From Nitrosopumilus sp. (GTDB lineage Archaea; Thermoproteota; Nitrososphaeria; Nitrososphaerales; Nitrosopumilaceae), in assembly GCA_963667665.2 (NCBI GenBank), contig OY763927.2, positions 64,001 to 128,000 of the forward strand: a DNA stretch of 64,000 nucleotides, written 5' to 3'. Position 1 is the first letter of the stretch. Each line of letters starts with the position of its first letter. The position numbers were made by a program, and so were the translations under genes. Shown here in pieces: positions 1-64,000 of the stretch. A model generated the notes under the pieces. That model made no database searches, was not told where the DNA came from, and worked only from the letters and a program-made list of their open reading frames with translations.

Positions 1-1
1 A

Positions 2-178
2 GCACTTGTCATCATTGATCCAAGACAGCACAAAGGATTACCACATAGACGATACCACGGTAAAGTAGGTGTTGTCACAAACGTTGGTAGACGAGCTATA
101 ACACTTGATGTGAAATTAGGAAATAAAACAAAAACCTTAATCACTAGATTGGATCATATCAAACCATTCGGTGTATAA
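2..178 (+). CDS. rpl21e: 50S ribosomal protein eL21 (3' part, truncated by window start)
   Basis: Frame 2 reads ALVIIDPRQHKGLPHRRYHGKVGVV...RLDHIKPFGV*; typical eL21 motif; precedes rpoF as in the conserved archaeal operon. Confidence 0.93.
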   Translation, partial: ALVIIDPRQHKGLPHRRYHGKVGVVTNVGRRAITLDVKLGNKTKTLITRLDHIKPFGV

Positions 179-179
179 T

Positions 180-506
180 ATGGAAGAAATAAAAAAGAAA
201 CAAGCCATCTCTCTTGCAGAAGTTAAAGAAATTTTAGGTAAAGTAGATGTTGAAGAGATGGACCAAATCCAACGTTGGACCTATGATTATGTTTCAAAAT
301 TTGTATCAACTGACCTTAAGGATGCAAAAGAAATGAAAAAACAACTCATGAAAGAATGTGAATTAACAGAAGATGAATCTGTTGAAATTGTAAACATTAG
401 ACCAACAAGTTTAGCTGAACTACGTTCTTTTACATTTGGCTGGAAAAAACTAATTCTTGCTGAAACTCTTGAAAAAATACTCAAGATAATTAAGGAGCAC
501 TCTTAA
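180..506 (+). CDS. rpoF: DNA-directed RNA polymerase subunit Rpo4 (RpoF/Rpb4)
   Basis: ISLAEVKEIL...IVNIRPTSLAELRS Rpb4 pattern; rpl21e-rpoF-DUF655-ksgA synteny; ATG at 180. Confidence 0.9.
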   Translation: MEEIKKKQAISLAEVKEILGKVDVEEMDQIQRWTYDYVSKFVSTDLKDAKEMKKQLMKECELTEDESVEIVNIRPTSLAELRSFTFGWKKLILAETLEKILKIIKEHS

Positions 507-526
507 TTTTTTAGGAATATTTTATT

Positions 527-1093
527 TTGTCCAGGGAACATAACCCCCCTAGAAAATATGAAGAACACGCATATGTTTTAGATTTTAATTCTAGAGGAAA
601 ATCAACTACTGTAAGAGGAAGAAAAGGAATCATAGTTACAGCTATTGGCGAGGACCGTCTAACTCTTTTAGAAATTCTTGGAGTTGAAAATTCAACATTT
701 GATATAGGTGAAAAAATCTATATCGGAAAAGAAGGGCGAACTAAAGTTCTATCTGTTTTGGGAAAAATGGACTATGATCATATATCATCATCAGCTCAAA
801 GTGAATTAGAAATAGTAATAGCAAATATTGTAACTGTCAATGAATCAAAATTTGTTGAATATCTAAACAATGCACGACCATTAACGCCACGAATTCATGC
901 ACTAGAGTTAATTCCAGGAATTGGAAAAACCTACATGAAAACAATGCTAGAAGAAAGAGAAAAGAAAAAGTTTGAAAGCTATCAAGATTTACAAGAAAGA
1001 GTTGGATTCAAAGATCCAGTAAAACACATTTCAGAACGAATCATGGATGAAATTACTGGTCAAAGCAGAATGAATCTCTTTGTAAAGAGATGA
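527..1093 (+). CDS. DUF655 family putative nucleic-acid-binding protein
   Basis: EEHAYVLD, TPRIHALELIPGIGK (HhH) motifs; conserved position after rpoF. Confidence 0.85.
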   Translation: MSREHNPPRKYEEHAYVLDFNSRGKSTTVRGRKGIIVTAIGEDRLTLLEILGVENSTFDIGEKIYIGKEGRTKVLSVLGKMDYDHISSSAQSELEIVIANIVTVNESKFVEYLNNARPLTPRIHALELIPGIGKTYMKTMLEEREKKKFESYQDLQERVGFKDPVKHISERIMDEITGQSRMNLFVKR

Positions 1094-1797
1094 TAAAACG
1101 AAAACAACTAGGACAGCACTTTCTTAACTCAAATTCTATAGCCAAATCAATTGTTTCAGAGGCTAAAATCACAAAAAGAGATGTTGTATTTGAGTTAGGA
1201 ACAGGATTGGGAATCTTAACTCCGTTACTATGTGAGAAAGCAAACAAAGTGATCTCAGTTGATGTAGATGAAAAACTTGTCAAAAATGCAAAATCTGCAT
1301 TCTCCAATATTGATAATCTCATCTTAAAATCTGGTGATGGTTTTAAGAAAAAAGACACCTTCTCTATTTTTATATCCAATCTACCATACTCTAAGAGTAA
1401 AGATGCAATAGAATGGCTTGCACAAACTTCTTTCTCACATGGCGTGATAATGGTTCAAAAAGAATTTGCCGAGAAATTACTTGCAAAATCCTCAAAGAAA
1501 AGAAAAGCAGTAAGTATTGTTGCTAATTATGCCTTTGGAATTCAGAAGATCTCTAAGGTGGGAAAAAATAATTTTTCTCCTCCACCAAAAGTTGATTCTG
1601 TAATTCTAAAAATAATTAAAAAAAATACTATGAATAAAGATCTAATTCAAACAATCAATAAAATTTTTTCCTATAGACGAAAAACTATAAAAAATATTTT
1701 AAAACAATTCAACAAGGAAACAGTAATGAATAAACGAGTAGACGATCTTTCAGGAGATGAAATAATTCACCTTGCAAACCAAATTCTTGAAAAATGA
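1090..1797 (+). CDS. ksgA: 16S rRNA dimethyladenosine transferase KsgA/RsmA
   Basis: LGQHFL, ELGTGLG, ISNLPY, F-P-PKVDS motifs. Confidence 0.92.
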   Translation: MIKRKQLGQHFLNSNSIAKSIVSEAKITKRDVVFELGTGLGILTPLLCEKANKVISVDVDEKLVKNAKSAFSNIDNLILKSGDGFKKKDTFSIFISNLPYSKSKDAIEWLAQTSFSHGVIMVQKEFAEKLLAKSSKKRKAVSIVANYAFGIQKISKVGKNNFSPPPKVDSVILKIIKKNTMNKDLIQTINKIFSYRRKTIKNILKQFNKETVMNKRVDDLSGDEIIHLANQILEK

Positions 1798-2305
1798 TGA
1801 GTATCCTCCTTCTGAGGATACTTTTTTTCTAGTAGATAACATAGAAAATGAAAAAGGAAATTTTGCATTAGATATAGGAAGTGGATCTGGATATCTGACA
1901 AAATTACTATCTGAGAATTTTTCTTTTGTAGTTGGAACTGACATTAACTTTGAAGTGCTAAAACATCAAACTTACAAAACAAAAAATCTCGTTTGCTGTA
2001 ATAGTTCAGATGCATTAAAAATAAAATTTGATCTTATTGTTTGTAACCTACCCTATCTTGCAACTGATGAAATCTTGGATATTGCAACAGATGGAGGACC
2101 AGAAGGACTTGAAATACCTCTAAAAATAATAAAATCAGCTATTTCATGCCTAAATACAACAGGAAAATTTCTTTTTGTTACATCTTCACTTTCAAATTAT
2201 CAAGCATTAATTGATGCAACAAAAAAAGAAGGATTAACAGCAAAAGTTATTGCAAAAAAGAAATTATTTTTTGAAGAATTAATAATTATTGAAGCAAAAA
2301 AGTAA
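1772..2305 (+). CDS. HemK2/Mtq2-like protein methyltransferase
   Basis: YPPSEDTFFL, DIGSGSG, NLPYL, DGGPEG, KKLFFEEL motifs of the archaeal HemK2 family. Confidence 0.85.
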   Translation: MQTKFLKNDEYPPSEDTFFLVDNIENEKGNFALDIGSGSGYLTKLLSENFSFVVGTDINFEVLKHQTYKTKNLVCCNSSDALKIKFDLIVCNLPYLATDEILDIATDGGPEGLEIPLKIIKSAISCLNTTGKFLFVTSSLSNYQALIDATKKEGLTAKVIAKKKLFFEELIIIEAKK

Positions 2306-3334
2306 TTATTTTTTTAATAATTCAGCAGAACGGTTTGCAATTGCGTTAGTCATTTCACTTGATTTGGCATTACCACCAATATCATATGTTACAAATTTTC
2401 CTTCATTAATTACTTCATCTGTGGCTTTGAAAATTACATCCCTAATTTCTGACTCACCAAGATATTCTACCATCCATGCTCCAGATAAAATTGCAGCAGT
2501 AGGATTTACTTTATCCATTCCTTTGTATTTTGGTGCACTTCCATGTGCTGGCTCAAACATGGCATAATTATCACCAATATTTGCAGAGTAAACATTTCCA
2601 ATTGAACCAGTATTGCCAGAAGCACATTCTGAAATGATATCCATGAACAGATTTGTACTTAATAAAACAGAATTATTGAATCTTTGAGGATTTTTTACTA
2701 ATTGCTGAGTCATATTATCAATATAATATTCTTCAATCTCAATTTCTGGATTTTCTTGTGCAGCTCTTTCTACTTCACTCCAAAAAATTCCATCAGTTCT
2801 TTTTAGAATGTTTCTTTTTGTAATTGCTGTTACTTTTTTTAATCCATATTTTTTTGCCCAGTCAAATGCAGAATCTACTATTCTTTTACAACCTTTTCTT
2901 GTTATTTTTCTAATTGCTATAGCAGAATCTTCAGATGTATCAAATTCGATTCCTGCATACAATCCTTCAGTAGCTTCTCTAAAGCAAACAAAATCAAGCT
3001 TTGTGTTTGGTGAGAGTCTATCATATGTCTTGATGGGTCTAACATTTGCGTATAGTTCAAATTTTTGTCGTGTAGAAACGGCTACACTTCTTGGAGCATC
3101 AGGTGATGGTATTGTTGTAGTTGGACCTTTGTAGCAAGCATCACTTTCGTCCATGATTTTTGATGTGGCCTCAGGAATGTATGTGGCTCCACCATTCTTT
3201 TCCCATTGCTCTGAACCTGCTTCACAACGAATTAGTTCAATTTGGGTATTACATGCTTCTAAAACCTGAATCACTGCATCTACTAATTCCGGACCAGTTC
3301 CATCACCATTAATCACGGCTGCTTTTTTACCCAT
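2306..3334 (-). CDS. isocitrate/isopropylmalate dehydrogenase family protein (probably isocitrate dehydrogenase)
   Basis: GDGTGPE, GPTTT..RSVAV..RQKFELYANVRP, FEPAHGSAP motifs. Confidence 0.85.
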   Translation of the reverse strand: MGKKAAVINGDGTGPELVDAVIQVLEACNTQIELIRCEAGSEQWEKNGGATYIPEATSKIMDESDACYKGPTTTIPSPDAPRSVAVSTRQKFELYANVRPIKTYDRLSPNTKLDFVCFREATEGLYAGIEFDTSEDSAIAIRKITRKGCKRIVDSAFDWAKKYGLKKVTAITKRNILKRTDGIFWSEVERAAQENPEIEIEEYYIDNMTQQLVKNPQRFNNSVLLSTNLFMDIISECASGNTGSIGNVYSANIGDNYAMFEPAHGSAPKYKGMDKVNPTAAILSGAWMVEYLGESEIRDVIFKATDEVINEGKFVTYDIGGNAKSSEMTNAIANRSAELLKK

Positions 3335-3452
3335 TTCAGCGAGATTTGTCGATTGAGCGTATTTAATTCTACCCTTGTCAAAGAAACCATTTTTTTCTAT
3401 ATTTCCTATTGGAGTAATTTATTAACATAATTTGATTTAATTTTGATAGAAG

Positions 3453-4199
3453 ATGATTATTGTACAACTCTCAGATCTTCATGTCGGTTCACAGTTTCAA
3501 CCAGATGTATTTGAAACAGTAGTCAAAGAATTAAACGAACTAAATCCTGATGTGATTGTAATTACAGGTGATCTAACTAATGAAGGTTTAATGAAAGAAT
3601 ATGAAAAATGTAAATCACTATTAACACAATTTAACACCAAAAAAATTATTTCAATTAGTGGAAATCATGATTATAGAAACACTGGTTATTTGTTGTTCAA
3701 AAAATTCTTTCCATTTGAAGCAATCAATGAATTAGATGATAATGTTGTTTTAGTTACAGTTGGAACTGCTAGACCTGATAGAAATAATGGTGAAGTTGGA
3801 TATAGACAAAATTTGTGGTTGGAGAGAACTATGAAAAAATACAAAGATAAGATAAAGATTGTAGCAATGCATCATCATTTAATCCCCATTCCTGATACTG
3901 GTTCTGATCAGCTTACTGTTGTTGATGCAGGTGATGTTTTAAGAACTGTTTTGAATACTCAAGTTGATGTAGTTTTGTGTGGACACAAACATAGACCTTG
4001 GGCTTGGAATTTTGGAAAACTAACAGTTGTTAATGCAGGAGCTGTCACATCTGAACGAGTTCGTGGATTATTTGAAAACACCTACAACATTCTTACTATT
4101 TCTAACAAAAAGATACAGGTAGATCTCAAAATTGTAGGTGGAAAAAGACTTCCTATAGAGGATATTATGAATAACTATAGCCAATTTGGCGACGAGTGA
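3453..4199 (+). CDS. calcineurin-like metallophosphoesterase
   Basis: SDLH, TGDL, GNHD, GHKH motifs. Confidence 0.88.
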   Translation: MIIVQLSDLHVGSQFQPDVFETVVKELNELNPDVIVITGDLTNEGLMKEYEKCKSLLTQFNTKKIISISGNHDYRNTGYLLFKKFFPFEAINELDDNVVLVTVGTARPDRNNGEVGYRQNLWLERTMKKYKDKIKIVAMHHHLIPIPDTGSDQLTVVDAGDVLRTVLNTQVDVVLCGHKHRPWAWNFGKLTVVNAGAVTSERVRGLFENTYNILTISNKKIQVDLKIVGGKRLPIEDIMNNYSQFGDE

Positions 4200-4232
4200 A
4201 TTTATTTACAGACTAATTCTATGCATCTTTGT

Positions 4233-4319
4233 GCGGGGGTCGCCTAGCTCGGTAGGGCGTGAGATTGCTAATTTCATGTTCGCAAGGACTCGTGGGTTCA
4301 AATCCCTCTCCCCGCGCCA
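4233..4319 (+). tRNA. tRNA-Ser(GCT), CCA encoded
   Basis: Acceptor GCGGGGG/TCCCCGC plus G discriminator plus CCA; anticodon arm TGAGA-TTGCTAA-TTTCA; long variable arm; GGTTCAAATCC T-loop. Confidence 0.95.
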
Positions 4320-4361
4320 TTAAAAATTAAACTTAATAGACCGATTAACGAAGTTTTTCGA

Positions 4362-4523
4362 ATGGGACGAAGAAAAACTCAAAAAATTATTCGAACAGGT
4401 CCTAAAAATGCGACAACTGGAATGTGTCCTATATGTAATACAATTGGTAAAGTATTCCTTCTTGGTCCACCTGGAAAAGAGCGAGGAAAATGCGAAAAAT
4501 GTCGCGGAGAGTTTGAAATATAA
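4362..4523 (+). CDS. small zinc-ribbon protein (Elf1-like layout), 53 aa
   Basis: MGRRKTQKIIRTGPKNATTGMCPICNTIGKVFLLGPPGKERGKCEKCRGEFEI*; two CxxC pairs, basic N-terminus; below ORF-track cutoff. Confidence 0.7.
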   Translation: MGRRKTQKIIRTGPKNATTGMCPICNTIGKVFLLGPPGKERGKCEKCRGEFEI

Positions 4524-4597
4524 TTTATGAATCTAGGAGCTTACAGACAAATATTTACCAATAACTATTTAAGAGAATTTTCTCTTGATAGATAATT

Positions 4598-4768
4598 ATG
4601 AGTACAGAAGCTGAAACCATCTATGAAAGAGTTGCAAAACTTGAAGATGAAATTGCATTACTCAGAAACGAAGTAGATATTCTTAAAGGAGCATTAAGAA
4701 ATAAAATTGCTCGTCATGAAATATCATTGATCAAGAAAGGACGAGAAATAGAATCAATCATTGACTAA
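4598..4768 (+). CDS. small coiled-coil hypothetical protein, 56 aa
   Basis: MSTEAETIYERVAKLEDEIALLRNEVDILKGALRNKIARHEISLIKKGREIESIID*; heptad Leu pattern; TATA-like TATTTAA about 25 nt upstream. Confidence 0.65.
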   Translation: MSTEAETIYERVAKLEDEIALLRNEVDILKGALRNKIARHEISLIKKGREIESIID

Positions 4769-5583
4769 TTTTTAGTCTTTATACTTCTTATCAATTCTAA
4801 AATAAAATCTATGTCTTCTGCGTTTGGATTAATTTCTAAATATTTATTCAAATATTTCAAAGCATCTTCCGAATTGTGTAATCTTTCTTGTAGAATTCCT
4901 TTATCTCTGATATCTTCTGGAGATTCAGATTCCATTGCTAAAACCATGTTAATACATCGAAGTGCTTTATCGTAAACAAATGATTGTACATAGGAATTTT
5001 TCAAGTTACGAGCCATTCTTGTAAGAATTTGTTCTGGTTCTATCTTATCAAGAAATTCTGGCTGAAACTTTAACTGTTCATTAAAATTATTATCTAGAAT
5101 TTCCTGCAAGTCATCTACATCTAATAGTTCACCATCATGAAATGGATCTAAAATCATTTCTTCATTATATTTTACCAAAATGTGACTTGGAAATCCAACA
5201 ATTTTAAGATCTAATCCGATAAACTTTGCAACTTCAACATAAAGAATTGAGATAGTAATGGGTAGGCCTAATTTTTTATCAATAACTTCATTTAGAAAAT
5301 TATTCTTTGGATTAAAGTAATCATCATCATCTCCGCTAAATCCTAAATTTTCAAATAAATGTTCATTTAACATTGAAATTAGATATGTTGGATTTTTAAC
5401 ATCACTAATTGATTCTTTTAGAGACATTCCTATATGATTAATTTTCTGGATGTACTTTTCTACATCTAGATCTGGATATTCTAAAATCTGGGCAAATTTT
5501 AAACATTTTTCAGCTAGGTTGAAATTTGGATTTTTAACAAATGAAAGCCATTCTGCAACAAATGGATCAAATTCTTCGTTCAA
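4765..5583 (-). CDS. SirB1/YchA-like transglutaminase-core plus TPR protein
   Basis: GFSGDDDDYFNPKNNFLNEVI..GLPITISILY, FPSHILV, ILDPF, C-terminal TPR (EDIRDKG..YLE..PNAED). Confidence 0.8.
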   Translation of the reverse strand: MNEEFDPFVAEWLSFVKNPNFNLAEKCLKFAQILEYPDLDVEKYIQKINHIGMSLKESISDVKNPTYLISMLNEHLFENLGFSGDDDDYFNPKNNFLNEVIDKKLGLPITISILYVEVAKFIGLDLKIVGFPSHILVKYNEEMILDPFHDGELLDVDDLQEILDNNFNEQLKFQPEFLDKIEPEQILTRMARNLKNSYVQSFVYDKALRCINMVLAMESESPEDIRDKGILQERLHNSEDALKYLNKYLEINPNAEDIDFILELIRSIKTKN

Positions 5584-5586
5584 TTA

Positions 5587-6798
5587 TTACAAACTCATCT
5601 TCTTGAGATATAATTGAGGTTCCTTGAGCTCTCTGGTGTTTGGAGGAATTTCTATCATTTTTTTGAAGGTGTCTTTGCCTAGTTTTTCATATACTATTTT
5701 TGTAAAGTCTTTTCCCATACTCTTTCTGATTTGATATGATGAGAAGTCTGTTCCCATAAACGTGGTAAGGTAATTTTGAAAATCTTCATCATCTTTTAGG
5801 ATGTTTTCAATTGCAAAACTTGCCATTCCTTCCATGGCAGTAAATGCTGCATGATGTTGTTGAATTGGAACTAGCCATTTCTTGTAAATATCTAAAAGTT
5901 GTGGAATTAATTCTCCAATCTTTGGATCTATTTCTACATGTGTAAATGTCATAACATCAGGTCCGATTTGTTCTATTAGAAAATGATCTGGATTTAAAAA
6001 GAAAAATAGATTTGCTTTTTTTGCAAATGGAAAATTGTCTGGCACATCTTGTAGTTGACAATACTCTGAAAGCTTGTTAATTGTATCAGTATCAAGTGAC
6101 AAAATTATATTTGCTAGTTCTTCATTAATTTTGTTTACTTGCATTGCAGCATCCTTGTTTACCTGTTGTAGATTTCCTTGTGCAGAATGAATTAATTCTT
6201 CTAATATTGTCATTTTTACTGCACCTCTATATCCAGAATTCACATTTTCAAATCTTGATTCGTATGGCTCTCCTTGTTTATGGAGAATTATCTGTGGATA
6301 TTTTGATAAAATAAATTTATTTAGATATATTACTGAATCAAGGTAATCCCCATATGTTGTTGTAATTTTAGAAATGTATTGAATTGCATATGTTGAATAT
6401 ACCAAATACTTTGTAGTATCTTGTCGCATCAATTCTGCAATTCTTTTTGAATCTTCTTTTGCAACTGCATTAAATAATTCTGTAACATACTCTTTTGCTT
6501 CTTTATCTGCAAAGACTTTGTCACCTTTCAATTTTTTCAAATCTTCTAATTCTGGAAATTTTAACTGTAGATTATCTGGAACTTTAACACCAAGATACTC
6601 TTCAACTTTATCTTTGAAAATTGGAAAAATTTCTTTGGAAATGTCCTCTATTTCTTTGAATTGTACTTTATCTGCAAGACTTTCTTTGGCCTTGATTGCT
6701 AACTCTGTGATCTCTTTTTCTTCATTAATTTCAACTGATAATTGGCCAAATAGGGCTTCGGCAAACTCTTCATATTCTCCCAATTTGCATAAAATCAA
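5587..6798 (-). CDS. conserved hypothetical protein, zincin-like (EExxH...MEG)
   Basis: 403-aa ORF; TILEELIHSAQ and FTAMEGMAS resemble DUF2342/Zincin_2 motifs; true start may be TTG at 6783. Confidence 0.6.
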   Translation of the reverse strand: MILCKLGEYEEFAEALFGQLSVEINEEKEITELAIKAKESLADKVQFKEIEDISKEIFPIFKDKVEEYLGVKVPDNLQLKFPELEDLKKLKGDKVFADKEAKEYVTELFNAVAKEDSKRIAELMRQDTTKYLVYSTYAIQYISKITTTYGDYLDSVIYLNKFILSKYPQIILHKQGEPYESRFENVNSGYRGAVKMTILEELIHSAQGNLQQVNKDAAMQVNKINEELANIILSLDTDTINKLSEYCQLQDVPDNFPFAKKANLFFFLNPDHFLIEQIGPDVMTFTHVEIDPKIGELIPQLLDIYKKWLVPIQQHHAAFTAMEGMASFAIENILKDDEDFQNYLTTFMGTDFSSYQIRKSMGKDFTKIVYEKLGKDTFKKMIEIPPNTRELKEPQLYLKKMSL

Positions 6799-6866
6799 AA
6801 AATACTACATTTAACATTATCTTGGTTTTTTGAATCAAAAAAATTATTAGTTTACAGATAATTGAT

Positions 6867-7751
6867 TTGTTATCTAAAATGCTAGAATCTAGTGCTAAAT
6901 TCCTAAGATGCGTTAGATGTGGTTCTAAACTAGAATTAGATGTATTCAAACTTGATCAAGAAATTGAAGAAGGGATTTTGGAATGCAAAAAATGCAATTT
7001 GATATTTCCAATTATTGAGAAAATTCCCATTTTATGGGATGATTTTTCTAAATACCTTTCTTCCCGTAAAATTTTGGGTGGTAACCTCTATCGATTAGCT
7101 AATACTGGAAAAATGAAAAAATTTATGAAATTTTCATTATCACAAACAAAGCAAATCGCTGATGATAGAACTGCACTTGAGGAAAGATGGTCTAAAATAT
7201 ATCAAAATAACAAAAGCTCAAAATTCTATTCTATAATAAAAAAAAATCTTAATTTTATTACAAAATCAAAACTTGTTTTGGAATATGGTTGTTCGATTGG
7301 AATTATTACATCTTCTTTGGCTGATTGTCATGATATGGTGTTTGGAATTGATAGATCTTTTAGTGCACTAAGATATGCAAAAAAATCTTCAAAAAATAAT
7401 CTTGATTATATTGTAGCTGATTCACTATCTCCTGTTTTTGGAAAATTACAATTTAATTTGATACTTGCATTAAATATTTTAGAATTAGTTGAACCTCTAG
7501 AATTATTAAAACTAGTCTCAAAACAAATTTCCACTGGCCATTTTGTAATATCTGATCCATATGATTTTGATAGAGGTAAAAATTCTGTTAGAAAACCAAT
7601 AGATGAATCAACACTACGCACAAATTTATGTAATTTGGGATTCAAAATTTCATCTAAAACAAAAAACCCATCTTACATACCTTGGAATTTAAAACTTAAT
7701 CCACGTGCTACTTTGAACTATAAAGTAGATTTGATTATTGGTAAAAAATAG
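6867..7751 (+). CDS. Trm112-like zinc domain fused to class I SAM-dependent methyltransferase
   Basis: N-terminal LRCVRC..EIEEGILECKKC..FPIIEKIPIL; SAM motif LEYGCSIG, GIDRS. Confidence 0.8.
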   Translation: MLSKMLESSAKFLRCVRCGSKLELDVFKLDQEIEEGILECKKCNLIFPIIEKIPILWDDFSKYLSSRKILGGNLYRLANTGKMKKFMKFSLSQTKQIADDRTALEERWSKIYQNNKSSKFYSIIKKNLNFITKSKLVLEYGCSIGIITSSLADCHDMVFGIDRSFSALRYAKKSSKNNLDYIVADSLSPVFGKLQFNLILALNILELVEPLELLKLVSKQISTGHFVISDPYDFDRGKNSVRKPIDESTLRTNLCNLGFKISSKTKNPSYIPWNLKLNPRATLNYKVDLIIGKK

Positions 7752-7774
7752 AATGATTTAGAATATTAAAAGAA

Positions 7775-7797
7775 TGTAATGCCTGAGGCAAGTTTTG
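7775..7797 (-). repeat. degenerate direct-repeat copy of the tRNA-Met 3' end (att-like remnant)
   Basis: TGTAATGCCTGAGGCAAGTTTTG (7775-7797) vs TGTAATGCCGGGGGCGGGTTTTG (10530-10552): 19/23 identical, same orientation. Confidence 0.6.
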
Positions 7798-7883
7798 TGA
7801 AATTAGTTTGATGCCTGCCCAAAACAAGAAAATTTTCTATGTTCAAATCCCTAAGGATTGAATGACTTTATGAAGATCCTGTT

Positions 7884-10487
7884 TTGTATAGTATTGTGAA
7901 AAATTATGTTTTATTTACTTTATTTATGACATTCCTACTTTCTCTTGTTTCTTTTGTATCTGTATCTTACGCACAGTCAAATTCAAATCTCTACGTTTCA
8001 GCAGAAAATACATTATTTCAAAATTATTTTGCAGGTCCTATGGTAATTGAAGTGATAGTTGATGATTCTGATATTTCAAATTTAACTGGTTCTGTCCAAG
8101 AACCGATTGTGACAGTTGGAGACAAAAAACTGACCATGGTTCAATCTGATGACGGAAAATGGTATGGCTATTTTGCAGATAAAACTCAAGCGCAAAAAGC
8201 TGATTCATTGGTAGGGCTTCCAGGATATGGTCTAGATTTTGGTGAAATGTGTAGTAATAATTCTTCTATAACTGGATTGAGTTTATTGGAAACTTCTGGA
8301 TTTGCAATTCCAAGAGATATTTCTTCTAGCTCTAATGGTCAAGAAACATTTGTTACGTGTACAGGAGATGTCTCATCCTCTGATCAATTAATCAACAATG
8401 TTGTACGAGAAGCACCTACACTTAATACACAATCAAATTCCACCGGGCAGATAGGCATTGATGAAGACGTTTGGCCGTTAATACAACTGTTTGATATTCC
8501 TTCTGGCAATGATGTAACTGTAAAATATGAAAGATACAATGGTGCTCAATCAGTGGTATTGACATTTGATGAAGTTGATCAATTTGTTACAATGACATTA
8601 GATAAGATACTTTATCGTCCAGGAGAAAATATCAAGATAGATATTTCAGATGTCATGTTAAACATAGATCCTACTGATGAGGATTCTTGGACGTGGGCTT
8701 CAATATCTGGTTCAAGTGGATTCTATTATCAATTATTTAATGAAGATGGGGACAAAGAAGCAGATGGAACAGCAGGTGCCATTAACATTCAAGATGGACA
8801 AAATTTAACAACTATGATGTTTGATGATAATGGTAGTTTATTTTTAAACCCAAATTCTCAAAGTGCTTCTAATGTTGTAGTTGTTTTACAAGATAATGAT
8901 TATACTATTTTAGAGGATGTATACCCTTCAAATACAATAATAGAGTTAGGGACAGATACAATATCTCACGCTTATTACGCAATAACATTTACTGAGATAA
9001 CCTCTAATTCTGGGTCTTTTGTAAATTATGACAAAAACGGTACTGCAAATTTAATAATTAATCCAGAAACAGAATCTGGAAGATCTGCTGTAATTGAATA
9101 CAATAAAAAATCCTACTCTATCATAGCAACAATTGGTTCACCACCCATTGCACTAGATTACTCTGAGCATGTGAATAAAGACACATCTGTATCACTTACA
9201 GTAATTAATGATAATACCGATTTGGATGGTGATATACTGTATGTCACAATTTCTAATGTATCTGGTCTTGATGGATTTACCACAGTCAACAGCGATAACA
9301 CAATAACATTTACTCCTGATTCTGGATTTCTTGGTACAACATCATTTGAATATACAATTGATGATATTTTTGATGGACAGGATACTGGAACTATGACAAT
9401 AATTGTCGATTCTGCAGCAATCTTGGCATCTATTAATCAAATTACAGTGTATAGTGATAAATCCACTTATGATGTAGGTGATACAATAGATGCAAATTGG
9501 ATTATTCCTGATGGTTCTTCAGGAACAGATACAACGATTAGAGTTATCACACCAATTGGAACTACTGCAACAAGTGATGTTTTCTCTAATAGTACAGAGT
9601 ATTTGGTAAATTCCACTGATAATTTTGTTGAAGGTACATATACAATTAGAATTGAGCATGGACAATATTATGGTGAAAAATCCGTACTGTTCGTATCATC
9701 TGGAGAAACGACAACTACTGATACCATTACAGATACAACTACTGAAATTGTACAAAGTTCTTGTATTGATAACTCTGAAATTTCAATTCATTTAGATGAT
9801 ATATCATATACTAAAGGCGAAAAAGTATCTGTTTCAACTGAACTTTGTGATGTCATTTCTAATGAATATATTATTACACAAATTTTAGATCCTTTTAATG
9901 CTCAATTAACTATAGATCAATTTTTACCTGAAAATACTGATTTTGATAAACAATATTCTACTGATGGTGGATTGTGGAAATTAGATGGAAAATATACTAT
10001 TAGAAGCACATATTTGGGTAATTCAGTGGAATCTACTTTTGATTTTATTGCGACCGTTGAAGAAATTCCGATTACTGACTTGACAGAAACTATTGCATCA
10101 TTTGTAGATACCGATAATGATCCTCAATATTATATTGACAGATACAATAATGAAGAGTCATACAAAGAATGGTTTGATACTAACTATCCTGAATATGATT
10201 CAATTTATCAGGCTGTAGGATTAGATGAATCTGATGTTCCATCTTTATCCACAAATACCATTGAATCATCATCAATACTTGAATCTAAAGAACCAACATG
10301 TGGTACTGGAACTGAATTAGTAAATGGATTATGTCAAGCAATTAAAACAGATAAAGAACCAACATGTGGTACTGGAACTGAATTAGTAAATGGATTGTGT
10401 CAAGCGATTAAAACAGATGAAAACCTGTCACAAGAAAACTCATTTTTTGAAAATGTTTTTGGATTTTTCAAATCTTTATTTAATTAA
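7884..10487 (+). CDS. large secreted surface protein with thaumarchaeal S-layer (SlaA-like) N-terminal domains, Ig-like (Big/cadherin) domain and Cys repeats
   Basis: Signal peptide; NLYVSAEN..YFAGPMVIEV..MVQSDDGKWYGYFAD resembles the Nitrosopumilus S-layer protein N-terminus; DLDGD..ITFTPDSGFLGTTSFEYTI Ig-like repeat. Confidence 0.75.
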   Translation: MYSIVKNYVLFTLFMTFLLSLVSFVSVSYAQSNSNLYVSAENTLFQNYFAGPMVIEVIVDDSDISNLTGSVQEPIVTVGDKKLTMVQSDDGKWYGYFADKTQAQKADSLVGLPGYGLDFGEMCSNNSSITGLSLLETSGFAIPRDISSSSNGQETFVTCTGDVSSSDQLINNVVREAPTLNTQSNSTGQIGIDEDVWPLIQLFDIPSGNDVTVKYERYNGAQSVVLTFDEVDQFVTMTLDKILYRPGENIKIDISDVMLNIDPTDEDSWTWASISGSSGFYYQLFNEDGDKEADGTAGAINIQDGQNLTTMMFDDNGSLFLNPNSQSASNVVVVLQDNDYTILEDVYPSNTIIELGTDTISHAYYAITFTEITSNSGSFVNYDKNGTANLIINPETESGRSAVIEYNKKSYSIIATIGSPPIALDYSEHVNKDTSVSLTVINDNTDLDGDILYVTISNVSGLDGFTTVNSDNTITFTPDSGFLGTTSFEYTIDDIFDGQDTGTMTIIVDSAAILASINQITVYSDKSTYDVGDTIDANWIIPDGSSGTDTTIRVITPIGTTATSDVFSNSTEYLVNSTDNFVEGTYTIRIEHGQYYGEKSVLFVSSGETTTTDTITDTTTEIVQSSCIDNSEISIHLDDISYTKGEKVSVSTELCDVISNEYIITQILDPFNAQLTIDQFLPENTDFDKQYSTDGGLWKLDGKYTIRSTYLGNSVESTFDFIATVEEIPITDLTETIASFVDTDNDPQYYIDRYNNEESYKEWFDTNYPEYDSIYQAVGLDESDVPSLSTNTIESSSILESKEPTCGTGTELVNGLCQAIKTDKEPTCGTGTELVNGLCQAIKTDENLSQENSFFENVFGFFKSLFN
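10287..10418 (+). repeat. 2 x 66-bp tandem repeat encoding KEPTCGTGTELVNGLCQAIKTD
   Basis: Direct inspection; only two synonymous differences between copies. Confidence 0.92.
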
Positions 10488-10534
10488 CAATTATTTTCCA
10501 CATTCTCGGATTTGGAATTAAATAGAATTTGTAA

Positions 10535-10649
10535 TGCCGGGGGCGGGTTTTGAACCCGCGACCTCCAGATTATGAGTATTGCCTTAGTTGGAGAACCGTT
10601 AGAGTTTACCAAGCGAACTGGCACTCTAACCAGGCTGAGCTACCCCGGC
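10535..10649 (-). tRNA. tRNA-Met(CAT), elongator type, with 40-nt intron at non-canonical position 30/31 (intron 10578-10617)
   Basis: Reverse complement GCCGGGGTAGCTCAGCCTGGTTAGAGTGCCAG[intron]ACTCATAATCTGGAGGTCGCGGGTTCAAAACCCGCCCCCGGCA; BHB motif GAG-TGCC-[AG|T] paired with GGCA-[AT|A]-CTC; no CCA. Confidence 0.92.
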
Positions 10650-10696
10650 ATGTATATGCCTGAAAAATTTGGGAAATTAAATGATTCTAAAATATT

Positions 10697-12349
10697 TTAC
10701 TTTAGATTCTTCCACTCTACATTTTCATTTTTGACCCAGAGGAATTTCTTTTGTAATGCAGCTGTGTACAGTTTTTCCCATTCTGCTCCTACCTCATCAG
10801 TCCATGCCTTTACAACACGAGGGTCAATGTAGTTTCTTAGAGATGTTCCAAGATTGTAATCTCTAGTCTTTTCAGATAAATCAATTTGGAATTTTAATTT
10901 CTCTACTCTATCTTTGTGTTTTATTTTCTGTTTTTTGATTTGCTCATTTAATGTCTTGATTCTTTTTACTTTACTCTTCTTTTGAGTATTAGTTTTTGGC
11001 TCAGATGATTCTAACTTTTTGAGGGTTTTTTGAGTTTTCTTTGAGGGTTGGTCTTTTTCAGCATTTCTGAGTGTTTCTCTTTTCTTTTCTAATGATTCCT
11101 CAAATGTTTTAAGAATAGTTCTTTTGTGATTGCACATTTTTGCTGCCTCCAAGTTTGCCATTTTTGCGTGGTATAGTTTCTCATTTGCAGTCTTTGCTTT
11201 GATATCATCATGTTCTACAAGATAGTTTTTGACTACAGATGTTGCCAAGTATGTTCTAAACACTTTGGCAGTTAACCCACTTACAATACTAGAATAGTAC
11301 GCATTGACATGCCTTGATGTAATTTTATCAAAAATCTCATCTTTAGGTTTTTTCTTTTCAACTAATTTTTTGAGATTTTCTTGAAACTGTTTGTCGTGAC
11401 CTTGAGCTACTATAGTTTCCTGCCATCGTACACTATCTTTTCCTAGAAAATCAAATTCAATTGTATCTGCAGTAATTTTGATGTGCTCTTTTCTTAGAGT
11501 TGTAGCACCTACAGTATCTGCTTCTTCTGGGTCTTTTTCATCACCTACCCTCATTGAAGTACGATAAATCAAATAACATGCAGTAGAAATTTTACTTGTT
11601 TTTGGATTCTTCATGTCTTTAACAATTCTAGTTTTTATCTTATCAATTTCATTTGCAAGCTTTACTGCTTTTTCATATTTTGCCTTGTCTCTGTCTTGCT
11701 TTAATCCCGAAGAATCAGCAAGCCACACATACTTTCTTTTCTGTGTAAGAAAATCCATCCAGCTAGCTAGCCACATTGAATCATGTTCATGTACAATTTT
11801 ACCCCATTTTCCTTCAGGTACTTTGGCATCTTTTCCCATATTCAGAGTAACATGTTTTGCAGAAACACGTGGCTTCCATCTTCCTCGAAGCGGATGTTCT
11901 CCTCTTCCAATGAAAATTCCAGGTGGTTCTGCCTTATAGTTACCAACTTCAACGTCGACAACTTTATCGTCCTTTAAAGACATTTTAGCAATTCCATATT
12001 TTGTTTTTAATTTTTCTTGTTTTTTTCTTTTTGCAGCAGTTGCTTTCTCCTTCTTTTTTGGATCTTTTTCATTGTCAACTATTTTGTAAGCATTTGAAAA
12101 ATCAATATCATCATATGATATTTTTTTAAATTTAGAATTCAGAGTTTTGGCAAAATCTACAGTAAAGTTTTTTTGAAAAACCTTATCTTGAGCATAGGGT
12201 GTGTCTTTCTTTTTTGCCCATTGGTAAATCATCTCTTCTTGTTCTAAGTTAAGATCTACAGATTTCCCTTTGATCTTTATCTTGATTCCTTGAGCCTCAT
12301 ATGCAGAAGGAAATAAGATTCCATTATGTTGTAGCGTTTTCCATTTCAT
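10697..12349 (-). CDS. DNA topoisomerase IB (thaumarchaeal, eukaryote-like)
   Basis: KWKTLQHNG, EPPGIFIGRGEHP, RVGDEK, FDFLGKDS, KVFRTY, CNH, SLRNYIDPR catalytic Tyr. Confidence 0.95.
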   Translation of the reverse strand: MKWKTLQHNGILFPSAYEAQGIKIKIKGKSVDLNLEQEEMIYQWAKKKDTPYAQDKVFQKNFTVDFAKTLNSKFKKISYDDIDFSNAYKIVDNEKDPKKKEKATAAKRKKQEKLKTKYGIAKMSLKDDKVVDVEVGNYKAEPPGIFIGRGEHPLRGRWKPRVSAKHVTLNMGKDAKVPEGKWGKIVHEHDSMWLASWMDFLTQKRKYVWLADSSGLKQDRDKAKYEKAVKLANEIDKIKTRIVKDMKNPKTSKISTACYLIYRTSMRVGDEKDPEEADTVGATTLRKEHIKITADTIEFDFLGKDSVRWQETIVAQGHDKQFQENLKKLVEKKKPKDEIFDKITSRHVNAYYSSIVSGLTAKVFRTYLATSVVKNYLVEHDDIKAKTANEKLYHAKMANLEAAKMCNHKRTILKTFEESLEKKRETLRNAEKDQPSKKTQKTLKKLESSEPKTNTQKKSKVKRIKTLNEQIKKQKIKHKDRVEKLKFQIDLSEKTRDYNLGTSLRNYIDPRVVKAWTDEVGAEWEKLYTAALQKKFLWVKNENVEWKNLK

Positions 12350-12427
12350 TTTCTTTCATCATAAAATTGCGGACTTTGACAAAAACTGCACTTTATGTGT
12401 ATATCAATTTAACGACCAACTGAGGCA

Positions 12428-13258
12428 TTAACTAGAAAATAGCTCTTTACTCATGTATTTCTCAAATTCTAGGTCTGTTTTTGACTTTTTTGCCTCCAAA
12501 AACATGGCAGCATCAGTACCTACGATATATCGTGGCAAAATCTCATCATCATGAATTGCCTTGATTATTACATCTGCAACTTGAGATGGCGCAGTTCCCA
12601 TTTCTACCATCATTTTAAGACCTGCAAGCATGTTATCAGTTAATGTTTTGTATTTAGGATCAATTTTTGATTCTGGAATTTTCATTGAATTAAAAAAGTT
12701 TGTCTTGATTACTCCGGGTTCAATTAATGTAGTTTTTACTCCAAACTGACCAAGCTCATATCTAAGACATTCACTTAATCCCTCCAATGCAAATTTTGTA
12801 CTGATATAAGCTGTAGAACCTGGCAGTCCCATTCTACCAACCACTGAACTAATGTTTACAATAATTCCAGAATTTTGTTTTCTCATAATTGGTGCAACCT
12901 CTTTAATGATTCTTACAATGCTAAAGAAATTAGTTTCAAATTGTTTTCTAAAATCATCAATTGATACATCTTCTGTGCATCCAAATTGTCCGTATCCTGC
13001 ATTATTCACTAAAACATCTAAACTGCCACCATTTGTAGATACTTTCTTTATTGCAGCAACAATTGACTCTTCTTTGTCCACATCTAATTCTATTACATCT
13101 ATTGACAGATTTTCTTTTTTTGCTGCATACTCTAATTCTCCTGCCTTTCCAGTATCTCGCATACTAGCAAAAGTATGATAACCGTCTCTTGCAAGTGCTA
13201 GTGCAGTTTCTAATCCAATCCCTGACGAACTACCAGTAACAAGAGCTACTTTTTTCAT
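12428..13258 (-). CDS. short-chain dehydrogenase/reductase
   Basis: TGSSSGIG, NNAG, YISTK motifs. Confidence 0.9.
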   Translation of the reverse strand: MKKVALVTGSSSGIGLETALALARDGYHTFASMRDTGKAGELEYAAKKENLSIDVIELDVDKEESIVAAIKKVSTNGGSLDVLVNNAGYGQFGCTEDVSIDDFRKQFETNFFSIVRIIKEVAPIMRKQNSGIIVNISSVVGRMGLPGSTAYISTKFALEGLSECLRYELGQFGVKTTLIEPGVIKTNFFNSMKIPESKIDPKYKTLTDNMLAGLKMMVEMGTAPSQVADVIIKAIHDDEILPRYIVGTDAAMFLEAKKSKTDLEFEKYMSKELFSS

Positions 13259-13300
13259 ATTTGTGCTAGATTTTTGCTATATTTATCCCATTTTAATTTA

Positions 13301-15811
13301 TTACACTAAAGGTCTATCTCCTTCAGTAGGATCTACTAATTCTGTTTTCTCACCATTACTAATTCTCTCTAGAATCTCTAATGCAGAATATTTGTGCAAG
13401 TATTCGTTATTATTTCCACATCTATATGAAAAAGTGCATCTAGGACATCCAGATTCGTTTTCACATGGACACTCTTTTACAATATGCATACTTCGCTCCA
13501 GGGCTTTCTCAAATCTATCATACAGTGCTTTACTGGCGCCACTTCCTCCTATTGCCCCATCATAGATGAAAATCAAGCCTGAAGTGCCTAAAGATATGCC
13601 TCCCAAGTCTTGAGACACTCCTCCTGTGATCATATTACTTCCCTCTATTACAACATGTTCTGTTGCATGATATCCACTAGCTTCTGCATATTCTTCATCT
13701 TCTGAATCTTTCATTACTTTGAGCGGTCTTGGTGCATGAAATACAATTCCCTTGGTAACAAAATCATACTCTAGTGGAGAATCTAATAGTACTTTTTCTC
13801 CTTGGGTAATTTCTTGTCCTAGTTCAATGTTGACATAACCATAAACTTTCTTCTCTATGTGTAATTTACAAAATGCTACTTCTATACCATTTGCTATTCT
13901 TTTCTCAAAAACAGTTTCAATTGTTGGCCACTCTTCTGTAAGTGATTTTGTATAATATGGATAGTCTCTTGGAATTCTTTCTAGTTTAGCATAATTTTTT
14001 TTAGGATAATCAAATTCTTTTACTTTGTAACGTATACCTGCCAAAAAATAGATTGCATCTTTGTGTAATTCTTCTAATGCAATCGGTAATACCCTATCTC
14101 CTACTTTTCTTTCATTTAGAAAAATATCAATAGACTTTCCAATTCCTCTAATGCTGTAATCATTTAACAATGAATTAATTTTTTCAAAATTTGGAATAAT
14201 TCTGTTATTAACTTCTAAAAGATTTTCTTTGATTATGTGCTGCTCTATTACTTCTTGATGTTCTTTTAGCTCATGTTTTGAAATTGGTCTATCACATGCC
14301 ATTGCTAAGACTTGAAATTCTTCTACAAACGGATTCTTGGGATCGATGTATATTTTTTCAGTATCCTCAAAATAATCATCAGGATGATTCTTGTAGTATT
14401 GAGAGATAGGATCATTTCCTAATGCCAAAAATGCATATCCTCTTTGTCCCTTTCTAGCTGCTCTTCCAATTCTTTGAATTAGTCTGTTTACTGGGATGGT
14501 AGATGATATTACGCAATCAACATTGCCTACATCTATGCCTAATTCAAGCGTAGGAGTGCATGAAATTGCTTGTAAACTATCTTCTTTGAATTGTTTTTCA
14601 ACTGCAGTTCTGTAGTTTGCCATTAAACCAGCTCTGTGAACTTTGATGTTGACTTTTTGTTTTTTTGCTTGTATTGCTAATAGCTCAGAGTTTAGATGCG
14701 AATTATTAAACACCATAGTCTTGTGATTTTTTTCAGTCAATCTCTTAGTTAGATCAACCATCAGTGCTCTTTGGGTTCTAAGTGATGGAAACAACATTAC
14801 AAACTCTATCTGACCCTTTTTTCCAGAACCATGAATGATTTGCATTTTTTCTCCAAACAATTGTTGACAGAATTCTTTTGCATCATCAAGTGTAGCTGAT
14901 GCTGCAACAAATTGTAGTTTGTTAGTACAGATTCTCTTGAGTCGTTTTATAATATAGTGAACATTTGATCCAAAAATTCCCGAATACACATGTGCTTCAT
15001 CTACTACAAGAATTCTTGTTGAAGACAATAATGATGAAAACTTTGTTTGATGCCAAAGATGATAGTGTAAAATATCAAAATTTGTAACTAGAATTTGTGG
15101 TGGACTATCAATAATTTCTCTTCTCTCTTCTAGTTTTGTATCTCCATCAAAAATCTTGACATTAATTCCAATCTTTTCTGCAAATTTTTGAATTTTTGGA
15201 TATTGATCTCGTGATAATGCTTTTGTAGGATATACAAAAATTGCAAAGACATTTCCATCACTTGCATCTTTTGCTATTCTTTGAATCACTGGAATTAAAA
15301 ATGCCTCAGTTTTTCCTGATGCAGTAGGTGCTTCAATCACAACATTTTCTCCAAAGGTAATTTCTTGAATTGCTTCTTCCTGAAATTTGTAAAATTGTTC
15401 AATCTTTAGTTTCTTGAGATGTTCTGAAATAGATTCATCTAGTCCAAAGTCTTCAATTTTACCGCCCATTTTAGGCTCAGGATTCTTCAAAACCTTGTAT
15501 TCTGAGATATAGTCTTTTTTTGAAAATAGAATTTCTTCTGTAATTTTATCTGGCTTGTTTTTACCAATCATTTGTTTTATTTCGATTTCGTCTCTGATTA
15601 TTCCCTCATCTTTTAGATTCTCTGATAGCCCTTTCTCTGTGACTAAACCTTGATCAAATCTTGAAAGAAATTCAAGAAATACTTCATCAATATTTTTTGA
15701 AAATTCTAATAAATCTTCAATACCACATTTTCCACAAGATACATGCATTTTTTTGTTGAATGTTTTTTGAATCTCTATTTTTGACTTACATTTGGGACAC
15801 GAAAATTTCAA
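13301..15811 (-). CDS. Hrq1/SftH/MrfA-like DEAH helicase with DUF1998 and N-terminal Zn ribbon
   Basis: APTASGKT, VDEAH, ASAT, TLELGIDVG, QRIGRAAR; C-terminal CPC..GCPRC. Confidence 0.9.
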   Translation of the reverse strand: MKFSCPKCKSKIEIQKTFNKKMHVSCGKCGIEDLLEFSKNIDEVFLEFLSRFDQGLVTEKGLSENLKDEGIIRDEIEIKQMIGKNKPDKITEEILFSKKDYISEYKVLKNPEPKMGGKIEDFGLDESISEHLKKLKIEQFYKFQEEAIQEITFGENVVIEAPTASGKTEAFLIPVIQRIAKDASDGNVFAIFVYPTKALSRDQYPKIQKFAEKIGINVKIFDGDTKLEERREIIDSPPQILVTNFDILHYHLWHQTKFSSLLSSTRILVVDEAHVYSGIFGSNVHYIIKRLKRICTNKLQFVAASATLDDAKEFCQQLFGEKMQIIHGSGKKGQIEFVMLFPSLRTQRALMVDLTKRLTEKNHKTMVFNNSHLNSELLAIQAKKQKVNIKVHRAGLMANYRTAVEKQFKEDSLQAISCTPTLELGIDVGNVDCVISSTIPVNRLIQRIGRAARKGQRGYAFLALGNDPISQYYKNHPDDYFEDTEKIYIDPKNPFVEEFQVLAMACDRPISKHELKEHQEVIEQHIIKENLLEVNNRIIPNFEKINSLLNDYSIRGIGKSIDIFLNERKVGDRVLPIALEELHKDAIYFLAGIRYKVKEFDYPKKNYAKLERIPRDYPYYTKSLTEEWPTIETVFEKRIANGIEVAFCKLHIEKKVYGYVNIELGQEITQGEKVLLDSPLEYDFVTKGIVFHAPRPLKVMKDSEDEEYAEASGYHATEHVVIEGSNMITGGVSQDLGGISLGTSGLIFIYDGAIGGSGASKALYDRFEKALERSMHIVKECPCENESGCPRCTFSYRCGNNNEYLHKYSALEILERISNGEKTELVDPTEGDRPLV

Positions 15812-15905
15812 GATCTATTTGATAAGAAATGATTAGTGATTTATTGTTTAATCACTATATTGACCCATGACATTATTAAGCGAGTAAATAATCTTGAATT
15901 TAAAA

Positions 15906-16682
15906 ATGAAAAAAATCGAAATCAACAAAATTTATAATTTAAATTGTATTGAAGGAATGAATTTAATTCCTAAAAACAAAATTGATCTTGTAATCACTGA
16001 TCCTCCTTTTGCCATAAACTTTAAAGCAAAAAAAGCAAATTATAATAGAATTTCATCTAATGTATTATCAGGATATAACGAAATCAAACCAGAGGATTAC
16101 TATGATTTTACATTTACATGGATGAGTGAAGTTTTTAGAATTCTAAAGGACTCTGGTAGCATGTATGTTTTTTCCGGCTGGAATAACCTCAAAGATATTT
16201 TACAAGCACTAGATGATGTTGGATTTGTTACCATTAACCACATTATCTGGAAATATCAGTTTGGTGTAGTTACTAAAAAGAAATTTGTCACTTCTCACTA
16301 TCATTGTCTTTATGTTTGCAAAGATAACAAGAAAAGAAAATTTTTCCCATTTTCTAGGTTTAAAAAAGACGATAAAACAAAAGATGGACGAAGTCTTCAT
16401 TACAAAGACAAAGAAGATGTGTGGAATATCAAAAGAGAGTACTGGACTGGAGACGAAAAAACTCCCACTAAACTTCCTTCTGAATTAATTCAAAAATTAT
16501 TGGAATATTCTAGTGAAAAGAAAGATGTTGTATTTGATCCATTTCTTGGTTCAGGACAAGTAGCAGTTGTCAGCAAATCTCTTGATAGACGATTTCTTGG
16601 ATTTGAAATTGTTCCTGATTATTACAAATTTGCCAAAAAACGACTTGATAAAAATTTGTATAGAATCAAGAAATCAAAATAA
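15906..16682 (+). CDS. site-specific DNA methyltransferase (N4-C/N6-A, beta class), orphan
   Basis: TDPPF (motif IV) before DPFLGSG (motif I). Confidence 0.9.
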   Translation: MKKIEINKIYNLNCIEGMNLIPKNKIDLVITDPPFAINFKAKKANYNRISSNVLSGYNEIKPEDYYDFTFTWMSEVFRILKDSGSMYVFSGWNNLKDILQALDDVGFVTINHIIWKYQFGVVTKKKFVTSHYHCLYVCKDNKKRKFFPFSRFKKDDKTKDGRSLHYKDKEDVWNIKREYWTGDEKTPTKLPSELIQKLLEYSSEKKDVVFDPFLGSGQVAVVSKSLDRRFLGFEIVPDYYKFAKKRLDKNLYRIKKSK

Positions 16683-16686
16683 ACTA

Positions 16687-17025
16687 TTAATTATTTTCTG
16701 GCTCATCTTTTTTCTGACCCATCTTCTCTGAAATCATTTTTCTTAATTCGTCGTCTGTTTTTTCCACATTTACTCCCATTGATTTGGCCATGGTTTCTAA
16801 CTTTTCTCGTTCTGTTCCTACTGGTCCAGTAATTTTTGGTGATTGTTCTTCTCCTATCTTCATCTGGTCTTGAATTTCGTTTTTTGCTTTGTTGTATTCA
16901 TTAACAGCTTTTCCAAGTTTTTTTGCAGCGCCAGGAAGCTTCCCTGTTCCTAAAATCAAAACTATTGCGACAAAAATAATGATCATCCATTCGCTTCCAG
17001 CTATGTTCAACGAGAAATCAAGCAT
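16687..17025 (-). CDS. tatA: twin-arginine translocase TatA/E subunit
   Basis: GSEWMIII...LILGTGKLPGAAKKLGKAVNEYNKA pattern; ATG at 17025. Confidence 0.8.
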   Translation of the reverse strand: MLDFSLNIAGSEWMIIIFVAIVLILGTGKLPGAAKKLGKAVNEYNKAKNEIQDQMKIGEEQSPKITGPVGTEREKLETMAKSMGVNVEKTDDELRKMISEKMGQKKDEPENN

Positions 17026-17081
17026 ACCATGGAACACTCTCATTTGAAATTAAAGGTAATGTTCAAGTTTTATGCCTATGA

Positions 17082-18242
17082 TCAATTTGAGCTTTGGATT
17101 CTTTGTGGCTCTAGTTTCTTTCTTGACATTATAGCAAACAGTGTAACTCCTATTCCTATTATACAAAATATCAGATATGGTGTCTCATCTCCAAATGATT
17201 CTGTAATTGGACCGCCAATTATTGGTCCTATTGCCCAACCTATTCCAAAAACTGTTTCATATGCACCAATTAATCTTCCTGAAATTTCTTTTCTGGTCTT
17301 ACTTAAAATTATTTCTAATGTTAAGGGGAAAAATATACTAAACCCAAATCCCATTAGAATCAATGAAACTGCAAAACCAATAATTGAATCTGCAACAACT
17401 GATATGGCTAATCCAATTGATACTGCCATTGTTGCAGCAATCAAAGTCTGACTTGAATATTTTGCAAACTTTCCAACAAATGCAAGAGATACAACACGTG
17501 ATATTCCAAAAACAAAATACAATAACAGAATATCTGTAGCCCCCATTCCATTGTCATTTAGAAATGCTGGATAGATTGTGAGAATTATTCCAAAAGAAGA
17601 TGTACAGAAAATCAATAAGATTATTACTTCTGGAAATCTTTTCATCTCCTTAATTGATGAAAAAGATAATCGTTCATGATGAGTTCTAACTCTTTTTCTT
17701 GAGATAATTAGTGCAGAGATTATTGCAGTAGCCAGAATAAATGCTGTAATCTGAAATAGAATTCTGTAGGTAATATCAAGACCCTCCAGGAATACTGTAC
17801 CAAGTAATGGACCTACCATAAATCCAATAACGAAAAACATTGTAAACCAGGAAATGTTTTTGACTCTGTTTTTTTCTGTACTCTCAGTAGCGATTATAGC
17901 CTGACATGGTGGCCAAAAAAATGCATGAGCTATTCCTGTCATTATTCTGAATCCCATTATTTCTGGAACTGACTGTGCAATTGATAGAAGGTAAATTGAT
18001 GCGGAATTGATAGCAGCTCCTAATGCAAGTAGGTATCCACTGTTAAATCTGTCAAGAAGAATTCCTACAAAAAGTGGAATAAACATGTAAGGGATGAAAT
18101 TGGTTAATCCAATTAATCCAAGTTCAGAATACGTAGCACCAATGACATTTTTTGCAAATAATGGTAGAATTGGTCCGTGCAGTCCATATGAAATTCCAAT
18201 GATTAAAGCAGTAATGTTGACTAGAATCAGAGCTCTGTTCAT
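17082..18242 (-). CDS. MFS transporter
   Basis: About 12 hydrophobic segments; G.LLDRF motif A variant. Confidence 0.85.
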   Translation of the reverse strand: MNRALILVNITALIIGISYGLHGPILPLFAKNVIGATYSELGLIGLTNFIPYMFIPLFVGILLDRFNSGYLLALGAAINSASIYLLSIAQSVPEIMGFRIMTGIAHAFFWPPCQAIIATESTEKNRVKNISWFTMFFVIGFMVGPLLGTVFLEGLDITYRILFQITAFILATAIISALIISRKRVRTHHERLSFSSIKEMKRFPEVIILLIFCTSSFGIILTIYPAFLNDNGMGATDILLLYFVFGISRVVSLAFVGKFAKYSSQTLIAATMAVSIGLAISVVADSIIGFAVSLILMGFGFSIFFPLTLEIILSKTRKEISGRLIGAYETVFGIGWAIGPIIGGPITESFGDETPYLIFCIIGIGVTLFAIMSRKKLEPQRIQSSN

Positions 18243-18928
18243 TTGTAAGCTGCAACCATTATTGCTCCGCCCATAAGATCTTTCTCAAATTCTACTCTAG
18301 AAAATTTTTCTAATAACAATCCCTCAATCTTTTTGTTTTGAGGCCATCTTTTGAAAGTACCATGCAGCCTTCCAAACTTTAATCCAAGTCTTCCTCCTGC
18401 AATAAATGCAAGAATAGGAAGAATGCATCTCAGATAAAATGAAACACCTGCTCTGATAAATATCTCATCTGGTTTTCCCAAATCAACAATAACAAATCTT
18501 CCATCTTTTTTCAACACTCTATGAATTTCAGAAATTGCAATTCTCAAATTGATTGCATCCCTTAATGAATATCCACACAAAACTGCATCAAACTCCTCAT
18601 CTCTAAATGGAATGTGTTCAAAAACTCCGTTTATCATGTCTGGTGATGTTTCAAAATATTTGCTAGTATTTTTGAGCATAGGAACAAGAGGATCATAAAG
18701 TGTAATTGAAATTTTTCCATCAGTTTGCTTTAGTGCAGTCTTTGACATGTTACCAAAACCAGAACCTGCATCTAGAATTTTGTTGCCTGGAAGCACTCTT
18801 CCAGAAATTCCGCGATTTCTATGTTCGTCATCTTTGCCCAATGAAATAATAGAATTTACTTTATCATATACTGGAATAATTTCTCGAAGTACATCCATTA
18901 CTTCGCCCCAATAACTTCCTAAACCCAT
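18239..18928 (-). CDS. UbiE/MenG-family SAM-dependent methyltransferase
   Basis: YDKVNSIISLG, LDAGSGFG, EIHRVLKKDGR. Confidence 0.82.
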   Translation of the reverse strand: MGLGSYWGEVMDVLREIIPVYDKVNSIISLGKDDEHRNRGISGRVLPGNKILDAGSGFGNMSKTALKQTDGKISITLYDPLVPMLKNTSKYFETSPDMINGVFEHIPFRDEEFDAVLCGYSLRDAINLRIAISEIHRVLKKDGRFVIVDLGKPDEIFIRAGVSFYLRCILPILAFIAGGRLGLKFGRLHGTFKRWPQNKKIEGLLLEKFSRVEFEKDLMGGAIMVAAYK

Positions 18929-18978
18929 AATCTATCGTCTCTGAATACTTGTTTGAATAGTTTTCAAATCTAAAACTT

Positions 18979-19704
18979 TTATTCTGCAGCAAACTTTGAT
19001 GAGTTTTGAGAATAATTCTTTAAATCAGATTCAGAAACTTTTTCAAAAACTTTTTCTTTAGTTGTAATCTTTGCCATTTTAATATCCTTGATTCCATCTT
19101 TTTGTTCAGCTTTTAGATTAATTGCAGCAATAGCTAAAGATGCAGCATCATCAATACTCATATCTGAGTTGTAGTGTTTTTCCAAAAAATCATTTACATC
19201 GTCAGCCCCTGCTCCAATTGCAACTGCTGCAAATTGTACATAAGTTCCACTAGGATCAGTTACATAGATTGATTCTCCTTTTTGATCAATTCCTGCAATT
19301 ATTAATGAAACGCCATTTGGACGAACTCCTCCATATTGTGTAAACTGATGAGATTGATCTGCTAAATGTTTAGCAACAGTTCCAACTTCAACTGATTCAT
19401 CATATGTCATTCTATTTCCTTGTGAAAAGAATCTTGCACTATCTACTTGAATACGTGCATCTGGGATATATCCTGCTGCGGCAACCCCGATATGAAAATC
19501 TACTTGGAAAATTTTTTGTGTGATATCTGCAGTTTGTAATGTTCTGGCTTTTTCTTCAACTGCCATGATAACTCCATCTTTACTGCAAATACCAATTGCT
19601 AAGGTTCCTCTTTTTACAGTCTCCATGGCATACTCGACTTGGTAAATTCTACCATCTGGCGAATACATGGTAGGCGTCATATCGTAACCGCGTGATGCCA
19701 TCAT
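18979..19704 (-). CDS. psmA: proteasome alpha subunit
   Basis: GYD..TMYSPDGRIYQVEYA, TQYGGVRP. Confidence 0.95.
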   Translation of the reverse strand: MMASRGYDMTPTMYSPDGRIYQVEYAMETVKRGTLAIGICSKDGVIMAVEEKARTLQTADITQKIFQVDFHIGVAAAGYIPDARIQVDSARFFSQGNRMTYDESVEVGTVAKHLADQSHQFTQYGGVRPNGVSLIIAGIDQKGESIYVTDPSGTYVQFAAVAIGAGADDVNDFLEKHYNSDMSIDDAASLAIAAINLKAEQKDGIKDIKMAKITTKEKVFEKVSESDLKNYSQNSSKFAAE

Positions 19705-19753
19705 AATATCACGAGTTCATTCCAAGTCAATTTAAGGGTAATTATCTTCCTGA

Positions 19754-19773
19754 ATATGGAAAAGATATGGAAA
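19754..19773 (+). promoter_or_regulatory. tandem direct repeat ATATGGAAA-AG-ATATGGAAA upstream of putative BRE/TATA
   Basis: 9-bp repeat with 11-bp period just before TTTTAAG (about 19779) upstream of the wHTH gene. Confidence 0.35.
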
Positions 19774-19814
19774 TAGAGTTTTAAGCGAAATTTGCTTTCT
19801 TTTCTTTAAGATAC

Positions 19815-20198
19815 ATGACTAATCAACTCCTAGAATTCAAAGAAATTATTAGATCTAAACAAGTTTCTGCGCAAAGAAAACCCGATAAACAAACTAGAAA
19901 GCTGTTACTTTACTTGTTTACTAGTACTAGAGGTGGATTTACTCGATTACGCATTATAATGCACTTGCTTGATCAACCATACAACACTCATCAATTATCA
20001 AAAGAACTTGATCTTGATTACAAAGCAATTCAACACCACATGAAAGTGCTAGAGAAAAATAACATGGTATCAAAAATTGGCGAAAAATATGGTGCAATAT
20101 TTCATTTGTCAACTTTCCTTGAAATTAACATAAGTGTACTTGATGAAGCAATTGAAAAACTAGATAGAAAAATGAATTACAAAAAGGTCTATCTATAA
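19815..20198 (+). CDS. ArsR-like winged-helix transcriptional regulator
   Basis: STRGGFTRLRII..PYNTHQLSKELDLDYKAIQHHMKVLEKN..YG. Confidence 0.85.
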   Translation: MTNQLLEFKEIIRSKQVSAQRKPDKQTRKLLLYLFTSTRGGFTRLRIIMHLLDQPYNTHQLSKELDLDYKAIQHHMKVLEKNNMVSKIGEKYGAIFHLSTFLEINISVLDEAIEKLDRKMNYKKVYL

Positions 20199-20271
20199 TT
20201 TCATATTCATAAACTGCGATCATCGATTTTAACCAAAAATATATAATCTTAGACCATCAAATACGATTAAC

Positions 20272-21546
20272 TTGTTCAAGAGTGATCCTTTTGCAAATGC
20301 AACTAAACAAGTTAATGATGCATGTGACATTCTTGGAATTAAAGACAAAGGTTTGCGTGAATATCTTGCAATGCCAAACAAAGTTTTGAGAGTAAAGATT
20401 CCAGTAAAAATGGATAATGGTAAAATTAGAATTTTCACAGGTTTTCGAAGTCAACATAACAATGATAGAGGTCCCTACAAAGGAGGTATTCGTTACTTTA
20501 ATCCAGAAGGTGGAGTTGAATACATGGAACGTGAAGTTATGGCACTGTCTTCATGGATGACATGGAAATGTGCAATTGTTGATATTCCATTAGGTGGCGC
20601 AAAAGGTGCAATCTATGTAAACCCTAAAACAGAAAAAATTAGCGATGCAGAATTAGAGAGACTAACAAGAGGATTTGCATTCAAAATTTCTGAAATTATA
20701 GGACCTCAAAAAGATATTCCAGCTCCTGATGTTTACACAACAGGTAGAGAGATGACTCAAATTATGGACACATTTAGCAAACTAAACGGTAACCAATCTA
20801 CTCCAGCTGTAATTACTGGAAAGCCAATTTCAATGGGAGGCTCACTTGCAAGAAATGTTGCAACTGGATTAGGAGCAGCATATTGTGTGAGAGAAGCTGC
20901 AAAGCAATTGAAACTAAATCTAAAAGGTGCCAAAGTTGTTTTGCAAGGATTTGGAAATGCATCAACATTTGCAGGAGAATCTCTTGAAAAGATGGGTGCT
21001 AAAGTAATTGCAGTTAGTGACTCTAAAGGTTCCATTTCTATTCCAAATGGTGCAAAGGTTAGTAAAATTTTAGAACACAAACAAAAGAAAGGCTCTGTTG
21101 TTGGATTTCCTGGAAGTAAAAAGATCTCAACTGAACAATTACTTACTACTAAATGTGACATTTTAGTTCCTGCTGCACTAGAAAATCAAATCAATGCAAA
21201 GATTGCCAAGAATCTGAAATGTAAAATTATTGCAGAAGCTGCAAATGGTCCAACACTACCAGAAGCTGATCCAATTATTTACAAAAAGAAAATTATGGTA
21301 ATTCCTGATATTTTAGCAAACTCTGGTGGTGTCTGTATTTCATATCTAGAATGGGTTCAAAACAATATGGGTTACTATTGGACATTTGATGAGGTTGCAA
21401 AGAAAATGGAAGAAAATATCACAAAAGGATTCAAAGATGCATATGCCATGTCCAAAAAACACAAAATCAACATGAGAAAAGCTGCTATGGTTTTGGCAGT
21501 TGAAAGAGTAGTAGAAGCCTTTAATCAAAAAGGTATTTGGCCATAA
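20272..21546 (+). CDS. gdhA: glutamate dehydrogenase
   Basis: GPYKGGIR, PLGGAKG, DIPAPDV, QGFGN, EAANGP, NSGGV. Confidence 0.93.
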   Translation: MFKSDPFANATKQVNDACDILGIKDKGLREYLAMPNKVLRVKIPVKMDNGKIRIFTGFRSQHNNDRGPYKGGIRYFNPEGGVEYMEREVMALSSWMTWKCAIVDIPLGGAKGAIYVNPKTEKISDAELERLTRGFAFKISEIIGPQKDIPAPDVYTTGREMTQIMDTFSKLNGNQSTPAVITGKPISMGGSLARNVATGLGAAYCVREAAKQLKLNLKGAKVVLQGFGNASTFAGESLEKMGAKVIAVSDSKGSISIPNGAKVSKILEHKQKKGSVVGFPGSKKISTEQLLTTKCDILVPAALENQINAKIAKNLKCKIIAEAANGPTLPEADPIIYKKKIMVIPDILANSGGVCISYLEWVQNNMGYYWTFDEVAKKMEENITKGFKDAYAMSKKHKINMRKAAMVLAVERVVEAFNQKGIWP

Positions 21547-21548
21547 AC

Positions 21549-21926
21549 TTAGGCTAGGTACGATTCGTAACAAACTAGTTGTTCAATATACATTATCTTG
21601 CCCTTAGTAATTTCTCGTAGTTTTCTTTTGAAAGAAAGATCAATTTTTGTTCTTCTTTGCAATAATTGAATTGTTTTATCAGTTAATGTTCTACCTTTTT
21701 TGTCTCTGTCAAAAAGAATAATCAATCTTTTATATTTTGAAACTGAATCAGCAAAATCAATCATTCCTGCAAATTTGTAAAATTCTAAAACTTTTCCAGT
21801 GTAACCTAATTTTTTTAATGCAATAGAATCTCTTTTACCTTCAACTACTACTGTACTATCTTCTAAAGAGTTTAACTGAAAAATAAAATTCTTTAATTCT
21901 ATAATTTCTTGTTCTGTAACAAGCAC
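21549..21926 (-). CDS. small TOPRIM domain protein
   Basis: VVVEGKRD and LFDRDKKG motifs. Confidence 0.8.
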   Translation of the reverse strand: MLVTEQEIIELKNFIFQLNSLEDSTVVVEGKRDSIALKKLGYTGKVLEFYKFAGMIDFADSVSKYKRLIILFDRDKKGRTLTDKTIQLLQRRTKIDLSFKRKLREITKGKIMYIEQLVCYESYLA

Positions 21927-21975
21927 ATTTTTTATTTCACTTTAACATATTAATCACTTTTTTCAATAGAAAATA

Positions 21976-22659
21976 ATGTCTGACGTTTTACTTGTACAAA
22001 ATACCAAAACTGAAGGTTCTGGATATCTAGGAGAACTTCTCAATGATGATGGATTTGATATAACTTCAGTTAATGCAAAACATGAACCACTTCCTAAGAA
22101 AGATGTTTCACTTGTTGTAATTTTAGGAGCACCTGAAAGTGCAAATGATAATTTACCATATCTTCAAGCAGAACAACAACTTATCAAAAATTGTGTTGAG
22201 AAAAATATTCCTGTGCTGGGAATTTGTTTAGGATCGCAATTAATTGCTAAAACTTTTGGTGCCAAAGTATACAGTGGCCCACGAAAAGAAATTGGATTTT
22301 ACAATGATTTGAAAATTCATAATGACACTTTATTTTTTTCTGGTTTCAAAAATCCTTTTACTGTCTTTCATTGGCATGGTGATACCTTTGATTTACCTGA
22401 AAATGCAGTTAGATTAGTCTCATCTGAGCATTATCTGAATCAAGCATTTCAGTACAAAAGCGCAGTTGGATTACAATTTCATTTGGAGGTAAATGAGGAA
22501 ATGGTCAATTACTGGCTTGATAGAACTGAGGAAAAACTAGAAAATATTCCTAATGTAGATCCACAAAAAATTCGTTTAGATATTGATGAAAATATTTCAA
22601 CTGTAAAATCAAATATGAAAAATTTTTACAACAACTTCAAATCATCATTTGATCTTTGA
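21976..22659 (+). CDS. class I glutamine amidotransferase (GMP-synthase-like, stand-alone)
   Basis: GICLGSQ, FHWHGD, LQFHLE catalytic triad. Confidence 0.88.
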   Translation: MSDVLLVQNTKTEGSGYLGELLNDDGFDITSVNAKHEPLPKKDVSLVVILGAPESANDNLPYLQAEQQLIKNCVEKNIPVLGICLGSQLIAKTFGAKVYSGPRKEIGFYNDLKIHNDTLFFSGFKNPFTVFHWHGDTFDLPENAVRLVSSEHYLNQAFQYKSAVGLQFHLEVNEEMVNYWLDRTEEKLENIPNVDPQKIRLDIDENISTVKSNMKNFYNNFKSSFDL

Positions 22660-22701
22660 CCAAAGTTTAATATACTTAGTTTTGATTTTATCGATCGAAC
22701 C

Positions 22702-24819
22702 ATGGTTGCAGTAAAGAAAATTTTTGAAGAAATTATTCAAACTAAACACAAAGTCATTACAGAAGAATTATCAAAATCAATACTCAAAAGTTACGGAGTC
22801 AAAGTTCCACCTTTTGCACTTGTAACCTCTGCTGATGAAGCAGCAAAACAAGCAAAAAAGATTGGTTTTCCACTTGTAATGAAAGTAGTATCACCACAAA
22901 TCTTACACAAAACTGATGTTGGTGGAGTTAAAGTTGGATTAGAAAATGTCAATGATGTAAAAAAGACATTCAATGATATGTATGGCAGACTTTCTAAAAA
23001 GAAAGGAGTTGATGTTAAAGGAATACTTCTTGAAAAGATGGTTCCAAAAGGTGTTGAACTAATTGTTGGTCTTCAAAATGATTCTCAATTTGGTCCTGTA
23101 ATTATGGTTGGACTCGGTGGTATAATGACTGAAGTTATGAAAGACGTTTCATTTAGAATGCTACCAATTACAACTTCAGATGCAAAATCAATGATTAATG
23201 AACTCAAAGGCTCGAAACTTCTAAAAGGATTCAGAGGAAGTGCACCAATTGATCTTAATATGGTTGCAAACATGTTAGTTAGAATTGGAAAACTAGGAGT
23301 TGAAAACGCTGACCATTTCAACAGTATTGACTTTAATCCAGTAATAGTTTATCCAAAATCTCACTATGTTGTAGATGCAAAAATTCTTCTTAATGATAAA
23401 GTAAAGAAAAATTCTATCTCAAAGGCTAAACCAAACAAAGAAAACATGGAGACATTCTTTACTCCAAAATCTGTTGCACTAGTTGGTGCATCATCAACTC
23501 CAGGAAAGATTGGAAACTCTATCTTAGACAGTTTGGTAAATTATGATTTCAAAGGAAAGGTTTACCCAATAAATCCAAAGGCTGATAAAATCTTTGGACA
23601 AAAATGCTATCCAACAGTTTCAGCAGTTCCAGGTAAAATTGATCTTGTTGTAATTTCAGTAGATTTGTCTATGACTCCTCCTGTCTTAGAAGACTGTGCA
23701 AAGAAAGGAGTTCACAGTGTAGTAATTGTTTCAGGTGGAGGAAAAGAGCTTGGCGGAGAACGTGCAGCATATGAATCTGAAGTAGCGAGATTATCTAAAA
23801 AACACAAAATTAGAATTATTGGTCCTAATTGTATTGGAATGTTCAATGCTGCTAATCGCCTTGATTGTGCATTCCAAGGACAAGAAAGAATGCTACGTTC
23901 AAAATTAGGTAATGTTGCATTTTTCTCACAAAGTGGAACCATGGGAATTAGTATGTTAGAAAGTGCTGATGTGTTTGGTTTATCCAAGATGGTTAGTTTT
24001 GGTAATCGTTCTGATGTTGATGAAGCAGATATGATATGGTATGCTGCAAATGATCCTCAAACAAAAGTAATTGGACTATACGTTGAAGGATTTGGTGATG
24101 GACGAAAATTCATCAATACTGCCAAACGTGTTATGAAAGAAACAAAGAAACCAATAGTTATTTGGAAGAGTGGAAGAACTGCAATTGGTGCAAAACAAGC
24201 TGCATCACATACAGGCTCACTTGGAGGCTCAAATGCAATCATTATGGGTGCATTCAAGCAAGCAGGAATTATCTCTGTTGACAGTTATCAACAACTAGCT
24301 GGCGTCTTAAAGGCACTAGCATGGCAACCAGCTGCAAAGGGAAATCGTGTTGCTATGACTAGTAATGGTGCTGGTCCAATGATTGGTGGAATGGATCAAT
24401 TAGAAAGATTTGATCTTACAATAGGAAAGTTATCACCAGAACGTGTCAAAAAAATGAAGGCTCATTTTCCAATAGCTGTTCCTATTCATAGCGGTAATCC
24501 AGCAGATGTAGGTGGCGGTGCAACTGCAGAAGATTATAGATTCGTCATTCAACATTTCATGGAAGAAAAAAATATTGATATTGCAATGCCATGGTTTGTC
24601 TTCCAAGATAATCCACTTGAAGAAACAATTGTTGATTATCTTGCTGATTTCCAAAAGAAAAGAAAGAAACCACTTTTAGTTGGATGTAATGGTGGTCCAT
24701 ATACTGAAAAAATGGTAAAATTGATTGAGAAATACAATGTTCCAGTTTATCAAGACCTTCGAACTTGGGTTGAAGCTGCAGGTGCATTAGTTCAATTGGG
24801 CAAAATACAAGGAAAATAG
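22702..24819 (+). CDS. ADP-forming acyl-CoA synthetase, likely 3-hydroxypropionyl-CoA synthetase (3HP/4HB cycle)
   Basis: ATP-grasp ([10 protein letters not shown]) plus CoA-binding (GPNCIG, SHTG) domains; adjacent crotonase as for N. maritimus Nmar_1309/1308. Confidence 0.85.
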
Positions 24820-25617
<798 letters not shown>

Positions 25618-25745
25618 CTATTTCCAACTTTTTTATTTTATTCAGATTACTACTGTAACTATAGAAAAATAGGCTGATCTCTTAAATCCATAGTGGGCTG
25701 GGTAGCAAAAGCTTATTATAATTTGAACATGCTTTTCTCTATATA

Positions 25746-26096
25746 ATGGCAACCGAACAAACACAAAAGCTAATCACAATTACTGCAAAAGCAGCTGAAA
25801 AAATCAAAGAATTCATGAAAGAAGAAGCAGAAGCCCCAGAATATCTTAGAGTATATGTTCAAGGTGGCGGTTGTTCTGGTCTATCTTATGGAATGGGCTT
25901 TGAAAAAGCACCAGAAGAAGACGATATCGTCATGGAGGAAAGTGGAGTAAAATTCCTAGTTGATAGTTACAGCATTGATCATCTTCAAGGTGCAAATGTA
26001 GACTATATTGAAAGTCTAATGGGATCTGGATTTAAAATTAACAATCCAAATGTTACAAAATCCTGTTCATGTGGTTCTTCTTTTAGTACAGAATAA
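25746..26096 (+). CDS. A-type Fe-S cluster carrier (IscA/ErpA/HesB)
   Basis: GGCSGLSY and CSCGSSF motifs. Confidence 0.92.
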   Translation: MATEQTQKLITITAKAAEKIKEFMKEEAEAPEYLRVYVQGGGCSGLSYGMGFEKAPEEDDIVMEESGVKFLVDSYSIDHLQGANVDYIESLMGSGFKINNPNVTKSCSCGSSFSTE

Positions 26097-26244
26097 ACAA
26101 CAAAATTTTTCATTTTTAGATCTCTCTAGCAATTGCTATGCAAACAGGCTTAAAAATTTCATGACTGCAGTGCAAATTTTTGCGATACCCTCATATATCG
26201 AAAGCAGAAACCCAAATTATGAATATTAAGGAGATGAATAGTTT

Positions 26245-27387
26245 ATGCCTCAATCAGGAATTGTCAAATATCACGTTAAACTTTCCTATGAAGTCGATGG
26301 ACTCGTTGAAAGAGCAGATATAATCGGCGCAATCTTTGGTCAAACAGAAGGTCTGTTAGGCCCAGAGATGAATCTGAATGAACTGCAACGAGTTTCCAAA
26401 GTAGGACGTATTGAAGTTGATGCAAAATCAACAGCTAATACTACAACTGGTACTGCTATAATCCCCATGAGTACTGATATTGATACTTGTGCATTAATTG
26501 CTGCAGGAATTGAAAGCATTGACAAAGTAGGTCCGTTTGATTGTAAATTTAGATTAGATACTATTGATGATGTAAGAGCTGCCAAGAAAGACGATATTGT
26601 AAGACGTGCTAAAGAAATCAAGCAAAAATGGGCAACAAAAACCGTTAGTGAAGGTGAAACCATGCTAAATGATGTACACAGAGGTGATGCTGGAAAACTA
26701 TCAACATATGGACCATCAAAACTTACATGCAGTTCTGGTGTCTTTGATTCTACTTGGGTAATTCTTGTTGAAGGAAGAGCTGATGTGATTAATCTTTTAA
26801 GAGCAGGATATGATAATGTGCTTGCAATTGAAGGCGCAAAAATTGATGAGTCAATCAAAGAACTATGCAATACAAAAGATACTGTTGTTGCATTCCTTGA
26901 TGGAGATAGATCCGGTGGATTTATTCTCAAAGAACTCAAATCTGTTGTTACATTAGACTATGAACTTCAAGCAGATAACGATACTGAAGTTGAAGAATTA
27001 ACTCCACAAAGAATTGATGAAATTCTAAGCCCTATTGCAAATGAAATTAAAGTTGGAAAACCTGCACCATCACTCAAAAATGAAGACGACAAACCAATTG
27101 TAGAGGTTGCATCAAAGGTTTTCCCAAATCTTAATGAAACACTTGAAGCAGTTGCATTAGATAGTGATCAAAAGGAAATTTTCAAAGTTCCAATCAGTGA
27201 GGTTGTTAGTAAATTATCCTCACAATCAGGAATCAAATATCTTCTACTAGATGGAATTATAACTCAAAGACTATTAGAAGGTGCCAAAAATGCTGGCGTT
27301 GAATGTGTTATTGGACATAGAGTTGCTAAACTATCTAACTCTGATGAAATGACGCTTAAAACATTTAGCGATTTAGGTATTGCATAG
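26245..27387 (+). CDS. dnaG: archaeal DnaG (exosome-associated TOPRIM protein)
   Basis: IIGAIFGQTEGLLG, LVEGRADV, DGDRSG. Confidence 0.92.
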   Translation: MPQSGIVKYHVKLSYEVDGLVERADIIGAIFGQTEGLLGPEMNLNELQRVSKVGRIEVDAKSTANTTTGTAIIPMSTDIDTCALIAAGIESIDKVGPFDCKFRLDTIDDVRAAKKDDIVRRAKEIKQKWATKTVSEGETMLNDVHRGDAGKLSTYGPSKLTCSSGVFDSTWVILVEGRADVINLLRAGYDNVLAIEGAKIDESIKELCNTKDTVVAFLDGDRSGGFILKELKSVVTLDYELQADNDTEVEELTPQRIDEILSPIANEIKVGKPAPSLKNEDDKPIVEVASKVFPNLNETLEAVALDSDQKEIFKVPISEVVSKLSSQSGIKYLLLDGIITQRLLEGAKNAGVECVIGHRVAKLSNSDEMTLKTFSDLGIA

Positions 27388-27396
27388 GCTTTCTAG

Positions 27397-28080
27397 ATGT
27401 CTGAACTAAAAATTCAGCACCTCTTAACTCTCTCTTTTCTTCTAACTAAAGGCGCAAAACACAACTATGTTACTATCACAACTTCATCTCTTGGAAAAAA
27501 TATCAAAAAATCACAACAAGCTGCATCAAAACATCTACTTGAGTTAGAACAAAATCTATTCATTGAAAGAATAGTCAGTGGAAGAAACATTTCAGTAAAA
27601 ATTACTTCAAAAGGTTTTTCTGAAATGGTTAAACTCTCAGCTATTTTACAAAAAAGTTTGGATTCTTCTCCTTCACATGTAATTCTAAAAGGAATTCTAG
27701 TTTCTGGAATGGGTGAAGGTGCATACTATATGGGATTGAAAGGATACACAAAACAATTCAAACCAAAAATTGGATACATTCCGTTTCTAGGCACTCTTAA
27801 TGTTAAATTAGATCAAAAAATTCACCAAGAAGCAATTAAACAATTTGAAATTTTGGAAGGTATCAAAATTAAGAGCTTTTCAGATGGTAAACGAACCTAT
27901 GGATGGGTAAAATGTTTTCCAGCTAAACTCAACAACTCAATTAATTGTGAATTAATAATACTTGAGCGAACTCATCATGACGCTTCTATAATTGAGTTAA
28001 TATCAAAAGTCTGTATAAGGGAAACTGGAAAACTAAAAGATGGATCAAAAGTTTCAATCAAAATTCCAATTAATTCCTAA
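27397..28080 (+). CDS. ribK: CTP-dependent riboflavin kinase with N-terminal wHTH (RbkR-like)
   Basis: SQQAASKHL HTH; SGMGEG.YY, GTLN, ERTHH. Confidence 0.88.
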   Translation: MSELKIQHLLTLSFLLTKGAKHNYVTITTSSLGKNIKKSQQAASKHLLELEQNLFIERIVSGRNISVKITSKGFSEMVKLSAILQKSLDSSPSHVILKGILVSGMGEGAYYMGLKGYTKQFKPKIGYIPFLGTLNVKLDQKIHQEAIKQFEILEGIKIKSFSDGKRTYGWVKCFPAKLNNSINCELIILERTHHDASIIELISKVCIRETGKLKDGSKVSIKIPINS

Positions 28081-28694
28081 ATTCCGTGAATGTCTTCTCC
28101 ATACTCTTTTTGAATTTTAGAGCTAGAGCTTTCAGGGATTGGTGATTGCAATCTTGCAACTTTTGCATCAAGATTGATTCTCTTACATCCATCTGTAATG
28201 AATTTCTCTTGATGAACTTGATCATAACCTAATGCAATAATTTGTGGCTTTACAAGATTAACTGTCTTGAAAATATCATTTTCTTGTCCTATGAGACAAA
28301 GGTTTACCATAGAAAGTGAATTTACTAATTCTTGTCTTTGTTTTTGAGTATGTAGTGGTTTTCTTTTCTTCATCTTTTGAGATGTGGCATCTGTTGCTAC
28401 AACTACTACTAGAACATCCCCTAATGCTTTTGCCGCATTAAGTGTGGAAATATGACCTGGATGAATGATATCAAAAACCCCTCCAGATAATACCACGTGT
28501 AATGAATCTCGCCCAATTTCTGTAAGCGTGGTTCTGTCTTCGTTTACAAGTTGGTTTTTTATTAATTCATCAATCTTTGAGTTAATTGCGTCTAGTGACA
28601 GTAAACTTTGTTTCTTAATTTTTTCTAATACTGATTTTCCGTCAATTTGACAAACATACATGGCAGAAAGAATTGCTTTTTCATTTATTTCCAA
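28077..28694 (-). CDS. ribL: FAD synthetase (RibL-type cytidylyltransferase family)
   Basis: GVFDIIHPGH, IALGYDQ, SSSKI; next to riboflavin kinase. Confidence 0.78.
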   Translation of the reverse strand: MEINEKAILSAMYVCQIDGKSVLEKIKKQSLLSLDAINSKIDELIKNQLVNEDRTTLTEIGRDSLHVVLSGGVFDIIHPGHISTLNAAKALGDVLVVVVATDATSQKMKKRKPLHTQKQRQELVNSLSMVNLCLIGQENDIFKTVNLVKPQIIALGYDQVHQEKFITDGCKRINLDAKVARLQSPIPESSSSKIQKEYGEDIHGI

Positions 28695-28739
28695 TATTTT
28701 TCTTATTTTCAGACCCTTTCTTTAATTCATCTATATTGA

Positions 28740-29777
28740 TCACATTTTTGGATCAAGGCCTTTTGCCAATCTTAATGCATCTACAAGACCATCTGCATAC
28801 CCAATACTCAAAATTGCTACCTCATCTTGACCATCTACTAGGAATTTTTCTGCATCAAGTATGTACAATTCTGCATTTTCTAAAATTACTTGAAATTCTT
28901 TTTGATCTTTATAGAGTGGTTTAACTTCTTCAAGTGCCTCTCTGACCATTGGAACATATTTTTTCATCATTTGAACTGAAATCTTTTTTGTTTTTTCAGA
29001 ATTATCAAATGGCTCATCAATACATTCCCCTAATATCTTCAAGGCATCTGATTCAGTAAAGTGTAATCTACCAGGAATTATTACAGTATGTGGTGGCTTT
29101 CCAAAATCTCTTTTCTTCAGGCTAGATATTTTACCTGAAATAATTGTTTGATCCTTGAATCCTATTCTTGATGCAACTATTACATATGTAGATAAGCTAA
29201 TGACATTTCTTCTCTGCCCTGCCTCTGTTTCTAGTAATCCGCTTAATGCATCTTTAGGATCCAAGAAAAAATCCTTGTCTTGATTGTATTCTAAAAGAAG
29301 TACAGTGTGATTTCCTTCAATGATATTTTTGTAAATTAGATAGTACGGTGTTGTAAGTGATTTCATTTCACTCATTATTGTTGCAATTCTTCCAACTTTG
29401 TAAAAATGTAAACCACATTCTCCTATCATAGAAGTAAGTGATGATGAAGCATGAATGGAAAATGTCTTTATTTTTTCTTCAATTGCTCTTGTTCTTAATT
29501 CAATGTGAGTTGTTGCAATGTATGGATCTCCATATGATAGTAAAACTACTTTTTTCTTCTTTGCATTTTGTAAAATTTCATTTCCATCTTCTACTAGCCA
29601 TCTCTTTGCGGGTTTGAATTCACCTTTTGTTGCATTTTTGATTTTCACCAAATCTAATTTCCCAATTGGACTGGTAAACTGTTCAAGATAGACAATATCT
29701 GCTTTTGATAAAATATCTAGTGCTTCATTAGGAATTGATTTGAACCCAGAAATTCCTAAACCTACAAACCAAAGCAT
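28740..29777 (-). CDS. dph5: diphthine synthase with C-terminal DUF357-like domain
   Basis: FVGLG, GDPYIATTH, HTVLLLE, FGKPPH; C-terminal ILSIGYADGLVDALR. Confidence 0.9.
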   Translation of the reverse strand: MLWFVGLGISGFKSIPNEALDILSKADIVYLEQFTSPIGKLDLVKIKNATKGEFKPAKRWLVEDGNEILQNAKKKKVVLLSYGDPYIATTHIELRTRAIEEKIKTFSIHASSSLTSMIGECGLHFYKVGRIATIMSEMKSLTTPYYLIYKNIIEGNHTVLLLEYNQDKDFFLDPKDALSGLLETEAGQRRNVISLSTYVIVASRIGFKDQTIISGKISSLKKRDFGKPPHTVIIPGRLHFTESDALKILGECIDEPFDNSEKTKKISVQMMKKYVPMVREALEEVKPLYKDQKEFQVILENAELYILDAEKFLVDGQDEVAILSIGYADGLVDALRLAKGLDPKM

Positions 29778-30904
29778 TACTGCATCTTTTTATCATGAAG
29801 TCTTTTTAAATGCTGAAGAGTTTTCTTGAGAATCTCTATTCCTCTTAGATACTCATCAATTGAGACCTTCTCATCAATTGTATGGGCTTCATGAGGATCT
29901 CCTGGACCATATGTTACAACTGGTATTTTCCACTGATTTCCAAGAACGTTCATGTCCCCTGTCCCTGTTTTTCTAATTAGAGTTGGTCTTGAATGTTCTA
30001 CATCAATAACTCCAAGAGTAAATGCTCGAACTAATGGTGAATTATGATCTGCTTCAAATGGTTCTGTTTCATCAAGAATTGAATAAAATGCCTCTACACC
30101 TCTTCTTTCTGCAATTTCTTTTACTAACGTTGCAATTTTTTGTTCAGTAGATTTACAGTTCATATCAACTGGAATTCTGATATCAAAAGTAGTTTCACAT
30201 TCTTTTGGAGTAACGTTGTGACTAATTCCTCCTGTAATTTCAGTTATAGTTGCAGTTAGTAACATACCTTTAGTTCTATCGTCTTGACCTGCTTCTAATC
30301 CTTCTTTGAGTTCTTTTACAAAAATCATTGATTCTTGAATTGCATTTTTTGAAAGCCATGGTGCACTTGCATGAGAACTATCCTCAACTGAAACTTTAAG
30401 ATTAATTGCTAATCTTCCTTTGTATGCAATTGTGACTTGTTTAACTCCACTTGGTTCTCCAAATATTGCATAATCAATACCCATATCTTTTTTTACAAGA
30501 TTTTTTATTCCTGTAGCACTACCTTCTTCATCTACAGCTGCTACAAAAATTATAGTTCCATTATTGTTTTGAATTGATGCTGCAGCAAATAACATTGCAA
30601 TTAATGGTGCTTTAGCATCTGATGCCCCACGTCCATAAAGCGAATCTCTTTCTTTTCTAACTTTGACTTTTCCTGGAACAACATCCATGTGTCCACATAA
30701 CATAATTTTTGGTGAACCTGTTCCCTTCTTTGCAATTAAATTCCCTACTTCATCAACTTTAATATCTTCAAATCCTAAATCATCACATTTATCAGCTAAA
30801 AAATCTGTCATTGGTTTTTCACTGAGAGATGGTGTGTACAATCTGAGTGCTTTTTCAAGTGTCTTTACTGCAAAACTTGGTGTTACTGTAAAATGAGAAT
30901 TCAA
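29777..30904 (-). CDS. lysK: [LysW]-lysine/ornithine hydrolase (M20 family)
   Basis: GHMDVV, GRGASDAK, DEE, GEPS, TGTGDMN, YGPGD...HT.DE; within lys cluster. Confidence 0.88.
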   Translation of the reverse strand: MNSHFTVTPSFAVKTLEKALRLYTPSLSEKPMTDFLADKCDDLGFEDIKVDEVGNLIAKKGTGSPKIMLCGHMDVVPGKVKVRKERDSLYGRGASDAKAPLIAMLFAAASIQNNNGTIIFVAAVDEEGSATGIKNLVKKDMGIDYAIFGEPSGVKQVTIAYKGRLAINLKVSVEDSSHASAPWLSKNAIQESMIFVKELKEGLEAGQDDRTKGMLLTATITEITGGISHNVTPKECETTFDIRIPVDMNCKSTEQKIATLVKEIAERRGVEAFYSILDETEPFEADHNSPLVRAFTLGVIDVEHSRPTLIRKTGTGDMNVLGNQWKIPVVTYGPGDPHEAHTIDEKVSIDEYLRGIEILKKTLQHLKRLHDKKMQ

Positions 30905-30907
30905 TTC

Positions 30908-31756
30908 TTACTTACCCATCTTTAATGCATACTCTAACATTTTAGTTGGAATATCCACTTCACAAACTCTAACTGTGTTTTTGTATTCTGTTGTATTGTT
31001 AACCTCATGAACTACTAGTCCTTTATCATCACTTTCCATCAAATCTACACCTACGATATCCCCCTGAACTGCATTTTTTGCCTTAATACACATTTCTTCC
31101 ATTTCTGGTGTAACCTTACATGGTTCTGCTACTCCTCCAAGTGCCATATTCGTTTTCCAATTTCCATTTTCAGAAGTTCTGTAAATTGCTGCAACTATTT
31201 TGTCTCCCACCATTATAGCTCTGATGTCTCTTGGTGGTCTTTTTACAAATTCTTCTAGATAATGGATTTGGTGAATTGGATACATGTTTTCTCTACTTTC
31301 AATAATTCCATCAGCTGATTCTTTGTCATTTAATTTTGAAATTAATCTACCCCAACTCCCAACTGTTGGTTTGATTACTCTAGGAAAACCTTGTGTTTCT
31401 AATGCTTGCAGAGCAGCTTCTTTTGAAAAAGCAACTGTTGCATCAGGCGTTGGCACTCCAAATTTCTTTAGTAACATATGTGTGAATAATTTATTTCCTG
31501 CAAAAATTCCTGTATTGAGACAGTTGATTACCTTTACTCCAAGTCCTTCCAAGGCTGCAGTTGAATGCAAGTTTCTATAGTAACTCACACATCTTTGGAT
31601 AACTATTCCATAATCTTCAGGATTTTTTTCTAAATTTAATGCTAAATTCTTACAATTAACCATCTGAACGTTGATGTTATTTTTTTTACCGGCTTCTAGT
31701 AGAGCTTTTTCTTCCCAACGGATGTTATCGTAAAGAATAGTAACGTCAGGACTCAC
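30908..31756 (-). CDS. lysX: alpha-aminoadipate--LysW ligase
   Basis: RWEEKALL, KPTVGSWGR, WKTNMALG, EVNNTTEYKNT (KN-type signature); GTG start overlapping the lysW stop (GTGA). Confidence 0.88.
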   Translation of the reverse strand: MSPDVTILYDNIRWEEKALLEAGKKNNINVQMVNCKNLALNLEKNPEDYGIVIQRCVSYYRNLHSTAALEGLGVKVINCLNTGIFAGNKLFTHMLLKKFGVPTPDATVAFSKEAALQALETQGFPRVIKPTVGSWGRLISKLNDKESADGIIESRENMYPIHQIHYLEEFVKRPPRDIRAIMVGDKIVAAIYRTSENGNWKTNMALGGVAEPCKVTPEMEEMCIKAKNAVQGDIVGVDLMESDDKGLVVHEVNNTTEYKNTVRVCEVDIPTKMLEYALKMGK

Positions 31757-31920
31757 TGTCCCCAATCCTCGCCAACCGTTTGGGCAGGCTTTAGATCGAA
31801 ACCATCTGAACCTTTTGTTAATTCAAAACTTGCTCCGCATTCAGGACATGTTACAATCTCTCCTTCAAGTGCATCACTTGGTACAGAAATATTTGCATCA
31901 CATTCTTCACATTTTGACAT
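31753..31920 (-). CDS. lysW: amino-group carrier protein LysW with atypical C-terminus EDWGQ
   Basis: MSKCEECDANISVPSDALEGEIVTCPECGASFELTKGSDGFDLKPAQTVGEDWGQ*; two CxxC; GGAGA SD upstream; missed by ORF track. Confidence 0.92.
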   Translation of the reverse strand: MSKCEECDANISVPSDALEGEIVTCPECGASFELTKGSDGFDLKPAQTVGEDWGQ

Positions 31921-31942
31921 GTTTTCTCCTCACCTTCCCTCT

Positions 31943-33109
31943 CTATTTATCATTAATTATCTTTTTTTCAAGTCTGTCTTCAAGTGGAATCTCAATAAGA
32001 TCACCCATTCTAAGATTCTTCAATCCAGCTGCAACTGCTTTTGCACCTTCATCGTCTTTTTCAAGTCCTAATAGTGACATTAGATATGCAGCTCCTGTCT
32101 TTCCTGCTAATTCCCCAAAGACAATTCTTCTTCTGTTTCCAACTGCTCTTGGGGGTATGGGCTCATAGGCTGCAGGGTTTCTAAGAATTGCTGCAAGGTG
32201 TGTTCCTGCTTTGTGCTTGTATGCAGATGATCCTACAATTGGTTTTGAGTCATATGGTTTGATTGATGTATAATCTTCAATTAATCTAGACAGATCTAAC
32301 AACATGTCTAATCTGAAATCGTTTGGTGATTTGTATAGATAAGTAAGTGCTACTGCAACTTCTGCAAGAGGTGGGATCCCAGTTCTTTCTCCAATACCAT
32401 CAATAGTAGTATGAATCTGATCAACTCCTGCATCACATGCTGAAAAAGCATTTGCTACTGCAAATCCAATATCATTGTGAACGTGCGCATCTAATGGTAC
32501 ACTTACTACCTCTCTAACTTTCTTAACAAAATTATACATTCCAATAGGGCGTAAAATTCCAACTGTATCTGGAAGACTAATTCTATCAACTCCTGCATCT
32601 TCAATTGCCTTGCATACTTTGAGTAAAAATTCTGGCTCTGTTCTACTTCCGTCTTCTACTGTAAATCTAATTTTAAGACCATGAGATTTTGCATATTCTA
32701 CAGTTTCTACAGCTCTGTCAAATGCCTCATCTCTTGAAATATGTAATTTATCTTTTAGATGAATATCTGAAATTCCTAAATATGCAGCACACCATTTTGC
32801 ATCACAATCTAATGAAATATCAATATCTGCTTTAAGAGCACGTCCATGAGAAACAATATCTGCACTTAATCCTTGTTTGATGATTGTCTTAGTTGCCTCT
32901 TTATGATCTTTTGATATAACTGGCGAGATTTCAATTTGATCAACTCCAAAATAATCTAACATCCATGCAATCTGTATTCTTTGTTTGTTTGTAAATGAAA
33001 CACCTGGATGTTGTTCCCCTTCTCTTAGCGTACTGTCTAAAATTCTAATCTTCTTTGGATTTTTTTCATATGCGTTATAGATATTCGCATAGTGATTCGG
33101 ATCATTCAT
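31943..33109 (-). CDS. homocitrate synthase (DRE-TIM, LeuA family)
   Basis: DSTLREGEQ, HVHNDIG, GIGERTG, HKAGTH; directly upstream of lysW-lysX. Confidence 0.85.
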   Translation of the reverse strand: MNDPNHYANIYNAYEKNPKKIRILDSTLREGEQHPGVSFTNKQRIQIAWMLDYFGVDQIEISPVISKDHKEATKTIIKQGLSADIVSHGRALKADIDISLDCDAKWCAAYLGISDIHLKDKLHISRDEAFDRAVETVEYAKSHGLKIRFTVEDGSRTEPEFLLKVCKAIEDAGVDRISLPDTVGILRPIGMYNFVKKVREVVSVPLDAHVHNDIGFAVANAFSACDAGVDQIHTTIDGIGERTGIPPLAEVAVALTYLYKSPNDFRLDMLLDLSRLIEDYTSIKPYDSKPIVGSSAYKHKAGTHLAAILRNPAAYEPIPPRAVGNRRRIVFGELAGKTGAAYLMSLLGLEKDDEGAKAVAAGLKNLRMGDLIEIPLEDRLEKKIINDK

Positions 33110-33225
33110 TACTGAAATCGTTGACCTAAATTGAGAATATAAATATATTCGTACTAGGTTCGTTGAAAATAAGTAATATTGATCCTAATCTAGTTTTGAA
33201 TTGAAATTATGAAACGAAAGTCGTT

Positions 33226-33645
33226 TTAGATTACTTTCTTCAAAATAATTACAGTATTTGTATCAACTACACCTGGAATCTTTCTTAACGCATCAATACT
33301 ATTATTAATTTCAGCAATTGTTGCTGCACTAATAATTACTGTAATGTCATATTGACCTGTAATTTCATAAACTGTTTTCACTCCTTCTAATTTTGTAAGT
33401 TTTGCAGAAACTTTGGATGTGTCTGTTGCAGAATCAACTGAAACTAAAACAATTGCACTAGTAGCATTTTCTTCACCAAGTTCCAAAGTAAATTTTTTAA
33501 TTACTCCACTTCCTAATAGATTTTTTACCCGTCTTCTTACAGCTGATTCAGAAAGTTTTAGTTTTTTTCCAATGTCTACAAATGATTCTCTAGAGTTTTC
33601 TTTTAGATATTCTATGATCTTTTCGTCTACTTTATCTCTGTACAT
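33226..33645 (-). CDS. lysM: Lrp/AsnC-family regulator LysM
   Basis: N-terminal HTH SESAVRRRV, YEITGQYD; inside lys/arg cluster. Confidence 0.85.
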   Translation of the reverse strand: MYRDKVDEKIIEYLKENSRESFVDIGKKLKLSESAVRRRVKNLLGSGVIKKFTLELGEENATSAIVLVSVDSATDTSKVSAKLTKLEGVKTVYEITGQYDITVIISAATIAEINNSIDALRKIPGVVDTNTVIILKKVI

Positions 33646-34813
33646 TACGTTTTTGCTCCTCTTCTGTTAGTATAGAATCAAGAGCATGTAAAACTTTTGT
33701 TATGTCTTCTTCAGATATTACTAATGGTGGAAGAATTCTTAGTATATTTCGTCCAGAGTATAACATCAGAATACCATCTTTTATTAACCCCATTAGAATA
33801 TCTTTGATTTCAAATTTCATCTCTATTCCTATCATGAGTCCTTTACCACGAATTTCTCTAATCATCATATGTTTTTCTTTTAATTTCTCTAATCCTTCTC
33901 TGAAAATTTTCCCCATCTTCTCAGAATTCTCAATCAATCCATCTTCTGTTAATGCTTTAAGAGCTGCAATCCCTGCTGCACAAGAAATTGGGTTTCCTCC
34001 AAATGTTGAAGAGTGTTCTCCTTTACTCATTGAAGAGAGAATGTCTGGTCTTACAAGAGTTACACCCATTGGTACTCCTCCTGCTATTCCTTTTGCAAGA
34101 CATAAAATATCTGGCGCAGTATTCCAATGATCACAAGCCCATAATCGTCCAGTTCTACCTAAACCAGCTTGTATTTCGTCAAAAATTAACAGAATTCCTT
34201 TCTCATCGCAAAGTTTTCTTACTTCTTGTAAAAATCCATCAGGTGCAACAATAATTCCACTCTCTCCTTGTATTGGTTCTAAAATTACAAATGCTGTATC
34301 GTCATCAATTACTGAACGAAGTGATTCAATATCTCCAAAAGATGCAAAAGAAACTTTTTCAACAAGTGGTTGAAATGGTTTTCTATATTTTGGATTGAAT
34401 GTTAATGACAAAGCACCAAAAGATTTTCCGTGATAGGAACCTTTCATTGCAACCATTCCTTTTTTACCTGTAAACTTTCTTGCAAACTTTATTGCAGCTT
34501 CAATTGCTTCTGCTCCACTATTGTTTAGATGAACTTGTGTGAGTCCTTTTGGAGCTAGTCCAATAAGCAATTTCAAAAACTCTTCTCTTGTTTTGTTGTA
34601 TAATGAACTATGAACTGTGATAATTTTATCAAGTTGTTCTTTTATTGCATTGTTGACTCTTTGATTTTGATGACCTACTAGTGCTACACCATATCCTCCC
34701 ATACAGTCAATGTACTCTTTTCCATCTACATCCCATACATGAGCTCCAACTCCTTTTTCAATTGTAACTGGAAATCTCTGATAGAGATTTCCCATAAATT
34801 GATCTTCACTCAT
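33632..34813 (-). CDS. lysJ: [LysW]-aminoadipate semialdehyde/glutamate semialdehyde transaminase
   Basis: SGAEA, EPIQGE, FDEIQAG.GRTG, AKGIAGG, STFGGNP. Confidence 0.9.
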   Translation of the reverse strand: MSEDQFMGNLYQRFPVTIEKGVGAHVWDVDGKEYIDCMGGYGVALVGHQNQRVNNAIKEQLDKIITVHSSLYNKTREEFLKLLIGLAPKGLTQVHLNNSGAEAIEAAIKFARKFTGKKGMVAMKGSYHGKSFGALSLTFNPKYRKPFQPLVEKVSFASFGDIESLRSVIDDDTAFVILEPIQGESGIIVAPDGFLQEVRKLCDEKGILLIFDEIQAGLGRTGRLWACDHWNTAPDILCLAKGIAGGVPMGVTLVRPDILSSMSKGEHSSTFGGNPISCAAGIAALKALTEDGLIENSEKMGKIFREGLEKLKEKHMMIREIRGKGLMIGIEMKFEIKDILMGLIKDGILMLYSGRNILRILPPLVISEEDITKVLHALDSILTEEEQKRNVQR

Positions 34814-35609
34814 GTTCAATCACCGTACAATTATCATGTGCAATTGCAGAAGATATTGGATTTTCTTTCTGGCCATTTGCAATCAATGCTTCTTTAACAC
34901 CCATGTCTAGTGCTTCAGTAGCTGCTAAAATCTTCTTCTCCATTCCTAGTCCTATTTTTGGTCTGATTTCTTTTGCTTCAGCTAATGTAAGTTTTGGAAC
35001 AAGTTTGTCATCCATTAATAGTCCGTCAACATCTGTAATGAATAATACTTTGTCACAACCTACTTTTCCAGCTACATATGCTGCAGCTCTATCTCCATCG
35101 ACATTAAGAAATTCTGATTCTTCACTAATTGCTATAGGTGAAATAACAGGTATAAGTCCTTGTTCTAAGAGTAATTTTATGAATTTAGAGTTTACATTGG
35201 TAATTTTTCCAGTGTAGCCTCCATCAATTGCTTGTTTCCTACCTTTTTCATTGATTATGAGAAGTTTCTTTTTTCTGTCAGCTTCTATAACTTTGGCATC
35301 AACTCCAGAAAGACCGATTGCGTTAATCCCATTTTTCTGAAGTAACTGCACAATTGTCTTGTTTACTCTACCAGACATTACCATTGTAAAAATTTCAGCA
35401 GTCTCTTTGTCAGTGTATCTACTTTTGATTCCACTAGGTGATGTTACAAATTTTGGTTCTTTTCCAAGTTGTTTACAAACTTTTGTAACTTCTTTTCCAC
35501 CACCATGAACTAAAATCACACCTTCTGATTCTATTGTTTTTTTAATGTCTGCAATTGTAGATGGATGTAAATTATCTACTACGCTTCCACCAATTTTGAT
35601 TGTGATCAT
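34806..35609 (-). CDS. lysZ: [LysW]-aminoadipate/glutamate kinase
   Basis: IKIGG, VHGGG, SPSG..SRYTD, LNVDGD. Confidence 0.9.
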   Translation of the reverse strand: MITIKIGGSVVDNLHPSTIADIKKTIESEGVILVHGGGKEVTKVCKQLGKEPKFVTSPSGIKSRYTDKETAEIFTMVMSGRVNKTIVQLLQKNGINAIGLSGVDAKVIEADRKKKLLIINEKGRKQAIDGGYTGKITNVNSKFIKLLLEQGLIPVISPIAISEESEFLNVDGDRAAAYVAGKVGCDKVLFITDVDGLLMDDKLVPKLTLAEAKEIRPKIGLGMEKKILAATEALDMGVKEALIANGQKENPISSAIAHDNCTVIEHE

Positions 35610-35611
35610 TT

Positions 35612-36658
35612 CTAAACAGGAGTTAGTGGAGTGTATCGTAGTCCATCCATTTCATCAAAACCACACATTATGTTCATATTTTGAATTGCTGAACCTGCTG
35701 CACCTTTCATCAAGTTATCTGATGCTGATAATGCAATCAATCTGTTGTTATCCTCATCTATATCAAATCCAATATCACAAAAGTTTGAACCAACCAAGAA
35801 CTTTGGATCTGGGAATTTGTATAATCCCTTTTTATCACGAATAAGCCTGATAAATTTTTCATCACCATAAGCTTGACGATACAATTTCCACAATTCTTTT
35901 TCATCTATTTCTTTTTGCATGAACGTATGGTTTGTACATAAAATTCCACGAACTACATCAACTGCATGTGGACTCATAGATACTTTGATCTTCTTTCCAG
36001 CAATTTGGCTAAGTTCTTGTTCAATTTCACCAGTGTGTCTATGCTTTGCTGGTTTGTATGGCCTAATCACTCCTGCTCTCATTGCATGTGCAGTTCCAGA
36101 ACCAGAACCTGCACCCGAAGACCCAATCTTTGAATCTACAATAATGTGTTCAGTATCAATAATGTTATTTCGAATTAATGGAGCCAGTGCTAGTATTGAT
36201 GTAACTGCCATGCAGCCAGGACAAGAAACAAGTTGTGATTTTTTGATTTCTTCTCTATGTAATTCAGGAACTCCAAAAACTGATTTTTCTAAATAATCTG
36301 GATGTGGATGCTCCCATCCATACCATTTGTCATAATCTTCTTGATTATGTAATCTGTAATCAGCACTCAAATCAATTATTTTCATACCTCTGTCATATAG
36401 TGCCTTTACAATTTCAGTTGCAGTACCGTGTGGAACAGCTGTGAACACTAGATCACATTTGTCAGTTAATTTATCATAATCCAATTCTGAGAAAGTAAGA
36501 TCTGTAAATCCTTTCAAGCTTGGTTGTACTCTATGAAGATATTCACCGACATGCTGTCTTGATGTCACCATGGCTATCTCAACATCTGGATGGTTAACAA
36601 GAAGACGAAGTGTCTCTCCGCCTACATATCCTGATGCTCCTACAATACCTACTTTCAT
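35612..36658 (-). CDS. lysY: [LysW]-aminoadipyl/glutamyl-phosphate reductase
   Basis: GASGYVG, DLSADYRL, CPGC, HRH..EI, DNLMKGAAG. Confidence 0.9.
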   Translation of the reverse strand: MKVGIVGASGYVGGETLRLLVNHPDVEIAMVTSRQHVGEYLHRVQPSLKGFTDLTFSELDYDKLTDKCDLVFTAVPHGTATEIVKALYDRGMKIIDLSADYRLHNQEDYDKWYGWEHPHPDYLEKSVFGVPELHREEIKKSQLVSCPGCMAVTSILALAPLIRNNIIDTEHIIVDSKIGSSGAGSGSGTAHAMRAGVIRPYKPAKHRHTGEIEQELSQIAGKKIKVSMSPHAVDVVRGILCTNHTFMQKEIDEKELWKLYRQAYGDEKFIRLIRDKKGLYKFPDPKFLVGSNFCDIGFDIDEDNNRLIALSASDNLMKGAAGSAIQNMNIMCGFDEMDGLRYTPLTPV

Positions 36659-36686
36659 GATAAACCTCCTCGTTATGGAGTATAAT

Positions 36687-37544
36687 TTATTTCCTAACGT
36701 AGTTTAGCGCAAATTCTATCATTTCTTTTGGAATGTTTCGTTTTGCAACTCTAGCCAATCCTTTGAATTCAACTGTATTGTTAACTTCGTGTACAACTAG
36801 ACCTCTCTTATCGTCTTCCATCATATCTATTCCTAAAATTCCACCACCCATGGCCTTTGATGCTTTTGTTGCCATATCCTCCATTTCTTTTGTGATCTCA
36901 CAAAGTTCTGGTTCTGCTCCAAGTGCTATGTTTGTCTTAAAACCACCTGATGATTTTCTGTACATGGCTGCAATAGGTTCATCTCCTACAGTGATTACTC
37001 TGATATCTCTTGGTGGTCTTTTGATTAATTCTTGCAAGTAGTAAATTCTATCATGTGGACTATCTGTAATTTGTCTTATTTCAATAACTGCATCCATTGT
37101 ATCTTTATCTTTAATTTGCATTACACCTCTACCCCAACTCCCTATCACTGGTTTGATAACTAGTGGGTATCCAACTTTTTCTAAATTCTTTGTTGCACCT
37201 TCACTTGAAAATGAAAAGTATGTTTTTGGTGTTGGAATATTTTTTTTTTTTAAAAGTAAAGTCATAAACATTTTGTTTCCACAAACATTTGCAACATCAA
37301 ATTTGTTTAGAACTGGAATATCCATAAATTCTAGACTTGCAGTAAAGTGAAGTCCTCTAAAATAACTAACACATCTTTCTAAAACAATATCCCCAAAATC
37401 ATAATCTTCTCTTTTACTATCTGTGTTAACTTGAGTTATCTTTGCATCTAACATCACTGCTTTATGCCCTAGTTTTTCTGCCTCTTTTTGAAGCATCTTT
37501 TCTTCCGTTCTCAGACGGTCAAACACGATACATACTTTTGACAT
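36687..37544 (-). CDS. argX: glutamate--LysW ligase (ArgX-type paralogue of LysX)
   Basis: ATP-grasp KPVIGSWGR, FKTNIALG, EVNNTVEFKGL (KG-type signature); follows argG and second lysW. Confidence 0.8.
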   Translation of the reverse strand: MSKVCIVFDRLRTEEKMLQKEAEKLGHKAVMLDAKITQVNTDSKREDYDFGDIVLERCVSYFRGLHFTASLEFMDIPVLNKFDVANVCGNKMFMTLLLKKKNIPTPKTYFSFSSEGATKNLEKVGYPLVIKPVIGSWGRGVMQIKDKDTMDAVIEIRQITDSPHDRIYYLQELIKRPPRDIRVITVGDEPIAAMYRKSSGGFKTNIALGAEPELCEITKEMEDMATKASKAMGGGILGIDMMEDDKRGLVVHEVNNTVEFKGLARVAKRNIPKEMIEFALNYVRK

Positions 37545-37711
37545 TACTCTCCCCAGTCTTCGCCTACGGTTTCTGCTTGTTTAAGCTCTAAATTTGATCC
37601 ATCTTTTTTAGCGATTTCAAAGTCAGCGCCACAATCAGGACAGGAGATTATTTCTCCCACTGAGGCATCGTCTGGAATGTTTAATGCTGCATCACATTCT
37701 GGGCAGTTCAT
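37544..37711 (-). CDS. lysW: second amino-group carrier protein (LysW/ArgW), canonical EDWGE terminus
   Basis: MNCPECDAALNIPDDASVGEIISCPDCGADFEIAKKDGSNLELKQAETVGEDWGE*; ATGA overlap with argG and TAATG overlap with argX. Confidence 0.93.
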   Translation of the reverse strand: MNCPECDAALNIPDDASVGEIISCPDCGADFEIAKKDGSNLELKQAETVGEDWGE

Positions 37712-38907
37712 ATTTTTTTTGACCTTCTCTTTTGTAATTTATTAGCTTCTGTTGTCTGCATTCCCCATAATTCTATAAATCCTTTGGCTAATCTCTGATC
37801 AAATGTTGACTCTGAACCATAAGTGACGATACCATGATTGTATAATGAATTATTAGATTTTCTTCCAACGACCCTTAGGCTTCCTTTGTACAACTTTAGT
37901 TTCACACTTCCTGATACTGGCTTTTGTGATGCCTCGATAAACCCATCTAGGTCTGTTTTTAGTGGGTCCTGCCAAAGCCCAGAATACACCAAGTATGCCC
38001 ATTCATCATCAATTAGGGATTTGAATTTATTTTCATGTTTTGTATGAACCATCTTTTCTAAATCAGCATGTGCTTCAATCAAACAAGTGGCTGCAGGAGT
38101 TTCATATACTTCACGGGATTTAATTCCAACAACTCTGTCTTCAATATGATCTACTATTCCGACACCTGCGGCACCCGCTTTTTTGTTAATATATTCAATT
38201 AATTTTTGAGAATCCATAATTTTATCATCAACTTTAACTGGAATTCCTTTTTCAAATTTAATTTCTAAATACGTTGGTTTGTCTGGCAAATTTTTTGTTT
38301 TAACCCAAATGAATGCATCATCAGGAGGTTCCTTGTATGGATCTTCTAGTACTCCACCTTCAATTGCACGTCCCCACAAGTTTTGATCAATACTGAATTT
38401 TTTTGCCACAGCATCAATTTCAATTCCATGTTTCTTTGCAAACTTTAATTCAGTATCCCTATCCAAGTTTTTGTCTCGAATTGGAGCAATGATTGGTAGG
38501 TTAGAACCAGATTGTAATGTGATATCAAATCGCACTTGATCATTTCCTTTACCTGAACATCCATGTGCTAACGATGTTACTTTTTCTTTTTTTGCAATCT
38601 CTAAAACTTTCTCTGCAATTAGTGGTCTTGCAAGTGCTGTTGCAAGACAATATTTTTTTTGATAAAGTGCATTGGCTTTAATTGATGGAAAAATATAGTC
38701 TTTGACAAATTCTTTTCGTGCATCAATGTTGTAATGTTTTTTCACACCCAGTTTTTTTGCTTTAGCTGCAATTTTTTTACTATCATCACCTTGTCCAACA
38801 TCTACTGTAACTGTAATGACATCCATGTCATGTTCTTCTTGTAGATATTTTACAACCACTGAAGTATCTAGTCCTCCAGAGAATGCAAGAATTCCTTTTT
38901 GAGTCAT
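37708..38907 (-). CDS. argG: argininosuccinate synthase
   Basis: AFSGGLDTS, HGCSGKGNDQVRF, GIKSREVYE. Confidence 0.96.
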   Translation of the reverse strand: MTQKGILAFSGGLDTSVVVKYLQEEHDMDVITVTVDVGQGDDSKKIAAKAKKLGVKKHYNIDARKEFVKDYIFPSIKANALYQKKYCLATALARPLIAEKVLEIAKKEKVTSLAHGCSGKGNDQVRFDITLQSGSNLPIIAPIRDKNLDRDTELKFAKKHGIEIDAVAKKFSIDQNLWGRAIEGGVLEDPYKEPPDDAFIWVKTKNLPDKPTYLEIKFEKGIPVKVDDKIMDSQKLIEYINKKAGAAGVGIVDHIEDRVVGIKSREVYETPAATCLIEAHADLEKMVHTKHENKFKSLIDDEWAYLVYSGLWQDPLKTDLDGFIEASQKPVSGSVKLKLYKGSLRVVGRKSNNSLYNHGIVTYGSESTFDQRLAKGFIELWGMQTTEANKLQKRRSKKI

Positions 38908-38949
38908 GAAACATCTTTCCCGTCGTATTTTGGAATTTATCTTTTGTGT

Positions 38950-38990
38950 TAGGCTGGAATTTAATTTTCTGAAAAAAAAATTTCAGCCTA
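38950..38990. promoter_or_regulatory. 13-bp inverted repeat in the divergent argG / ABC-transporter intergenic region
   Basis: TAGGCTGGAATTT (38950-38962) ... AAATTTCAGCCTA (38978-38990), 12/13 complementary. Confidence 0.35.
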
Positions 38991-39041
38991 GCTTGAGCTA
39001 AAATTCGATGATTATTTAACCGCCAAATATAACGCTGTTTT

Positions 39042-40064
39042 ATGAAAACCAGATCGTCAATTTCTGTAGGTATTGCAGGAATTGTGTTACTATCTGTATT
39101 GGGAATTACTCTTTCTAGTGATTCTACGCATGATCCTAAACTTCGTATTGCCTATTTTCCAAACATTGGCCATGCCATTCCAATAGTAGGAATAGAAAAA
39201 GGATTCTTTGAAGAAAGCATTGGAGATCAAGCTAAAATTGAAACCAGAGTTTTTGATAGTGGACCACAGGCAATAGAAGCCTTGTTTGCTAATTCTATTG
39301 ATGTTGCATATGTTGGACCAGGCCCTGCAATTAACGGATTTTTGAATTCGGAGAATCATAACGTAAAGATTCTTGCTGGTGCTGCAAGTGGTGGTGCTAG
39401 CTTTATTGTTCATCCAAACTCTGAAATAAATTCTGCTTCTGACTTTGCAGGGAAAAAAATTGCTACCCCTCAAATTGGTAATACACAAGATGTGTCACTG
39501 CGTCATTATCTTTCTGAAAATGGATTAAAACCAGCAGAAAAAGGTGGGTCTGTAATAGTTTACAATATTTCAAATCCTGATATCTATACACTATTTGTAA
39601 AAGGAGATATTGATGGTGCATGGGTTCCAGAGCCTTGGGCTACAATTTTAGAAACTGAGCTTGGTGGAAAACGATTATTCCATGAAGAAGAACTATGGCC
39701 AAACAACGAGTTTGCTTCTGTTCTTATAATTGCAAATGCAGATTATGTTGAAAAAAATAAAACATTAATGAATAATTTTTTAAATTCTCATCGTGAAACA
39801 GCAATCTGGATTAATCAACATCCAGTTGAAACTAGAATTGTCTTTAATGATTTTTTAAATTCTTATTTAGGTCAGTCTTTGTCTGATGATGTTGTAGATA
39901 TTGCATTATCTAATCTTGTAATTACCGCAGACCCATTACCTGATTCCATTTTTTCCTTTGCTGAAAGAGCTGATGCGCTAGGATATCTAGGAAGAAATGG
40001 ATATGATCTGTCTGAAATTTTTCTCTATTATGATATTAATCTAGTAGTGGAGGAAGATACGTAG
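39042..40064 (+). CDS. NitT/TauT (SsuA-like) ABC transporter substrate-binding protein
   Basis: N-terminal anchor, LRIAYFPN, YVGPGP, PQIGNTQD, WVPEPW. Confidence 0.87.
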   Translation: MKTRSSISVGIAGIVLLSVLGITLSSDSTHDPKLRIAYFPNIGHAIPIVGIEKGFFEESIGDQAKIETRVFDSGPQAIEALFANSIDVAYVGPGPAINGFLNSENHNVKILAGAASGGASFIVHPNSEINSASDFAGKKIATPQIGNTQDVSLRHYLSENGLKPAEKGGSVIVYNISNPDIYTLFVKGDIDGAWVPEPWATILETELGGKRLFHEEELWPNNEFASVLIIANADYVEKNKTLMNNFLNSHRETAIWINQHPVETRIVFNDFLNSYLGQSLSDDVVDIALSNLVITADPLPDSIFSFAERADALGYLGRNGYDLSEIFLYYDINLVVEEDT

Positions 40065-40829
40065 ATGACTAAGTTAGAGGCAAAAAATATTGTAAAGTTC
40101 TTTAGCCATGACTCTCACAAACTCGAGGCACTTGGTGGTATTAACCTAAAAGTTGAGGCTGGCGATTTTGTATGTTTAGTAGGCCCATCAGGTTGTGGGA
40201 AATCGACATTTTTACGCATAATTGCAGGCTTGGAGAAACCCGATACGGGTGAAATCATCTTTGATGGTCATCCCGTTACTGAGACTAGTCCAGAGAGAAT
40301 TATGGTATTTCAGGAGGGTGCACTATTTCCATGGCTTACAGTTCAAGATAATGTAGAATTTGGATTAAAGATGGCAGGTATTCCAAAGGAGGAGAGAGCA
40401 AAGATATCGAATAGATATCTGGATATGATGCAACTAACAAAATTTGCAAATTCTTACACTTACCAACTTTCAACTGGAATGAAACAGCGTGTAGCTATTG
40501 CTAGAGCACTTGTAATGGATCCTGATGTGTTACTAATGGATGAACCATTTGCAGCACTTGATGCACAAACTCGTGATTTACTTTTAGTTGAAATGCAACT
40601 AATTTGGGAAAAGACAAAGAAGACAATTTTGTTTGTTACTCATAATGTTGCAGAAGCTACAGTTCTTGGAAATAAAATTGCTGTTTTCAGTAATCGTCCA
40701 TCAATAATCAAAAAAGAATTTGAAAATAATTTTCCACGACCTAGAGTTACTGAAGATGAATCATTACTCAAACTACAACAAGACATCTTAGCAGAACTTA
40801 GACCTGAGGTAAAGAAAAACAAAGAGTGA
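40065..40829 (+). CDS. NitT/TauT ABC transporter ATP-binding protein
   Basis: GPSGCGKST, LSTGMKQR, LMDEPF. Confidence 0.92.
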   Translation: MTKLEAKNIVKFFSHDSHKLEALGGINLKVEAGDFVCLVGPSGCGKSTFLRIIAGLEKPDTGEIIFDGHPVTETSPERIMVFQEGALFPWLTVQDNVEFGLKMAGIPKEERAKISNRYLDMMQLTKFANSYTYQLSTGMKQRVAIARALVMDPDVLLMDEPFAALDAQTRDLLLVEMQLIWEKTKKTILFVTHNVAEATVLGNKIAVFSNRPSIIKKEFENNFPRPRVTEDESLLKLQQDILAELRPEVKKNKE

Positions 40830-41593
40830 TTGCGATGGGAAAAAATTTTACACCACATAGAATTGCATTTTACGTTGGAATCATTGTAATTTGGCAAATT
40901 ATTTCAATGGTTGGAGTTTGGCCTGATAATATCTTTCCATCTCCATATGAAGTAGCTGAAGACTTGGCATATAGTGCAGCAGATGGTAGCTTGTTTTATG
41001 GAATTGTAACAAGCATGTGGAGATTAGCAATTGGATTGACAATTGCAATTAGTGGAGGAGTTGTCTTAGGAATTTTCATGGCTAGAATTGAGGTAATCAA
41101 CCAAACTGTTGGCTCTTTAGTTTTAGGATTACAATCAATTCCTTCAATTGCATGGGTTCCACTTGCAATTCTTTGGTTTGGATTTACAGCTGGTGGAATT
41201 ATTTTTGTTACTGCAATTGGAGCAATCTTTGCAGTTACTATAAACACCTACACTGGAGTCAAAAATATTGATCCTCACTATATTGAGGCTGCAAGAAATA
41301 TGGGAGCAAAGGGAAGTCAGCTAATTACAGCGGTATTGATTCCTGCAGCATTTCCATACATGATTTCTGGCTTTAAACAGGGTTGGGCTTTTGCATGGAG
41401 AGGCGTAATTGGCGCTGAATTGTTATTTTCTTTCCTAGGACTTGGATTCCTACTTAATGCAGGACGTTCCCTAAATGATGTCTCACAAGTCATTTCAATA
41501 ATGATTGTGATAATGATAATTGGTCTTGTAATTGATAGTCTTGTATTCAAAAAACTAGAAAACAAAGTAATGTCCAGATGGGGATTACAATAA
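40826..41593 (+). CDS. NitT/TauT ABC transporter permease
   Basis: QSIPSIAWVPL, EAARNMGA (EAA loop), IGAEL. Confidence 0.9.
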   Translation: MIAMGKNFTPHRIAFYVGIIVIWQIISMVGVWPDNIFPSPYEVAEDLAYSAADGSLFYGIVTSMWRLAIGLTIAISGGVVLGIFMARIEVINQTVGSLVLGLQSIPSIAWVPLAILWFGFTAGGIIFVTAIGAIFAVTINTYTGVKNIDPHYIEAARNMGAKGSQLITAVLIPAAFPYMISGFKQGWAFAWRGVIGAELLFSFLGLGFLLNAGRSLNDVSQVISIMIVIMIIGLVIDSLVFKKLENKVMSRWGLQ

Positions 41594-41595
41594 TT

Positions 41596-42696
41596 TTAGA
41601 TTCTAACTTTTAGTGATACTACAAAAGCAACCACAATAATTGCAATTGCAAAATACATGACTGCAATATAATCAAATGCAAATGCGATACTTCCTGCAAT
41701 TATAGGACCAATTACTGTGGCAATTGATAATGTAGAACTAAAAATCCCAGTTGATGTAGAGCGTGGGTTGTTCTCCATAAGATGAAAGTTTCCTCCAATG
41801 AATAAAAATGCCCAAGTTGCTCCAACAATCGCCATAAATGGCATTGCCATCCACCAATCTGTAATTACTGCTAGTCCTACAAATACAAATACAGTACACC
41901 CAATTCCAATTTTGAATTTAGTTATATTAGAAATATTAATTCTGCTTGCCATCAAATTCATCAAGACAAATGCAGTCAATGTATTTGCAACATAGATGAT
42001 TGATATTTGATAAAGTTCAGCACCTAATTTCTCTATTAACATTAATGGAAAAATAGTCCATACAGCTGCTCCTCCAATATGTCTTAATAATAATGATAAG
42101 AATAGAAACTTGTTTTTTAGAATAATTTTTTTTGTAGTTCCTGGTTCTAGCTCTTTTTCTTGTGATATATTTGGTAATTTTATTGTAAACATTAATCCAA
42201 TTAGAAATGAAGCTGCACTAATTATGAAAATTAATTTTAGATCATTTGCAAATCCCGCAGCAGCAATTCCTGCAAGCCATCCTAATGCATGAAATGAAAT
42301 TATTGTTGCTGCTCTTTTTCTCTCGACATTTATCTCATATGCATAAGCAATCATTGCAGGAATCATTATTCCAGTTGCAATTCCCGCAATTATTCTTGCC
42401 AGAAATAAAAGAGTAATGTCATCTGCAAAATAATGCAATCCAAAGGCTGCAGCACACCCAATGAAGCCAATTCTGATAAATTTGAGCCTAGTTCCCTTCT
42501 TATCTGAATGTCTGCCAAAATAGATTTCAGATAAAATCTGAGCAAAACTAAATGAGGCTACAATAAGCCCAATCTCAAGAATAGAATCTGTAACACCTTT
42601 TGCAATAATGGGCATGAATACAAAGACAATAGCTATTCCAGCATGCTGAAAAAAGGTTGCACTACGAACTCGATTATTTACTTGAAAATTTTGCAT
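41596..42696 (-). CDS. MFS transporter
   Basis: Multiple TM segments; GRHSDKKG motif A. Confidence 0.82.
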   Translation of the reverse strand: MQNFQVNNRVRSATFFQHAGIAIVFVFMPIIAKGVTDSILEIGLIVASFSFAQILSEIYFGRHSDKKGTRLKFIRIGFIGCAAAFGLHYFADDITLLFLARIIAGIATGIMIPAMIAYAYEINVERKRAATIISFHALGWLAGIAAAGFANDLKLIFIISAASFLIGLMFTIKLPNISQEKELEPGTTKKIILKNKFLFLSLLLRHIGGAAVWTIFPLMLIEKLGAELYQISIIYVANTLTAFVLMNLMASRINISNITKFKIGIGCTVFVFVGLAVITDWWMAMPFMAIVGATWAFLFIGGNFHLMENNPRSTSTGIFSSTLSIATVIGPIIAGSIAFAFDYIAVMYFAIAIIVVAFVVSLKVRI

Positions 42697-42785
42697 AAAT
42701 GTACATGTAATTCATCTTTTACCTAATTTCAACATACGTATCAATCACCTCAATGTTTGTGGATTTTTCTGAAAAGAGTTAAACT

Positions 42786-43772
42786 GTGCAAGAACATTTT
42801 GAAATTAAGTTGACAGAAAAAGAACTGTTTTTAGATGCATTACAAAATAGAATTTTACTTTTTGATGGTGCAATGGGAACTGAGATTCAAAGGCATGATC
42901 CAAAACCAGAAGATTTTCCAAACAATCAAGATGGTTTTAATGATGGTTTAATTATAACGCATCCAGAATGGATTAAAGAAATTCACAGAAATTATTTAGA
43001 TGCAGGAGCTGATTGTATTGAAACAAATTCTTTTGGTTCAAATAAAATTAAACTAGATGAATATGGTTTTGGTGATCAAACAATTGAATTTAATAAAAAA
43101 ATTGCACAACTAGCATCTGAAGTTTGTGAAGAATATTCAGATACCACTCGATATGTAATTGGTTCTATGGGTCCGACAGGTTTTCTTCCTAGTTCAAATG
43201 ATCCTGACTTGGGGCAAAAACCACTTGATGAAATCAGAGAAGCATTTGAGCTACAAGCAGAAGGCCTAATTCTTGGAGGTGTTGATGCTTTACTCATTGA
43301 AACAAGTCAGGATATCTTGGAAGTGAAATTAATTATTGAGGCATGTCATAATGCCATAGAAAAGACTGGTAAGAAAGTTCCAATCATTTCTAATACTACT
43401 TTGGATCAATATGGAAAAATGCTACTTGGAACAAATATCCAATCTGCATACACTACTGTTTCTGATATGGGAATTGATGTTTTTGGATTGAATTGTTCAA
43501 CTGGTCCAATTGAGATGAATCCAAGTATCAGGTGGCTTGATGAGCAAAATGAACACAGCATATTGGTAGTACCAAATGCTGGAATGCCTGAAAATCAAGG
43601 AGGAAAAGCAGTTTACAAAATGACTCCTGAAAAGATGGGTGATGCGTTAGGTGATTTTCTTAATCAATACAAAAAGGTACGAATCATTGGAGGTTGCTGT
43701 GGAACAAATCCTGAACACATCAAGGTTCTAAGAAAAGTAATTGACGAAAAAGCCAATTCTCTCAAGGGTTAG
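42786..43772 (+). CDS. metH: cobalamin-dependent methionine synthase, homocysteine-binding module (split MetH, part 1)
   Basis: DGAMGT, GLNCSTGP, PNAG, GGCCGT Zn ligands. Confidence 0.9.
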   Translation: MQEHFEIKLTEKELFLDALQNRILLFDGAMGTEIQRHDPKPEDFPNNQDGFNDGLIITHPEWIKEIHRNYLDAGADCIETNSFGSNKIKLDEYGFGDQTIEFNKKIAQLASEVCEEYSDTTRYVIGSMGPTGFLPSSNDPDLGQKPLDEIREAFELQAEGLILGGVDALLIETSQDILEVKLIIEACHNAIEKTGKKVPIISNTTLDQYGKMLLGTNIQSAYTTVSDMGIDVFGLNCSTGPIEMNPSIRWLDEQNEHSILVVPNAGMPENQGGKAVYKMTPEKMGDALGDFLNQYKKVRIIGGCCGTNPEHIKVLRKVIDEKANSLKG

Positions 43773-43804
43773 GTATTTAGAAAAACTGAGGTGATTTTAC
43801 AATA

Positions 43805-46303
43805 TTGACTATTCCTAGAGTAAGTTCTGCACTAAAAGCAGTTGATCTAAAACAACTTCCAACTCCTTTAATCATTGGAGAGCGAATTAATACACAAGGT
43901 TCTCGTAAAGCAAAGAAGCTAGTTCTTGCTGATGATTATGATGGTTTGATTGATTTGGCAAGAATTCAGGTTGAAAATGGTGCTCATTGTCTTGATGTTT
44001 GTGTTGCAACCACTGAACGTTCTGATGAAAAAGAGTTTATGTTAAATCTTGTAAAAAGATTAAGTTTAGAAATTGATGCACCACTTGTAATTGATTCAAC
44101 TGATCCTGAAGTTGTTGAAGCATCAATAAAACAAATTCCTGGAAAGCCAATTATTAATTCAATAAATCTTGAAGGTGATGGTAGTAGATTTGAAAAGTTA
44201 GCACCATTAATGGCAAAGTACGGATTACCTTCTATTGCATTGTGCATTGGTCCAAATGGTATGGCCAAAACTCCACAACAAAAAGTAGAAACTGCTGAAC
44301 TTCTTTATGAAACTGGAAAAAAATATGGATTAAAAATTGAACAATTCATTTTTGATGTTCTAACATTTACTTTAGCTACAGGTGAAGATGAATTTCTTGA
44401 TGCAGGAAAAAATACTCTAGAGGGAATTCGTCTTGTTAAAGAAAAATTTCCAAACTCATTTACCACATTGGGTCTAAGTAACATCAGCTTTGGTCTTGCT
44501 TCATATGCAAGAAAAATTATCAATTCAGTGTTTCTGTATCATGCACTAAAATCTGGACTTGATACAGTTATTGTAAATGCTAAAGAGATTATTCCTTATG
44601 GTGAAATTAGTGAGAAAGAACGAAAACTTGCTGAAGATTTAATTTTTAACACTCATCCAAATGCATTATCTGAATTAATCACCCATTTTGAAAATGTAGG
44701 TTCTCAAAGTACCACTGCTGTCAAGCGAGTTGATGTTGATCCTTCTTGGCCTCCAGGAAAACGTGCTTACTTTAGAATTTTACACAGACTCAAAAATGGA
44801 ATTCAAAATGATGTTGTCTCTGCAATCGCAGACAAGCTAGGTAAAACTGAACTAATCAAAGAAAATGATGGAATTCTATCTTTGGATGCTACTCAAGAAA
44901 TTACACATGATGGTGCAATTAGAACCCTCAATGAAGATTTACTTCCTGCAATGAAAGAGGTCGGCGACAAATTTGGTGCAGGAGAATTGATCTTGCCATT
45001 TGTTCTCAAATCAGCTGAGTGTATGAAAGCAGCAGTTGATGAACTTGAAAAATATTTACTTAAAAAAGAGGGAGCAAGTAAAGGCAAACTTGTTTTGGGA
45101 ACAGTTTATGGCGATGTACATGACATTGGAAAAAATCTGGTAAAGACAATCTTTCAAAATAATGGTTATACTGTCTATGATTTAGGTAAACAAGTTCCAT
45201 TACAAAAATTCTTAGATAAAATTGATGAAGTCAATCCTGATGCTATAGGTTTGTCTGCATTGTTGGTTTCGACATCAAAGCAGATGCAGTTTTTTGTAGA
45301 ACATGCAAGAAAAAATAAAATGAATCTTCCAATTTTATGTGGAGGTGCTGCAATTAACACTAACTACATTAATAGAATTGCAAAAATTGATGGAATCTAC
45401 GAACCTGGTGTATTTTATTGTAATACCATGTTTGAAGGACTCAAAACAATGGATGTTTTAGTTTCAGATGAAAAATCAAAACTTTTGGCTACATGGAAAG
45501 AAAAAATGGAAAACTGGAAAGAAAAATCTACTGTTACAGTAGATTCTGCAAACCTTCCAAAGAGTAACATTAAGCCAGTTAAATCTCCAGTTCCTAAAAG
45601 TATTGGAGAACCAATTCGTCTAAAGACTGATCAAATCAAGATGGATGAAGTTTGGCAGATGATTGACAAAAAATCATTATTCAAACTATCCTGGGGTCTT
45701 AGGGGAAAAGCAGGTTCTGAATCAGAGGAAGAGCATGAAGATTTGTTAAACCAATGGAAGATTCGAATTATTCGAGAAAAGCTCTTTGAACCAGAGATTG
45801 TCTATGGATATTTTAGATGTCACAATAAAGATAAAAAATTAATTGTTGAAAATCCTTCAGGTGGTAGTGTAGAATTTGATTTTCCACGTTCTACAAAACA
45901 AGACCATCTCTGTTTGACTGATTATTTTGGTGAAGATGATATTGTTGCATTCCAATCAGTCACTGTGGGTAACAAAGTCGTAGAAATGATAGAACAATGG
46001 AATAAAGAAGACAAGTATACTGATGCTTACTATTTGCATGGATTAGCAGTTGAAGTGGCAGAAGCCTTGGCAGAATGGATTAATCAAAAAATTAAATCTG
46101 AACTGAACCTTGAACAAGGCGGACTTAGATACAGTTGGGGTTTTCCTAGTTGTCCAGACGTATCACAACATCATTTAGTTTGGAAACTTTTGCAACCAGA
46201 AAAATCTGGAATGGCGCTAACTGAATCCGGTCAGATTATTCCTGAACAATCAACTGCAGCAATTGTTGTTCATCATCCAAAAGCAAAATACTTTGTACTT
46301 TAA
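43805..46303 (+). CDS. metH: cobalamin-dependent methionine synthase, pterin/B12/reactivation modules (split MetH, part 2)
   Basis: IIGERIN..GS, GLSNISFG, GDVHDIGKN B12 motif, RYSWGFPSCPD. Confidence 0.92.
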   Translation: MTIPRVSSALKAVDLKQLPTPLIIGERINTQGSRKAKKLVLADDYDGLIDLARIQVENGAHCLDVCVATTERSDEKEFMLNLVKRLSLEIDAPLVIDSTDPEVVEASIKQIPGKPIINSINLEGDGSRFEKLAPLMAKYGLPSIALCIGPNGMAKTPQQKVETAELLYETGKKYGLKIEQFIFDVLTFTLATGEDEFLDAGKNTLEGIRLVKEKFPNSFTTLGLSNISFGLASYARKIINSVFLYHALKSGLDTVIVNAKEIIPYGEISEKERKLAEDLIFNTHPNALSELITHFENVGSQSTTAVKRVDVDPSWPPGKRAYFRILHRLKNGIQNDVVSAIADKLGKTELIKENDGILSLDATQEITHDGAIRTLNEDLLPAMKEVGDKFGAGELILPFVLKSAECMKAAVDELEKYLLKKEGASKGKLVLGTVYGDVHDIGKNLVKTIFQNNGYTVYDLGKQVPLQKFLDKIDEVNPDAIGLSALLVSTSKQMQFFVEHARKNKMNLPILCGGAAINTNYINRIAKIDGIYEPGVFYCNTMFEGLKTMDVLVSDEKSKLLATWKEKMENWKEKSTVTVDSANLPKSNIKPVKSPVPKSIGEPIRLKTDQIKMDEVWQMIDKKSLFKLSWGLRGKAGSESEEEHEDLLNQWKIRIIREKLFEPEIVYGYFRCHNKDKKLIVENPSGGSVEFDFPRSTKQDHLCLTDYFGEDDIVAFQSVTVGNKVVEMIEQWNKEDKYTDAYYLHGLAVEVAEALAEWINQKIKSELNLEQGGLRYSWGFPSCPDVSQHHLVWKLLQPEKSGMALTESGQIIPEQSTAAIVVHHPKAKYFVL

Positions 46304-47037
46304 CTCAATGATTTTTCTAAAAATTCATTCAAGCCATTAAAATCATTGGGTGATGTAATCAACACATCACCTGTAATTTTATGTGCATTTTTTACAAATT
46401 CTTCAAATACTTGGCTGTATGATGCTAATTCTAAATTCAAAAATTTGGCAGATTTTTCATTTTTTTCAGAAGGGAATAATATAATTGGAATTACTGAAAA
46501 TCCTTTTAGATTGTCAAAGAGATTTTGAACTTGTTGTATATTTTGAACTACTTGTGTCATGAATCCTTTAGGATTTGCTTCTAATTTTTTTGTAATTTTA
46601 GAAAAATTAGGTTCATTTGAAATTGAGAGATACAAATCAATTTTTGAATCTATACCTTGCTCTTTTAGTCTCTTTACAGTTGCACTTGGAATCTGACCAG
46701 AATCTGGTTTTCCAGTTTGTGATGGATCACCCATAAGTACCAAAATTCCTGAAAAACCTATGGTGATACAATTCTCTACAAACTCAGAAATCTCTTTTTC
46801 ACTCTTGTCTCTAACTCTTAGACTAACTGTAATTGGCATCTGTGGAATTTCTTTTTTAATAATTCTTCCAACTTCTATAGGTGATACTCTTTGATATCCT
46901 AAAACATTTTCAGTAAGATGTATTGCGTTACATTTTTCTGAAATATTTTTTATTTTTTTAATAAATTTTAAAATTGATTCATTTGTATCTACATTAGGTA
47001 AAATCTTTGGTGGATTAGCTTCATATCTGATTGTCAT
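46300..47037 (-). CDS. divergent methylenetetrahydrofolate-reductase-like protein
   Basis: ATG at 47037 (MTIRYEANPPK); E.NPPK, LRVRD, LVLMGD, FMTQ echo MetF motifs; convergent with metH. Confidence 0.6.
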   Translation of the reverse strand: MTIRYEANPPKILPNVDTNESILKFIKKIKNISEKCNAIHLTENVLGYQRVSPIEVGRIIKKEIPQMPITVSLRVRDKSEKEISEFVENCITIGFSGILVLMGDPSQTGKPDSGQIPSATVKRLKEQGIDSKIDLYLSISNEPNFSKITKKLEANPKGFMTQVVQNIQQVQNLFDNLKGFSVIPIILFPSEKNEKSAKFLNLELASYSQVFEEFVKNAHKITGDVLITSPNDFNGLNEFLEKSLS

Positions 47038-47111
47038 ATTGTCATTTTTTCTATCCTTGGTTAAAACCTTTGAATACCAAAACCCATGTGTAATAGTAGG
47101 AAAAAAACAAG

Positions 47112-47660
47112 ATGTTCTTAGATGAATTAAAATCAATATTTTCAAGTCCCATAAATCCTATGATAAAAACTGATGGAGAATTCAGATTGGCATCAGTACT
47201 TGTAGTAATTTATGGTAAAGAACCAATTGTTGTAATGACTGAAAAACCTAAACATATGAAATTTCATGCAGGTGAAATTTCATTTCCTGGTGGAAAATTA
47301 GATGTAAATGATTCAGATCTTTTACAAACAGCATTACGTGAAACTAGTGAAGAAATTGGACTTACAATTTCTAGAGAACAAGTAATTGGTCAACTAGAAC
47401 CTGTTGTTACTTTGAATTCTGGTTTTATGATTTTACCCTTTATCTCAATTATTGATAAAATTCCAACACTTGCTGCAAACTCTGAAGTTGAAAAAATTTT
47501 TCATATTCCACTAGAACCATTTTTAAAAACAATGGCAAATGATCCAGATCCATCTCATAATCTAATTAAAGCAATGTATACTTTTGAGTATCAAAACCAA
47601 ATAGTGTGGGGTGCTTCAGCAAGAATCCTAAAACAAATTAAAAATCTCACAAAATCCTGA
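47112..47660 (+). CDS. Nudix hydrolase, CoA pyrophosphatase (NudL-like)
   Basis: HAGEISFPGG...ALRETSEEIG, VWGASA. Confidence 0.88.
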   Translation: MFLDELKSIFSSPINPMIKTDGEFRLASVLVVIYGKEPIVVMTEKPKHMKFHAGEISFPGGKLDVNDSDLLQTALRETSEEIGLTISREQVIGQLEPVVTLNSGFMILPFISIIDKIPTLAANSEVEKIFHIPLEPFLKTMANDPDPSHNLIKAMYTFEYQNQIVWGASARILKQIKNLTKS

Positions 47661-47697
47661 GATTCATTTAAAAAGAGCTCTCCGTGCCTGAAATTCT

Positions 47698-47856
47698 ATG
47701 GCTGCACGTAAGTCCTCTCCAAGAAAAATTCGTCTGTTAAAAAAGACAAGACAGGCAGTACCAGTTCCAGCTTGGATAATTCTCAAAACAAAGCGAGCAG
47801 TTAGAACAAATCCAAAGCGTAGAGCTTGGAGATCAACTGATGTGGAGGTAGGATAG
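47698..47856 (+). CDS. rpl39e: 50S ribosomal protein eL39
   Basis: MAARKSSPRKIRLLKKTRQAVPVPAWIILKTKRAVRTNPKRRAWRSTDVEVG*; immediately precedes rpl31e. Confidence 0.92.
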   Translation: MAARKSSPRKIRLLKKTRQAVPVPAWIILKTKRAVRTNPKRRAWRSTDVEVG

Positions 47857-48465
47857 ATGTCTCAAGAATTAGAAAGAGTCTATACAATTAATCTAGGTAA
47901 AGTTTTACTTTCACAATCACAACATAGAGCTGTTAGAGCAATTAACATGATTAGAGAATTTGCTCGTCATCACATGAAAGTTGAGACAATCAAAATTGAA
48001 GAAGAACTGGCTCATCAAATTTGGGCAAGGGGAGTTCGAAGTCCTCCAAGAAAAGTTAGAGTTAGAATGACTAAAACTGAAGATGGATATATCCTTGTTT
48101 CTCAATATGTTGAAGAAGAATCTAAAGTAACTCCTGAAAAAGAAACTAAGAAAGTTGAAGACAAAGTAGAAACACCAACTACAGAAACTAAGAAAGAAGC
48201 TCCAAAGAAAGAAGCTCCAAAGAAAGAAGCTCCAAAGAAAGAAGCTCCAAAGAAAGAAGCTCCAAAGAAAGAAGCTCCAAAGAAAGAAGCTCCAAAGAAA
48301 GAAGCTCCAAAGAAAGAAGCTCCAAAGAAAGAAGCTCCAAAGAAAGAAGCTCCAAAGAAAGAAGCTCCAAAGAAAGAAGCTCCAAAGAAAGAAGCTCCAA
48401 AGAAAGAAGCTCCAAAGAAAGAAGCTCCAAAGAAAGAAGCTCCAAAGAAAGAAGCTAAAAAATAA
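47857..48465 (+). CDS. rpl31e: 50S ribosomal protein eL31 with long repetitive C-terminal tail
   Basis: ERVYTINL, RAVRAI..IREF, IWARG..PPRKVRVR; tail (EAPKK)17. Confidence 0.92.
   Translation: MSQELERVYTINLGKVLLSQSQHRAVRAINMIREFARHHMKVETIKIEEELAHQIWARGVRSPPRKVRVRMTKTEDGYILVSQYVEEESKVTPEKETKKVEDKVETPTTETKKEAPKKEAPKKEAPKKEAPKKEAPKKEAPKKEAPKKEAPKKEAPKKEAPKKEAPKKEAPKKEAPKKEAPKKEAPKKEAPKKEAPKKEAKK
48196..48450 (+). repeat. 17 perfect tandem copies of GAAGCTCCAAAGAAA (EAPKK)
   Basis: Counted directly; no mismatches between units. Confidence 0.95.
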
Positions 48466-48500
48466 TTACTTTGAAAAAATTATAGTTTTAAAAAATTATT

Positions 48501-49451
48501 TTATTCTAATTGGTATATGTCTAATTTACAATCGATGCTACAATCTGGCGTAGCCCAATCAAGTGTGTCTTCTTGTGGGATCATTCCAAGTGGATCATAA
48601 TTGTCAAATTTTGTCATTCCTTGAATGGAAGATAACATTACTACTTTAGATTCCTCAGAAGATGATGTCATATCTATTTGTGAATTACTTTCACTTAGAA
48701 TTCCACTTGTAAGATTTGAAATTGAATTTAATACTCCTACAGGAATATTACTTCCTCCAACTACATACAACATTGAACGTTTTATTGCATTTGGTGGAGC
48801 GTTTTCATAGAGCATTTTGAGTGAGTCTCTTAGTGAATCTTCAATATTTTGTCCATCTTTGCTTGTTGTGAGTATGTTTGTCTCAGCAGACATTTCAGAT
48901 GAACTAAGCGATTTAACTACGTGCATAATTGCAGAATTTGCAATATCATAACATGCTTTAGGACTCAAATCTGGATTACTCTCAAGTAATGAGTCATTAT
49001 CAAGTACAATTGTACATTCAGAGTTTTCTCTAACTCTTTTTAGGGATATTCCGGAATTGAAAATTCTATCTTTTTCATACTTGAAAGGCATAATTGCAAA
49101 TGAAATCAATCCTTTGTCTGATTCTTTACACATCTCTGATATTACAGGAGCCATAGCTGAGCCTGCTTTTCCAGCCAAGTTGCTCATCATAACTATTGTA
49201 GAGTAACCTTCAATCTTTGATCTTATTTCATCTGCAACCTTGTAAGTTGAACCTCTGATTAATTGAACAGATGGATTGACGACTGAATCTGTTGAAACGT
49301 GAATAGATGGATTCTCTGATGAGAAATCTTTTGCATCATTACTAATTAAAAGACAATCAGAATTAATGGAATCTTTGGCCTCAACTGCTAATTTTGAGCC
49401 TATTCCCCCTAAACCTATGACTAGAACTGGTTCTTTCATTTGTACACTCAT
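48501..49451 (-). CDS. ftsZ: divergent thaumarchaeal FtsZ-like protein
   Basis: VIGLGGIG, MPFKYE, LDNDSL; tubulin signature degenerated to NLAGKAGS. Confidence 0.78.
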   Translation of the reverse strand: MSVQMKEPVLVIGLGGIGSKLAVEAKDSINSDCLLISNDAKDFSSENPSIHVSTDSVVNPSVQLIRGSTYKVADEIRSKIEGYSTIVMMSNLAGKAGSAMAPVISEMCKESDKGLISFAIMPFKYEKDRIFNSGISLKRVRENSECTIVLDNDSLLESNPDLSPKACYDIANSAIMHVVKSLSSSEMSAETNILTTSKDGQNIEDSLRDSLKMLYENAPPNAIKRSMLYVVGGSNIPVGVLNSISNLTSGILSESNSQIDMTSSSEESKVVMLSSIQGMTKFDNYDPLGMIPQEDTLDWATPDCSIDCKLDIYQLE

Positions 49452-49523
49452 TTCAGATCCTACTCTTTAATTAAATAAAAAACCTTCTTACGTTTTTTTA
49501 ATCAAATTTTAGATCTAAAAAAT

Positions 49524-50792
49524 TTAGCTTGCGATCTTTCCTAGAAGACTGTTTACGGTAACATCTGTAATTTCTACTGTATGGTATTGACCAATGTCTA
49601 CTTCATTTCGGACAAAGACAGGCTTGTATGCAAAATTTCTGCCTTTGATTCCCTCGTTTGTTTTTTCATCAAATAGAACTTTACCTGTCCAACCGATCCA
49701 CTTTTTGTTGTTCTTTATCGATGTTTTGTTGATCTGTTCAAAAATTATCTTACTTCTTCGCTTAACTTCTGCAACATCAATCTGTTCCCATTCAGCAGCT
49801 TCTGTACCTGGTCTTGTACTATACTTTGAAAGATTTACCACATCTGGTCTTACTTCATCAAGTAGATTTACTGTCTTTTGAAAATCTTCTTCAGTTTCTG
49901 AAGGAAATCCAACTATGATATCTGTTGAAATGGTAAAGTCTCCAAATCTTTCTTTTACTTTTTTTACAATTTTTCTAAAAGTACCAACAGTGTGACCTCT
50001 TTTCATATCATGAAGTACTTTGTCACTTCCACTTTGTACTGGAATGTGGAGAAATTTGAAGACTTTGTCATTATCAAAAGATTTTACCAATTCTTCTTTG
50101 ATTCTTGGCATGTACATTGGATTCATCATACCAACTCTAATCATAAAATCATCTGGAATTTCTACAACTGCATTTACTAGTGATGGTAAGTCAGTTCCAA
50201 TATCAAATCCATAACATCCATTATCAGTTGATGTTAACCACACTTCTTTACATCCTTCCTTGATTTCTGTTTGGACTTGTCTGACGATATCTCCTAATCT
50301 ATAACTTGAAAGATCTCCTTTGGATAGTTTGGTCTGACAAAACGTACATTCACTCATACATCCACTCGCAATCTCTACAATTCCGACTACTGGATTTAGT
50401 CTGACCTTTGGAAGTCCTACCTTTGATAAATCCGAGTCTTCTAATGCAATCTGTTTTTTTCCATTTAATGTTGAATCAATCACCTGAAGTGTCATTCCTA
50501 GTGAGTTTGGTCCAAGCAGACTAGCATTTTCTGAAAATTTTTCAACAGTACTCTGTTCTGCTTTAGGAAAGCATCCTGCAACAACTAATGGTTTTGATTT
50601 TAATGATTTTATTCTATGAATCATCTTGTTTGCAGTTGCATCTTTGACTGAGCATGTAACTACAATATTTAGATCAGATTTTGAAGAATTATCAACCAAA
50701 GTATGACCTCCATTTAAAATCAGTCCCGAAATCATCTCTGAATCAGCAAAACTTGCTGAACATCCGTAAGCCTCTACGAAAATCTTTGCCAT
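49524..50792 (-). CDS. tRNA t6A37 methylthiotransferase (archaeal MtaB/CDKAL1-like radical SAM)
   Basis: YGCSAS, TCSVK, CMSECTFC, PVQSGSD, TRAM-like C-terminus. Confidence 0.88.
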   Translation of the reverse strand: MAKIFVEAYGCSASFADSEMISGLILNGGHTLVDNSSKSDLNIVVTCSVKDATANKMIHRIKSLKSKPLVVAGCFPKAEQSTVEKFSENASLLGPNSLGMTLQVIDSTLNGKKQIALEDSDLSKVGLPKVRLNPVVGIVEIASGCMSECTFCQTKLSKGDLSSYRLGDIVRQVQTEIKEGCKEVWLTSTDNGCYGFDIGTDLPSLVNAVVEIPDDFMIRVGMMNPMYMPRIKEELVKSFDNDKVFKFLHIPVQSGSDKVLHDMKRGHTVGTFRKIVKKVKERFGDFTISTDIIVGFPSETEEDFQKTVNLLDEVRPDVVNLSKYSTRPGTEAAEWEQIDVAEVKRRSKIIFEQINKTSIKNNKKWIGWTGKVLFDEKTNEGIKGRNFAYKPVFVRNEVDIGQYHTVEITDVTVNSLLGKIAS

Positions 50793-50795
50793 AAT

Positions 50796-52172
50796 CTACC
50801 CAAATAGAGAATCAATTTCTTTGTTACTCATTAGCTTCTTTGAGACAACTAACTCTCTGATAGTTTTTCCAGTTTTTAGTGATTCTTTGAATAGCTCTGC
50901 AGATTTTAGATATCCTATTTTTGGAGTTAGCAATGTAACAATCACTGGGCTATTTTCAATGTCTTTACGTAACTTGTTTTTGTTTGCACTAAGTCCATCA
51001 ATTAGATTTGCAGAAAATATTGGCAAGAAATTTTTGAGCATATCTGTTGATTCTAGCATACACTTTAGCATTCCAGGTAACATGACATTGAGTTCAAACT
51101 GTCCACTTTGTGCTGCATAAGAAACTGCAGTATCATTTCCAATTATGTTAAAACAAATCATATTCATACATTCAGCTAGAGATGGATTCACCTTTCCAGG
51201 CATGATGGATGAACCTGCATGGACTGCAGGAATTTCAAGTTCTGCTAATCCTGCAATTGGACCTGATGCCATTAGTCTAATATCATTTGAAATCTTTCCG
51301 ATTTCTAGTGCCAAGTTTCGTAAAGAACTTGACATGTTAGAAACTGCAAACTTGCTTTGTAAACCATACTGCATATCTTTTTCAGGTTTTAGTAAAAGTT
51401 TCGAAATTTTTCCAAGTTCAGATATTACAATCTTTCTGTAACCTTTTGGTGTGTTTGCACCAGAACCAACGGCTGTTCCTCCAAGAGCAATATTTTGTAA
51501 TTCTTTCTGTGCTGAGACAATTTCATTTCTTGCTTTGGTAATTGATGTAACGTAAGCTGCAAATTCACTACCAAGCGTTATTGGTAAAGCATCCATTAGA
51601 TGTGTTCTTCCTATTTTTTTAAATGAAGAAAATTGTTTTGCTTTTTTAGATAGTGACTTTATCAAAATATCGATAGCTGGGATTGTATCTTTCAGGTTCA
51701 TCAAAATTGCTACATGCATAGCAGTTGGGTATGCATCATTACTTGATTGTGACATATTGACATGATCATTTGGATGTAAGAATTGGTATTGCCCTTTCTT
51801 TTTGTGAAGTATTTGTAGTGCAACATTTGCTATTACCTCATTAGAATTCATGTTAAATGCAGTACCTGCACCAGAATTTATCATATCTACTACAAATTGA
51901 TCAACATATTTTCCAGACAATATTTTGTCACATGCAGAAACTATGGCTCTTCCGCGCTTTGTATCAATGGCTTTTGTCTTCATGTTAGCTATTGCTGCAG
52001 AACGTTTAATCATAACAAATGACTTTATCAGATTTTCATGGCTTTTGTTTCCTGTAACGTGATACTGTTTGATTGCTCGTCCTGTAAATGCCCCATAATA
52101 TACGTCAGCTGGGATTTTGACTTTACCAAGTGAGTCTTCGTCTAATCTAAATTTCATGTTGACTTTATACAA
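50796..52172 (-). CDS. class II fumarate hydratase / aspartate ammonia-lyase family protein
   Basis: HPNDHVNMSQSSND, KIGRTHLMDA, GSSIMPGKVNP. Confidence 0.88.
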   Translation of the reverse strand: MYKVNMKFRLDEDSLGKVKIPADVYYGAFTGRAIKQYHVTGNKSHENLIKSFVMIKRSAAIANMKTKAIDTKRGRAIVSACDKILSGKYVDQFVVDMINSGAGTAFNMNSNEVIANVALQILHKKKGQYQFLHPNDHVNMSQSSNDAYPTAMHVAILMNLKDTIPAIDILIKSLSKKAKQFSSFKKIGRTHLMDALPITLGSEFAAYVTSITKARNEIVSAQKELQNIALGGTAVGSGANTPKGYRKIVISELGKISKLLLKPEKDMQYGLQSKFAVSNMSSSLRNLALEIGKISNDIRLMASGPIAGLAELEIPAVHAGSSIMPGKVNPSLAECMNMICFNIIGNDTAVSYAAQSGQFELNVMLPGMLKCMLESTDMLKNFLPIFSANLIDGLSANKNKLRKDIENSPVIVTLLTPKIGYLKSAELFKESLKTGKTIRELVVSKKLMSNKEIDSLFG

Positions 52173-52269
52173 AATTATCTCCTATTATTCATTTTTTTTA
52201 GATGATTTCATATTCTCATAACATGGGGAATGACAATTATTATATAGGAATCACTATCCACGTTGGATT

Positions 52270-53673
52270 ATGAATAAGCGTGTTAGTATGCTCTTTACAA
52301 TTGCAGCAGTAGCTGTAATGGGAGCAACCTTATTCGGAAGCACATACACACAGACCCAAATTAGCGGACAATCTATCGACATATCTCAAATGGATATGGA
52401 TATGATGGATCAAATTCGTAATATGGGCGGTTTACAGCTAGTAATGCCTCAAGCATTCGCAGAAACTGATTGTGGTGCACTTGCAGATACTGGACGCAAC
52501 GTAGTTGAGTTCAATCTGACTGGTGAAAGTGTTGAACTTCCAATTATGGGGGGAAAAACATACAATGCAATGACCTTTAGTGAACAAGTCCCAGGACCAA
52601 CACTAAGAGTCACACAAGGCGATGTTGTTAAAATGACACTTTCAATTCCATCAGATGAAGTTACTGGTCACGGTAACGACATGCACGCATCACAAATATC
52701 AGCATTGACTTTTGACTCTGTTAATCCTGGAGAAACAAGCCAATACTGTTACATTGCTGAATCCGCAGGTGTTTTCAAATACCACTGTTCTGGTGTCCAC
52801 CTAATTGGAATGGACCAACACGTATTTTCCGGTATGTACGGAATTGCAATTGTTGATCCAGCAAATGGATACAAGAAACTAATGGTAGAGAAGACAAGCG
52901 GTAGCGGTGAATTAGACAGACAGTTCTACGATGCAGATGCATTAGAGTTCACACTGCAATTCAACCAATTGTATTTGAACGACGATGGCAACTATGATGC
53001 AGGAGCAATGTTCCAACATCATAACTCTGCAACAGTCGTTAATGGAATGCAATTTGCTTATGTTCCAAACATGTTACACAACATCCTTCTAAAGGGTGAT
53101 GCAGACAAAAACATCTTTGTAGCACAACCATGGAATGGTCTTGAAAACAAGCAGTACCAATCACAACTATTGTATGTTGAAAATGATCAACACGTGAGAC
53201 TCTTCATTGAGAATCATGGTAACGAGCCAGTATTCTTCCACATTGTTGGAGAAATACTAGATAGAGTTACACAGGGCAATAGAGTTCAATCAGCAGCAAC
53301 TGAAACATGGTTGCTTGGTGGTTCACAGAACATGATTGTAGACTTGGTATTTGATGAACCAGGAGCTTACGCACTACTAAACCATGACTACGCAGCAATT
53401 TACACTGGCGGAATTGGTCTTTTCATTGCAGGTGATCCATTTGGATTGAATCCAAGATTGGTCGATGCAGGTATCCTAGAGGCACCTGTACCATCATATG
53501 CATATGTATTAGGTAATCCAAGCGATGCTGTCCCACCAATGGGAGCAAATAGTATTGCACATCCAGCAGTAAATGTTCACGGTCTATACACTGATAAAGT
53601 GGCTTCTGAAATGATTGATGCTGGTATGATTCCTTTATGGGAAGTAATACCAACATTACCACCAGTACCATAG
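52270..53673 (+). CDS. nirK: copper-containing nitrite reductase (archaeal NirK)
   Basis: PGPTLRV, HGNDMH, YHC...H....M type-1 Cu ligands, FHIVG, NHD type-2 His; signal sequence. Confidence 0.88.
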   Translation: MNKRVSMLFTIAAVAVMGATLFGSTYTQTQISGQSIDISQMDMDMMDQIRNMGGLQLVMPQAFAETDCGALADTGRNVVEFNLTGESVELPIMGGKTYNAMTFSEQVPGPTLRVTQGDVVKMTLSIPSDEVTGHGNDMHASQISALTFDSVNPGETSQYCYIAESAGVFKYHCSGVHLIGMDQHVFSGMYGIAIVDPANGYKKLMVEKTSGSGELDRQFYDADALEFTLQFNQLYLNDDGNYDAGAMFQHHNSATVVNGMQFAYVPNMLHNILLKGDADKNIFVAQPWNGLENKQYQSQLLYVENDQHVRLFIENHGNEPVFFHIVGEILDRVTQGNRVQSAATETWLLGGSQNMIVDLVFDEPGAYALLNHDYAAIYTGGIGLFIAGDPFGLNPRLVDAGILEAPVPSYAYVLGNPSDAVPPMGANSIAHPAVNVHGLYTDKVASEMIDAGMIPLWEVIPTLPPVP

Positions 53674-53754
53674 ATAGGTACTAACTTCAATCTTTTTCTA
53701 TTTTTTAGTTTTCAACTCATAATGATTATATTCAGTGAATAAAGGCAAACATGC

Positions 53755-54687
53755 ATGGGTTTTGATGAGTCTGTTTTAATTTGTGATGAGGTGGATCCAA
53801 TACTAAACAAAATTTTAATTGACAATGGTTTGAAGGTTTCATACGAACCTACAATTACATCTGAACAGATAATAGAAAAGATTTCTAGTTTTAGTATTGT
53901 AATTGTTAGAAGTAGAACAACTATTACCAAAGAGATGATCGAAAAGGCAGAAAATTGTAAGATTATTGCACGTGTTGGTGTTGGACTTGATAATATAGAT
54001 CAAGATGCAGCCAAGGCAAAAAATATTCGTGTCATTAATGCAGTAGAAGGCGCAATGAATGCAGTGGCTGAATTAGTTTTAGGTTTAATGTTATCTTTGG
54101 CAAGACAGACTGCTAGAGGTGATAGAGAAATTAGAAATGGAAAATGGCTCAAAAAAGAATTGAAGGGAACCGAACTTAGAGGAAAATATCTTGGAATTAT
54201 TGGTTTAGGAAATATTGGAAAAAGATTGGGAAGACTTGCACGTGCACTTAACATGAATATTATTGGATATGATGTAATTCCTATTGATGAAGAATTCTCA
54301 AAAGAAGTCGGTTTAATGAAAGCTGACTTGAATACTCTGTTGCAAAGTTCTGATTATATCTCAATACATGTCCCATTGTTGGATTCCACATATCATCTTC
54401 TAGATGCTCAAAAAATGTCTACAATGAAAAAGACTGCAAAAATTATCAATACATCTAGAGGTGGTGTTGTTGATGAAGATGCTCTTTATGATGCCATTAA
54501 AAATAGGGCTTTGGGTGGTGCAGCTTTGGATGTATTTGAAAAAGAACCAGCAATTGGAAACAAATTGGCAGAATTAGATAATGTAATTTTAACACCACAT
54601 ATTGGTGCTCAAACAAAAGAGGCTCAATCTTTAGCTGCAAATGTAATTGCTGAGAAGATTATTCAAATACTTCGAGGCGTAATCTAG
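53755..54687 (+). CDS. D-2-hydroxyacid dehydrogenase (SerA-like)
   Basis: ARVGVGLDN, GLGNIG, INTSRG, LDVFEKEP, TPHIGA. Confidence 0.88.
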   Translation: MGFDESVLICDEVDPILNKILIDNGLKVSYEPTITSEQIIEKISSFSIVIVRSRTTITKEMIEKAENCKIIARVGVGLDNIDQDAAKAKNIRVINAVEGAMNAVAELVLGLMLSLARQTARGDREIRNGKWLKKELKGTELRGKYLGIIGLGNIGKRLGRLARALNMNIIGYDVIPIDEEFSKEVGLMKADLNTLLQSSDYISIHVPLLDSTYHLLDAQKMSTMKKTAKIINTSRGGVVDEDALYDAIKNRALGGAALDVFEKEPAIGNKLAELDNVILTPHIGAQTKEAQSLAANVIAEKIIQILRGVI

Positions 54688-54798
54688 CTTTTTGGTATCA
54701 TTTCTGCCTGAACTTTAAAAATAAGCAACAAAGCTTGACTTGTACGTGATTTATTATCGTCTCATTCTTTTTAACACCCATTTGGAGGATTTCATACT

Positions 54799-55704
54799 GT
54801 GTTAAGTAATCTCGATATGGGTAAACTAGAGTCTGAAAGACTAAAGCATTTTCCTAATGTTAATTCTTTATTAAAAATCTCTCTTGGCTTGATATTGTTT
54901 ACATTACTTTCTTCAGCATTAGTCTATGCAGAAACTGTTTCTGTAGATGTTGAAGGAAATTCATTTGATATTGACTATACCACAACAGGAATGTCTGTAT
55001 CAGGAATTGATGCTGATTTGGACTCTGTTTCATTAATTTTAATTGTTGATGTAACTGGTTCTCCTGGAATTTTAAATATAACATTTGACAGATCTTTCTT
55101 TGATTCTACTTTTGAAGGAGTTGATGAAGATTTTTTTGTTTTAGCAGATGGTGATGAATCAACTTTTACAGAAACTGAGACAACTGCTCAAAGCAGAACT
55201 TTGAGTATCAACTTACCATCAGGAACTGAAGATGTAGAAATTATTGGTTCTATCTTTGGAGACTCTGTACCAGTTGTAGAAACACCTGAAGAGGAAGAAC
55301 CACCAGTTGTAGAAACACCTGAAGAGGAAGAACCACCAGTTGTAGAAACACCTGAAGAGGAAGAACCACCAGTTGTAGAAACACCACCCGTTGATGAAAC
55401 ACCAAAAACTCAATGTGGTCCAGGAACTGTTCTCAAAGATGGTGCTTGTGTTCTAGATGAAAGATGTGGTCCAGGAACTGTTCTCAAAGATGGTACTTGT
55501 GTTCTAGATGAAAGATGTGGTCCAGGAACTGTTCTCAAAGATGGTACTTGTGTTCTTGAATCAACTCCGCAATCATCTTCTGTAACTATTCCAAAAGGAA
55601 TTGGCTCTGAATTAGTTATAGGAACAATTACAGCATTTGGAGTTGCAGCAGCTATCGGAATAATTTTGGCTCTAATATCTAGAGCTGATACGAGAAAAAA
55701 TTAA
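54799..55704 (+). CDS. membrane-anchored surface protein (PEFG-CTERM-like domain, acidic Pro-rich spacer, Cys repeats)
   Basis: Signal peptide; FFVLADGDE..RTLSINLPSGTEDVEIIGS; C-terminal TM helix with basic tail. Confidence 0.7.
   Translation: MLSNLDMGKLESERLKHFPNVNSLLKISLGLILFTLLSSALVYAETVSVDVEGNSFDIDYTTTGMSVSGIDADLDSVSLILIVDVTGSPGILNITFDRSFFDSTFEGVDEDFFVLADGDESTFTETETTAQSRTLSINLPSGTEDVEIIGSIFGDSVPVVETPEEEEPPVVETPEEEEPPVVETPEEEEPPVVETPPVDETPKTQCGPGTVLKDGACVLDERCGPGTVLKDGTCVLDERCGPGTVLKDGTCVLESTPQSSSVTIPKGIGSELVIGTITAFGVAAAIGIILALISRADTRKN
55270..55385 (+). repeat. 3.5 x 33-bp tandem repeat (PVVETPEEEEP)
   Basis: CCAGTTGTAGAAACACCTGAAGAGGAAGAACCA units. Confidence 0.92.
55414..55556 (+). 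repeat. about 2.8 x 51-bp tandem repeat (CGPGTVLKDG[AT]CVLDER)
   Basis: Direct inspection. Confidence 0.92.
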
Positions 55705-56216
55705 TCACAAGACAAATCTTCTGCATTCATCATTTTATCAAATTCAAATCCTGACATCTGAGTTGTAGAAGAATAAGGAATAATTCCTAAAATTGGGGTA
55801 TCTGCAGTTATTAGAATAATAAACTGATTAGGATCAAGTCTGATATTTCCACCATTAAACATAAAATCAAAAGTCATAAAAATATGCTGAGATTCTGAAA
55901 TCTCTTCGGATGAAAAAATTCCTTCTTGAACTACTGAAGAATATGGATTGATTGTTAATGGTTGAACTACAAATGAACCTAGAATATCTGATTGATAAAA
56001 TGTTGATATCTCAAACTTTTGAAAGGTAATCCAAAATGGTATTGCATTGCAAAATTCCATTTCACCTTGATTTAACATTGTAAAAAAAGTAAATTCCCCA
56101 GGATTGTCCCATCTGTATTCTAATTGTTGTACTCCAACTATGCTCAATCCAGAATAAGCAAATGGAATAACTATAACTATTATTGCAATTATTGTTATGA
56201 TTGAATGTTTATTCAT
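55701..56216 (-). CDS. hypothetical membrane-anchored protein
   Basis: 171-aa ORF with N-terminal TM helix; ATGA overlap with upstream gene. Confidence 0.65.
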   Translation of the reverse strand: MNKHSIITIIAIIVIVIPFAYSGLSIVGVQQLEYRWDNPGEFTFFTMLNQGEMEFCNAIPFWITFQKFEISTFYQSDILGSFVVQPLTINPYSSVVQEGIFSSEEISESQHIFMTFDFMFNGGNIRLDPNQFIILITADTPILGIIPYSSTTQMSGFEFDKMMNAEDLSCD

Positions 56217-56911
56217 ATTTCATTTTCCAATACTATGGGTAAAGAAATTATCTTTTTATCAATTAGATAACTAATAACTTGAGCAAAGTCTTTGTCTGAA
56301 ATTATTCCTTGAACCCACCAATATCCTACATTCTTTACCCAATATGGTATGTCAATTTCATGAATATTTTCATCATTAATTTCAAAAGGTATGTCAATTA
56401 ATTTTGTATCTACATATTTCTGAAATGCATCAATTAGATATCCATCTGGCATTTTATCATTAATCCATTCAATCATAAATTGTTTAATTGCTTGTGGAAT
56501 ACAAATATTATCTGAATCAATTAAATTAAATTCTGCAGTAAATTCTGCACCTGAATATTCTACATCTATGAAGTATTTTCCTAGCGGAAATATTTCTGCT
56601 TCAAAAGCAATTAGTGATGGAATTGGATTTTGTAAATTTGCTATTTCAATTGGAATTGCACTACTTCCTTTACCTAATTCATCTCTAATGTGAATAATTG
56701 CAGACTCACCTGTAACTTCTGAAACTTCAATTATGTAAAATAATCTTTCACAGTAACTGTATGTTGTTTTTTCTATTATGATGTTGACTGAGGGTTCAGC
56801 ATATGCAGCTGGTAAAAAAACAAAACTTAATGCCAAAATTATAGGCGAAACTGTATTTCTGGCTCTCATCTTTTTTTTGCTAGTGTTGTTCAATAAAAAT
56901 CTCAAACCCAT
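56213..56911 (-). CDS. secreted hypothetical protein with thaumarchaeal IPxWVKN..WW domain
   Basis: Signal peptide; IPYWVKNVGYWWVQGIISDKDF..ISYLI repeat typical of Nitrosopumilus surface proteins. Confidence 0.7.
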   Translation of the reverse strand: MGLRFLLNNTSKKKMRARNTVSPIILALSFVFLPAAYAEPSVNIIIEKTTYSYCERLFYIIEVSEVTGESAIIHIRDELGKGSSAIPIEIANLQNPIPSLIAFEAEIFPLGKYFIDVEYSGAEFTAEFNLIDSDNICIPQAIKQFMIEWINDKMPDGYLIDAFQKYVDTKLIDIPFEINDENIHEIDIPYWVKNVGYWWVQGIISDKDFAQVISYLIDKKIISLPIVLENEI

Positions 56912-56951
56912 ACTGAGAAATCCTTTTTAACGGCTTTGGAGTACTTTATTT

Positions 56952-57052
56952 ATCGAGTTTTCTTGCGGAAGCAAATTCTTTGGGTGTGTGGGTTGTGAAC
57001 CATCACTCAAAGAGAATTTTAATTGATTAGTGATATCTGGGTTTTACTCGAT
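56952..57052 (+). ncRNA. candidate structured 5' leader RNA of rpl15e
   Basis: ATCGAGT/ACTCGAT closing stem; TTGC-GGAA-GCAA GNRA hairpin; CTTTGGGTG/CACTCAAAG stem with GGTT/AACC apical stem. Confidence 0.5.
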
Positions 57053-57078
57053 TTACAGTTATTAAAGGGGATTTTACT

Positions 57079-57543
57079 ATGCCCGATATGCCTAGTCATC
57101 AAGACAAGATATGGATCAGACTTTGGAAAGAAAATGCTCCTGAACTACGTGAGCGTGTGATTAAATGGCGTAAACAGAATGCCATTACCAGAATCGAGAG
57201 ACCAAGTAGAATACAAAGAGCTAGAAGATTAGGCTACAAGGCAAAACAGGGAATCATTGTTGTCCGTATGAGAGTTGGAACTGGTGGTATGAGAAAACAA
57301 AGACCTACTGGTGGAAGACGACCAAAACATCTTGGTGTTACAAGAATCAAGGCAGATGACGACATGAAGACAGTTGCTGACAGAAGAGTTCTTGAGAGAT
57401 ATCCAAACATGAAACTTTTGGGCTCTTACTTTATTTACAAAGATGGAAAGCACTATTGGTTTGAAGTTATATTGGCAGATCCAGAACATCCAAGAATTGC
57501 TCAAGATAAAGAATTAAACAAACGAGTACCTCAAGCTGCATAA
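57079..57543 (+). CDS. rpl15e: 50S ribosomal protein eL15
   Basis: RARRLGYKAKQG, RYPNM.LLGSY, WFEVILADP.HP. Confidence 0.95.
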   Translation: MPDMPSHQDKIWIRLWKENAPELRERVIKWRKQNAITRIERPSRIQRARRLGYKAKQGIIVVRMRVGTGGMRKQRPTGGRRPKHLGVTRIKADDDMKTVADRRVLERYPNMKLLGSYFIYKDGKHYWFEVILADPEHPRIAQDKELNKRVPQAA

Positions 57544-57544
57544 A

Positions 57545-58360
57545 TTGAAAATATTTTTATTCATTCCAATACTTTTAGTTTTAATAATTACACCCGCATT
57601 TGGTGCACTTTCTGATGCTACTGGATTGGTAAATCGTTTAGATGTTGATGTAGGTGGTTATACACTTGAAGTTAAAGTTGTTTCAAATTTTAATGTAATA
57701 GATCATGAGTTTGATAAAGATGAAAAACGATTGACAATTTTTATTGATAGCGGTTTGGAAAATAATTTAGGTGAGATAATTATTCCAAAATTATTACTTG
57801 ATGGTAATTTTACTTTTTATCTTAATGATATGCAGTTCAATCAAAAAATAAAATCTAATGACAGGATTTCGTTTATCACACTAAACTTTACAGGTACAGG
57901 TAACAACAAAATTGACATTTTTGCAACTAAAACTATTACTAGTATAGAAAAACCAGAAACACTTGTTATTGATAAATCACAATCTGAAGGTGGTGGTTGT
58001 CTTATTGCAACTGCAACATATGGAACAGAACTAGCACCTCAAGTACAACAACTAAGGGAAATACGTGATCAAAAATTAATTAACACAGAATTTGGACAAT
58101 CCTTTTTGAATTCATTCAATGAATTTTATTATTCAGTTAGTCCATACATTGCAGATTACGAACGTGAAAATCTAGTTTTCAAAGAAATAGTCAAAATTTC
58201 TATCACGCCAATGATTAGTTCTCTATCTATCTTGAATTACGTTGATATGAATTCTGAAGTGGAAGTTTTAGTGTATGGGATTAGTTTGATTACACTTAAT
58301 CTAGGAATGTATATTGGAATCCCAGCTGTAGTGATTATAGGAATTAGAAAGAAATTCTAG
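57545..58360 (+). CDS. CFI-box-CTERM domain surface protein
   Basis: GGGCLIATATYGTELAPQVQQLREIRD..FYYSVSP.IADYE, C-terminal TM. Confidence 0.82.
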   Translation: MKIFLFIPILLVLIITPAFGALSDATGLVNRLDVDVGGYTLEVKVVSNFNVIDHEFDKDEKRLTIFIDSGLENNLGEIIIPKLLLDGNFTFYLNDMQFNQKIKSNDRISFITLNFTGTGNNKIDIFATKTITSIEKPETLVIDKSQSEGGGCLIATATYGTELAPQVQQLREIRDQKLINTEFGQSFLNSFNEFYYSVSPYIADYERENLVFKEIVKISITPMISSLSILNYVDMNSEVEVLVYGISLITLNLGMYIGIPAVVIIGIRKKF

Positions 58361-58415
58361 ACTCTTTTTGTTTTCTAACTAAAGTTCTAATAGTATGCTA
58401 TATTTTGAGAATAAT

Positions 58416-58544
58416 ATGGGCAGTATGGCAGAAGGACAAGTATACACTTGCTCAGAATGTGGTCTTGAACTAAAAGTTACAAAGCCATGTGATGAAGAAG
58501 AATGTGACCTAATTTGTTGTTCCAAACAGATGAATCAATCATAA
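58416..58544 (+). CDS. small desulforedoxin-like Cys-rich protein (39-42 aa)
   Basis: MGSMAEGQVYTCSECGLELKVTKPCDEEECDLICCSKQMNQS*; G..Y.CxxCG...CC..M pattern. Confidence 0.7.
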   Translation: MGSMAEGQVYTCSECGLELKVTKPCDEEECDLICCSKQMNQS

Positions 58545-58590
58545 AATCGTACGTAATACAATCAACAGATGTTGTATTAGCTAAATTGCT

Positions 58591-59289
58591 TTAATTTTCG
58601 TTAAGTAATTTTTGAATCATTGCCTCAATATGCCCTGATTGTCCAAATGACACATCTTTGAGAATTCCTTTTCTATCTACTAAAATGGCTGATGGTGTGC
58701 CTTGCAGAGAAAATTTTTCAAATGTTTCAGCAGAATATTCTTTTGATTTCATGTGGTTTTTCACTTTTTGAATAATCTGATTTCTGTAATCTTCTGGCTG
58801 TGAGTCAAATTCAGGAATCTGTGGACGGATAAATTCCATGATTTTTTCTTGGCTAATTTCACCTGAAGTTTTTGTTAAATTATCCATTCCTAGTGGAAAT
58901 GGAATTTTATAATGTAACTTGTTTCCTTCTTGTAATTTTCCATACGTTGAAAGTACATTCTTTGTTTCTCCTACTACTTCACCAGTTTCTGCAAGCATCT
59001 TCAAATTATCTAATGTATTTTTATCAAAATCTTCAAAAGCAGTGGCAAGACCTAGAACTCGAACTCCCTCATCTTTGTATTTGTTGTAGATGTTAATTGC
59101 CTCTGGAATTGCATTCATAAAACATCCTGGACAATTGACTTGAAAAACTTCTACTAAAACAACATGATCTTTTTCTTGATCAAAATTAGTTGGAGCTCCT
59201 TGTACCCATTCTGAAACTCCAAAATTTGGTGCTTTTTCACCTATTACTACACTCACAATAAATTCCCATATTTTTTCCATTAAATACAT
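58591..59289 (-). CDS. TlpA/redoxin-like thioredoxin-fold protein
   Basis: VFQVNCPGC, ATAFED, LQGTPS.ILVDRKG. Confidence 0.82.
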   Translation of the reverse strand: MYLMEKIWEFIVSVVIGEKAPNFGVSEWVQGAPTNFDQEKDHVVLVEVFQVNCPGCFMNAIPEAINIYNKYKDEGVRVLGLATAFEDFDKNTLDNLKMLAETGEVVGETKNVLSTYGKLQEGNKLHYKIPFPLGMDNLTKTSGEISQEKIMEFIRPQIPEFDSQPEDYRNQIIQKVKNHMKSKEYSAETFEKFSLQGTPSAILVDRKGILKDVSFGQSGHIEAMIQKLLNEN

Positions 59290-59355
59290 ACCTCATCAAA
59301 TTTTGGATTTTTTCTCAAGTAACCTAATATAGGACACAGAAAATCTCAAAACAAA

Positions 59356-59844
59356 TTGCAAGCAGTAACTTCTGATCGATTAGCACTTTTTGTTGAAATG
59401 GAGTCAAAATATGAACAAAAAGATACAGAGTATTTTATTTCTCTTTTAAAACATCCTGATTATGTGGTTAGAACAAGAGCCACCTGTATTTTGGTTGATT
59501 TTGGCGGAGAGGATAAAATTCCCTATATTGCCAACGTTTTAAAAAATGATAAAAACGAATTGGTACGTCATGAGGCTGCATTCTCATTAGGTCAACTGTG
59601 TTACTCTAGTGCAATACTTTCACTATCTGATGCAACACTCAATGATCCAAGTATATTTGTACGACACGAAGCAGCAATTGCCTTGGGCGTTGTTGGCTCC
59701 AAAGAAGCAAAAAAAACTCTGGAAGCTGCATTAAAAGATCCTGATAAGGCAGTAGTTGAATCTGCAATAGTTGCATTATCTAATATTCAATTTATGGAAA
59801 AGTTAAGTAAGAATAAAAAGTTTGCAAAGTTAACAGGTGGATGA
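59356..59844 (+). CDS. HEAT-repeat (PBS-lyase/DOHH-like) protein with two HE motifs
   Basis: LVRHEAAFSLGQ and FVRHEAAIALG repeats. Confidence 0.8.
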   Translation: MQAVTSDRLALFVEMESKYEQKDTEYFISLLKHPDYVVRTRATCILVDFGGEDKIPYIANVLKNDKNELVRHEAAFSLGQLCYSSAILSLSDATLNDPSIFVRHEAAIALGVVGSKEAKKTLEAALKDPDKAVVESAIVALSNIQFMEKLSKNKKFAKLTGG

Positions 59845-59845
59845 G

Positions 59846-60406
59846 ATGAATTTTCCTTTAGGTGTAATAATAATAGTTGGTGTTCTCGCTGCAATAATTT
59901 TAGGATTGATTGCATCATCTCCAGATGATATTATCCAACCAAGAATGATTTCCGATGAGAAAATGGAAATTAAATCAGAACCAACAGCAGTTGTCCAACC
60001 AGAAGCAGCCGAAGAAGAAGTCATGGAAGAGACTATGATGGAAGAAGAAGTCATGGAAGAGACTATGATGGAAGAAGAGACTGAAGAGCCAGAAGCAGAA
60101 ATATCAACAATGGCATTAACAGTTTCAATTCCTAATGGTGTTGGAGCTCCAGGATGTGAAAAAACTAATGAGTGTTATTTACCCTATGAACTTTCTGTTG
60201 CAGTTGGTACAACAGTAACTTGGAGTAATGATGATCTTGCTGCACATACTGTAACCAGTGGAAATTTTCCAGAAGATGATGGATTGTTTGATTCTAGTGT
60301 TTTCATGTCTGGTGATACTTTTGAATTTACCTTTAGTGATGTAGGAACTTTTGATTACTACTGCTTTGTCCATCCTTGGATGGCCGGAATTGTTAATGTT
60401 AGTTAA
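59846..60406 (+). CDS. membrane-anchored type-1 blue copper (cupredoxin) protein with Glu/Met-rich linker
   Basis: TM helix; TW.NDD.AAHTVTSG; YYCFVHPWM ligands. Confidence 0.88.
   Translation: MNFPLGVIIIVGVLAAIILGLIASSPDDIIQPRMISDEKMEIKSEPTAVVQPEAAEEEVMEETMMEEEVMEETMMEEETEEPEAEISTMALTVSIPNGVGAPGCEKTNECYLPYELSVAVGTTVTWSNDDLAAHTVTSGNFPEDDGLFDSSVFMSGDTFEFTFSDVGTFDYYCFVHPWMAGIVNVS
60011..60070 (+). repeat. 2 x 30-bp tandem repeat (EEEVMEETMM)
   Basis: GAAGAAGAAGTCATGGAAGAGACTATGATG x2. Confidence 0.9.
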
Positions 60407-60664
60407 GATTAATGTCTTTTAACAATTAGAAAAACAATATTTCATTATACTTTATTGCAAGAATTATCTGTCTCAGTGGTTTTAATATCCAAATAATAAG
60501 AAGTCAGTATACATCTCCTTATGATCATCCGATTTATTCACCTTAATGTTGGTAAATCATTGGTTCATCATCTGTATCATCAAATTCTCTTATGATTCTA
60601 GGATACCATTGTTCTTTCATGGATTAATTAGAAAAAAAAAACTATTAAATACTATCAACATAGT

Positions 60665-61429
60665 ATGCTTAATGAACATACTAAAATGAGTAAACATGCA
60701 CGATTACGTATACATATTGCCCCATTAGGTTTTGAATCTGATAGAATAGTACTTCCTGCTAAAGAGATGAGAGCAGATAAGGTTTGGATCTTAATACATA
60801 ATGATGAGAAACAAACCCAAGCAAAATCATATCTTGATAACACCAAAAGCAGATTAAAGAAAGAAAAAATTGAATTTGAAATTATGACATTGAATCGATT
60901 AGATTTGTCAAGCACCATCAAAGGTGTAAGAACTATTATGAGTGAAGGAAGAGATAATACGTATTATGTTAATGTTTCATCAGGATCTAAAATTCAAGCT
61001 ATTGCATGTACAATGGCTTGTATGATGTTTAATGAGAAAAATAATTTAATTCCTTATTATATTCAACCAAAAGAATATTTTGATTATAATGGGAAGCAGA
61101 TGTCAACAGGATTAGAAAAAATAATCTATGTGCCACAGTATGAAATTAAAACACCTGATAAAAAACTAATACAATCTTTACAAATCATAAAAGAAAATGA
61201 TAATCGAATTACAAAAAGTAATTTAGCAAAAGCTGTAGATAGCAACAAAATCATTGAGATTGGTGCTAAACAAGAGAATTATGAACAAGCAAGGTTTACA
61301 AGTTTGGATAAAAACATAATTCAACCTTTAAAAGAGAATTGGAAATTTATCCAGGAAAGCAAGATTGGAAGAACAAGATGGATTGAGATTACTCCTGAAG
61401 GAGAAAATGTATTGGAAATATTAGATTAG
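60665..61429 (+). CDS. CARF-like (DUF6293/Csa3-like) Rossmann domain plus wHTH transcriptional regulator
   Basis: IHIAPLGFESDRI, ADKVWIL, YVNVSSGSK (CARF motif-II-like), C-terminal wHTH (K.GRTRWIEITPEG). Confidence 0.72.
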   Translation: MLNEHTKMSKHARLRIHIAPLGFESDRIVLPAKEMRADKVWILIHNDEKQTQAKSYLDNTKSRLKKEKIEFEIMTLNRLDLSSTIKGVRTIMSEGRDNTYYVNVSSGSKIQAIACTMACMMFNEKNNLIPYYIQPKEYFDYNGKQMSTGLEKIIYVPQYEIKTPDKKLIQSLQIIKENDNRITKSNLAKAVDSNKIIEIGAKQENYEQARFTSLDKNIIQPLKENWKFIQESKIGRTRWIEITPEGENVLEILD

Positions 61430-61464
61430 AATGAATTGCCTATTTGATGAAAATTGTTCTACAT

Positions 61465-63888
61465 CTAATTCATTCTAGAAATTTTCGATATCCCATCTTC
61501 TTTTGAAATCTGGAAAATATTATCTACATAGGTTTCAAGCTCTCTTTCATGAGAAACAAGCACGATTTGTTGTGATTTTAACTCATCTAGAACTTCTCTG
61601 ATTTTACCTAACTGATTTTTAGAAAATCCATCAGTTGGCTCATCTAAGATCAACAAGTTTGATTTTAATGACTCTGTCTCTTTTCTCATAAGTGAATTCA
61701 GTGTTAATCTGTATGCTAATGCAATACTGGTCTTCTCCCCTCCTGACAAATATCCAATCTCTTGTTCATATCCATCTTGAATTACAATTGGTGTAAAGTT
61801 CTCATCGATTCTAGATTCTTTAGTGGGGTCCTCAACTAGAATAGAATACCATCTATGATAAGTTTCATTAAAGCTCTGTAAAATTGATAACAATACCTGC
61901 TTTTCAATCTGAGATATGGCAGGAATAAAAAATACAGTTAACCACTCAAAATACTCTGAAAATTTAATATACTCAATTTTCCATTTTTGAGATTCAGCAA
62001 TCTTTTCTTTGTTAATTGTAATCTTTTCTTGTTCATTTTCTAAATTTTGTTTTGATGATGCATTCAAAGCAGAGACTTTGTTGATCTTTTCATTATTTTC
62101 TTTAAATTCTTGCTCAGTTAATCTTATTTCATTATCAATATCTGTAAATGATTTTACTTGTTTTTCAATAATTTGAATCTCTTTTTTGTTTTTTGCAATG
62201 TTACCCTCTAATGATTTCAAACCATTCTGATACTTTGAAATTAATTTCAGAGTTTTCTCATACTTCTTTTCTGTCTCTACTATCATAACTATGGAATTCT
62301 CATATTCTACTAGAGCGTCTTTAAGTGCAGAAAGATACTCTACTGGCTTGCTAGATTCATACTCGAATTTCTCTTTTGGAACCTTATTTTGTATCTGTAA
62401 TTCCTTAATTTTAGCCTCAATTTGTTCAAATTTTGCCGATTTTTCATCAAACTCTTCAATTTGAGGAATCATCTGTTGATTCTCTGATATTTCAGATTCT
62501 AGTTTTTCAATCTCTTTAGATAGTTCTGTGTGATGTTTTTTTGTATCAAAAAATGTGTTTACAATCTTTTTTAACTCTGCATTTAATTTAGCTAGTTCTG
62601 TTTTTCGCTCATTTTCTAATTCTTTCAGATGCCCTGTTGTAATCTTTTGTTCACATACAGGACATTTTGTTCCAAGTTTTGCAAATTTTCCAATATCTTC
62701 TTTTAAGTTTTCTATATTTGTTTCATATTTTGTTTTTTGTTTTTTTAAATTCTCTACTTCTTTTTCACTTTCTTCAAATGTTTTTGAAATATTTTCCAGG
62801 GTTTTTTCTTTACTAGTTGTTTCTTTTTGTATCTCTTTTTTATTTTTACTAGATATTTTACTTAATTTTAAAATTGTTGATGACAATTCTGAGTAAATTG
62901 TCTTTGATTCCACAAGTTCATCCTTGATTTTTTGAAATTTTTCAATCTCTTTTCTGATTTGTATCACTGTTTTTGTTGTTGGCTTTTTAATTTTACTTAA
63001 TTTATCTAACTTTTCTTTAAATTCATCAACTTCTTCTTTTGCATCATCAATATCTATTTTCGCTGATTCAATAGCTGATTCATCATCTGTGATTTTTTCT
63101 TCTAGTTTATCTTTGGTACCTTCAAGTTTCACCTTTTCTAGATTCTGTTTTTGTAATTCTTTTGATCTTTTATCTACTAAGATATTTTTTGACTCTAAAT
63201 CCTTTCTTTCTTTATCTAATTGAATAATCTTTGTATTAATCTCTACAACTAAATTATCTAATGCTTTATTTTTATCTTCTAATTGAGTAGTGTCACTAAA
63301 TCTTTCTTTAAATCGCGCTACCTGTAGTTTTATTGATCCAGCAATCTTTATAGCATTGGCAACTGCAATGGCATAATCTTCAATTCCAAATGCCTTTCTT
63401 ATCGTCTCTAATCGAGTTTTAGTATCTACAAGAACTTTTTTCATCTCTTCCTGAGGTGTATACACTGCATAACGGAAGATTCTACTCACCGATAGTGGAT
63501 TTCCAGGCTCGTTGAATTTAAGAATCTGAAGTATTCGCTGCTTTAACTCTGATGGTGAGAGTGGCTCTTTTTCATCATTTGTTTTGATGTACGAATTTTT
63601 TGGATCCTGATTTACTCCAGCTGATTTTCTTTTGAGTGCTCGCTTTATTTCATATTTCTGATCATCTACCGTAAACTCTAAAATTGCATAGCCGTCATCT
63701 ACTTTTTTTGCAAGAAGGGATTCTGCTTTTTGTGAACCCAAACCAAATAAAGCAAATTCTATTGCCATCAATACAGTGGATTTACCAGAGCCAATATCTC
63801 CTTCAAATAAAGTAATTCCACGTGGAAATTCTACCTCTTCATGAGAGTAACTTCGAATATTCTCCAACACCAGTGAATTAAGAATCAT
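61465..63888 (-). CDS. Rad50/SbcC-like SMC ATPase
   Basis: GDIGSGKST Walker A, YTPQ Q-loop, coiled coils with central CPVC zinc hook, LSGGE, LILDEPT, VSH. Confidence 0.9.
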   Translation of the reverse strand: MILNSLVLENIRSYSHEEVEFPRGITLFEGDIGSGKSTVLMAIEFALFGLGSQKAESLLAKKVDDGYAILEFTVDDQKYEIKRALKRKSAGVNQDPKNSYIKTNDEKEPLSPSELKQRILQILKFNEPGNPLSVSRIFRYAVYTPQEEMKKVLVDTKTRLETIRKAFGIEDYAIAVANAIKIAGSIKLQVARFKERFSDTTQLEDKNKALDNLVVEINTKIIQLDKERKDLESKNILVDKRSKELQKQNLEKVKLEGTKDKLEEKITDDESAIESAKIDIDDAKEEVDEFKEKLDKLSKIKKPTTKTVIQIRKEIEKFQKIKDELVESKTIYSELSSTILKLSKISSKNKKEIQKETTSKEKTLENISKTFEESEKEVENLKKQKTKYETNIENLKEDIGKFAKLGTKCPVCEQKITTGHLKELENERKTELAKLNAELKKIVNTFFDTKKHHTELSKEIEKLESEISENQQMIPQIEEFDEKSAKFEQIEAKIKELQIQNKVPKEKFEYESSKPVEYLSALKDALVEYENSIVMIVETEKKYEKTLKLISKYQNGLKSLEGNIAKNKKEIQIIEKQVKSFTDIDNEIRLTEQEFKENNEKINKVSALNASSKQNLENEQEKITINKEKIAESQKWKIEYIKFSEYFEWLTVFFIPAISQIEKQVLLSILQSFNETYHRWYSILVEDPTKESRIDENFTPIVIQDGYEQEIGYLSGGEKTSIALAYRLTLNSLMRKETESLKSNLLILDEPTDGFSKNQLGKIREVLDELKSQQIVLVSHERELETYVDNIFQISKEDGISKISRMN

Positions 63889-64000
63889 CTAACTTTAACT
63901 CCAATACTCCTAGCGCATCTTGTCCTATTCTTGATGCATAGTCTGTTTTCTTCTCGTTTTCAAGTGCTGGCTGTTCTAACTCTGATAGTAATTTTTTTGC
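63878..64000 (-). CDS. C-terminal fragment of upstream gene, probably Mre11/SbcD nuclease
   Basis: ...AKKLLSELEQPALENEKKTDYASRIGQDALGVLELKLDDS* overlapping the Rad50 start; identity inferred from position only. Confidence 0.55.
   Translation of the reverse strand, partial: AKKLLSELEQPALENEKKTDYASRIGQDALGVLELKLDDS

What the first reader, a model, noticed from the sequence alone, without database searches (positions are those of the whole stretch)
31753..31920. LysW paralogue ends in Gln (EDWGQ): the substrate-attachment carboxylate is missing
Seen: final codons GAG GAT TGG GGA CAG TGA; the paralogue at 37544 ends GAA GAC TGG GGA GAG TAA. The gene is otherwise intact (Zn ligands, SD, coupled to lysX, downstream of homocitrate synthase). 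Known: LysX phosphorylates the gamma-carboxyl of the C-terminal Glu of LysW to form the isopeptide with aminoadipate, and a Gln side chain cannot be activated this way. Inference, if conserved: (a) an unknown maturation step deamidates Gln to Glu (LysK, which hydrolyses gamma-glutamyl amides, or the stand-alone GATase at 21976 are candidates), making a pro-carrier that could couple lysine synthesis to nitrogen status; (b) ligation at the alpha-carboxyl; or (c) a decoy or inhibitor carrier. Any of these would be new chemistry or regulation.
Basis: partly seen in the sequence, partly recalled or inferred. Interest (0 to 1): 0.8.

Follow-up and report, generated by a model that had tools for sequence, protein, structure and literature searches.

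The report
Lysine carrier protein ending in glutamine
Ammonia-oxidising archaea encode their lysine-pathway carrier protein with a terminal glutamine where the textbook protein needs a glutamate, and in many species it is the only carrier, so an undescribed step must make or replace the reactive group.

Summary
Window 31753-31920(-) is an intact LysW ending EDWGQ; its paralogue at 37544-37711(-) ends EDWGE. The CAG codon is in contigs of three other studies and in one RNA-library contig. Every orthologue read in the family ends in Gln (67 of 67 loci; 112 of 120 protein clusters), as do those of the two sister families.

In the sister family the two paralogues flip between E and Q. 43 of 57 genomes have no Glu-ended LysW, including complete ones with no DapF or ArgJ. 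Only E or Q occurs, apart from one His singleton. Flips happen about as often as synonymous C/G changes, and the ligases do not co-vary. Gln-ended LysW also heads canonical lysWXYZJK operons in Jordarchaeia and Undinarchaeota.

So the decoy idea is excluded, and an alpha-carboxyl switch is disfavoured. The best reading is a pro-carrier whose Gln is converted to Glu, as PupQ is by Dop, most plausibly by the release hydrolase LysK. The neighbouring GATase is not supported. No deamidation was shown. I found no paper describing this.

The parts
31753..31920 (-). lysW, lysine-branch ('K-type') carrier, 55 aa, ends EDWGQ. Gln codon CAG at 31758-31756, stop TGA at 31755-31753.
   Evidence: It aligns end to end with solved LysW chains 3vpb_E, 3wwl_A and 5k2m_E, which end in E.
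30908..31765 (-). lysX, ATP-grasp ligase of the AOA-specific LysX clade. The ORF runs from TTG at 31765; the likely start is GTG at 31756-31754, overlapping caGTGa of lysW. The GSWGR motif is present.
   Evidence: TIGR02144, 327.7 bits, cut-off 275.6.
29777..30904 (-). lysK, M20 [LysW]-lysine/ornithine hydrolase. It is the candidate enzyme for turning the terminal Gln into Glu.
   Evidence: Peptidase_M20 and M20_dimer. (TIGR01902, 269.6 bits, cut-off 163.1; NF003367 [LysW]-lysine hydrolase 264 bits, below its cut-off of 363). Orthologue found in 57 of 61 genomes of the sister family.
31943..33109 (-). Homocitrate synthase, first enzyme of the aminoadipate route, directly upstream of lysW-Q.
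   Evidence: HMGL-like 1e-69, HCS_D2 2.3e-16.
37544..37711 (-). Second carrier ('R-type', argW-like), 55 aa, ends EDWGE.
   Evidence: In the family, 112 of 120 clusters end EDWGE and none end in Q.
36687..37544 (-). argX-type ATP-grasp ligase, coupled to the Glu-ended carrier. It groups with the single ligases of non-ammonia-oxidising relatives.
33632..36658 (-). Single-copy shared enzymes: lysY/argC (35612-36658), lysZ/argB (34806-35609) and lysJ/argD (33632-34819).
   Evidence: One search gives the ORFs. The family assignment is by reading the translations and by the matching Pfam results for the equivalent genes in L185. These three window ORFs were not scanned themselves.
37708..38907 (-). 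Argininosuccinate synthase (argG), upstream of the Glu-ended carrier.
   Evidence: by reading the translation. Not scanned.
21976..22659 (+). It was considered here and is not supported.
   Evidence: PF00117 5.4e-23; closest solved chain TM1158, 1o1y, function unknown. Searches show its distribution does not follow Gln-ended LysW.

Best explanation
The gene encodes the working amino-group carrier of the lysine (aminoadipate) branch. It is written with a C-terminal Gln as a genetically encoded precursor of the reactive Glu. After translation the gamma-amide is removed, by hydrolysis to Glu or an equivalent conversion in an active site. LysX then makes the usual gamma-glutamyl phosphate and isopeptide with aminoadipate. 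From the first release onward the carrier cycles as LysW-Glu.

The most likely agent is LysK, the M20 hydrolase that already cleaves gamma-glutamyl amide bonds at this very residue to release lysine and ornithine. This is the logic of Dop, which both deamidates PupQ and removes Pup.

Shown here:
- The gene is real, expressed at least as RNA-library sequence, and conserved across the whole ammonia-oxidiser order.
- Gln-ended LysW is the only carrier in many genomes.
- The residue is only E or Q and switches at about the synonymous rate.
- The ligases do not adapt to the switch.

Inferred: the deamidation itself, its timing and the enzyme.
For: (1) Conservation.
- K-type orthologues end in Q in 29/29, 20/20 and 18/18 family loci.
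- 112/120 protein clusters end in Q.
- The two other families of the order do the same.
- All 11 LysW genes read from 10 genomes of non-ammonia-oxidising families of the class end in E.

(2) Sister-family matrix: 57 genomes, 18 genera.
- All four combinations of K/R with E/Q occur.
- 43 of 57 genomes have no Glu-ended LysW.
- Four genera have a single LysW ending in Q. Of these, the two genomes checked (G229, G261, genus g29) keep both LysX and ArgX.
- DapF and ArgJ were found in 0 of 5 genomes tested.

(3) Only E or Q. Of 150 diverse 50%-identity representatives, 110 carry the [DE]W[GAS]x end: 91 E, 19 Q, nothing else.

(4) Toggle rate, compared with mean C/G changes at six neighbouring fourfold sites on the same ligase trees:
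- Family K-type (n=65): 0 C/G changes at base 1 of the last codon, against 1.5.
- Sister K-type (n=17): 3, against 1.3.
- Sister R-type (n=29): 1, against 1.0.
- Family R-type (n=17): 0, against 0.3.
Parsimony gives at least 3 and 2 flips.

(5) Ligases are blind to the flip.
- GSWGR is invariant in 142/142 ligases, and 45 columns are at least 97% invariant.
- No column follows the partner's E/Q across groups.

(6) Generality.
- A Gln-ended LysW heads a complete lysW-X-Y-Z-J-K(M20) operon in Jordarchaeia, with no extra gene.
- In Undinarchaeota-like genomes the lysK position is held by a class-I GATase-fold gene, whether LysW ends in E or Q.
- In every operon read, the enzyme at the release (lysK) position, by family assignment a gamma-glutamyl amide hydrolase, accompanies the toggle.

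(7) LysK is single-copy next to lysW-lysX in 57/61 sister-family genomes, including Gln-only ones.

(8) Precedent. PupQ is deamidated by Dop to ligation-competent PupE, and Dop also removes Pup (PMC8599861, passages).
Against: - No deamidation, mass shift or enzyme activity was observed. All the evidence is comparative.
- M20 enzymes of this clade recognise an amino-acid leaving group. Activity on a primary amide is assumed, not known.
- If Q only matters for the first turnover, it is unclear why the family keeps K-type Q (112 of 120 clusters, 1-2 E) and R-type E (112 of 120, 0 Q) so uniformly. The neutrality test rests on very small counts (0-3 events) and cannot exclude weak selection.
- One cluster ends EDWGH (P0116: 6 members, one 639-nt contig). 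If real, that would fit a side-chain-independent mechanism better.
- The own genome has no Dop/PafA homologue, so the analogy is of logic only.
- The ligase trees used for the counts are FastTree trees of linked genes, not species trees.
Confidence: 0.55

Rival explanations
1. Alpha-carboxyl ligation. Gln stays Gln for the life of the protein. LysX, a RimK relative, attaches aminoadipate to the main-chain carboxylate of the last residue, and the Glx side chain serves only for recognition.
For: - LysX belongs to the RimK family (TIGR00768). RimK adds Glu to the C-terminus of S6 and makes poly-alpha-glutamate (PMC10375531, abstract in the listing).
- An E/Q-only pattern could also reflect a recognition pocket.
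- The single EDWGH cluster fits.
- The uniform K=Q / R=E split in the family would make sense if the difference were permanent.
Against: - The shared single-copy LysZ, LysY, LysJ and LysK would have to process alpha-linked and gamma-linked substrates side by side.
- They would have to re-adapt at each of at least 5 flips.
- No ligase column follows the flip, and GSWGR plus 45 columns are invariant.
- ArgX with Gln-ended partners is orthologous to ligases with Glu-ended partners.
- In Natrinema, argW(E54A), which keeps an alpha-carboxylate, is an arginine auxotroph (PMC10433800).
Confidence: 0.15
2. The ligase itself converts the amide. With bound ADP and phosphate, LysX or ArgX attacks the Gln amide to form the acyl phosphate, as Dop does. 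It then either hydrolyses it or passes it directly to aminoadipate or glutamate (transamidation), so no separate maturation enzyme is needed.
For: - A ligase is found beside most Gln-ended LysW genes read, though not all. None was found next to lysW in L258, and G305 keeps lysW(Q) alone.
- The Jordarchaeia operon has no extra gene.
- Dop, a homologue of the ligase PafA, works through a catalytic phosphate (PMC8599861).
Against: - PMC8599861 calls PupE the ligation-competent form, and deamidation there is done by Dop, not the ligase PafA.
- No sequence change in LysX or ArgX accompanies Gln-ended partners.
- No such activity is on record for an ATP-grasp enzyme in the papers I searched.
Confidence: 0.12
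3. A separate dedicated amidase matures LysW-Q, for instance the stand-alone class-I GATase-like protein at window 21976-22659.
For: - Within the class, this GATase was found in ammonia oxidisers (76/80, 3/3 and 3/3 genomes) and in 1 of 64 other genomes.
- It lies 6-10 kb from lysW-Q in many genera of the family.
- A class-I GATase gene sits inside the lys operon of Undinarchaeota-like genomes.
Against: - It was not found in 3 of 4 genomes of genus g24 (one complete) nor in complete G218, although g24 has K-type Q.
- It was not found in g61 (0/2) or g65 (0/2, both Q/Q, one 99% complete).
- It is present in the E/E genome G257.
- No orthologue turned up in the Jordarchaeia genome.
- The Undinarchaeota GATase is only 27% identical to it and accompanies Glu-ended LysW as well.
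Confidence: 0.06
4. The Gln-ended protein is a decoy, inhibitor or regulator rather than a carrier.
For: It lacks the encoded reactive carboxylate.
Against: - It is the only LysW in many genomes that have no other evident route to lysine or arginine.
- It heads complete biosynthetic operons in unrelated archaea.
Confidence: 0.02

Closest known systems
Canonical LysW/ArgW amino-group carrier proteins (Thermus thermophilus, Sulfolobus/Sulfurisphaera, Thermococcus kodakarensis, Natrinema gari)
   Same: - Same 53-56 aa Zn-ribbon and the same acidic tail ...EDWG.
- Same coupling to a LysX/ArgX ligase with the GSWGR motif.
- Same pathway genes.
   Different: - The last residue is Gln, not the Glu whose gamma-carboxyl carries the substrate (PMC10433800).
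- The order has two carrier paralogues, each with its own ligase.
- The E/Q state flips between lineages.
Pup / Dop / PafA of Actinobacteria
   Same: - A small protein modifier is encoded with a C-terminal Gln in some lineages and Glu in others.
- The Gln form must be deamidated before a ligase activates the gamma-carboxylate.
- The enzyme that removes the modifier also deamidates it (PMC8599861).
   Different: - No homology: the ligase is an ATP-grasp enzyme, not glutamine-synthetase-like.
- The own genome has no Dop/PafA homologue.
- The target is a metabolite, not a protein lysine.
- Deamidation is inferred here, not shown.
RimK and ribosomal protein S6
   Same: Homologous ATP-grasp ligase acting on the C-terminus of a small protein.
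   Different: RimK extends the alpha-carboxyl. LysX is described as using the gamma-carboxyl (PMC10433800). Which one is used on Gln-ended LysW is untested.
Gln-to-Glu maturation of chemoreceptors by CheB/CheD
   Same: Gene-encoded Gln is converted to the functional Glu after translation.
   Different: The sites are internal and serve as methylation sites. The enzymes are unrelated.

Membership tests
LysW/ArgW amino-group carrier protein | Zn-ribbon globular domain scoring above the curated family cut-offs | tested here: met
   PF21344: 48.1 bits against a cut-off of 27. NF041070: 87.8 bits against 75. TIGR01206 (bacterial-type lysW): 30.9 bits, below its cut-off of 53.2.
LysW/ArgW amino-group carrier protein | Four Zn-binding Cys (CxxC ... 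CxxC) | tested here: met
   C4, C7, C25 and C28 in the translation. They are invariant in alignment A3.
LysW/ArgW amino-group carrier protein | C-terminal EDWGE motif whose last Glu carries the substrate | tested here: not met
   The protein ends EDWGQ. EDWG is kept; the encoded reactive Glu is not. It is therefore filed as a variant of the family, not a standard member.
LysW/ArgW amino-group carrier protein | Encoded next to, and translationally coupled with, a LysX/ArgX ligase bearing GSWGR, within the Lys/Arg pathway genes | tested here: met
LysW/ArgW amino-group carrier protein | Covalent loading with aminoadipate or glutamate by LysX/ArgX | not testable with these tools
   Needs biochemistry or mass spectrometry.
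Pup/Dop-type pro-modifier system (works-like comparison only) | C-terminal Gln in some lineages and Glu in others at the ligation residue | tested here: met
Pup/Dop-type pro-modifier system (works-like comparison only) | Dop/PafA-family (Pup_ligase, PF03136) enzyme present | tested here: not met
   0 matches in the own genome, which is 99.97% complete. It is not a member; the resemblance is of logic only.
Pup/Dop-type pro-modifier system (works-like comparison only) | Demonstrated deamidation of the Gln form before ligation | not testable with these tools
   Inferred only.
RimK-type alpha-carboxyl ligation | Substrate attached to the main-chain carboxylate of the last residue | not testable with these tools
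   The indirect evidence is against it (PMC10433800).

The most novel reading that the evidence does not exclude
The Gln amide is never simply hydrolysed to a free Glu. Either the ATP-grasp ligase or a GATase-fold enzyme uses it directly, swapping ammonia for aminoadipate or glutamate (a phosphorolytic or thioester transamidation, so first loading needs no ATP). Or the carrier is loaded on its alpha-carboxylate and stays Gln. Either would be new chemistry for the amino-group carrier pathway, and would make the terminal E/Q a real functional switch between the lysine and arginine carriers of ammonia-oxidising archaea.
Probability: 0.2. Interest if true: 0.9.

Novelty: new variant of a known kind. 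Interest (0 to 1): 0.72.

Why it matters
Ammonia-oxidising archaea are among the most abundant microbes in oceans and soils. Their lysine and arginine synthesis has only been inferred from genomes (PMC6038301).

The textbook mechanism of the carrier pathway requires a C-terminal Glu. Here the carrier is encoded without it across a whole order, and it is often the sole carrier. Current pathway reconstructions therefore miss at least one chemical step.

The finding gives a sharp, cheap experimental question: is LysW-Gln deamidated, and by what? It suggests a second, independent case of the unexplained PupQ/PupE dichotomy. It predicts that a carrier-release hydrolase (LysK, or the GATase-fold enzyme that replaces it in Undinarchaeota) doubles as a maturation enzyme.

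It also warns annotators that 'EDWGE' is not a safe rule for recognising LysW. 19 of the 110 representatives that carry the [DE]W[GAS]x end, among the 150 listed, end in Q.

Tried and rejected
- Sequencing error or private mutation: rejected.
- Decoy: rejected.
- Constraint from the lysW/lysX overlap as the reason for Q: rejected. The GTGA overlap fixes only the third base of the last codon, and both CAGTGA and GAGTGA occur.
- An apparent LysX column (R versus S/A/T) that followed the partner's E/Q turned out to be the translated overlap upstream of the real start.
- Three other 'segregating' LysX columns and seven ArgX columns did not hold across groups.
- GATase at 21976 as an obligatory deamidase: not supported.
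- Complex prediction of that GATase (alignment A2) with LysW-Q (alignment A3) gave 'no answer' (score 0.02 against a mark of 0.32). That is neither evidence for nor against binding.
- The RNA-library contig (X15) shows presence in an RNA library only, not proven transcription. Depths were not used.
- Removal of the last residue to expose Gly was considered and rejected, because the residue would then be free to vary, and it is not.
- Spontaneous deamidation was considered too slow to rely on (recalled chemistry, not tested).

Papers:
- 'EDWGQ' gave 0 papers.
- 'LysW' + 'deamidat' gave 1 paper, a general PTM review seen only in the listing.
- 'LysW' with E54Q, E53Q or E56Q gave none.
- The original LysW papers (Horie 2009, Ouchi 2013) were not in the library. 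They are cited only through PMC10433800 or from recall.
- Supplementary files were not opened. Proteomics supplements of AOA papers (for example PMC6593220, listing only) could hold the C-terminal peptide and bear directly on the claim.

Unpublished genomes G077, G092, G093 and G277 enter only the tallies and tables. No region of them was fetched, and no specific claim rests on them.
Full report
**1. What is in the window**

On the minus strand lies a lysine cluster:
- homocitrate synthase (31943-33109);
- a 55-aa LysW (31753-31920) ending GAG GAT TGG GGA CAG TGA, that is EDWGQ;
- lysX (ORF 30908-31765, likely GTG start at 31756-31754, overlapping caGTGa);
- lysK (29777-30904, M20).

About 5.8 kb away lies a second cluster, in this order:
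- argG;
- a second LysW (37544-37711, EDWGE);
- an argX-type ligase;
- lysY;
- lysZ;
- lysJ;
- an Lrp-type regulator.

The own genome (99.97% complete) has only these two LysW genes. The Gln-ended protein aligns end to end with the solved LysW chains 3vpb_E, 3wwl_A and 5k2m_E. Its Q55 sits on their terminal Glu.

**2. Real, not an error**

Contigs from runs of three studies cover 31600-32100 without a difference. So does a 270-nt contig of a metatranscriptome library across the whole gene. One of the DNA runs may be the assembly's source.

**3. Conservation within the family**

149 of 151 genomes of the family have a match, mostly two. That tally includes three unpublished genomes.

| Sample | Result |
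|---|---|
| Best loci | 29 of 29 end EDWGQ |
| One genome from each of 20 further genera | 20 of 20 have the Q copy; the E copy lay inside 16 of the 20 fetched stretches |
| Further same-genus loci | 18 of 18 end in Q |
| 120 listed 90%-identity clusters found with LysW-Q | 112 Q; 1 EDWGE (P0023, 20 members, 24 contigs); P0030 also carries EDWGE, in a read-through artefact; 1 EDWGH (P0116, one 639-nt contig); the rest read-through or adapter artefacts |
| 120 clusters found with the Glu-ended paralogue | 112 EDWGE; 0 Q; 8 artefacts |

**4. Depth in the phylogeny**

In a class-wide sample, the three families of the order carry two LysW genes. The other families carry one.
- All 11 LysW genes read from 10 genomes of those other families end in E.
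- In family f2 the K-type copy ends in Q and the R-type in E.

A tree of 142 linked ligases splits into two clades:
- an order-specific LysX clade, whose partners are the 'PAQxVGEDWG' K-type carriers;
- an ArgX clade that also holds the single ligases of the other families.

**5. The sister family (f3) is the key**

I read both carriers in 57 genomes of 18 genera. All four combinations occur:

| Combination | Genera |
|---|---|
| K:Q + R:Q | most genera |
| K:Q + R:E | g31, 4 of 5 genomes |
| K:E + R:Q | g60 (5/5), g66, g71 (3/3) |
| K:E + R:E | one genome, G257 |

Four genera (g29, g64, g68, g72; 17 genomes) have a single LysW, and it ends in Q.
- Complete one-contig genomes G229, G261 and G274 are among them.
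- For G229 a Pfam search confirmed no further LysW. The family-wide Pfam search gave one match each for G261 and G274.
- G229 and G261 keep both ligases.

In all, 43 of 57 genomes have no Glu-ended LysW.
- DapF and ArgJ were found in 0 of 5 genomes tested, including G000, G229, G261, G256 and G230. The carrier route is therefore the only evident one.
- A LysK orthologue is present in 57 of 61 genomes, next to lysW-lysX.
- Both CAA and CAG encode the terminal Gln.

This excludes a decoy.

**6. Only E or Q, at about the neutral rate**

Of the 150 best 50%-identity representatives, 110 have the [DE]W[GAS]x end: 91 E and 19 Q, with no other residue.

I compared C/G changes at the first base of the last codon with C/G changes at six neighbouring fourfold sites, all counted on the ligase trees:

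| Group | n | C/G changes at last-codon base 1 | Mean at fourfold sites |
|---|---|---|---|
| K-type, family f1 | 65 | 0 | 1.5 |
| K-type, f3 | 17 | 3 | 1.3 |
| R-type, f3 | 29 | 1 | 1.0 |
| R-type, f1 | 17 | 0 | 0.3 |

Total changes at those fourfold sites in the family K-type set are 7-17 per site. Parsimony on the ligase trees needs 3 and 2 flips.

The counts are small and the trees are quick ones. As far as they go, E and Q behave like synonyms, while every other replacement is purged.

**7. The ligases do not respond**

- GSWGR, the motif said to recognise EDWGE (PMC10433800), is invariant in 142 of 142 ligases.
- 45 columns are at least 97% invariant.
- No column follows the partner's terminal residue across groups.
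- One apparent hit was the translated gene overlap.

**8. Outside the order**

A DNA pattern for AE..GEDWGQ-stop found at least 119 stretches in species genomes. Most are Nitrososphaeraceae R-type genes. Others include:
- two Jordarchaeia MAGs;
- an Undinarchaeales MAG;
- 'archaeon UBA55';
- a 'Methanobacteriota' MAG;
- a non-AOA-type Thermoproteota MAG;
- R-type Q in two Nitrosopumilaceae MAGs.

In Jordarchaeia the Gln-ended gene heads lysW-X-Y-Z-J-K(M20) with nothing added. That genome also has a Glu-ended LysW. In four other genomes the Gln-ended LysW is the only one.

**9. A GATase in the lysK position**

In the Undinarchaeota-like genomes the operon is lysW-X-Y-Z-J followed, with 4-nt overlaps, by a 222-aa class-I GATase-fold gene (PF00117; Peptidase_C26 in a relative).
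- Only a weak M20 hit exists elsewhere in these genomes.
- The same GATase follows lysJ in three relatives whose LysW ends in E.

So it looks like a replacement of LysK, not a Q-specific addition. It is an enzyme whose ancestral reaction is hydrolysis of a glutamine amide.

**10.

It is confined to the order within the class and is related to TM1158, which has unknown function. But its distribution does not follow Gln-ended LysW:
- It was not found in several Gln-bearing genomes, including complete ones and a 99% complete Q/Q genome.
- It is present in the E/E genome.
- It has no orthologue in the Jordarchaeia genome.

It is not required.

**11. Reading**

The carrier must be competent. The mature reactive group must be the same whether E or Q is encoded.

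The simplest mechanism is conversion of Gln to Glu by an enzyme that every such system already has. LysK cleaves gamma-glutamyl amides at exactly this residue. Dop sets the precedent for a remover that also deamidates (PMC8599861). The own genome has no Dop/PafA homologue.

Rivals are conversion by the ligase itself, alpha-carboxyl loading, and a separate amidase.

Still unexplained is why the family keeps K=Q and R=E so uniformly if the difference lasts only one turnover.

**12. Novelty**

I found no paper with EDWGQ, none linking LysW to deamidation, and none with an E-to-Q LysW variant. The library lacks most subscription papers, and supplements were closed.

Noticed in passing
L309 1171-5853 (+); L308 4641-9213 (-); L336, L337, L338: In Undinarchaeota-like genomes the lys operon ends with a class-I GATase / Peptidase_C26-like gene in the place of lysK. 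It is translationally coupled to lysJ, whether LysW ends in E or Q. An aconitase-family gene lies between lysW and lysX in two of them. This is probably a non-orthologous replacement of the carrier-release hydrolase.
   Followed up: partly
L310 about 6119-6535 (+): One relative (G305) keeps a Gln-ended lysW, but the rest of the operon is gone. lysW is followed directly by the membrane-protein gene that follows the operon in its relatives.
   Followed up: no
G229, G261 and other genomes of genera g29, g64, g68, g72 (L079, L163, L171, L176, L181, L182): Four soil-type genera have lost the R-type carrier. The two genomes checked (G229 and G261, genus g29) keep both LysX and ArgX. As in Sulfolobus, one carrier would then serve both branches, but here it ends in Gln.
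   Followed up: partly
window 21976-22659 (+): Stand-alone class-I GATase-like protein related to TM1158 (1o1y). Within the class it is confined to the ammonia-oxidiser order. It is 6-10 kb from the lys cluster in many genera of the family. Function unknown.
   Followed up: partly
L302/L185 and L307 (Jordarchaeia genome G303): This Asgard genome has two LysW systems, one Gln-ended and one Glu-ended, each near an M20 LysK-like gene. That mirrors the situation in ammonia oxidisers.
   Followed up: no
P0001, P0019, P0030, P0041, P0092 and P0400-P0451: Several database LysW entries run on past the stop (…EDWGQW…, …EDWGEEC…) or end in adapter-like sequence. They look like gene-calling or assembly artefacts and would blur any automatic tally of C-termini.
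   Followed up: no
L221 (1504-nt contig titled Chitinophaga sp. MAG): A Nitrososphaeraceae-type R-type LysW sits on a short contig binned to a bacterium. This is probably a binning error.
   Followed up: no
window 33226-33645 (-): An Lrp/AsnC-type regulator gene overlaps the end of lysJ, between the two carrier clusters. It recalls LysM of Sulfolobus (PMC3597687, listing only).
   Followed up: no

Follow-up and report, generated by a model that had tools for sequence, protein, structure and literature searches.

A candidate half-size, deoxyhypusine hydroxylase-like HEAT-repeat protein in Nitrosopumilus

The hypusine carried by IF5A is a protein modification of high specificity. In the hypusine literature consulted, no archaeal orthologue of deoxyhypusine hydroxylase (DOHH) is described, which leaves the final step of the archaeal pathway without an assigned enzyme. 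The gene considered here raises the question of whether a small HEAT-repeat protein of Nitrosopumilus could fill that place. Papers of 2016 and 2018, in the portions of them available, state that no archaeal DOHH orthologue is known (PMC5178350, PMC6105217), in agreement with the preliminary description of this DNA, which had held that none is established. The accessible sections of two reviews, from 2026 (PMC13602936) and 2021 (PMC8153317), name no archaeal DOHH, and those of a paper concerned with deoxyhypusine and Nitrosopumilus mention only the synthase (PMC8573960). A literature search whose scope left out most subscription journals found no publication describing an archaeal DOHH, and none on hypusine in Thaumarchaeota or on DOHH in Asgard. 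Databases have the idea already: IMG gives some members of the family the name "deoxyhypusine monooxygenase", namely 9/120 close homologues and 8/120 relatives of the protein P0168 among those listed, and the automatic names of two ESM Atlas clusters include "(DOHH)". The candidate gene is abundant in very numerous marine and soil archaea, some of them culturable, and is a concrete gene to test.

The gene lies in the window (the whole stretch of DNA that was analyzed, 64,000 nucleotides), in a host genome of 1.89 Mb that is 99.97% complete. Its close homologues carry the NCBI name Nitrosopumilus, and orthologues were found in 238/301 genomes of a class sample. The open reading frame and its translation are exactly as the preliminary description gave them. 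The features referred to below are as follows.

59356..59844, + strand: gene of the four-HEAT protein, 162 aa, from the ORF list, with a TTG start and a stop codon at 59842-59844
59569..59574, + strand: codons of H72-E73, the first His-Glu pair, from the HMMER alignment to 4d4z and conservation
59590..59595, + strand: codons of G79-Q80 in the LGQ that follows the first His-Glu pair, common to both DOHH halves
59665..59670, + strand: codons of H104-E105, the second His-Glu pair, from the HMMER alignment to 4d4z and conservation
59677..59679, + strand: codon of I108, at the column of the invariant HEAxE Glu of both DOHH halves, from the alignment and the column comparison
59818..59841, + strand: conserved and probably disordered C-terminal tail KFAKLTGG, from pLDDT and the ends of homologues

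The TTG start is backed by two close homologues (L016 and L017), with ATG at the equal position and a stop-to-stop frame of exactly 162 aa. The only Pfam families matched by the protein are HEAT-type repeats, namely HEAT_2 (8.6e-23), HEAT (1.6e-14), HEAT_PBS (7.8e-11) and HEAT_EZ. An AlphaFold2 model built on a 35-row alignment (pLDDT 92.5) predicts four helical hairpins, preceded by an N-terminal helix and followed by a C-terminal tail of low confidence. The first motif is LVRHEAAFSLGQ, which contains H72 and E73, and the second is FVRHEAAIALG, which contains H104 and E105; in the model these His-Glu pairs stand at the head of the second helix in hairpins 2 and 3, respectively. The description of a four-HEAT protein with two His-Glu motifs is thus borne out by Pfam, by the predicted hairpins and by the alignment to 4d4z. 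The tail has pLDDT values of 59 and 39 in its last two blocks. All 120 close homologues among those listed end in TGG, and in a second set of 117 full-length proteins among those listed, 47 have this ending and 62 end in PRP. None of the readings discussed below accounts for the KFAKLTGG tail.

When the PDB was searched by sequence, designed alphaRep proteins made of consensus repeats came out on top, and the best natural protein was human DOHH (4d4z_A, E 7.5e-21). The best natural structural match to the protein model is 4d4z too. Both halves of human DOHH align by HMMER to residues 38-148 of the query (39.6 and 36.3 bits). In this alignment human H56-E57 and H207-E208 fall on H72-E73, human H89-E90 and H240-E241 fall on H104-E105, and the LGQ of both DOHH halves falls on the LGQ of the 162-aa protein. 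The human motifs KHELAYCLGQ and VRHEAGEALG, which the preliminary description had quoted, are present there. According to the available text of a review, the di-iron center of DOHH is anchored by H56, H89, E90, H207, H240 and E241, and the deoxyhypusine chain is bound by E57, E90, E208, E241 and two Gly, the Gly of LGQ among them (PMC9117371). Every di-iron and substrate residue named in that portion of the source has a counterpart in the archaeal protein, with E73 and G79 on the substrate side (PMC9117371). The proposed likeness to one DOHH half is upheld in size, in repeat number, in both His-Glu positions and in the LGQ glycine.

The same residues stand out within the archaeal family. In a family alignment of first 15 and then 35 members, 27-93% identical to the query, E73, H104 and E105 are kept in 35/35 and H72 in 34/35, the sole exception being P0001, which has Tyr. 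The pairs are invariant or nearly so across three subfamilies, down to 26-27% identity, and a motif pattern finds both of them in 117/120 close homologues and 115/117 full-length homologues among those listed. Generic HEAT repeats provided the comparison, as 45 segments taken from the top-scoring domains of long HEAT proteins that a search of 1.84 billion proteins had returned. None of the 45 segments has His at the H72 column, and none has it at the H104 column. At the column of Q80, Gln has a frequency of 0.88 among the archaeal proteins, against 1.00 for each eukaryotic half and 0.20 for generic HEAT. Columns common to the archaeal set and both DOHH halves, and rare in generic HEAT, are H72, E73, Q80, H104 and E105, with L69, an aromatic residue at 76, R41 and an aromatic residue at 146 partly common to the archaeal set and DOHH. 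The His-Glu pattern exceeds chance. The representative search of the 1.84 billion proteins was itself taken up largely by very long HEAT proteins, in which many repeats add to the score.

One position departs from DOHH. The Glu of HEAxE is found in 17/17 N halves and 17/17 C halves of the eukaryotic set and is replaced by I, V or A in the TGG and RAPRP clades of the archaeal family. The preliminary caveat that the Glu of HEAGE is Ile in this protein is confirmed at I108, both in the alignment and in the column comparison. A paralogous type from another genome (L051/L052) retains this Glu.

How specific the kinship to DOHH is can be gauged from profile comparisons. An HMM of the archaeal family scores DOHH C halves at 49-90 bits (16/17 of them at 62-90) and N halves at 52-73 bits; the best generic HEAT domains score 60-90 bits, which overlaps the DOHH halves and is inflated, as the generic set was picked for likeness to the query. 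In hhalign comparisons the score of the main archaeal clade is 202 with the generic profile and 152-153 with the DOHH halves, which in turn score 112-122 with generic HEAT. With the four His/Glu columns masked, the values are 127-128.5 for archaeal family against DOHH and 114-123 for generic HEAT against DOHH. On these profiles the archaeal family lies closer to DOHH than generic HEAT does, by a margin that is small once the motifs are masked. The archaeal family itself appears nearer overall to generic prokaryotic PBS-HEAT than to DOHH, and looks like a little-diverged PBS-HEAT protein. Because of the overlapping HMM scores and the hhalign figures, the kinship to DOHH is less specific than the motifs suggest. 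The reading of the protein as a half-size DOHH, offered in the preliminary description, therefore stands for residue register, conservation and size, and does not for the overall sequence, which by hhalign is nearer to generic PBS-HEAT.

A module tree made without the motif columns adds to this picture. It separates generic rows from archaeal and eukaryotic rows with an SH-aLRT of only 44; composed of three clans, it cannot show sisterhood, nor does it set the preliminary idea of a pre-duplication ancestor of DOHH apart from its alternatives. The N and C halves of eukaryotic DOHH form a single group in the same tree (95), which fits a duplication on the eukaryotic side as far as an unrooted tree can indicate.

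The likeness to DOHH (yeast Lia1; EC 1.14.99.29; human 4D4Z/4D50) can be stated precisely. Both have HEAT repeats of the PBS/E-Z type, arranged in a four-repeat unit whose second and third repeats bear His-Glu pairs at equal positions in the helices, with an LGQ following the first pair. A DOHH chain, however, comprises about 300 aa, with eight repeats, four motifs and two loop-joined lobes that face each other across the metal site, whereas the archaeal protein is a chain of 162 aa with four repeats and two motifs. The full site is thus contained in one DOHH chain, while the archaeal site would need a dimer. The site of DOHH holds two Fe per active unit and forms a peroxo-di-iron intermediate from O2. 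Unlike DOHH, the archaeal protein has an extra N-terminal helix and a conserved tail ending in TGG. Two modules in one chain were found among the relatives only in the rare protein P0121.

Other HEAT-repeat proteins are more remote. E. coli YibA (1OYZ) is likewise a small bacterial HEAT_PBS protein, of unassigned function, that matches by sequence at E 6e-07. Its match is much weaker than that of DOHH, however, and it forms a continuous eight-repeat solenoid with a TM-score of 0.40 to the P0121 model. YibA is not known to be a metalloenzyme. The alphaRep proteins differ in being artificial consensus repeats, which derive from small thermostable prokaryotic HEAT-like proteins and form a continuous solenoid; in the alignments shown their variable positions lack His-Glu pairs. 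The alphaRep chain 4zv6_A gives a TM-score of 0.45 against the P0121 model, with an rmsd of 14-16 Å.

The tandem protein P0121 is of particular interest. Returned by the representative search, it has 363 aa, two tandem modules and four His-Glu pairs, with some 55% identity to the query. In the module tree its two halves pair with each other and stand beside the protein of the window, and P0121 is for this reason a recent and independent duplication. It was folded with an alignment of 31 rows (A3) that held archaeal single modules only, with no eukaryotic DOHH. The resulting AlphaFold2 model has a pLDDT of 83.6 and a pTM of 0.81, with residues 1-43 disordered. In Foldseek, human DOHH matches it with a TM-score of 0.79 (normalized to DOHH) over 308-313 columns, and all other chains listed have TM-scores of 0.52 or less, including 5n3u_A at 0.35 and the eight-repeat 4zv6_A and 1oyz. 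The two modules are therefore predicted to pack like the lobes of DOHH and not as a continuous solenoid, in a match that may have passed by likeness, since the training of AlphaFold2 included PDB 4D4Z. P0121 is a single representative, and no tandem double was found in 251 Nitrosopumilaceae genomes.

These comparisons suggest that the 162-aa protein is probably a half-size, DOHH-like, homodimeric di-iron protein, and deoxyhypusine-aIF5A is a plausible candidate for its substrate. In the mechanism that may be proposed, H72, H104 and E105 on the concave face of the monomer would coordinate a single iron. A dimer in which two such faces meet, in the manner of the two lobes of eukaryotic DOHH, would create at its interface a 4-His/2-Glu di-iron center capable of activating O2. 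E73 and the LGQ glycine of both chains would line a substrate channel and bind a long basic side chain. The likeliest such chain would be the deoxyhypusine made on aIF5A by deoxyhypusine synthase, which would be converted to hypusine. This reading of the protein as a DOHH-type oxygenase of half size, with iron, dimer, activity and substrate all putative, is held tentatively, with somewhat less than even confidence.

The genes for the substrate of such an enzyme are present in the host. Deoxyhypusine synthase is encoded there by two distinct genes (reading frames of 325 and 365 aa), the first of which is matched again by a duplicate on contig 2, and the aIF5A of the genome carries the loop SKPGKHGSAK. 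No deoxyhypusine synthase or aIF5A gene lies near the window in this genome. The neighbors within the window are a redoxin-like gene on the opposite strand, an HFX_2341/Csa3-like regulator and Rad50, together with a plastocyanin-like gene whose start overlaps the stop of the HEAT gene. No neighbor is conserved across the window and eleven other loci.

A different arrangement is found in the Caldarchaeum-like family f24, represented by 18 genomes and scored for the gene at E 1e-30 or below. In 9/10 of its gene-bearing genomes the HEAT gene shares its contig with a deoxyhypusine synthase gene, at a distance of 0.16-7.3 kb. In one of them, G475, the HEAT gene and a synthase gene diverge from a 75-bp spacer, with another synthase gene shortly after the first; G625, of the same genus, has at the same place a HEAT remnant that contains an in-frame TAG. 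In the other genus of f24, an aspartokinase gene and three molybdo-dehydrogenase genes stand between the HEAT and synthase genes. The synthase is present in 18/18 genomes of the family and the HEAT gene is missing from 8/18 (completeness 78-95%), so that the gene is dispensable there. In yeast the finishing step of hypusine formation is dispensable, according to the available part of one source (PMC5178350), and the gaps in f24 fit a step of this kind. No linkage to the synthase or to aIF5A was found in G000 or in 1-2 genomes each of f2, f4, f5, f7, f9 and f43; the closest synthase genes outside f24 lie 19, 42 and 114 kb away, and the remainder are on other contigs. Linkage in one lineage of the eight examined is real but modest support.

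In the class sample, genomes with a match amount to 177/180 in f1, 9/9 in f2, 34/39 in f3, 3/3 in f4, 3/4 in f5, 5/9 in f7, 1/1 in f9, 0/10 in f10 and 0/17 in f12; these tallies over 301 genomes take in three that are flagged as unpublished (G132, G231 and G282), on which no other result given here depends. Three subtypes can be recognized. The first ends in RF[A/T][K/R]xTGG and includes the 162-aa protein, the main AOA families, f9, and f24 and f43 of another class. The second has the RAPRP end and occurs in f4 and f7. The third is the more distant paralogue L051/L052, with the motifs VVKHEACF and LVKHEAIESLG, which is found in some Nitrosopumilaceae and is absent from the host genome. Proteins of f24 and f43 bear the names Candidatus Caldarchaeum, Caldiarchaeum subterraneum, archaeon HR01 or Nitrososphaerota in NCBI and UniRef. 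A motif-pattern scan of species genomes returned 524 stretches, 394 of them relatives, and the best 80 of the 394 are all of the Nitrosopumilaceae type. In one genome (G193) the gene is apparently split into two distant pieces, beside N stretches.

The carriers sampled for it also bear haem-copper oxidase subunit I (COX1, PF00115). In a sample of 401 genomes of the phylum, a strong match (E 1e-20 or below) occurs in 70, and COX1 is present in 70/70 of these. None of the 268 COX1-negative genomes in this sample has a strong match. COX1 occurs with no family member in 63 genomes, including every one of the 15 in f33. Outside the main AOA families, ten more carriers (from f4, f7, f9, f24 and f43) were examined and have COX1 in every case. 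As the carriers form only a few lineages, their confinement to oxidase-bearing genomes should be read as a consistent pattern rather than a statistic. The amoA profile PF12942 matched none of five carriers outside the main AOA families and none of the controls, and is thus uninformative on ammonia oxidation.

The family does not extend to every archaeon with hypusine. The modification has been detected in Sulfolobus acidocaldarius among other archaea, according to the accessible text of one paper (PMC5178350). S. acidocaldarius, used as a control, has no HEAT_2 match at all, and the family is for this reason not the general archaeal DOHH. Hypusine in Sulfolobus, and in the anaerobic archaea reported to contain it, must come from another enzyme.

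The oxidase-only distribution, the synthase linkage in f24 and the DOHH-like clam shape predicted for P0121 support the DOHH reading. It is somewhat unlikely, yet a serious prospect, that the protein is the same dimeric di-iron HEAT oxygenase with another substrate, either a small molecule of quinone or polyamine metabolism or some other protein side chain. A change of substrate would suit the replacement of the HEAxE Glu of DOHH and the family's own conserved C-terminal tails (TGG or RAPRP), which DOHH does not have. The unconserved gene context, without hypusine genes in G000 and six other lineages, points the same way, as do the paralogues L051/L052, which suggest more than one substrate in the superfamily; confinement to oxidase-bearing genomes would suit any O2-dependent enzyme. 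Against such a change, the substrate Glu of DOHH (E73) and LGQ are retained, the sole conserved linkage found is to deoxyhypusine synthase, and no neighbor in the window points to an alternative substrate.

A quite unlikely case is a HEAT protein with no oxygenase chemistry, serving as a protein-binding scaffold or binding or sensing a structural or storage metal. Iron-related neighbors occur loosely, in single lineages, as an iron-dependent repressor (L037) and a ferritin-like gene (L174), and would agree with a role of this sort. However, precisely the four residues of the DOHH metal site are near-invariant in three subfamilies, the family is absent from all 268 oxidase-negative genomes of the sample, and the DOHH-like clam is predicted for P0121; all three argue against such a role. 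Some NCBI names would instead make this a HEAT protein of the phycobilin-lyase type (CpcE/CpcF/NblB), which is extremely improbable. One NCBI name is "PBS lyase" and there are weak NCBIfam matches to NblB and CpcE, but the name mirrors only the repeat type (Pfam HEAT_PBS). The phycobilin-lyase assignment was rejected on the NCBIfam cut-offs, far under which the scores fall: 36.3 against 300 bits for NblB, 22.1 against 330 for CpcE, 15.9 against 220 for CpcF and 20.8 against 600 for CpeY. The likening to CpcE/CpcF and NblB was made on these scores. Archaea are not known to have phycobilisomes.

The DOHH reading can be extended into an evolutionary scenario, which is unlikely to hold in its entirety. 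AOA and their Caldarchaeum-like relatives would fully hypusinate aIF5A with a homodimeric half-size DOHH, a surviving relative of the enzyme before its duplication. O2-dependent hydroxylation would have come from aerobic archaea, eukaryotes would have fused two copies, and P0121 would be an independent repeat of that fusion. If the DOHH reading is true, a two-lobed, pseudo-symmetric metalloenzyme would derive from a symmetric homodimer, and the hydroxylation step would be tied to oxygen-respiring archaea. If the substrate is another, the protein would bring a second reaction to an otherwise single-member class of HEAT-repeat di-iron oxygenases.

A minor observation concerns expression of the gene. 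Metatranscriptome contigs from two runs of one study span positions 59370-59586 and 59437-59708, with two and four differences, respectively. Covering parts of the gene, with no meaning attached to the parts they leave uncovered, these contigs give a weak hint of transcription.

A second type of half-size His-Glu HEAT protein is found in many Nitrosopumilaceae, with about 27 matches in genomes of the family-level lineage f1. This paralogue, represented by loci L051 and L052 in the genome of a relative (G193), is ~170 residues long and carries the motifs VVKHEACF... and LVKHEAIESLG. It is absent from the source genome of the window (G000). The paralogue retains the Glu of HEAxE, three residues after the second His-Glu pair, which has been lost from the main HEAT clade. 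Genes for FkbM-type methyltransferases adjoin the paralogue. In the representative library, P0121 is a 363-residue tandem double of the half-size HEAT module. The N-terminal extension of this protein, about 45 residues that are hydrophobic and disordered, may reflect a wrongly called start. No such tandem double was found among the 251 Nitrosopumilaceae genomes searched.

Members of the main clade also share a conserved C-terminus, which is modeled with low confidence:

Window 59818-59841, + strand, conserved C-terminal tail of the HEAT protein

The tail, ...KF(A/T)K(L/M)TGG, ends all 120 close homologues listed, and its terminal Gly-Gly is an unusual feature for a HEAT protein. A sister clade ends in ...RAPRP. 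In two Caldarchaeum-like genomes (loci L175 and L176), a ThiS/Urm1-like gene lies divergent from the HEAT gene. The orthologue in G193 seems to lie in two distant pieces (C1:815674-815898 and C1:1373294-1373536), each of which adjoins runs of bases withheld as N. Masking, rather than a true split of the gene, is the probable reason for this pattern.

Two distinct deoxyhypusine synthase paralogues are encoded in G000, in frames of 325 and 365 residues, and the following matches were obtained:

C1:932422-933276, deoxyhypusine synthase match, first copy
C1:466737-467627, deoxyhypusine synthase match
C2:4572-5426, deoxyhypusine synthase match

The contig 2 match has a score identical to that of the first copy, of which it looks like an assembly duplicate. 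Both types are present in 10 of 10 related genomes checked, and in some of these they are convergent neighbors. Directly downstream of aIF5A in G000 lies one further gene:

Locus L168 689-1378 (C1), - strand, gene for a 229-residue protein

By its sequence, this product looks like a diphthamide-synthase-like ATP-pyrophosphatase.

Downstream of the HEAT gene, the window encodes the following:

59837-60406, + strand, plastocyanin/azurin-family gene (Pfam Copper-bind)
60665-61429, + strand, CARF-like regulator with an HFX_2341-like/Csa3-like Rossmann domain and a winged-helix C-terminal domain
61465-63888, - strand, Rad50, adjoining the CARF-like regulator gene

The plastocyanin/azurin-family gene shares 8 bases with the end of the HEAT gene, stop codon included, and its product combines a hydrophobic segment at the N-terminus with an acidic, Met/Glu-rich linker that is repeated.
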